Source: Candidatus Hydrogenedentota bacterium
GTDB lineage: Bacteria > Hydrogenedentota > Hydrogenedentia > Hydrogenedentales > SLHB01
Assembly (NCBI GenBank): GCA_045863295.1
Contig: BTWA01000054.1
Coordinates: 1-26,433, forward strand
DNA length: 26,433 nucleotides
Reading direction: 5' to 3'
The translations under genes were made by a program, and so were the position numbers. Position 1 is the first letter of the stretch. Each line of letters opens with the position of its first letter. Below the pieces are notes generated by a model. That model made no database searches. It was not told the origin of the DNA and saw nothing but the letters and a program-made list of their open reading frames with translations. This document shows positions 1-26,433 of this stretch, piece by piece.

Positions 1-56
1 TCCGCGAAGGCGGACGCACCGTCGGCGCCGGCGTGGTCAGCAAGATCATTAAGTAG
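1..56 (+). CDS. tuf: Elongation factor Tu, 3' end only (partial, runs off the window)
   Basis: The frame starting at position 3 reads REGGRTVGAGVVSKIIK*, with TAG at 54-56. This is the conserved EF-Tu C-terminus, and tuf normally precedes tRNA-Trp-secE-nusG. Not in the ORF track. Confidence 0.93.
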   Translation, partial: REGGRTVGAGVVSKIIK

Positions 57-85
57 TGACACACACTACTGAAATTTGATACGAT
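56..85 (+). promoter_or_regulatory. Possible sigma70 promoter for tRNA-Trp/secE-nusG
   Basis: GTGACA (56-61), 18-nt spacer, TACGAT (80-85) with TG at 77-78 in the extended -10 position. Motif match only. Confidence 0.35.
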
Positions 86-100
86 TCGGTTTTTCCGTGC

Positions 101-176
101 AGGACTGTAGCTCAATTGGTAGAGCAGCGGCCTCCAAAGCCGAAGGTTGGGGGTTCAAGTCCCTCCAGTCCTGCCA
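101..176 (+). tRNA. trpT: tRNA-Trp (anticodon CCA)
   Basis: 76-nt cloverleaf: acceptor stem AGGACTG/CAGTCCT, D arm GCTC-AATTGGTA-GAGC, anticodon loop CTCCAAA (CCA at 134-136), T loop TTCAAGT, discriminator G and an encoded CCA end. Canonical position before secE. Confidence 0.97.
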
Positions 177-215
177 GTTTTCTTTTTTTGGTTCTAACTG
201 GAATCGGCACACAAC

Positions 216-500
216 ATGGTTAACACAACGATGACGGCCGACGATTCAAGCTCCAAGAAGGGCGGCGGTCCAAAGGCCGTCAAGGCAGCCAAGCAACCCC
301 AGCCGGGTATTGCGACCCGCATCCGGACTTTCTATCACGAAGTCCGGGTGGAGTTGGAGAAGGTTTCCTGGCCCAGCAAGGAAGAATTGAAAGGCATGAC
401 GGGTGTCGTGCTTTTGACGTTGGCCGTTCTGGGCGCGATCATTGGCGCGTACGACTGGGTGTTCTTGAAGATTGTGCAGTTGGTGCTGCTGCTGGGCTAA
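216..500 (+). CDS. secE: Preprotein translocase subunit SecE (start could be ATG 231)
   Basis: SecE signature ELEKVSWPSKEEL followed by one transmembrane segment. Lies between tRNA-Trp and nusG. Confidence 0.95.
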   Translation: MVNTTMTADDSSSKKGGGPKAVKAAKQPQPGIATRIRTFYHEVRVELEKVSWPSKEELKGMTGVVLLTLAVLGAIIGAYDWVFLKIVQLVLLLG

Positions 501-515
501 CGAGGGCGAAACGTA

Positions 516-1127
516 GTGACAGGCGAACAAACCGAGAGCGAATCTCCCGTGGAAGCGGCAAGTCCGGTTCCGGCGAACGATGGCATCAGGCGGCGGTGGT
601 ACGCGATTCATGCGTATTCCGGGCAGGAAGGCAATGTGCGCAAGCACCTTCGCGCGCATGCCCAACAGGCCAATCTGGAAGATCTCGTTGGTGAGATTCT
701 GGTGCCCATGGAAGAAGTGGCGGAGATCAAGTCCGGTGAGAAGAAGATTTCCAAGCGAAAATTCTTCCCCGGCTACGTGTTAGTTCAGTTGCCGGAGCAC
801 CCGGAGCGGAATCCGGATTTGTGGCACATGATCAAGGAGACCCCTGGGGTATCCGGGTTCATTGGTTCGCGTTCGGTACCGGTGCCTTTGGATGATGCCG
901 AAGTTCAGGCCATTATTGAGGAAGCTCGTGGAGAACGCGAGCGACCGAAGCCGAAGGTCGATTTCGAACAAGGCGAGCGGGTAAAGATTATCGAAGGTCC
1001 TTTTTCCAACTTTCTGGGGAATGTGGACGACATCAATCCGGAGCGCGGCACGCTCAAGGTGATGGTGGAAATATTCGAGCGGTTGACGAGTGTCGAAGTA
1101 GAACTTTGGCAAGTAGAAAAAATCTAG
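516..1127 (+). CDS. nusG: Transcription termination/antitermination factor NusG
   Basis: WYAIHAYSGQE, FFPGYVLV, TPGVSGFIG and the KOW motif GERVKIIEGPF. GTG start after a GAGGG SD. Confidence 0.97.
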   Translation: MTGEQTESESPVEAASPVPANDGIRRRWYAIHAYSGQEGNVRKHLRAHAQQANLEDLVGEILVPMEEVAEIKSGEKKISKRKFFPGYVLVQLPEHPERNPDLWHMIKETPGVSGFIGSRSVPVPLDDAEVQAIIEEARGERERPKPKVDFEQGERVKIIEGPFSNFLGNVDDINPERGTLKVMVEIFERLTSVEVELWQVEKI

Positions 1128-1265
1128 ACGCTGTGGCGCCTGTCCGGATGGCCGGGCACGGCGAGCGCACACAAGACGACGCTTTGGCCGCAGGCCTGAC
1201 GGACGCAATCCGGGACGGCCATCGCGACAAGCCAGGGCATCTGGCGAGGAATCGGAGTAGGAACA

Positions 1266-1712
1266 ATGGGTAAGCCGGCACGCGGTAAAGGTAAAGAAAT
1301 TAAGGCACTGGTGAAGTTGCAGTGCCCGGCTGGTCAGGCGAATCCCGCCCCTCCTGTGGGACCGGCGCTGGGCCAGCACGGCGTGCAGATCATGGAATTC
1401 TGCAAGCAGTTCAATGAGCGCACGAAGGACCAGCAGGGTTTGATCATTCCCGTGGTGATCACCGTGCTTGAGGACCGTTCATTTACGTTCATCACCAAGA
1501 GCCCTCCTGCCGCGGTATTGTTGAAGCGCGCGGCGAAGTTGGCGAAGGGTTCCGGCGAGCCGAACAAGAACAAAGTGGGCACGGTGACCAAGGCGCAGCT
1601 TAAGGAAATCGCCCAGATCAAGATGGCCGATTTGAACGCGGCCAATATGGACACCGCAGCCAGCATGATTGCGGGAACGGCCCGCAGCATGGGCCTTACG
1701 GTCGTCGATTAG
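1266..1712 (+). CDS. rplK: 50S ribosomal protein L11
   Basis: [35 protein letters not shown]-like GGAG/AGGA upstream. Confidence 0.98.
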
Positions 1713-1788
1713 TTTTTTGATCGCGTGTCTCCGGCGGCGGGGCCATGCCGATTTGTATGCAGCGGCTGCGACGAGCGCAGCAAACCCA

Positions 1789-1831
1789 TTGTGGGAGGAC
1801 CGGCCGCACCGGTCCGCGTAACCACAAGGAG
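1789..1831 (+). promoter_or_regulatory. Putative ribosomal protein L1-binding mRNA leader (autogenous operator)
   Basis: Outer helix TTGTGG/CCACAA and inner helix GGACCGG-CCGCA-CCGGTCC, joined by an asymmetric loop in a GGGAG...TAAC context. It abuts the rplA SD AGGAG (1827-1831) and matches the known L1-site architecture. Confidence 0.75.
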
Positions 1832-1842
1832 CAGTGACAGCC

Positions 1843-2556
1843 ATGCCTAAGACCAGCAAGCGTGTAACGTCCATCAAATCCAAACTGGAAGCACGCGCCA
1901 CGTACACCCTCGAAGACGCATCCGCCAAGTGCAAGGAATGCGCGACGGCGAAATTTGACGAAACGATCGAGCTTGCCTTTTACCTCGGGGTCGACCCGCG
2001 CCACGCGGACCAGATGGTTCGCGGCGCCGTGGCACTGCCTCACGGCACGGGGCGCGATGTGCGTGTCGTAGTGTTCTGCATGCAATCGGAACAACAAAAA
2101 GCCGCTACGGATGCGGGCGCGCTCGAAGTGGGTTCGGAAGAATTGGTCAAGAAGGTGGAAGGCGGCTGGACCGATTTTGACGCCGTGGTTGCCACGCCCG
2201 ACATGATGGGCATGGTGGGCAAGCTGGGTAAGGTTCTGGGGCCGCGCGGTCTGATGCCGAGTCCGAAAGCGGGTACCGTTACCCCGAATGTCGGCCAGGC
2301 AGTTGCGGAAATCCGCAAAGGTAAAATCGAATTTCGCGTGGACAAGAACGCGAACCTTCACGTGCCGGTTGGCAAAGCTTCGTTCAGCGCGGAACAGATC
2401 GCGGAGAATGCGGCGGCGGTTTTGGAGTCCGTGTCCAAGGCGCGGCCGTCGACCTGCAAAGGTACCTATCTAAAATCCTGCACCATGAGCAGCACCATGG
2501 GTCCCGGCTTCCGGTTGGATGCAGGGTATCTGTCGTCCCGTTTCAAGGCCAGCTAG
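1843..2556 (+). CDS. rplA: 50S ribosomal protein L1
   Basis: [49 protein letters not shown] 1843 is preferred over GTG 1834 on SD spacing. Confidence 0.98.
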
Positions 2557-2597
2557 ACCCGCGAATTCAACGGCACTATCGCGAAAAAGGGCACTCC

Positions 2598-3767
2598 ATG
2601 AGTACGTCACGCAAAGGGATTCTTTTTACATCCGAGTCGGTTACCGAAGGACATCCGGACAAGGTTGCCGACTGTGTATCCGATTCGGTTCTTGACGCCA
2701 TGTTGGAACAAGATCCGTACAGCCGTGTGGCGTGCGAGACTTTAGTCAATACGGGTCTTTGCGTGGTGGCCGGCGAGATCACTTCGAAGGCCGTAGTCGA
2801 CATTCCTGCCGTGGTTCGAAAGGCGATCACGGGAATAGGATACGTGGGCGGCGATTCCGGGTTCGACGGCAATCAATGTGCCGTTCTCGTGAACCTGGAC
2901 AAACAAAGTCCTGATATTGCAATGGGTGTCGACTCTTCGGACACCAAGGAGCAGGGTGCGGGCGACCAAGGCATGATGTTCGGTTATGCCTCGAACGAGA
3001 CACCCGAGTTGATGCCGCTGCCGATTTCGCTGGCGCACAAGCTGGGTTTAAAGCTTTCGGAGTTGCGCAAGAACGGCACGTTGCCTTGGCTTCAGCCGGA
3101 TGGCAAGTCGCAGGTGACTGTGGAATATGTGGACGGCAAGCCCGTGCGCATCGACACAGTGGTGATTTCGAATCAGCATTCGCCGGAAGTTTCGAATGAC
3201 GTGATTCGGAAGGAGATCATCGACAAGGTCATTGCGCCGATATTGCCCAAGGATTTGATTAACGGCGAAGTGAAATATCATATCAATCCAACGGGCAGGT
3301 TTGTCGTAGGCGGACCGGTGGGCGACAGCGGCCTTACAGGGCGCAAAATCATTGTCGACACGTACGGCGGCATGGGACGCCATGGCGGAGGCGCTTTCTC
3401 GGGCAAGGATCCATCCAAAGTCGATCGTTCCGCGGCCTACATGGCGCGCTACATTGCGAAGAACGTTGTGGCGGCGGGGTTGGCGGAGCGTTGCGAAGTG
3501 CAGTTGGCGTACGCCATCGGCGTTGCGCAACCGGTATCAATCAATGCGACAACGTTTGGTACGGGCAAACTGGATGATGCGGCTCTGGGCGAATTGCTGT
3601 CGAAACACTTTGATTGCCGTCCCGCGGCGATCATTGAGAAGCTGGAACTTCGCAAGCCCATTTACAAGAAGACCTCCGCGTACGGCCACTTTGGCCGCGA
3701 AGATCAGGGCTTCAAATGGGAAGAGACGGATCAGGCTTCCGCATTGAAGAAACTCGCCGGCATCTAG
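2598..3767 (+). CDS. metK: S-adenosylmethionine synthetase
   Basis: [41 protein letters not shown]. Confidence 0.98.
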
Positions 3768-3784
3768 CCCGGCGGTACGGACAA

Positions 3785-3813
3785 AGGCCGTTCCCAAATA
3801 GGGACAACGGCCT
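3785..3813 (+). terminator. Stem-loop downstream of metK (weak terminator or RNA stability hairpin)
   Basis: Inverted repeat AGGCCGTT-CCC-AAATA-GGG-AC-AACGGCCT with no following U tract. Confidence 0.4.
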
Positions 3814-3886
3814 CAGCAACAACATGCAAGGCGTTGCAACCAACGCTTGACCCCTATCCACGGGACCAGAAGGAAAGAGGCTGACC

Positions 3887-4039
3887 ATGAATAAGTTGAC
3901 TTCGCGTGACCTTTTTGAAGGCGGCGAACACGGTGACAGCGAAGGGCACGTATTTTCTATCGTGCATGAAGGCAAGACCATCAAGGTCAAGTGCGCGTCG
4001 CTCATTGCGTTGTTTAGTCAAGACGCCGTAATGAACTAA
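3887..4039 (+). CDS. Small uncalled 50-aa protein, weakly HemP-like
   Basis: MNKLTSRDLFEGGEHGDSEGHVFSIVHEGKTIKVKCASLIALFSQDAVMN*. Purine-rich SD AGGAAAGAGG ends 6 nt before the ATG, and a terminator hairpin starts 22 nt after the TAA. Shorter than any ORF in the track. Confidence 0.65.
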   Translation: MNKLTSRDLFEGGEHGDSEGHVFSIVHEGKTIKVKCASLIALFSQDAVMN

Positions 4040-4061
4040 TCGCACTCGCATACGTTCGCAC

Positions 4062-4104
4062 AAGGGTTTTCTCCGCACACGTGATTGCCGGAGAAAACCC
4101 TTTT
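4062..4104 (+). terminator. Intrinsic terminator after the 50-aa ORF
   Basis: Perfect 14-bp inverted repeat AAGGGTTTTCTCCG (4062-4075) / CGGAGAAAACCCTT (4089-4102), ending in TTTT. Confidence 0.7.
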
Positions 4105-4214
4105 CGCATTCCACGGCGGAGCGCGGATTCAGGTACAATCACCGCCTGACTTGCACCGTGCGATTCGGATGTTCGTCCGCCCGCAGGCGTATTAGAGGCA
4201 AGGTGTTGTCCAGG

Positions 4215-5321
4215 ATGCGAATCGTTCATGTTTACAAGGACTTCATGCCTCCCGTTCAAGGGGGCATGGAGCATCATATGGCGCTCATGTGCCGTTTTCA
4301 GCGCCAATGGGCCGATGTGAGCGCATTGACTTGCAGCCGGACCCTATGGACTCGAGAGGAGATGCGCAACGGCACGCGCGTGACTGAAGTAGGGGAATGG
4401 GGCCGTTTTCAGAGTGCTCCGGCTTCACCCTTGTTTCCATGGCACATGCGGCGGACGGGCGCGGATGTGATGGTCGTTCATTGTCCCAATCCGACCGCAG
4501 AGATTGGTTTTCTGATCGCGCGTCCCCGGAGCAAACTGGTAGTCCGGTATCAGAGCGATGTCGTGCGTCAGGCCGCGGCCTTTCGCATGTACGGTCCGAT
4601 CCAAATGAAAATGCTCCGGAAAGCTGATATGATCCTGGTGCATTCGCAGGCCTATCTTGACACTTCGCCTGTTCTGGGAGCAGTACGCGATCGATGCCAA
4701 GTGCTGCCGTTGGGCATCCTTCCCGAAGAATTTCAGGAGCCCGACCCCGATCTGGTAGCCAGTCTGCCGACGCGCTACGGCGGCCCGTTTGTATTGTTCA
4801 GCGGCCGACACCGGTACTATAAGGGGCTTGAGTATTTGGTGCGCGCGGCCAAAGAAATCCGTGCGTCGGTTGTACTGGCGGGGAACGGGCCCGAACGCGC
4901 CGCATGTGAAGATCTTGCGCGGACTCTGGGTGTCCCGGTGTTTTTCCCGGGTAGTCTCACTCATGACGAGTTAAAGGCCCATTTGCATGCATGCGCGGTG
5001 TTTGTGTTTCCCTCGGTGGAACGCAGCGAAGCCTACGGCATTTCGATGTTGGAAGCACACGCCTGCGGAAAGCCCGTGGTTGCCACGAAACTGGGTACAG
5101 GGGTTGAGTTCGTGAATCTGGATGGTGTGACCGGAATCAATGTTCCGCCGCGCGATCCCGGGGCGTTAGCGGCGGCCGTGAACCAGTTGTTGGCCAACGA
5201 CGTACTGAGGGAAACGTATGGGGCTGCCGCTCGCGACCGGGTATGCGCGGAGTTTCATGCGGAACGAATCGCGCGGCAGGAGTTCGAACTTTACCGGCGC
5301 CTTATCGGCCACACGGAGTAA
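4215..5321 (+). CDS. Glycosyltransferase, family 4 (GT-B fold)
   Basis: N-terminal MRIVHVYKDF..GGME, GRHRYYKGL, and FPSVERSEAYGISMLEAHACGKPVV (E-x7-E motif). ATG 4215 is preferred to the track's GTG 4158. Confidence 0.9.
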   Translation: MRIVHVYKDFMPPVQGGMEHHMALMCRFQRQWADVSALTCSRTLWTREEMRNGTRVTEVGEWGRFQSAPASPLFPWHMRRTGADVMVVHCPNPTAEIGFLIARPRSKLVVRYQSDVVRQAAAFRMYGPIQMKMLRKADMILVHSQAYLDTSPVLGAVRDRCQVLPLGILPEEFQEPDPDLVASLPTRYGGPFVLFSGRHRYYKGLEYLVRAAKEIRASVVLAGNGPERAACEDLARTLGVPVFFPGSLTHDELKAHLHACAVFVFPSVERSEAYGISMLEAHACGKPVVATKLGTGVEFVNLDGVTGINVPPRDPGALAAAVNQLLANDVLRETYGAAARDRVCAEFHAERIARQEFELYRRLIGHTE

Positions 5322-5330
5322 GACCCGGAC

Positions 5331-6443
5331 ATGACGACCTGGAACCTCTGGTATGCCGTTTGTGCCGCGGCCCTTGCGATGTCCTTTGTGGTTTCGCTGA
5401 TCCTGACCGAAGTAATGCGGCGAGTATCGCTGCGTTGGGGCGTACTGGATCATCCCGGCGAGCGCAAGCTACAGGCCAAACCGATGCCGCTGCTTGGCGG
5501 CGCGGCCATTTGGTTGACGGTATATGGGGTCATTGGCGCAGGCTTGGCCGCTCTGTTTGCGATTCGTCCGCTCGATGTTCAATGGGTCCAGGATCACGTA
5601 GTTTCTTTCTTGGGAAGCGGTTCCGGCGTATGGTGGAAGCTTGCGGGACTGTTTCTCGGCGGGGCTTGCATATTTGTGCTCGGCCTGATTGATGACATGG
5701 CCACCCTGCGTCCGTCAATGAAGCTGGCCGGGCAGATCGTCTCGGCGACGGTACTCGTTTTGTTTGGCATTCATGTGGACTTCTTTAATCCGTACTGGCC
5801 GCTCAATTGGCTATTCACAATCGGTTGGGTTGTCATGATGACCAATTCCATGAACTTGCTCGACAACATGGACGGTCTTTCCAGCGGTGTGTCTGCGATT
5901 GCGGCGCTGTCATTCTTCGCATGTGTGTTGCCCGCGGGTCAGACCTTTGTTTGCGTATTGTTGATGGTGTTTGCCGGTGCGGTGGCAGGGTTTTTGTTTC
6001 ACAACTTTCACCCCGCACGCATCTTCATGGGCGACGCAGGGGCCATGTTTTGCGGGTACTTTCTGGCGACCGTGGCCGTGTTGGGCACGTTTTACCGTCA
6101 CGACACGACGGCATCCTGGGTGGCGCTGGCTGCGCCGCTTCTCGCGCTGGGCGTACCCATTTTTGACACGTTGAGCGTGATGTACATTCGTTGGAGGCGG
6201 GGTGAATCCATCATGATGGGCGACAAACGTCATTTCTCGCACCGGCTTGTTGAACTTGGCATGACGCAACGGCAGGCGGTCGAGTTTATCTACTTTGTCG
6301 CCGCGGTAACCGGTCTGGGTGCGGCATTGTTACACCGGCTGGACGGGCTTGGCACGGCGATCGTATTGGCTCAGGCCGTTGGCGTGTTTTCTCTCATCGT
6401 CTTGTTGATGAATGCGACCGTGAAAGGAAACCGCGGCGGGTGA
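5331..6443 (+). CDS. Undecaprenyl-phosphate HexNAc-1-phosphate transferase (WecA/TagO type, MraY superfamily)
   Basis: DHPGERKLQ..PMPLLGG, GLIDD, NSMNLLDNMDGL, IFMGDAGA, HFSHRL. Polytopic membrane protein. Confidence 0.9.
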   Translation: MTTWNLWYAVCAAALAMSFVVSLILTEVMRRVSLRWGVLDHPGERKLQAKPMPLLGGAAIWLTVYGVIGAGLAALFAIRPLDVQWVQDHVVSFLGSGSGVWWKLAGLFLGGACIFVLGLIDDMATLRPSMKLAGQIVSATVLVLFGIHVDFFNPYWPLNWLFTIGWVVMMTNSMNLLDNMDGLSSGVSAIAALSFFACVLPAGQTFVCVLLMVFAGAVAGFLFHNFHPARIFMGDAGAMFCGYFLATVAVLGTFYRHDTTASWVALAAPLLALGVPIFDTLSVMYIRWRRGESIMMGDKRHFSHRLVELGMTQRQAVEFIYFVAAVTGLGAALLHRLDGLGTAIVLAQAVGVFSLIVLLMNATVKGNRGG

Positions 6444-9049
6444 GCAGCAAGAACGCACCACAGAAGCCATTGGAACATGACCCTCAACCGGGTCGGGTTG
6501 GCGATACAGACGGCGGGTTCTGGAGGTCAATCTCACTCAACGAGTGGGTCTCTGCGATACTCATCGGGCTGGTCGTCTTTCTCCGTCCATGGAATGACGG
6601 AATTACCTATCCCGATCGGAACGCCTATTTTCTCTTTGTCATATTGGCGGCGTGCGTATTCTGGGCGGTGCGTCCCGCCATCGGCCGCATTTCCTTCAGA
6701 TCTTGTGTTCCCGTGTCGATGTTGCTTGGCTACCTCGCGATCGCGGGGGTTGCGACTTGGTACAGCGTTCAGTATGGCGCGAGTTACCGGAGCTTCATGA
6801 TCTGGTCAGGACATGTGCTGCTGTTTGCGCTGATGGCGAACGGCTTTCGCACCCGGCAGACACTTGCCCTGGTGCTGGTTTTTTTTGCGGTTACGTCGCT
6901 TGCTGAGACCTTGTTCAGTTTCATGCACGTAAAATGGATTATGCCCGCGACCCGCGAACAAATCATGACCAACCCCATGTTACTTCGGCAGTATTTTCGC
7001 AGCGACGTGCTGACACCAGACATTCAGCACCGGCTTGAAAGTAATCGCGCCACCGGCACGCTGCTTTTTGCCAATGCGTTGGGCGCTTGGTTAATACTCG
7101 GCATTCCGTTTGCCCTTGGCATAATTGGGTATAGTTTTGCGCGATTGAAGAGTCGGATGCGAAGTGGAGTGGAAGTTAATCCGGCCGATCCGGAATCTCG
7201 CGTGCCGCTTTTGGCCGCTTTGTTTGCGTTCTGCGGTGTGTTCGTGGCGATATCCGTTCATTACACGTTTTATTTCTATTACGCGTATCCAGGCGATACG
7301 TGGACCCATCACCTCGTGCGATGGACCGTGTACTGTTTTGTAATTCCGCTTGTTTCGTCTATCGGTGCGTTCTGGTTTACACGACGGTACGGCGGGTATG
7401 CCTGCTGGCTCTTGTTCGCGGCGATATTCTGCGCCTTTATTGTTGTGTTTCAGACCATCGCACTCGGTCTTACATATTCGCGTGGCGCTATGTTGGGATT
7501 GGCTGCCGCGATGCTGCTTGGAGCGCTGCTCCTTTGGCGGCGGGGGCGAGGTTTACCGGTCTTGGACAGGCGTTGGCCTGCGTGGGCGGGAGCCGCGATC
7601 CTGCTGATCGTGGTTCTGGCAATGACGGCGCAACCGTGGGCGCATGCTCAAGATGCACCTCCGGCAAAACCTGACGCCGCACTTGAAACGAGCGGCCGCA
7701 ATGTGGCGCTGGATGATTTGATGAATCCGGCCACGGCGTTCTTGCGGCTTTCGTACTGGGCTGCCGGAGTGAAGATGGCCCGGGATTATTTCTTCACCGG
7801 TGTCGGTCCAGGGAATTTTGGATCCATGTATCCCCGGTATCAGCTCATTGGCGGCGGCGAAGTGAAGCAGGCCCATAACGACTACTTGCAAATCTGGTGC
7901 GAGACCGGCGTATTTGGTGCGGCCGCGTTCGTCGCCTTTTGGATATACTTCGTGGTGTGGGGCAGCAGGCGCATTGCGTCGGAAGCCGATTCCGGGGATC
8001 GTTGGATGCTGACCGGCCTCTTTTGCAGCGTCGTTGCTTTCCTCCTGCATGCGGCCGTCGATTTCAATTTTGCCAATCCCAGCCTGGCGACCCCGGGCTT
8101 TCTCCTTGCAGGGGCATTTTTCGGATTTGCCGCGAAGCCTGGCCGCTCGCCGGCCGGCGAAGTAACAGGAGCCCGATCACGAATTTTTGGGGCGTCGGTT
8201 CTCATTTTGGCTGTGGTTCTCGCCTTAGGCCAATTTCGAGTCAGCCGTCAATCCATGCTGATTGGCGACGAGGGGGAGCGCTACCGGCGGTTCGACGCGG
8301 CGCGAGTGTGTCTGGATTGGGCTGAAGATCCGCAAACCAACGCGGCGCCGATGAAGAATATTCTGATGGATTCCATGGTGGCATCCTTCTTCCCTGAACG
8401 GGCGGTGCGGGAACAGTTTGGGGTCATCTGGGTTCCGGTCGGACAGGGAACGACCAAGGGCCGCGTACTTCAGCCGGAGGAATCGCTTGAACCCTTTGCG
8501 GCCGTGGCCTTTCTGCAGGTCAGGGACTTTAAGGAATTGGGCGAGAAAGCGCATCAGCAAATCGGTTACTGGCTGGAACAAAGCAAGCAGGCCGATGCCC
8601 TGTTCCCGCATGACCTGGAATTGGGAGTTCACATTTATCTCTGGCACGAGTTGCTCTATTCCAAGACATCAGATCCCGAGAAGCAGCGTTTCTACGCGGA
8701 TATGTGCGTATATTGGGCGGAAATATGTGAGTCGCGCTGTCCGAGGCAAAGCGCTTACCAGGAACTTGTGGGCCGGGCACTGTGGCGGCGGGGCCGAATT
8801 GCCAGCGGAGACGAGGCCACGCGTTATTTTGAGAATGCGCTGCAACATTATAAGATGGCGGCTGAATACTATCCCGTGCGGCCAGAGGTATGGGATGAGT
8901 ACAATGTCCGTTGCGTGGCGCTGGGCGACCGTTACCAATCTCTGGGGTTGGCAGAGAAGGCCGAAGCCACGCGCGCAGAAGGCCGGCGGGCGAAGGACTT
9001 TGCCAACAGTCTTCGCGAGGCCTGGGCGAAGACCAAGCCCTTATCGTGA
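6440..9049 (+). CDS. O-antigen ligase (Wzy_C)-family membrane protein with a C-terminal helical/TPR-like region
   Basis: RATGTLLFANALG, LTYSRGA, R..YW, GVGPGNF, AHNDYLQIWCETG, LLHAAVDFNF, with many TM segments. GTGA overlap with the upstream gene. Confidence 0.85.
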   Translation: MSSKNAPQKPLEHDPQPGRVGDTDGGFWRSISLNEWVSAILIGLVVFLRPWNDGITYPDRNAYFLFVILAACVFWAVRPAIGRISFRSCVPVSMLLGYLAIAGVATWYSVQYGASYRSFMIWSGHVLLFALMANGFRTRQTLALVLVFFAVTSLAETLFSFMHVKWIMPATREQIMTNPMLLRQYFRSDVLTPDIQHRLESNRATGTLLFANALGAWLILGIPFALGIIGYSFARLKSRMRSGVEVNPADPESRVPLLAALFAFCGVFVAISVHYTFYFYYAYPGDTWTHHLVRWTVYCFVIPLVSSIGAFWFTRRYGGYACWLLFAAIFCAFIVVFQTIALGLTYSRGAMLGLAAAMLLGALLLWRRGRGLPVLDRRWPAWAGAAILLIVVLAMTAQPWAHAQDAPPAKPDAALETSGRNVALDDLMNPATAFLRLSYWAAGVKMARDYFFTGVGPGNFGSMYPRYQLIGGGEVKQAHNDYLQIWCETGVFGAAAFVAFWIYFVVWGSRRIASEADSGDRWMLTGLFCSVVAFLLHAAVDFNFANPSLATPGFLLAGAFFGFAAKPGRSPAGEVTGARSRIFGASVLILAVVLALGQFRVSRQSMLIGDEGERYRRFDAARVCLDWAEDPQTNAAPMKNILMDSMVASFFPERAVREQFGVIWVPVGQGTTKGRVLQPEESLEPFAAVAFLQVRDFKELGEKAHQQIGYWLEQSKQADALFPHDLELGVHIYLWHELLYSKTSDPEKQRFYADMCVYWAEICESRCPRQSAYQELVGRALWRRGRIASGDEATRYFENALQHYKMAAEYYPVRPEVWDEYNVRCVALGDRYQSLGLAEKAEATRAEGRRAKDFANSLREAWAKTKPLS

Positions 9050-9104
9050 GTCGGCCCTATCGCAGCCTGGCAGCGATTAAACAAGGTGGGACGGGAACAA
9101 CACC

Positions 9105-9542
9105 ATGAACGTGCTGGTAGTGCACGGACCCAATTTGAATTTGCTCGGCACCCGGGAGCCCGAGGTGTACGGATCCACGACGTTGGACGACATCAACGGC
9201 ATGTTGGAACGCGAAGCCAAGGGGTTGGGAGCCACACTGCGGATTTTCCAGAGCAACAGCGAGGGCGCCTTGGTCGATGCCATCCAGGAGGCCAGAGGCT
9301 GGGCAGACGCTCTCATAATCAATCCCGCCGCCTATACTCATACGAGTGTGGCGATTCGCGACGCCATAGCGGCCGTGGGCATACCGGCAATTGAAGTCCA
9401 TTTGTCCAACGTGTATGCACGCGAGGAATTTCGCCACCACTCCTATATCGCCCCAGTGGCGTTGGGCCAAATCAGCGGATTTGGGGCGGAAGGGTACCGG
9501 CTCGCACTGCTGGCGGCCGCCACCAGGATGAAGAAGCCATGA
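9105..9542 (+). CDS. aroQ: Type II 3-dehydroquinate dehydratase
   Basis: [46 protein letters not shown]. Confidence 0.97.
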
Positions 9543-10615
9543 GCACACGACTGAACGGCCTGCGGACGCGCATGGCGGAACAGGGTTGCGATGCGTTTAT
9601 CAGTCTTTCTTCACCCATAAATCAGTATTTCACGGGGTTCATGGGTACCACGTCCGCTGTGGTGGTCACTGCGAATGCGGCTCATTTTCTGTGCGATTTC
9701 CGGTATACGGAAGTTGCTTCCGAAGTGGTAGACAAGGCGTATACGGTAACCGAGGTCAAGGGAAACCTGGCTACTCGGGCGGGGGAGTGCCTCACTTCAT
9801 CCGGCGTGACGGCGGTTGGCTTCGATCCCGGTTACCTGTTGGTATCCGAGTTGCACAGCATTCAGAAGGGCTATGCGGGCCGTATGGAACCCAAGCCCGA
9901 CCTCGTCTCCCCCTTGAGAATGATCAAGACTACAAGCGAAATCCAACTGATTCGGGATGCTTCAGCGTTGGCGGAGGGCGTGCTGGCCGATGCCAAGAAG
10001 ATGATCCGGCCCGGCGTGACCGAACGCGAAGTTGCGGCATGGATGGAATTTGAATTCAAGCGCCGCGGTGCTTCAGGACCCTCCTTTGAGACCATCGTAT
10101 TGTTTGGTCCCCGATCGTCGCTGCCCCATGGCCAGCCTGGAGACACCCCGCTCCGCCTTGGAGATGTCGTGCTGATTGACTTTGGCTGCAGGCGTCACGG
10201 GTACTGCTCTGACTTGACTCGAACGTATGCATTCGGTACGATCCCGGGGGTTTGGTTTGAAGAGGTTTATGGCCTCGTTTTGGAGTCGCAACGCAAGGCC
10301 CTGAAAGCCATTAAGCCTGGCTTGACCGGTCGCCAGGTGGACGAAATTGCCCGGAGCCACATTGCCGCGGGCGGGCATGGCGATCACTTTGGTCACGGGT
10401 TGGGCCATGGCTTGGGTATTGAGATTCACGAGGCGCCGCGATTAAACACGGAATCCGACGTTATTCTGAAGCCCGGCATGGTCGTTACGGTTGAGCCGGG
10501 CATCTATTTGCCGGGCCAGGGCGGCGTCCGAATTGAGGACGTTGTCGTCGTAACCGGGGACGGTTGCGAGTTGCTCAGTTCCACCCCCAAGGAGTTAGAG
10601 GTACTTCGTTCATGA
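9539..10615 (+). CDS. Xaa-Pro aminopeptidase/dipeptidase (M24B family)
   Basis: [44 protein letters not shown] overlaps with both aroQ and efp. Confidence 0.93.
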
Positions 10616-11169
10616 TTTCGACGGCGGATTTTCGCAACGGTCTTGTGGTTGTTCAAGACAACGAGTTGATGGAAATAGTTGAATTTCAGCACGTGAAGCC
10701 GGGCAAGGGCGGAGCGTTTGTGCGAACGAAATTCAAGAATGTGCTCACGGGCCGTGTCTTGGAGCGCACTTTTCGTTCGGGCGAGCGGATGCAGGACGCT
10801 CGCATAGAGCAGCAGGAATGGCAATATCTGTACAAAGACGGAGATTTGTACCATTTCATGCACCCGGAATCGTATGAACAGACGGTAGTGAGCGCTTCCC
10901 AAGTGGGCGACTCGATGAAATGGGTCAAGGAAAACGCGACACTTGACCTGTACTTCTACGACGGAAAAGTGATTAAGGCGCAGGCTCCCGCCAACGTGGT
11001 GCTGTTGATTACGCAGTGTGATCCCGGCGTCCAGGGCGATCGGGCGCAAGGCGGCACAAAACCAGCCACGCTGGAAACGGGCGTAACTGTGCAGGTGCCG
11101 TTGTTTGTGGGCGAGGGCGAGACGATCAAAGTGGATACGCGCACCGGATCGTACATCGAACGCGCGTAA
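10612..11169 (+). CDS. efp: Elongation factor P
   Basis: [50 protein letters not shown] 10612 follows a GAGG SD; the track's 10564 start is overextended. Confidence 0.97.
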   Translation: MISTADFRNGLVVVQDNELMEIVEFQHVKPGKGGAFVRTKFKNVLTGRVLERTFRSGERMQDARIEQQEWQYLYKDGDLYHFMHPESYEQTVVSASQVGDSMKWVKENATLDLYFYDGKVIKAQAPANVVLLITQCDPGVQGDRAQGGTKPATLETGVTVQVPLFVGEGETIKVDTRTGSYIERA

Positions 11170-11239
11170 GATCAAATTACATCACGGCAGGTGGTACGAA
11201 CCGCTGCATTCGGTTTGCGCCGGAGCGGAGGGCATTCAA

Positions 11240-11734
11240 TTGGAATTAGACAAGCTCAAAGAGCTTATCGAAGTATTTCAAAAGTCGGGACTGTCGGAGA
11301 TCGAGTTGGAAGAAGACGGCCGCCGCGTGCGCCTGACCAAATTCCAGCAACCGGCGCCCGCGCAGCAGATTGTGCATGTTCCCGCGCCGGTACATGCCAT
11401 GCCGCATGCGCACGCCGTATCGGCACCGCCGGCGGCCGCGCAAGAGGCGCCCCCTCCTTCCGCAGCCGTTGACGACGATGACGGCCTGGTTACCATCGAT
11501 TCGCCCATGGTGGGGGTGTTTTATGCGGCGCCCGCGCCCGGCGAGGATCCGTTCATCAAAGTGGGCGATACGGTACAGGAAAACCAGCCGGTCTGTATTG
11601 TCGAGGCGATGAAACTGATGAACGAGGTGACGGCCAAGTTCGCCGGCGTCGTGGAAAAGATACTGGTTGAGAACGGCGAGCCGGTCGAGTACAACCAGCC
11701 GCTGTTTGCCATTCGCCTGGCCGAACAGGCCTGA
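11240..11734 (+). CDS. accB: Acetyl-CoA carboxylase biotin carboxyl carrier protein
   Basis: SPMVGVFY, the EAMKLMNE biotinylation motif and a Pro/Ala linker. TTG start at 11240 after a GGAGGG SD. Confidence 0.95.
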   Translation: MELDKLKELIEVFQKSGLSEIELEEDGRRVRLTKFQQPAPAQQIVHVPAPVHAMPHAHAVSAPPAAAQEAPPPSAAVDDDDGLVTIDSPMVGVFYAAPAPGEDPFIKVGDTVQENQPVCIVEAMKLMNEVTAKFAGVVEKILVENGEPVEYNQPLFAIRLAEQA

Positions 11735-11742
11735 GCGCCCGC

Positions 11743-13086
11743 ATGTTCAGACGCATCCTCATAGCCAATCGCGGCGAGATTGCCGTACGTATTATCCGCG
11801 CGTGCCGTTCGGCCGGCATTACTTCGATTGCCGTCTACTCTTCGGCCGACCAGGATTGCCTTCATGCATCGCTCGCGGACGAGAGCATCTGCATCGGGCC
11901 ACCCAATCCGGGCGAAAGTTATTTGCACATTCCCAGCATCATTGCCGCGGCGGAGATCTGCGACGCACATGCGATTCACCCGGGCTACGGCTTTCTCTCC
12001 GAGAATCCAAAATTTGCGTCGATTTGCCGCGAGTGCAACATCGGTTTTATCGGGCCGAGCCCGGAGGCGATTGCACTGAGTGGCGACAAGGCCGCGTGCC
12101 GGCAGGCCGTAAAGAATGCTGGAGTGCCCATCGTCCCCGGCAGCGACGGTATTGTGAAAGACCCCGCGGACGCGCTCAAGCTGGCCAAGGGAATTGGGTT
12201 TCCCGTGTTGGTCAAGGCGGCGCACGGCGGGGGCGGCAAGGGGATGCGCATTGCTCACAACGATGTCGCGCTGAAGAAGGCAGTCTCCATGGCCACGGCC
12301 GAAGCGCAATCCTCCTTCGGTCATGGGGGTGTGTACTTGGAGAAGTACGTCGAGAACGCGCGTCACGTTGAAATTCAAATTCTCGCGGACGAGCACGGCA
12401 AGATTTTGTCGCTGGGCGAGCGTGAATGTTCAGTGCAGCGCCGCCATCAGAAACTTATAGAAGAGACACCGGCCTTTGGACTGTCGAGCAGCTTGCGCGC
12501 AAAGCTTTCCAAGGCGGCTATTCGCGCGTCCAAGGCGATTGGCTATAGCAATGCGGGCACCGCGGAGTTTCTGTTGGGACCTGACAACTCGTTTTACTTT
12601 ATCGAGTTCAATGCGCGCGTTCAGGTGGAACATCCCGTGACGGAAATGGTCACTGGCTTGGATATTGTGCGAGAGCAGATTCGAATTGCGTCGGGCGAAC
12701 CGTTGGGATCGATTGTGGTACGGCCGCAGGGCTGTTCCATCGAAGCGCGCGTATACGCGGAAGATCCGGACAACAATTTCGCGCCGTTTCCGGGTAAGAT
12801 TACGCGCTGCCACATTCCCGGTGGGCCCGGGATCCGTGTAGACAGCCACATCTTTCCGGGTTACGTAGTTCCGCGCTTTTACGATTCGTTGCTTGCAAAA
12901 ATCATCAGTTGGGGTCCTGACCGGGACACTGCGATTAATCGGCTTTCCGGCGCGTTGCGCGAGTTTACCGCTGTGGGCGTTAAAACTACGTCCGAACTTT
13001 GCGCGCGTATTGTGACCAGCGACCGGTTCCGCCGCGGCCAGGTTACGACGGACATGGTGGAGACGTTCCTGCCCAAACCCAAGTGA
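11743..13086 (+). CDS. accC: Acetyl-CoA carboxylase biotin carboxylase
   Basis: ILIANRGEIAVRIIR, HPGYGFLSEN, GGGGKGMR, ERECSVQRRHQK, RVQVEHPVTE, YDSLLAK. Confidence 0.97.
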   Translation: MFRRILIANRGEIAVRIIRACRSAGITSIAVYSSADQDCLHASLADESICIGPPNPGESYLHIPSIIAAAEICDAHAIHPGYGFLSENPKFASICRECNIGFIGPSPEAIALSGDKAACRQAVKNAGVPIVPGSDGIVKDPADALKLAKGIGFPVLVKAAHGGGGKGMRIAHNDVALKKAVSMATAEAQSSFGHGGVYLEKYVENARHVEIQILADEHGKILSLGERECSVQRRHQKLIEETPAFGLSSSLRAKLSKAAIRASKAIGYSNAGTAEFLLGPDNSFYFIEFNARVQVEHPVTEMVTGLDIVREQIRIASGEPLGSIVVRPQGCSIEARVYAEDPDNNFAPFPGKITRCHIPGGPGIRVDSHIFPGYVVPRFYDSLLAKIISWGPDRDTAINRLSGALREFTAVGVKTTSELCARIVTSDRFRRGQVTTDMVETFLPKPK

Positions 13087-13113
13087 TCGTGATCGGCATG
13101 CGGGTAATTTGTG

Positions 13114-13119
13114 TATAAT
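13114..13119 (+). promoter_or_regulatory. Possible -10 element for the AmaP-like gene
   Basis: Perfect TATAAT in the gap after accC, but no convincing -35. Confidence 0.3.
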
Positions 13120-13220
13120 GCGCCGGACAAGACAACGCGGAAAATCCATCCTCCCATCTCTGGAAATGCATACGCGACGTGGCGGCCGGCGCCACCGACA
13201 AGCGACGAAAGGATGACGCC

Positions 13221-13898
13221 ATGCGATTCCTGCAAGCGACTTTATTCAGGCTGTTATGCCTTGGCTTATTGGCCGGGGGCATATTGTTGTTTCAGTTCGA
13301 GATAAGTTTTCTCTATCAAACCGCGGTCTCCTATTTGCCTACGGACAATGCGCAAAATAACCTGGTCCGGTTTGTCGTTGCCATTGCCGTCGCGGTGGTC
13401 GCGTTGGTTGGTCTGATTCCGTGGGGACTCTTTGGGAAGAAGAAGTCGCGGGTGATCGAATTCGAGGATTCGCACGGTTCGATTGCCATTGAGTTGACCA
13501 ATGTCGAAGAATCCATGAACAAGATGCTTCGCAAGCTTCCCGAAGTGCATAAAATCAACATGCAGCTGATTCCGGCCGACGGCAATCGAAAGGTGCGTGT
13601 CGTGGCCGAGGTCGAGTTGAAGAAGGCATCAGGCGCTGGCGCACGCGCAATGACCAATCAACTGCGCGATCAAATCGACAGCATGGCCACGCGCCTGCTC
13701 GGCGTGGATGAGGTCGTGTCCGTCGAAGTCAAGGTCAAGCGCCTTGTGGTCGACAAGAACGAAGAGGATGCCGTTATCCGTGGTATACCGCTTATTGAAT
13801 CGACCGAAGTACAGAAAGCGAGAGCCGAAAAAAACGCACTCACGGCGCCGGACCGGAGTCTGGCGCCGCTGACCTCGGACGCGGAGCCGCTGGCGTAG
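13221..13898 (+). CDS. AmaP-like membrane anchor with an Asp23/Gls24-type domain (225 aa; possible short isoform of a frameshifted gene)
   Basis: Two N-terminal TM segments, then GSIAIELTNVEE...LPEV...LLGVDEVVSVEVKV, resembling Asp23/AmaP. Asp23/AmaP genes often follow accBC. ATG 13221 after AAAGGA. Confidence 0.65.
   Translation: MRFLQATLFRLLCLGLLAGGILLFQFEISFLYQTAVSYLPTDNAQNNLVRFVVAIAVAVVALVGLIPWGLFGKKKSRVIEFEDSHGSIAIELTNVEESMNKMLRKLPEVHKINMQLIPADGNRKVRVVAEVELKKASGAGARAMTNQLRDQIDSMATRLLGVDEVVSVEVKVKRLVVDKNEEDAVIRGIPLIESTEVQKARAEKNALTAPDRSLAPLTSDAEPLA
13829..13868 (+). other. Candidate -1 programmed ribosomal frameshift signal
   Basis: In-frame slippery heptamer A_AAA_AAC (13829-13835), 7-nt spacer, then hairpin CGGCGCCGGAC-CGGA-GTCTGGCGCCG (13843-13868). 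The -1 frame is open from 13799 to 14728. Confidence 0.45.
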
Positions 13899-13942
13899 CC
13901 ACGGGCGCATACACCTACGTCGCCTCTGAAACCGGCGAACTG

Positions 13943-14728
13943 ATGACGACCGAGCCTGCCGTGGCGGCTACTCCCGTTGTCGACGAGGCGTTACCTGCCA
14001 CTGCCGTCCAGGATTCCGATGATGTTTCCAACCTCGAGTGGGACGACCAACCGGACGAAACTGCGTCGGCAGAGCCGGAGCCCCAGGAATCGCTCGATGA
14101 CATTCCGTGGGAAGGGACCGTAGACGACGAAGACCCAGGGACTGCCGAGCCGGAAGCCGAGCCATGGGATGAGTTGCCCGCCGAAGATGAATCGGCCGAG
14201 TTGACTCCCGCTGAATTTGCATTGGACAGCGAAGAGGAACAGCCGGGCGCGGTAATTGATGAGCCCGCCCCGCTCGTTCGCGAGACAGGTTTGGCAGGTT
14301 CGAATGAGGAAGGTCCAGACGATACATCCTTTTCAAGCCTGCATGGGCCCGGCGAGACGGAAGGTACCGAGGACCCGATCCCGCCAATGGAGCCCGACGA
14401 TCCGGCTATTGATACCGCAGATGATCCTCAAATTCCGGAAGAAGCGGAGATCCCGGAAGAATTTGTTACAGACGATGTCGATGTGGGCCATTCCGAGGCC
14501 AACGCATTCGATCTGGCGGCTCGAGTGGCCCAAGACGAAACCGTAATTGCGGCTGCTGAGCCTGCGGTAGACGATTCGGTGCCGTACGCGCCAGAAGCCG
14601 AACCTGTCGACGACAGTCCCGATGCGACCGCCGTGACCATGGGTGCGGAACCTGCCCCGGTTGAGGCCGCGCAGTCGCCCGAAGTGGAGGAGCCCAAGAA
14701 ACGGCGCAAGTTTTTGGGCTTGTTCTAG
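13943..14728 (+). CDS. Highly acidic, Pro/Ala-rich low-complexity ORF, probably the C-terminal extension of the upstream AmaP-like protein
   Basis: D/E/P/A-dominated 261-aa ORF ending KKRRKFLGLF, followed by a double TAG TAG. No SD before ATG 13943, and the frame stays open back to 13799. Confidence 0.7.
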   Translation: MTTEPAVAATPVVDEALPATAVQDSDDVSNLEWDDQPDETASAEPEPQESLDDIPWEGTVDDEDPGTAEPEAEPWDELPAEDESAELTPAEFALDSEEEQPGAVIDEPAPLVRETGLAGSNEEGPDDTSFSSLHGPGETEGTEDPIPPMEPDDPAIDTADDPQIPEEAEIPEEFVTDDVDVGHSEANAFDLAARVAQDETVIAAAEPAVDDSVPYAPEAEPVDDSPDATAVTMGAEPAPVEAAQSPEVEEPKKRRKFLGLF

Positions 14729-14813
14729 TAGTGCTATTGCACTCAACGTGCGGCAGATCACCGGGGGTATGCATGACCGGCGGAGTTATGAACGCGAAAG
14801 GGCCGTTGACGGC

Positions 14814-14842
14814 TTGAATCCCGTCGGGGCCTGTGCCATACT
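14814..14842 (+). promoter_or_regulatory. sigma70-type promoter for hisI-trpE-trpG
   Basis: TTGAAT (14814-14819), 17-nt spacer, CATACT (14837-14842) with extended -10 TG at 14834-14835. Confidence 0.55.
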
Positions 14843-14886
14843 TTGACGGTACGCAGTCGCGTTACAACGTATCCGGAGAACACGGG

Positions 14887-14940
14887 ATGCCACGCATCGA
14901 TTTTACCTGCCTTCGATGGCGTCACCGTGTCCATTCCTGA
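14887..14940 (+). CDS. Candidate 17-aa leader peptide MPRIDFTCLRWRHRVHS
   Basis: GGAG SD at 14875-14878. Contains one Trp and two His codons, and lies within a hairpin between the predicted promoter and hisI. Confidence 0.3.
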   Translation: MPRIDFTCLRWRHRVHS

Positions 14941-15012
14941 TCCTCGGCCGCGCCTCGCCGAATATCCAATCCCATAATTATCCCAGTGATGAACTAAATT
15001 GAGGGAGTTGCC

Positions 15013-15402
15013 ATGGGCTCCAATGCCAGTATTGTGGGCAATCTGCACGAAGTTGTGAAGCTCGACGATAAAGGTCTTGTTTGCGCGGTGGTCCAACATC
15101 ACCTGACCGGACAAGTGCTGATGGTTGGCTACATGAACCGGGAATCGCTGGAGATTACATTGCGCGACAAAAAGGCCTGTTTCTGGTCCCGGTCGCGCCA
15201 GGAATTGTGGCTCAAGGGTGCGACATCCGGCAATGTGTTGAACGTGATGGAAGTACGTGTGGACTGCGATGCCGACGCTATTTTGCTCCGGTGCGATCCG
15301 GTGGGTCCGACCTGCCACACCAACGAGACCAGTTGCTTCTACCGGAAGGTGGAAAGCGACGGCTCGATGGCGCTGGACGGCGATGGCGTGGCAAAGAAAT
15401 AG
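15013..15402 (+). CDS. hisI: Phosphoribosyl-AMP cyclohydrolase
   Basis: GQVLMVGYMN, FWSRSRQELWLKGATSGN, DCDADA, TCHTNETSCFY. No fused HisE domain. SD GAGGGAG. Confidence 0.96.
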   Translation: MGSNASIVGNLHEVVKLDDKGLVCAVVQHHLTGQVLMVGYMNRESLEITLRDKKACFWSRSRQELWLKGATSGNVLNVMEVRVDCDADAILLRCDPVGPTCHTNETSCFYRKVESDGSMALDGDGVAKK

Positions 15403-15417
15403 ACAAGGGAACTGAGC

Positions 15418-16899
15418 ATGATTCACCCGACCCTGGACGAATTTCGCGCGCTGGCAAAGCCCGGCGCATTGGTGCCGGTGTACCGCGATATCGTCGCGGA
15501 CTTGGAGACACCGGTAACCGCATACATGAAGATAGCGCGAAACGAGAAGTATTCGTTTCTTCTGGAGAGCGTCGAGCGCGCCGATACCATCAGCCGCTAT
15601 TCATTTCTGGGTACGAACCCATCCATCATTTTCCGGTCCAAGGGCCGGAAGGTAACCATAGCGCGAAACGGCGAAGAGACTACATTCGATTCGCCGGACC
15701 CGTTGAGCGAGTTGAAAAAACTCATGTCCGCCTATCATCCGGTTCACGTGGATGGACTGCCGTATTTTCATGGTGGCGCGGTGGGATACATGAGCTATGA
15801 CCAGGTCCGTTTTTTCGAAAAACTGCCGGACAACAATCCCGATACATTGAACCTGCCTGACCTCTATTTCATTATCACCGATTCCATTCTTGTATTCGAT
15901 CACTTCAACAACCGGCTGAAAGTGATTTGCAATGCGCATGTAGGCGACGATGTCGATGCGGCGTATGCCAAGGCCGTTCAGACCATAGAAAACCTGGTGC
16001 AAAAGATGAAGAAGCCGCTGGTGGTGCCAAACGAGCGCATTCACGGCAGCGAGGTCAACACGGAAATCCGGTCGAGTTTTACGAAAGATGCCTACTGCGA
16101 AGCGGTTGCCAAGGCAAAGGAATACATCAGCGCGGGCGACATTTTTCAGGTCGTGCTTTCCCAACGGTTCGAGCGCGAGGTATACACGAGTCCGATCCAT
16201 TTGTACCGGTCGCTTCGATGCATCAATCCCTCGCCGTACATGACGCTGCTTCAATTCCCCGATTTCAGCTTGATCGGATCAAGTCCGGAAGTCATGACGG
16301 CCGTGCGCAATGGCCGCGTGCGGCTACGGCCCATCGCAGGCACCCGCGCGCGCGGCGACAATGCGGAAGAAGATCTGGCGCTGGAAAAAGATCTGCTCGC
16401 GGACGAAAAGGAAATCGCCGAGCACATCATGCTTGTCGATTTGGGGCGAAACGACGTAGGCCGCGTAAGCAAGCCCGGCACGGTGGCCCCGACTCGGTTG
16501 ATGGTTGTGGAGCGGTACTCGCACGTAATGCATATCGTGAGCGAAGTGGAAGGTGATCTGGCGCCCACGGAGGATGCCTTCTCTGCGTTGAGTGCAACGT
16601 TTCCAATGGGCACCGTCAGTGGAGCGCCCAAGATTCGCGCCATGGAAATCATCGACGAACTGGAGCCTCTGCGCCGTGGACCCTACTCCGGTGGCTGCGG
16701 CTACATTGGATTTGATGGCGCCATGGATACCTGCATCGTCATCCGCACGATTGTCTTGAAAGACAACATTGCATACGTTCAAGCTGGCGCCGGTATCGTG
16801 TACGACAGCGTACCCGAACGCGAATATCAGGAATGCGTGAACAAAGCGAAAGCCCTGTTCCGGGCCGTGGAATTCGCCGAACAAGGACTCGAATCATGA
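15418..16899 (+). CDS. trpE: Anthranilate synthase component I
   Basis: [58 protein letters not shown]. Confidence 0.93.
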
Positions 16900-17462
16900 T
16901 AGTGATGATCGATAATTACGACTCGTTCACATACAACCTCGTGCAATACTTCGGTGAATTGGAACCGGACATCCGGGTCTACCGAAACGATGCGATCGAT
17001 GTTGCTGGCATTCGTGCGCTAAAGCCCGATCGGATCGTCGTTTCGCCAGGGCCTTGCACGCCTTACGAAGCAGGCATTTCCATCGAAACGATTAAGGAAC
17101 TTGGCCCCGAGATTCCGCTTCTTGGCGTCTGCCTTGGCCACCAGAGCATCGGCGCGGCATTTGGCGGCGACGTTGTCCGCGCGGGCAAGATTATGCACGG
17201 CAAGATCAGCGTGATGAAGCACAACGGCAATGTGTTGTTCAAAGACGTGCCTTCGCCGTTTAAAGCCACCCGGTATCATTCGTTAATCATCAAGAAAGAC
17301 ACGTGTCCGGATTGCCTCGAAGTGATTGCGGAAACAGCGGATGACGGCACCATAATGGCCGTCGCACACAAGAAGTTCCCGATTTGGGGCGTGCAATTCC
17401 ATCCCGAGAGCATCCTGACTGAATCCGGAAAGCAGATGATAAAAAACTTCATGAAGGCCTGA
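16896..17462 (+). CDS. trpG: Anthranilate/aminodeoxychorismate synthase component II (glutamine amidotransferase)
   Basis: [46 protein letters not shown] overlap with trpE puts the start at 16896. Confidence 0.93.
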
Positions 17463-17642
17463 AGTGTTTCGCGCTTGCTGCCCGAGTCCACTTGGATTGT
17501 GAAACTTAAGGTAAGCCAAAGCCATCCTGTCGAACGCCATGCCCCCGCCCTGTTGGATCACTGCGGGGATAGAAATCCCGCTTTGCGCCGGGATTCCATG
17601 GCTACGGTGAGCATGCTATTATCCTGACATGGCGCGGGCTGG

Positions 17643-17726
17643 ATGATACTACTCATGCTCCTGCTGCTCCCTGGCTACTTTGTGGGCAGCATGATTTTCG
17701 AAGCTACGCGAAGGATGCGCGGATGA
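17643..17726 (+). pseudogene. 27-codon hydrophobic ORF, possible remnant of a paralogue of the downstream gene
   Basis: MILLMLLLLPGYFVGSMIFEATRRMRG* resembles the C-terminus of 17723-18133, and its stop overlaps that gene's start (ATGA). Confidence 0.35.
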
Positions 17727-18133
17727 GTCAACGGAATCGACAGAAGCGGGAAGCGCTCAACCGCGCGTTGCATGCATGGGAATCCGACCTCCAGCCAACG
17801 GAAAAGAAGACACCCTTGTGGGAAGTCGTCTTGGTCTTGGCGATGGTGCTTGGCATCATGTATGGCATCTACTACGGTATTTACACGTACTTGGTGCCTT
17901 TGACGCCATGGAACCTTGGTATCGGACTCATGCTGGGCCTGTTTTATCTTGGCATCTGCTTCTATGCCGCACTGCCCGAAGTGGACATGGACGAATTGAC
18001 CCCCTACAACAATCCGTTCACGCTTCAGGACGACTTCGCCCGGTTGTCGCTGGTTGCGTTTATCGCCATGTTGCCCGGGCTTGTGCTTTCCAATGCCTTC
18101 TATGAGATCTATCTGGTTTTTCGCCGTCGTTAA
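17723..18133 (+). CDS. Hypothetical membrane protein (about 3 TM segments)
   Basis: 136-aa ORF with hydrophobic segments and an acidic loop PEVDMDEL..NNPFTLQDD. SD-like AAGGA upstream. Confidence 0.7.
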   Translation: MSQRNRQKREALNRALHAWESDLQPTEKKTPLWEVVLVLAMVLGIMYGIYYGIYTYLVPLTPWNLGIGLMLGLFYLGICFYAALPEVDMDELTPYNNPFTLQDDFARLSLVAFIAMLPGLVLSNAFYEIYLVFRRR

Positions 18134-19116
18134 CCCTGAATCGCACGCAGGATTGGGTCGTGTAACACGCCATTCGACGCAACCACACCGCTGTTATTGG
18201 TCAGTTTCGCTCCCGCGCTGAAATCCAGTGGTTTGCCGGTGAGATCGGTGACACGGCCGCCTGCTTCTTCCACTACGATAGATCCCGCAGCCTGATCCCA
18301 GATGCACTCTTTGTAGTCCGGTTTGTCCGGCGAGAGCAGGCGTAACATAGCTTCGCCGCCCCCCGCGGCGAGCACGGCATACTTGGCTTGGCTGTCCATA
18401 CCCACGGGAGCCACGTTCACGCCCAAGCGATCGGCAATCACGTCAATTTCACTCATGTTGGTATGTGCTTTCTCGACGGAACGCAGCAGTCGGATGCGAG
18501 CGGCATCGGCCTCGGCGGAAACGTGCAATTGGACCAGCGGCCCTTCTGCAAAAAGGGGACGAGTCCACGTGCCCTCGCCACGTTTGGCTATGACGAGAGA
18601 ACCTTGCCCACCGATGTCCGGCACCGAGGCATCGCGGAGATTGGGGCACGCCAACGCCCCAACCGTAACATGCCCGTCCACGACGAGCGCGAATGCGATG
18701 GCATACTGTTCGCCGCGCAAGAAACCCTTGGTGCCATCAATGGGGTCCAGGGTCCAGAATCGTTTTCCTGGATGGCCTTTTCCGTGATCGATCCAAGCGC
18801 ATACGGTCTGCGGCGTGGCATAGGCAAGCTGTGTGCCCGCAAAACGAGTCACTTGATTCAGCAACGGCGCTGCTTCCGGGGTTCTCAAGTGCGAAGCGTC
18901 CTCTTCCCCGACCAGTGCGTCGCCGGGAAACGCTTGTTCGACAAGGCAACCGACGACCGCCTGTGCCGCAAAATCTCCCACGGTCACGGGTGATTTGTCC
19001 TTCTTTGCCACAGCCTCAGGCACCAACTCCCGCTGTACTTCGCGCACCACTTGGGCGGCTGCCGAAACGGCTTGTATTGCGAAGGCAACTTCTGGATGAC
19101 GTACATCAAAAGACAT
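18130..19116 (-). CDS. 3'(2'),5'-bisphosphate nucleotidase, HAL2/MET22-like (inositol monophosphatase superfamily)
   Basis: KDKSPVTVGDF, GEED, FWTLDPIDGTKGFLRGEQYA, DSQAKYA, IWDQAAG. Confidence 0.9.
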   Translation of the reverse strand: MSFDVRHPEVAFAIQAVSAAAQVVREVQRELVPEAVAKKDKSPVTVGDFAAQAVVGCLVEQAFPGDALVGEEDASHLRTPEAAPLLNQVTRFAGTQLAYATPQTVCAWIDHGKGHPGKRFWTLDPIDGTKGFLRGEQYAIAFALVVDGHVTVGALACPNLRDASVPDIGGQGSLVIAKRGEGTWTRPLFAEGPLVQLHVSAEADAARIRLLRSVEKAHTNMSEIDVIADRLGVNVAPVGMDSQAKYAVLAAGGGEAMLRLLSPDKPDYKECIWDQAAGSIVVEEAGGRVTDLTGKPLDFSAGAKLTNNSGVVASNGVLHDPILRAIQG

Positions 19117-19276
19117 GGAGAACTCCCGGATGAATGGATGTGGAAAGAAGAAATTCTAGCGAAATTGGACGGGATAGGACAATCCAGGGACATGCGGGCG
19201 ATCGCAATTCGAGGTCAGCAGTATGGCCGTTCTTGTCGATCCGCGCGCTTCGGGTTTTACTGGTTGGGGCAATTCG

Positions 19277-19771
19277 CTACGCGCCCGGTTTGTTGCGTAC
19301 CTCGATGACCACATCCACGCCCACTCGATCAGGCAACAGCATCAGCGTCATGTACCGTTTTCCCTTTTCGAATTCCCACATGCGCTTTGCCGGGTTCAAT
19401 GAGGTACGGACTTCAGTCCAGCCAGCGTCCACCAGGGCGGACGTGTAGAACAGGGCCACCGTATCCAGAGGTTCGGTGGTCTGACCGTAAATGCCGGTTA
19501 CGCCCGCCGATCGATCAGTCTCCACAACCTGTATTTCCACCGCACTGTTTGCCGGTACTTCATCGCGAACGGCTTCTGGAATTTCCAGTTTCACGCCGAC
19601 CGTCACTGCCGCGCCGTCGTTTTCCACCTCCAAAAGCGTCACGGGGTGTGTAGACCCGGTTCCCTCGTCGGCGGGCTTGGCGTTCGGCGCATCAGCCTGA
19701 ACGACGGCAATGCCGGTCGCAGCGGCCGTGACGGCAACGCCCAACCCAGCGGCAATCCATTTCAATCGCAT
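19277..19771 (-). CDS. Hypothetical exported protein
   Basis: Signal-peptide-like N-terminus MRLKWIAAGLGVAVTAAATGIAVVQA, with SD AAGGAAGG before ATG 19771. The FY...L...GW pattern is seen in small periplasmic proteins. Confidence 0.7.
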   Translation of the reverse strand: MRLKWIAAGLGVAVTAAATGIAVVQADAPNAKPADEGTGSTHPVTLLEVENDGAAVTVGVKLEIPEAVRDEVPANSAVEIQVVETDRSAGVTGIYGQTTEPLDTVALFYTSALVDAGWTEVRTSLNPAKRMWEFEKGKRYMTLMLLPDRVGVDVVIEVRNKPGA

Positions 19772-19881
19772 GTGTCGGCTACCTTCCTTGTTCGGCATGA
19801 ACGGCGCGCCGTGAATGCCGTAGAATGTATTCATAACCGGGAGTAAAACATGCCCCTTATGCCTGATGCGGACGCACGCCT

Positions 19882-22701
19882 ATGACCAGATCGCTCGAAT
19901 GCACTGCTTTGACCACTCAAGGCTGCGATATTCGCACGGACCGTCTTACGCGACAACTCTACGCTACCGACGCATCGCTTTACCAGATTGAGCCCCGGGC
20001 GGTTGCTTTTCCCCGATCACCGCAGGAAGCCTCGCGCGTGCTGCAGTGGGCCGCCTCCGAACACATGCCCATCACGCCGCGTGGCGCTGGCACCGGACTC
20101 GCCGGAGGCGCCGTGGGTGAGGGGCTCGTGGTGGATTTCTCCCGGCACAATACATCCATATCCGATTTTGACCCGGAGAAGCGCACGGTGCGTGTCGGTG
20201 CCGGCGTGGTATTGGACACGTTGAACGGATATCTGAAGCCACACGGGTTGTGTTTTGGCCCGGATGTGGCCACAAGCTCGCGGGCCACGCTTGGCGGCAT
20301 GATCGCGAACAACAGTTCCGGAGCGCATGTGCCGGTATATGGGACAACCATTGATCATGTACTTTCGGTGGAGGCCGTGCTCGCTGACGGCACCGTTGCT
20401 ATGTTCAGCGCCGAGGATGCGCCTTCGGTTGAATTTCGGGCACAAGTGGACGAACTCTTTCACCGGCATGCAAGCGCTATTCGCGCCCACCTGCCCGATA
20501 CCTTGGTGAAACGCTGGCCTGGATTTGGCCTGGATCGCTACTTGAGCGACGGCCGCAATCTGGCCCGGATTCTCGGCGGCAGCGAGGGCACGCTGGCCGC
20601 AATCGTCTCAGCCGAACTCAGTCTGGCGCCATTGCCCATGGAAAAAGGCCTGTGCCTCCTGTTTTTCGCGTCTGTGCCCGAGGCAATGCAGGCTTCCGTG
20701 GAGATTCTGGACTTGAATCCGGCCGCTATCGAACACATCGATCGCGTGCTTTTCGATCAAACCCGCGGACAACTTCCTTTTGCCGCAACACGCGATTTGT
20801 TGCGTCTCGATCACGATCCCTGCGAGGCCATTCTTATTGTCGAATTCTTTTCCGACGTGCGCGAGAAATTGGAACTCTTGTCGCAGCGGCCATTGGGCCT
20901 GAGGCGGATGACCTTCACCGAACCTCGCGAAATGGAGATGGTGTGGAATCTCCGCAAAGCCGGTTTGTCGTTGTTGACCGGATGCAAAGGCGCAACCAAG
21001 CCGGTTCCCGGCATTGAAGATGCCGCTGTGCCGCCTCGCAAACTCCCGGAGTATGTGAATCGTCTCATCGACTTGATGTCGAAGAAGAACTGCCTGGGCT
21101 CGTTCTATGGCCATGCGGCTTCCGGGCTTCTGCACGTGCGGCCTGTGGTCGATTTGCATACCGCCGAAGATGTAGCCAAGTACCGTCTGTTAGCGGATGA
21201 AGTCTCCGCGTTGGTCAAGGAAATGAAAGGGTCAATCGCGGGCGAGCACGGCGTGGGCATTGCGCGCACCCAATACATCGAAGATCATTTTGAACCGGAA
21301 ATTATGCAACTGCACTGGGAACTGAAACGCCTTTTCGATCCCGGCAATGTGATGAATCCCGGCAAAATTCTGGCCGATGAGCACGCTTATACCATCGACA
21401 CGCATCTGCGTTGGGGGCCGGGCTACAAACTGAATCCGCCGTTCGAGCCAATGCTCGCATTTGCCGCGAAAGATGCATCGTTTGTGGGTAACCTGGAACA
21501 ATGCAATGGGTGCGGCGGCTGCCGGAAGAGTCCGCCGACGATGTGTCCCACCTACGTCGCCACGGGCGAGGAAATCATGTCCACGCGAGGCCGGGCGAAT
21601 GTGATTCGCGCAATCCTGGACGGACGCCTGGACGGGGATCTACTGCGCCTGCCGGAACTCGACGAAGCATTGAGCAACTGCTTGTCGTGCAAGGCATGCA
21701 CTACGGAATGTCCTTCCAACGTGAACATGGCGCTGTTGAAAGCCGAGATTCTGCATGCGCGGCACCGGAAGTACGGTGTGCCACTGCGGGACCGGATGAT
21801 CAGCGCAATCGACCGAATGGGCCGTTGGGGTACTCTTTTGCCTGGAATCGCCAATGCGGTGATAAAAAGCCGAATCGTACTCAGCTTAAACAAGCGTCTA
21901 TTTGGATTTGCCGCGGGCCGCCCATTGCCCCCGTTCGCGACACAGCGATTTGACCGTTGGTTTGAAAAGCGCCCAGCAAAGCCGGGCGCAACACGCGGAA
22001 AGGTCGTACTCTGGGATGACACGTTTGTGCGCTACCATGAGCCCCATATTGGCAAAGCTGCCGTCGCAGTCCTGGAAGCAGCGGGATTTGAGGTCAACCT
22101 GGTAAGAGGCCGGCAATGCTGCGGCCGGCCCGCGTTCAGCGTGGGCTGCCTGGACACTGCGCGGGCATTCGGTAAGCACAATGTGACTCTGTTGAGCGAA
22201 TCGGATGTCCCTGTTATTTTTCTGGAACCTTCATGCTTCTCGATGTTCAAGGAGGATTATCGAGAACTCGGAATTCGAGATGCCGTCGAAGTGTCCCGCC
22301 GCTGCATATTGTTTGAAGAATTCATATTCAATGCGATCGAGCGCGAGCCGGATATCCTTCGTTTCAAACCGGGCTACACCTGGGCGGCGGTGCATGCCCA
22401 CTGCCACGCGAAGGCACTCACGCCGGTGGCGGTGCAGGGGAAACTGTTGAATAAGCTGCCCAACCCTGACGTCAGGATGTTGCAGACCGGATGTTGCGGC
22501 ATGGCTGGCGCATTTGGCCAATATGCGAACAAATACGATTTGTCAATCAAAGTGGCCCAACCGCTGGTGGATCAGATAAACCAATTGACTGCCGGTACGG
22601 AGGTAGTTGCCTCTGGCACCAGTTGCCGCCACCAAATCGATCATTTGACAGCGGTAAAGCCGGTTCACATCGCCGAATTGCTGGCGCGAAACCTGGCTTG
22701 A
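19882..22701 (+). CDS. FAD-linked, Fe-S-containing oxidoreductase (YdiJ/GlcD-GlcF-fusion type; probable 2-hydroxyacid dehydrogenase)
   Basis: PRGAGTGLAGGA, GSEGTL, GHA..G.LH.RP, GEHGVG, MNPGK. Fe-S motifs CNGCGGC..MCP and CLSCKACTTECP, plus two CCG motifs. Confidence 0.9.
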   Translation: MTRSLECTALTTQGCDIRTDRLTRQLYATDASLYQIEPRAVAFPRSPQEASRVLQWAASEHMPITPRGAGTGLAGGAVGEGLVVDFSRHNTSISDFDPEKRTVRVGAGVVLDTLNGYLKPHGLCFGPDVATSSRATLGGMIANNSSGAHVPVYGTTIDHVLSVEAVLADGTVAMFSAEDAPSVEFRAQVDELFHRHASAIRAHLPDTLVKRWPGFGLDRYLSDGRNLARILGGSEGTLAAIVSAELSLAPLPMEKGLCLLFFASVPEAMQASVEILDLNPAAIEHIDRVLFDQTRGQLPFAATRDLLRLDHDPCEAILIVEFFSDVREKLELLSQRPLGLRRMTFTEPREMEMVWNLRKAGLSLLTGCKGATKPVPGIEDAAVPPRKLPEYVNRLIDLMSKKNCLGSFYGHAASGLLHVRPVVDLHTAEDVAKYRLLADEVSALVKEMKGSIAGEHGVGIARTQYIEDHFEPEIMQLHWELKRLFDPGNVMNPGKILADEHAYTIDTHLRWGPGYKLNPPFEPMLAFAAKDASFVGNLEQCNGCGGCRKSPPTMCPTYVATGEEIMSTRGRANVIRAILDGRLDGDLLRLPELDEALSNCLSCKACTTECPSNVNMALLKAEILHARHRKYGVPLRDRMISAIDRMGRWGTLLPGIANAVIKSRIVLSLNKRLFGFAAGRPLPPFATQRFDRWFEKRPAKPGATRGKVVLWDDTFVRYHEPHIGKAAVAVLEAAGFEVNLVRGRQCCGRPAFSVGCLDTARAFGKHNVTLLSESDVPVIFLEPSCFSMFKEDYRELGIRDAVEVSRRCILFEEFIFNAIEREPDILRFKPGYTWAAVHAHCHAKALTPVAVQGKLLNKLPNPDVRMLQTGCCGMAGAFGQYANKYDLSIKVAQPLVDQINQLTAGTEVVASGTSCRHQIDHLTAVKPVHIAELLARNLA

Positions 22702-22803
22702 GGATGTGACACCGGAAGAAAGCCTGTACGGTCTAATGATCGTGGGCCGAATTGTGTCTAAGGCACCAAGGTTCTCGATTTCAACTACTTAGGAAGATGC
22801 ATT

Positions 22804-23568
22804 ATGTCAATGTTCCATATGCGGTCCGCATGCCTGATAGGTGTCATGATGCTGTGTGGTTCAGCCGCCGTACGAGCGGAGACACTGGAGACACTCGAAG
22901 CCAAGCTGGCCGAACAGTGGAAGGATGTCAATGCGTTCAAGTCTGACATCACCGTGGACACGACGATGGCCTTGGGGCCGATCGCCATGACGATGAAGGC
23001 CGCTGGCACGATGGAATTCAAACGCTTCGAGGAATCCGGCCGGTTCCGGACCGATCTGACCGGCACCATGGGCGCCAGCATTCCCGGGATGGGCGAGGGG
23101 ATGAAGATGTCCATGTTGAGTGTGTACGACGGCGAGTTTGTGTACATTGAAATGGGCATGATGGGACAGAAGCAGGTGCAAAAGAAGAAGCCCGATGCCA
23201 GCGATACCGCCAAAGCCGACGGTGGCAAATCGCTGTTGAACAGCCTGAAAAAACTCGGCGACGTGACGCTGTTGCCCGATGAGCAAGTGGACGGCAAAGA
23301 CGCGTATGTGGTCGAAGTGAAGTACAACGCGGAAGCCATTGCAAAGGCAAAAGGGCAAGCGGATCGCACGCGCATGTACATCGACAAGAACACCGGCATG
23401 CAAATTAAGATGGAGGGTTTCAAAGGCGAAACCCGTACCATGTCGATGACCTATTCCAACTACGATCTGAAGACCGAGATTCCAGACGAGCGGTTCACAT
23501 ATACGCCGCCCGCCGGGGTACGCGTGATCGACGCCGACGCTGCCGGGGCGGGCCTGTTCGGCGGCTGA
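22804..23568 (+). CDS. Exported LolA-fold/outer-membrane lipoprotein-sorting-like protein
   Basis: Signal peptide ending AVRA; YDGEFVY, EQVDGKDAYVVE, MYIDKNTG, and C-terminal IPDERFTYTPPAGVRVID typical of LolA-like proteins. Confidence 0.7.
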   Translation: MSMFHMRSACLIGVMMLCGSAAVRAETLETLEAKLAEQWKDVNAFKSDITVDTTMALGPIAMTMKAAGTMEFKRFEESGRFRTDLTGTMGASIPGMGEGMKMSMLSVYDGEFVYIEMGMMGQKQVQKKKPDASDTAKADGGKSLLNSLKKLGDVTLLPDEQVDGKDAYVVEVKYNAEAIAKAKGQADRTRMYIDKNTGMQIKMEGFKGETRTMSMTYSNYDLKTEIPDERFTYTPPAGVRVIDADAAGAGLFGG

Positions 23569-23588
23569 ACTCTTTCACCTGTCTCTAC

Positions 23589-24107
23589 CTAGCGAAACAC
23601 GTTTCCCTTGTGACTAATGTAACCGCCGGGATGTTTCCCCTGCGGATCGTGGTGTGTCCAATGCACAACCCCGCCCTTGTCGCTCCACTCGTACTCGCCC
23701 TGAAATTCCACCACTTCGCCAGCATTCAGACTCGCCACACGCGGCGCGAGATCGATGTTGTGCGCAATAAGCACCGTGTGTCCACTCCCCAGTCGCACGA
23801 TAAAGCGCTGATGGCGCGAACCGTCATTGTCATCAGGCAGTAAACGATCCACCACACCTAGTTCCCGCACCAGGAGATTGCTCTGACGGTTTTGGAATGC
23901 GGTTTCAATAACGCCGGAAGACTGAACGGCCGTGGGTGCGGCCGGTGGAACATTCATCGTGCCAGGGTAGGAGGGCGTCGGGGGTACAAGGCTGTGCATT
24001 GCTGCCGGAGCCGGGGCGGACTTAATTTTGGTCCGCTTGTTGCCAACGACTACCGGCAAGACAGCCGCCAATACGATTAGGGGAATAAGAATCCGCAACG
24101 CTTTCAT
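23589..24107 (-). CDS. DUF3465-like protein with an N-terminal membrane anchor
   Basis: LLPDDNDGSRHQRFIVRL, LIAHNIDLAPRV, GEYEW..KGGVVHWTHHDP.G.H.GG. Start placed at MKALRIL (ATG 24107). Confidence 0.8.
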   Translation of the reverse strand: MKALRILIPLIVLAAVLPVVVGNKRTKIKSAPAPAAMHSLVPPTPSYPGTMNVPPAAPTAVQSSGVIETAFQNRQSNLLVRELGVVDRLLPDDNDGSRHQRFIVRLGSGHTVLIAHNIDLAPRVASLNAGEVVEFQGEYEWSDKGGVVHWTHHDPQGKHPGGYISHKGNVFR

Positions 24108-24258
24108 AGCGTGGTGTCCAATGGTTTTGGATACTCCAGAAGCCCACAACTGTGATTGTGGCGCAACATCACCATGCACTAGCACAAGAATCGTCGTCAA
24201 ATTTCAGCGTTGGCCATTGGGACCTTTAAGTATTGTTATACATAGCTGTACTACAGTG

Positions 24259-24287
24259 TTGCATCAGCAGATTTTTTGTGCTATACT
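24259..24287 (+). promoter_or_regulatory. sigma70-type promoter for the marC-activator operon
   Basis: TTGCAT (24259-24264), 17-nt spacer, TATACT (24282-24287) with extended -10 TG, in an AT-rich divergent intergenic region. Confidence 0.65.
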
Positions 24288-24374
24288 GTCTTTTTGCTGG
24301 TTTTGCCTCCGTTTCCCGTAACGACGCCAGTCACGCGGGCTTGGCAGAGCGCGTTTACCGGGAGCCATGCGCGA

Positions 24375-24974
24375 ATGCACTTGGCCGTCATGATGCTGGT
24401 GATTTTGAATCCGTTTTCGCAGGTGCTCTACCTGCGCGAATTAATGGGCACGCTCTCCTTCCGCGAATTTGCCAGTGTCCATCTCAAAGCCACGCTCCTC
24501 TCCCTAGGGGTATTCGCCGTGTTCATCCTGGCGGGCGATCTTCTGTTGCAGCGGGTATTTCAGATTCAACTTGGCTCCCTGCAAATCTTTGGAGGCATGA
24601 TTAATCTATACGTCGCCTACCGGTTTATCACAGTGGGTCCGGGAAGCAACTTGCTGTTTCGAGGCAACATCGCGGACCTCGCGCCTCAGATCTCATTGCC
24701 CTACATGGTGGGTCCTGGAATGATCTGGATGTCCATTCTTATGGGCCGCACGTATCCGAAAGTATTCGCCGTTTTACTTGTGTGCAGCGTGTTGGCTTTC
24801 AACATGGCGTTCGTGCTTGCTGTCAAGGCGGCGTTTCAGCATCTCAAGGAACAAAGTGAAACGATGCTGGGAAAATACTTCGCCATTCTCATGCGCACCA
24901 TGGCATTGTTTATTGGGGCGATCGGTGTGGAGATGATCTTGAAAGGCATCCAGGAAGGACTCAACACAAGTTGA
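24375..24974 (+). CDS. MarC-family (NAAT) inner-membrane protein
   Basis: LVILNPF, G..LL..VF.I.L.SLQIFGG, P...P.MVGPG, R.M.L..GAIGVEMILKG. ATG 24375 follows GGGAG; the track's 24276 start overlaps the promoter. Confidence 0.8.
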   Translation: MHLAVMMLVILNPFSQVLYLRELMGTLSFREFASVHLKATLLSLGVFAVFILAGDLLLQRVFQIQLGSLQIFGGMINLYVAYRFITVGPGSNLLFRGNIADLAPQISLPYMVGPGMIWMSILMGRTYPKVFAVLLVCSVLAFNMAFVLAVKAAFQHLKEQSETMLGKYFAILMRTMALFIGAIGVEMILKGIQEGLNTS

Positions 24975-26338
24975 CAATACAACATCAAAAGCCGCCCACA
25001 GGCATTCTTGTCGTGGAAATGAAACCTGGCATTGCACGCCGAGTAGCAGGCATGTTCGACGATGGCCGGTTTCGTGTTCGCCATGAGCGCCGCATAGCGG
25101 CGGCGCTGCAACGGGCCGATCACCATGAAATGGATACAGTTTTGGTTACCGGCGCCGCGCTTGCGGACGCCAAGCTGACCGGTGCCGAATTTGTGGATAT
25201 GGTTTCGGCGCGAAACCCTATGGCTCATGTGATCGTGCTTGTACAGACGCCCGATGTCCCCATGGCTGTCGAAGCGTTAAAGGCAGGTTCATTCCACTAC
25301 ATCAAACTGCCCGCAACGGACGACGAACTACGCCTTATGATTGAGACGGCGTTGGCAAATCGTCCCGGAATAAGCGAAAGCGGCCCGCCCGACGGAATAG
25401 GAATTGTAAAACCAACCTTGATCGGGCGATCCAAAGCGATGCGTTCGGTCTATCGGCTGATAACCCAGGCTTCCGCCTCAGACATCCCCGTGTTGATTGC
25501 AGGTGAAACCGGTACCGGAAAAGATCTCGTGGCACAGGCCGTGCATGCGAAAGGCCGGCGCCGGGAAGGTCCTTACGTGCCGGTGCATCTTGGTGCGCTG
25601 CCCCAGGAATTGGTGGCCAGTGAGTTATTTGGCCACGAAAAGGGCGCCTTTACCGGCGCCACAGAGCGCCGAATTGGAAAATTTGAAGAGGCCGATTCCG
25701 GCACCATTTTTCTGGACGAGATCTCCACCATCGACGAACGTGTACAGGTCAGTTTATTAAGGCTCATTGAACAACGCGCATTTAACCGGCTTGGTGGTAA
25801 GCGCACGCTGACCTCGGGAGCGCGCCTCATCACGGCCACCAACGAAGATCCCTCGGAGATGGTGGCCAACGGACTCTTCCGGCAGGATCTCTTGTACCGG
25901 CTCGATGTGTTTCGCATTTCACTTCCCCCGTTGCGCGAGCGGCATGGGGACGTACCGCCGCTTGTCGCGCTCTATTCGCGGCAGTTTTCCAAGCTGCTGG
26001 GCAAGGCTCCGGTGGAATGGGTCCCTGAGACACTGGCATTGCTTGAAGAGTACGATTGGCCCGGAAACATCCGCGAATTGAAGAATGTCGTACAGCGGGC
26101 GGTATTGGTTGCGGCCGGTGGAGTCGTTACGCCGGATCATTTACCGGCGCGGTTCCGGCCTGCGCGCGCCGTGGTGCCCAAAGCCACCTTCGAAATAGGC
26201 ACTCCGTTGGTCGAGATGGAGCGGGAGATGATATTGAGAACATTGTCAATGGCAGAAAATCGCACGTCGGCTGCCCAAATTCTGGGAATCAGCCGTCGTG
26301 CGCTCTACAACAAGATGGCAAGATACGGAATAGAGTAA
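24971..26338 (+). CDS. sigma54-dependent enhancer-binding protein (NtrC family) with a degenerate receiver domain
   Basis: Walker A GETGTGKD, ELFGHEKGAFTGA, Walker B IFLDEI, FRQDLLYRL, WPGNIREL, and Fis-type HTH AAQILGISRRALYNKM. The TTG start overlaps the marC stop. Confidence 0.92.
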   Translation: MTIQHQKPPTGILVVEMKPGIARRVAGMFDDGRFRVRHERRIAAALQRADHHEMDTVLVTGAALADAKLTGAEFVDMVSARNPMAHVIVLVQTPDVPMAVEALKAGSFHYIKLPATDDELRLMIETALANRPGISESGPPDGIGIVKPTLIGRSKAMRSVYRLITQASASDIPVLIAGETGTGKDLVAQAVHAKGRRREGPYVPVHLGALPQELVASELFGHEKGAFTGATERRIGKFEEADSGTIFLDEISTIDERVQVSLLRLIEQRAFNRLGGKRTLTSGARLITATNEDPSEMVANGLFRQDLLYRLDVFRISLPPLRERHGDVPPLVALYSRQFSKLLGKAPVEWVPETLALLEEYDWPGNIRELKNVVQRAVLVAAGGVVTPDHLPARFRPARAVVPKATFEIGTPLVEMEREMILRTLSMAENRTSAAQILGISRRALYNKMARYGIE

Positions 26339-26362
26339 AGTCGGGGGGCGGGGGCCGCCCCC

Positions 26363-26392
26363 GGGGGAGCCCCCCGGCTGGCTCCCCCTTTT
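26363..26392 (+). terminator. Intrinsic terminator after the sigma54 activator
   Basis: GGGGGAGCC / GGCTCCCCC 9-bp stem followed by TTTT. A second GC hairpin (26344-26362) lies just before it. Confidence 0.6.
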
Positions 26393-26433
26393 GATGCCAG
26401 CCCGCTCAATTCACCGAGTGCGACGCACGCCAG

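Follow-up and report, generated by a model that had tools for sequence, protein, structure and literature searches.

In one genome of the uncultured phylum Candidatus Hydrogenedentota, the gene between accC and hisI, encoding an AmaP-like membrane protein, is broken into two overlapping reading frames, and the overlap carries the elements of a candidate -1 frameshift cassette: a slippery heptamer, a short spacer, and a very stable hairpin. The frame break is real DNA, and comparison with relatives identifies the downstream acidic open reading frame (ORF) as what is evidently the ancestral C-terminal tail of the same gene. We favor, with a confidence somewhat better than even, a lineage-specific -1 recoding event that would yield isoforms of 225 and about 502 amino acids from this one gene. 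The window analyzed is a stretch of 26,433 nucleotides, and the features discussed below are collected in Table 1.

Table 1. Coordinates of the two reading frames and of the elements at their junction.
Feature	Position	Strand	Remarks
ORF1 (frame 0)	13221-13898	+	225 aa; ATG 13221, TAG 13896-13898; AmaP-like; predicted short isoform
0-frame peptide			SLAPLTSDAEPLA; would be diagnostic of the short form
Overlap	13799-13898	+	100 nt, frames 0 and -1 both open; -1 frame opens after TGA 13796-13798
A7 run	13828-13834	+	possible RNA polymerase slippage site; mutational hot spot
Heptamer A_AAA_AAC	13829-13835	+	in phase with ATG 13221; frame-0 codons GAA AAA AAC
Spacer	13836-13842	+	7 nt before the core stem (11 bp), 4 nt before the extended stem
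Core hairpin	13843-13868	+	11 bp, one G-U pair; 4-nt loop CGGA
Extended hairpin	13840-13872	+	GC-rich, 14 bp, one bulge; proposed frameshift stimulator
-1-frame continuation	13835-14728	+	297 codons and stop; predicted disordered acidic tail
-1-frame peptide (example)	within 13835-13942		THGAGPESGAADLGR
ATG of the acidic ORF	13943-13945	+	earliest -1-frame ATG; coding signal extends upstream of it
Acidic ORF	13943-14728	+	261 aa from ATG 13943; -1 frame relative to ORF1

The acidic reading frame is the tail of the AmaP-like gene

The codon log-odds score of ORF1 is +92.9. For the acidic ORF, a first-pass annotation of this DNA had described a -1-frame position, an open frame from 13799 that overlaps ORF1 by 100 nt, and a start codon lacking a Shine-Dalgarno sequence, and all of these hold: the 20 nt ahead of ATG 13943 contain no GGAG, GAGG, or AGGA and no purine run resembling a Shine-Dalgarno sequence. 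In the -1 frame, positions 13943-14725 score +137 bits (0.53 per codon), and the signal extends into the preceding interval, 13898-13942, which scores +10.3 bits in frame -1 and -18 and -20 in the other frames. Between 13799 and 13942, frame -1 contains no ATG, GTG, or TTG. With 15 coding codons upstream of ATG 13943 and no start codon to serve them, entry into this frame must come from frame 0.

The tail is strongly acidic (from ATG 13943, D+E 0.295 and K+R 0.027) and is predicted to be disordered, with a pLDDT of 0.38 in the Atlas model. Searching the ESM Atlas with the tail returned zero matches at 0.8 or above, and Pfam and NCBIfam searches assigned the acidic ORF to no family. Similarly, a composition-corrected BLASTP search with the translated -1 frame found nothing significant among 54 orthologues (best E = 1.8).

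The relationship becomes visible in gene organization and at the extreme C-terminus. We examined 54 orthologues, leaving out six more loci without a tblastn match. All but one of the 54 carry an in-frame tail beyond the folded domain, of 57-269 aa with a D+E content of 0.15-0.43; the exception, L133, is naturally tail-less. The accC-amaP-hisI order is conserved, and the acidic ORF occupies the place of the tail: hisI begins 285 nt after its stop, and in 13 orthologues the gap between the amaP stop and hisI is 222-387 nt. The last 15 residues of the acidic ORF align with the C-terminus of the nearest relative, P0002, at a score of 32 versus 14.7 +/- 3.2, which none of 2000 shuffles reached, and a TSFxSL motif is present both in the acidic ORF and in the tails of 10 of the 54 orthologues. 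Thus, the earlier view that ORF1 and the acidic ORF are one gene is upheld by the in-frame tails of relatives, by synteny, and by the C-terminal motif, which together establish the acidic ORF, on comparative grounds, as the ancestral C-terminal tail of the AmaP-like gene.

Identity of ORF1

The label 'AmaP-like' is supported by the NCBIfam model NF033218, with a score at its cut-off of 55 bits: the whole of ORF1 (225 aa) scores 54.2 bits, and residues 1-190 score 55.0 bits over model positions 1-166 of 166. The same model is matched by all 31 aligned family members at E <= 0.001. An AlphaFold2 model of ORF1 (pLDDT 84.4) places helices at residues 2-25, 30-37, and 45-65, followed by an alpha/beta domain (beta-beta-alpha-beta-beta-alpha-beta) reaching to about residue 178; the product is a predicted membrane protein. 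A Pfam search of ORF1 gave zero matches, a profile search of PDB sequences gave nothing meaningful, and Foldseek against the PDB retrieved weak, generic alpha/beta matches (query TM about 0.3), including EscJ and the C-terminal domains of cation-diffusion facilitators.

AmaP of Staphylococcus aureus is described as the membrane anchor for Asp23 (PMC6954212), and the protein studied here resembles it in its full-length match to NF033218, its N-terminal membrane segment, and its small alpha/beta domain. It differs in that its gene lies between accC and hisI, outside any asp23 operon, and in the long acidic disordered tail borne by its family in Candidatus Hydrogenedentota and relatives; in addition, the NF033218 score is only at the cut-off. 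The genome, which is 96% complete, also yielded no Asp23-family gene (PF03780) in a search that, as a control, found the family in 5 of 14 known genomes.

The frame break is present in the DNA

The genome is a draft of 88 contigs, and public Logan contigs provided a view of the break in other data. Those of X1, a possible source run, cover 13100-14900 with 0 differences; those of X2, from another study, cover 13748-13898 and 13908-14279 with 0 differences and 0 gaps; and a contig of X3, from a third study, covers 13596-13849, A-run included. The A7 run is present without indels in all three samples that cover it, as far as contigs, which drop rare length variants, can tell. The samples hold nearly identical sequence, with one SNP over the compared pieces; a further run, X7, had no coverage of 13593-14160, and no RNA run was found to contain the stretch. 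The break between the two frames is real DNA.

A slippery heptamer followed by a very stable hairpin

The first-pass annotation had read into the overlap the layout of a -1 frameshift site: an in-frame A_AAA_AAC and, 7 nt past it, an 11-bp GC-rich hairpin with one G-U pair. Counting the phase from the ORF1 start and refolding the region reproduced both elements, and the heptamer-spacer-hairpin arrangement proved to be statistically exceptional for this genome. The heptamer is the sole in-frame X_XXY_YYZ in the gene, and runs of at least seven A or T number 462 in the 6.34-Mb genome, about 0.004 per 100 nt per strand. The extended hairpin folds at -24.8 kcal/mol (z = -4.27), matched by none of 200 shuffles. 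As for folds of -22.8 kcal/mol or lower, 6000 random in-frame coding windows of 35 nt contained one, 4000 windows matched for GC content contained 11, and 3000 dinucleotide shuffles contained two. Among 4574 in-frame heptamers in long ORFs, four are followed by structure of -20 kcal/mol or better. The site also ranks first, with the strongest hairpin, among 308 comparable frame junctions in the genome, where a heptamer is followed by a stop in frame 0 no more than 60 codons away while frame -1 stays open for 150 codons or more.

Within the family, the hairpin stands out less than it does genome-wide, since the Ala/Pro-rich linkers of orthologues frequently form GC-rich hairpins (z <= -3.3 in 8 of 26); for instance, the linker hairpin of L024 has a z of -5.0 versus -5.8 for this gene. 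Two other functions were considered for the hairpin and rejected: as a repeated element, it has only short chance matches genome-wide, and as a terminator, it has no T-run after it on the + strand, and the terminator scan yielded nothing beyond a weak alternative of 5 bp on the - strand, with a count not above that of shuffles. A search of Rfam assigned it to no family. Two further sites with an A-rich heptamer and a hairpin, C4:4300 and C23:23923, were tried as positive controls and discarded, as they lie in non-coding or antisense frames.

The heptamer itself is of a modest kind. According to passages of two sources (PMC4066793, PMC5009743), A_AAA_AAC is a weak shift motif in E. coli, and AAC-to-AAA re-pairing is poorly tolerated by bacterial ribosomes. 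The ending associated with high efficiency, in which the last three heptamer bases are all purine or all pyrimidine (e.g., AAG), is absent, the A-site codon being AAC. The genome encodes tRNA-Lys with UUU and CUU anticodons and one tRNA-Asn (GUU). Across the family, homopolymer runs of at least seven occur at the junction in 3 of 55 genes, this one included, versus 0.7-1 expected, which is not significant. In the orthologue L004, a G8 run lies at the end of the domain, and in L008, an A10 run encoding E-K-K-K lies at the matching linker position and contains an in-frame A_AAA_AAG.

Conservation of the break and position of the junction

The gene is continuous in a single frame in all 54 orthologues and in P0002; none of them shares the frame break, and P0002, the nearest relative, is only 46% identical. 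P0002, found by an exhaustive search of representatives, lies on a JGI contig of 1304 nt, and its protein has K-K immediately ahead of the linker segment that matches. The best identity in the 54 genomes of the family that were searched is 39%, and the collections searched hold no relative above 46%. Scans of metagenome contigs with ORF1 and with P0002 revealed no close relatives, and a homologous-protein search returned only the query itself at near lengths and nothing at longer lengths. Aligning the gene after accC in relatives thus went against the conserved break and heptamer envisaged in the first-pass annotation: with orthologues continuous and lacking the heptamer, a conserved programmed frameshift is not supported, and the case narrows to a lineage-specific one. 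The existence of the tail-less L133 makes it plausible that a short form can be a working protein.

Over 13835-13897, between the heptamer and the stop of ORF1, the codon score is +9.4 in frame 0, +3.4 in frame -1, and -24 in the third frame, so both frames of the overlap look coding by scores that are confounded by the GC-rich palindrome. The joint probability of such dual coding is 0.0006 for random coding windows, with the same confounding, and the frame-0 score of +9.4 over 20 codons is reached by 0.2% of +1 off-frame windows. Codon scores favor a junction near 13895 over one in the A-run, by about 6 bits, and P0002 places the ancestral junction there as well, in an alignment that is collinear but weak. 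With the junction there, the A-run and hairpin upstream of it are less easily seen as side effects of the mutation. The location also bears on an earlier caveat, that a single-base deletion in a once-continuous gene, by sequencing error or recent mutation, might account for the data: codons and alignment do point to a junction near 13895, and the sequencing-error part has largely been removed. Order-specific similarity of the two alternative linker peptides of 20-21 aa did not discriminate between the frames: frame 0 and frame -1 gave z = -0.2 and +2.0, respectively, when compared with the tails of the 54 orthologues, and P = 0.14 and 0.71 when compared with the P0002 linker.

Proposed recoding

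In the reading that we favor, the loss of one base in this lineage, probably near 13895, would have put the ancestral acidic tail into the -1 frame. Standard decoding would now end at the TAG of ORF1 and give the tail-less form, while a fraction of the ribosomes, paused by the hairpin, would slip one base back on A_AAA_AAC and stay in the -1 frame to 14728, producing a protein of about 502 aa composed of ORF1 residues 1-205 and the tail. The same frame would also be reached if RNA polymerase slipped on the A7 run and inserted one extra A, a route that may play a part. We infer the slipping itself, its rate, and its selected or incidental status from sequence features. The earlier proposal that one gene makes a 225-aa and an approximately 502-aa form thus stands as regards the single gene and the layout of the site, and is weakened by the occurrence of the break in no relative.

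Relation to known systems

To our knowledge, -1 programmed frameshifting in stable chromosomal bacterial genes is limited to a handful of families. In dnaX, it is conserved across many species and experimentally shown, whereas the break described here is seen in one species and its recoding is predicted. Otherwise the two resemble each other: dnaX is a chromosomal, non-mobile gene with an A-rich heptamer and a stem-loop, its isoforms differ by a C-terminal region, and in the type that passages of the GeneTack work describe (PMC3711429), the recoded product is the longer one (tau), as proposed here. Its heptamer, A_AAA_AAG, is reported as a far better shifter in E. coli than A_AAA_AAC (PMC5009743).

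A_AAA_AAC had been recognized at the outset as the shift site of IS1 insA-insB', which agrees with the account of IS1 in PMC4066793. There, too, a -1 shift joins one ORF to a longer one downstream; however, IS1 is a mobile element that shifts at a low level and for which the IS1 passages of that source give no established stimulator, while the present gene encodes a membrane protein in a housekeeping neighborhood, with a very stable hairpin and no transposase. E. coli copA is likewise a chromosomal membrane-protein gene with two products made by a -1 shift (PMC5009743), although its shifted product is a short 70-aa chaperone, and here it would be the long one. A further parallel is the 'savior' indel in the G-run of herpesvirus thymidine kinase, where low-level slippage on a homopolymer restores some full-length product (PMC5009743). 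That case has no dedicated downstream stimulator and a useless non-shifted product, as opposed to a strong hairpin at the right spacing and a tail-less form that may work.

If correct, the favored reading would add a recoding family in Candidatus Hydrogenedentota, represented here by a sludge bacterium whose AccC is similar to that of the phylum, and recoding would determine how much of a membrane anchor is made with its long acidic disordered tail and how much without it. As every relative examined is continuous, the event would be very young, and it could show how a frameshift mutation is tolerated or exploited by means of a slippery site and a hairpin.

Competing explanations

A plain fixed frameshift mutation is an unlikely explanation that nonetheless carries real weight. 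On this view, a one-base deletion (A8 to A7, or near 13895) would have cut the protein down to 225 aa and left the acidic ORF as a recent, untranslated relic; the heptamer and hairpin would be there by coincidence, and any slipping would be incidental leakiness. Every relative examined is continuous in one frame, and the near-clonality of the samples leaves room for a young mutation. The linkers of the family often form GC-rich hairpins and a tail-less orthologue exists, while the A10 run of L008 at the matching linker position makes an ancestral A-run plausible. Homopolymer runs are known indel hot spots (PMC4066793), and the GeneTack study lists 4010 pseudogene clusters versus 146 recoding clusters (PMC3711429). 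However, had the deletion occurred in the A-run, frame 0 downstream should look off-frame, yet it scores +9.4; had it occurred near 13895, two independent coincidences would be needed in the short overlap, an A7 run at about 0.004 and a hairpin at 0.0002-0.003. In addition, no decay is seen over the 297 codons of the tail frame, which retains its C-terminal motif. Should this reading be right after all, it would be a caution that a complete textbook layout of heptamer, spacer, hairpin, and intact -1 ORF arose unprogrammed.

The remaining readings fare less well. It is quite improbable that the gene has split, with a second, free soluble acidic protein made from ATG 13943 by re-initiation. That ATG follows the ORF1 stop by 44 nt, shares its strand and presumably its transcript, and opens an intact, coding-like ORF; but it lacks a Shine-Dalgarno-like sequence, is preceded by 15 codons of -1-frame coding signal, and would start a protein predicted to be disordered, with no family and no counterpart as a separate gene at this place in any orthologue, leaving the heptamer and hairpin unexplained. 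Phase variation at the DNA level, in which replication slippage toggles between A7 (short form) and A8 (long form) and the assemblies represent the commoner state, is more improbable still. One extra A in the tract would indeed restore a single frame, and L008 and L004 also have long runs at the domain end; against this, A7 is short for a phase-variable tract, junction runs are not significantly enriched in the family, and the hairpin finds no explanation. The uniform A7 in the three samples is a weak point here, given that contigs drop rare variants. Last in probability, and by our estimate very remote, comes a sequencing or assembly error in a truly continuous gene: the assembly is a draft, and a homopolymer and a GC-rich palindrome are found close to the break, but the X1 assembly and the X2 contig are identical over the whole overlap and X3 confirms the A-run.

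Within the recoding reading, the order of events may also have been different. We regard it as doubtful, though more credible than a split gene, that the cassette predates the break and that the one-base loss near 13895 flipped the ratio of the isoforms. In the ancestor, a -1 slip would have led to a stop about 30 codons on and produced a minor tail-less isoform, similar to the gamma product of dnaX; the ancestral stop would lie in the frame whose present stop comes 9 codons after 13898. After the loss, standard decoding would have yielded the tail-less form, leaving the tailed form to recoding as the minor product. In L008, a slip at the A_AAA_AAG within its A10 run would likewise give a tail-less form.

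Layout of the frame junction

ORF1, the AmaP-like frame-0 gene, is followed by a long acidic ORF in the -1 frame, which is open from 13799, behind a TGA at 13796-13798, and overlaps frame 0 by 100 nt. No ATG, GTG or TTG was found in the -1 frame from 13799 to 13942, nor a Shine-Dalgarno-like purine run in the 20 nt 5' of ATG 13943. In its extended form (14 bp plus one bulge, 13840-13872), the hairpin behind the slippery heptamer reaches -24.8 kcal/mol (z -4.27; 0/200 shuffles as good). The coordinates that the first-pass annotation assigned to the ORFs, overlap, heptamer, spacer and hairpin were all accurate on re-reading of the sequence. No T-run was found 3' of the hairpin, no Rfam family matched it, and a genome search did not find it as a repeated element.

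Features of the AmaP-like gene and its frame junction
Feature	Coordinates	Strand	Description
ORF1	ATG 13221 to TAG 13896-13898	+	225 aa, frame 0
Acidic ORF	ATG 13943 to 14728	+	-1 frame relative to ORF1
A7 run	13828-13834	+	codons GAA AAA AAC
A_AAA_AAC heptamer	13829-13835	+	in phase with ORF1
Core stem	13843-13868	+	11 bp, one G-U pair, 4-nt loop; 7-base spacer to heptamer

The acidic ORF as the tail of the AmaP-like gene

Judged from sequence, the acidic ORF is the tail of the AmaP-like gene itself. ORF1 homologues were present in 38/41 related genomes and in 48/54 of the family, all within open frames of 120-521 aa free of internal stops. Of 61 loci fetched, 55 including the window gave a tblastn match, leaving 54 orthologues for examination; L126, L127, L135, L137, L138 and L139 gave none and were omitted from the counts. 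A same-frame tail of 57-269 aa (D+E 0.15-0.43) extends behind the domain in 53 of the 54, two of which reach a contig end. The remaining orthologue, L133 (G037:C15), continues for only 32 aa (D+E 0.09) and is naturally tail-less, so the short form can stand alone; directly 3' of it lies a gene that we take to be hisF, with hisI next.

The acidic ORF has a D+E fraction of 0.295 and a K+R fraction of 0.027, and its ESM Atlas model is disordered (pLDDT 0.38). Its stop lies 285 nt from hisI, matching the 222-387 nt between the amaP stop and the hisI start in 13 orthologues, so that gene order also supports its assignment as the tail. An exhaustive protein search at E <= 0.001 gave 255 relatives, the nearest being P0002 (46% identity), an N-terminally cut fragment of 254 aa with an acidic tail in a single frame; the 15 C-terminal residues of the acidic ORF score 32 against its C-terminus (shuffles 14.7 +/- 3.2, 0/2000 as high). 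A TSFxSL motif is present in 10/54 orthologue tails and in the acidic ORF. Composition-corrected BLASTP of the tail against the orthologues returned nothing significant (best E 1.8), so it is position, composition and short motifs that carry the assignment. In those ten tails TSFxSL sits 15-26 residues before the C-terminus; in the window, whose tail is much longer, it sits mid-tail. A short tail ending, in which an acidic run leads to K or R and then to hydrophobic or aromatic residues, is shared by the window (14681-14725), L007, L018, L019, L021, L022, L023, L025, L026, L108 and P0002; several genera have it as K-x-x-L-W and P0002 as K-R-F-G-L-F, to which the window is a close match.

Conservation of the frame break, proposed at first pass as a check, was not borne out: all 54 orthologues and P0002 are single-frame, and the break was found in none of these relatives, which reach at most 46% identity.

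Coding signal and the probable site of the lost base

Scored by codon log-odds, with 1190 long ORFs of the same genome as training set, ORF1 reaches +92.9 bits and the acidic ORF +137 bits in the -1 frame. For the 15 codons from the TAG to ATG 13943, the -1 frame gives +10.3 and the other two give -18 and -20; this coding signal 5' of the only available start codon argues that translation, now or until recently, entered the -1 frame upstream. From 13835 to 13897 both frames are positive, frame 0 at +9.4 and frame -1 at +3.4, with the third at -24. Off-frames of real genes score as high in 0.2% (+1) and 1.6% (-1) of cases, and both values together occur in 0.06% of windows. The segment thus looks dual-coding, a signal that we do not count as independent of the hairpin, because the GC-rich palindrome by itself biases two frames towards Ala, Gly and Pro codons.

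The frame-0 score climbs steadily to the TAG, while that of frame -1 is flat to about 13870 and then climbs; for a single-frame ancestor, a junction near 13895 therefore beats one at the A-run by about 6 bits. The P0002 alignment is collinear up to residue 223 of ORF1 (165 aa at 45% identity, E 2e-44), and the P0002 segment after that shows a weak alignment to the -1-frame peptide immediately behind the TAG, the local scores being singly non-significant (P 0.14 and 0.39). The ancestral base was thus probably lost near 13895 rather than inside the A-run, in keeping with the earlier caveat of a single-base deletion near 13890.

Reality of the frame break

Logan contigs of four sequencing runs, which hide rare variants as raw reads do not, were compared with 13100-14900. 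X1, possibly the source sample but assembled independently, covers the region fully with 0 differences. In X2, from a different study, low-depth (2.8) contigs span 13748-13898 and 13908-14279, each with 0 differences and 0 gaps, which reproduces the overlap and the frame-0 truncation independently. Coverage in X3, a third study, extends from 13596 to 13849 and takes in the A-run, again with 0 differences; the A-run is therefore reproduced in two independent studies at contig level. X7 contigs lack the break site and add nothing to its confirmation. The compared contigs list no inserted or deleted letters, and one SNP in total separates their pieces, so that the sampled populations are nearly clonal. 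That a sequencing or assembly error interrupts a really continuous gene is extremely unlikely, and phase variation is scarcely more credible.

Rarity of the signals

In 6.34 Mb there are 462 A or T runs of at least 7, which for a given strand comes to about 0.004 per 100 nt. A 35-nt fold at -22.8 kcal/mol or better occurred in 1/6000 random in-frame coding windows, 11/4000 GC-matched windows and 2/3000 dinucleotide shuffles of the site, and -20 kcal/mol or better behind 4/4574 in-frame X_XXY_YYZ heptamers in ORFs of at least 250 aa. Genome-wide, 308 heptamers lie behind 100 or more open codons, meet a 0-frame stop no more than 60 codons on and have a -1 frame that stays open for 150 codons or longer; the hairpin here is the most stable among them. 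Orthologue linkers are Ala/Pro-rich and often carry GC-rich hairpins (best z <= -3.3 within 60 codons in 8/26; L024 -5.0 vs -5.8 for the window), which qualifies the rarity of this one.

Two other A-rich candidates, on contigs C4 and C23, were rejected as frame junctions, their frames being non-coding. At about 4290-4345 of C4, 3 nt separate an A8 run from a downstream GC-rich hairpin of 9 bp (-20.8 kcal/mol), the two together probably being a terminator of the opposite strand; the flanking frames do not look coding.

Proposed recoding and its alternatives

The site is a candidate -1 frameshift, not an established case. Its layout works like that of dnaX-type frameshifting, its heptamer is identical to that of IS1, and the proposed product would be the longer one, as in the dnaX variant described by GeneTack (PMC3711429). 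However, it does not pass the conservation test of a programmed frameshift family, and it lacks a motif of the high-efficiency bacterial type. We lean, with considerable reserve, towards lineage-specific -1 recoding by ribosomal slipping, with A7 transcript slippage as a possible contributor, under which heptamer, hairpin and coding-like frames are all expected. A plain fixed frameshift mutation is less likely, yet a serious competitor: the 4010 pseudogene clusters against 146 recoding clusters reported by GeneTack (PMC3711429) set a low prior against recoding, A_AAA_AAC is described as a weak shifter in E. coli (PMC4066793, PMC5009743), and relatives lack the break. A deletion in the A-run would make the run, a hot spot, account for itself, but chance would then have to supply the hairpin as well as a coding-like frame 0 downstream; a deletion near 13895 would put two coincidences, the hairpin and the in-phase A7 run, into one 100-nt window. 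Even after such a mutation, some incidental -1 product would be expected from this layout, as in the 'savior indel' situation described in PMC5009743. A split gene whose acidic ORF is translated by re-initiation at ATG 13943 seems very unlikely, given coding signal upstream of that codon.

Improbable, though less so than re-initiation, is a cassette older than the deletion. In a continuous ancestor, a -1 slip at the cassette would have met a stop about 30 codons on and yielded a minor tail-less form, and the later deletion would have reversed the ratio of tailed to tail-less product. L008 (G010:C17) carries an A10 run (GAA AAA AAA AAG, codons about 194-197) at the same linker position as the A7 of the window, with in-frame A_AAA_AAA and A_AAA_AAG; a stop comes after 6-7 codons in its -1 frame and after about 13 in its +1 frame, so any slipping there would yield a tail-less form. 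No strong hairpin follows this run (-7.8 kcal/mol). Runs of at least 7 in the junction zone number 3/55 genes across the family, including the window, which is not significant. L004 (G024:C336) has a G8 run (GCG GGG GGG GCC, codons about 176-178) at the end of the conserved domain.

The dnaX gene of the same genome (G000:C2:160377-161447, - strand) lacks A_AAA_AAG. It has an in-frame C_CCT_TTC at about codon 430 of a 591-codon open frame, followed by a -15.0 kcal/mol hairpin, and a slip there into the -1 frame would reach a stop after 2 codons. As the position is typical for a gamma-type product, the genome may have a second frameshift site here.

The AmaP-like protein and its neighbourhood

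NCBIfam NF033218 (AmaP) matched ORF1 over the whole model at 54.2 bits (55.0 for residues 1-190; cut-off 55) and matched 31/31 aligned family members; a Pfam search with ORF1 gave no match. In the AlphaFold model built on the family alignment (pLDDT 84.4), three helices (2-25, 30-37, 45-65) precede a beta-beta-alpha-beta-beta-alpha-beta domain whose end lies near residue 178; Foldseek returned only weak, generic alpha/beta matches. In S. aureus, AmaP is described as the membrane anchor of Asp23 (PMC6954212). No Asp23-family gene (PF03780) was found in the window's genome (96% complete). Most relatives contain the AmaP-like gene, and the family may anchor a partner other than Asp23.

The genes efp, accB, accC, amaP-like, hisI, trpE and trpG (neighbours by Pfam) lie in this order on one strand at 10564-17462. 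The accC-amaP-hisI order is common in relatives, with accC upstream at 29/54 and hisI downstream at 20/54 loci within the DNA fetched, and AccC is 71-77% identical to that of MAGs labelled Candidatus Hydrogenedentota.
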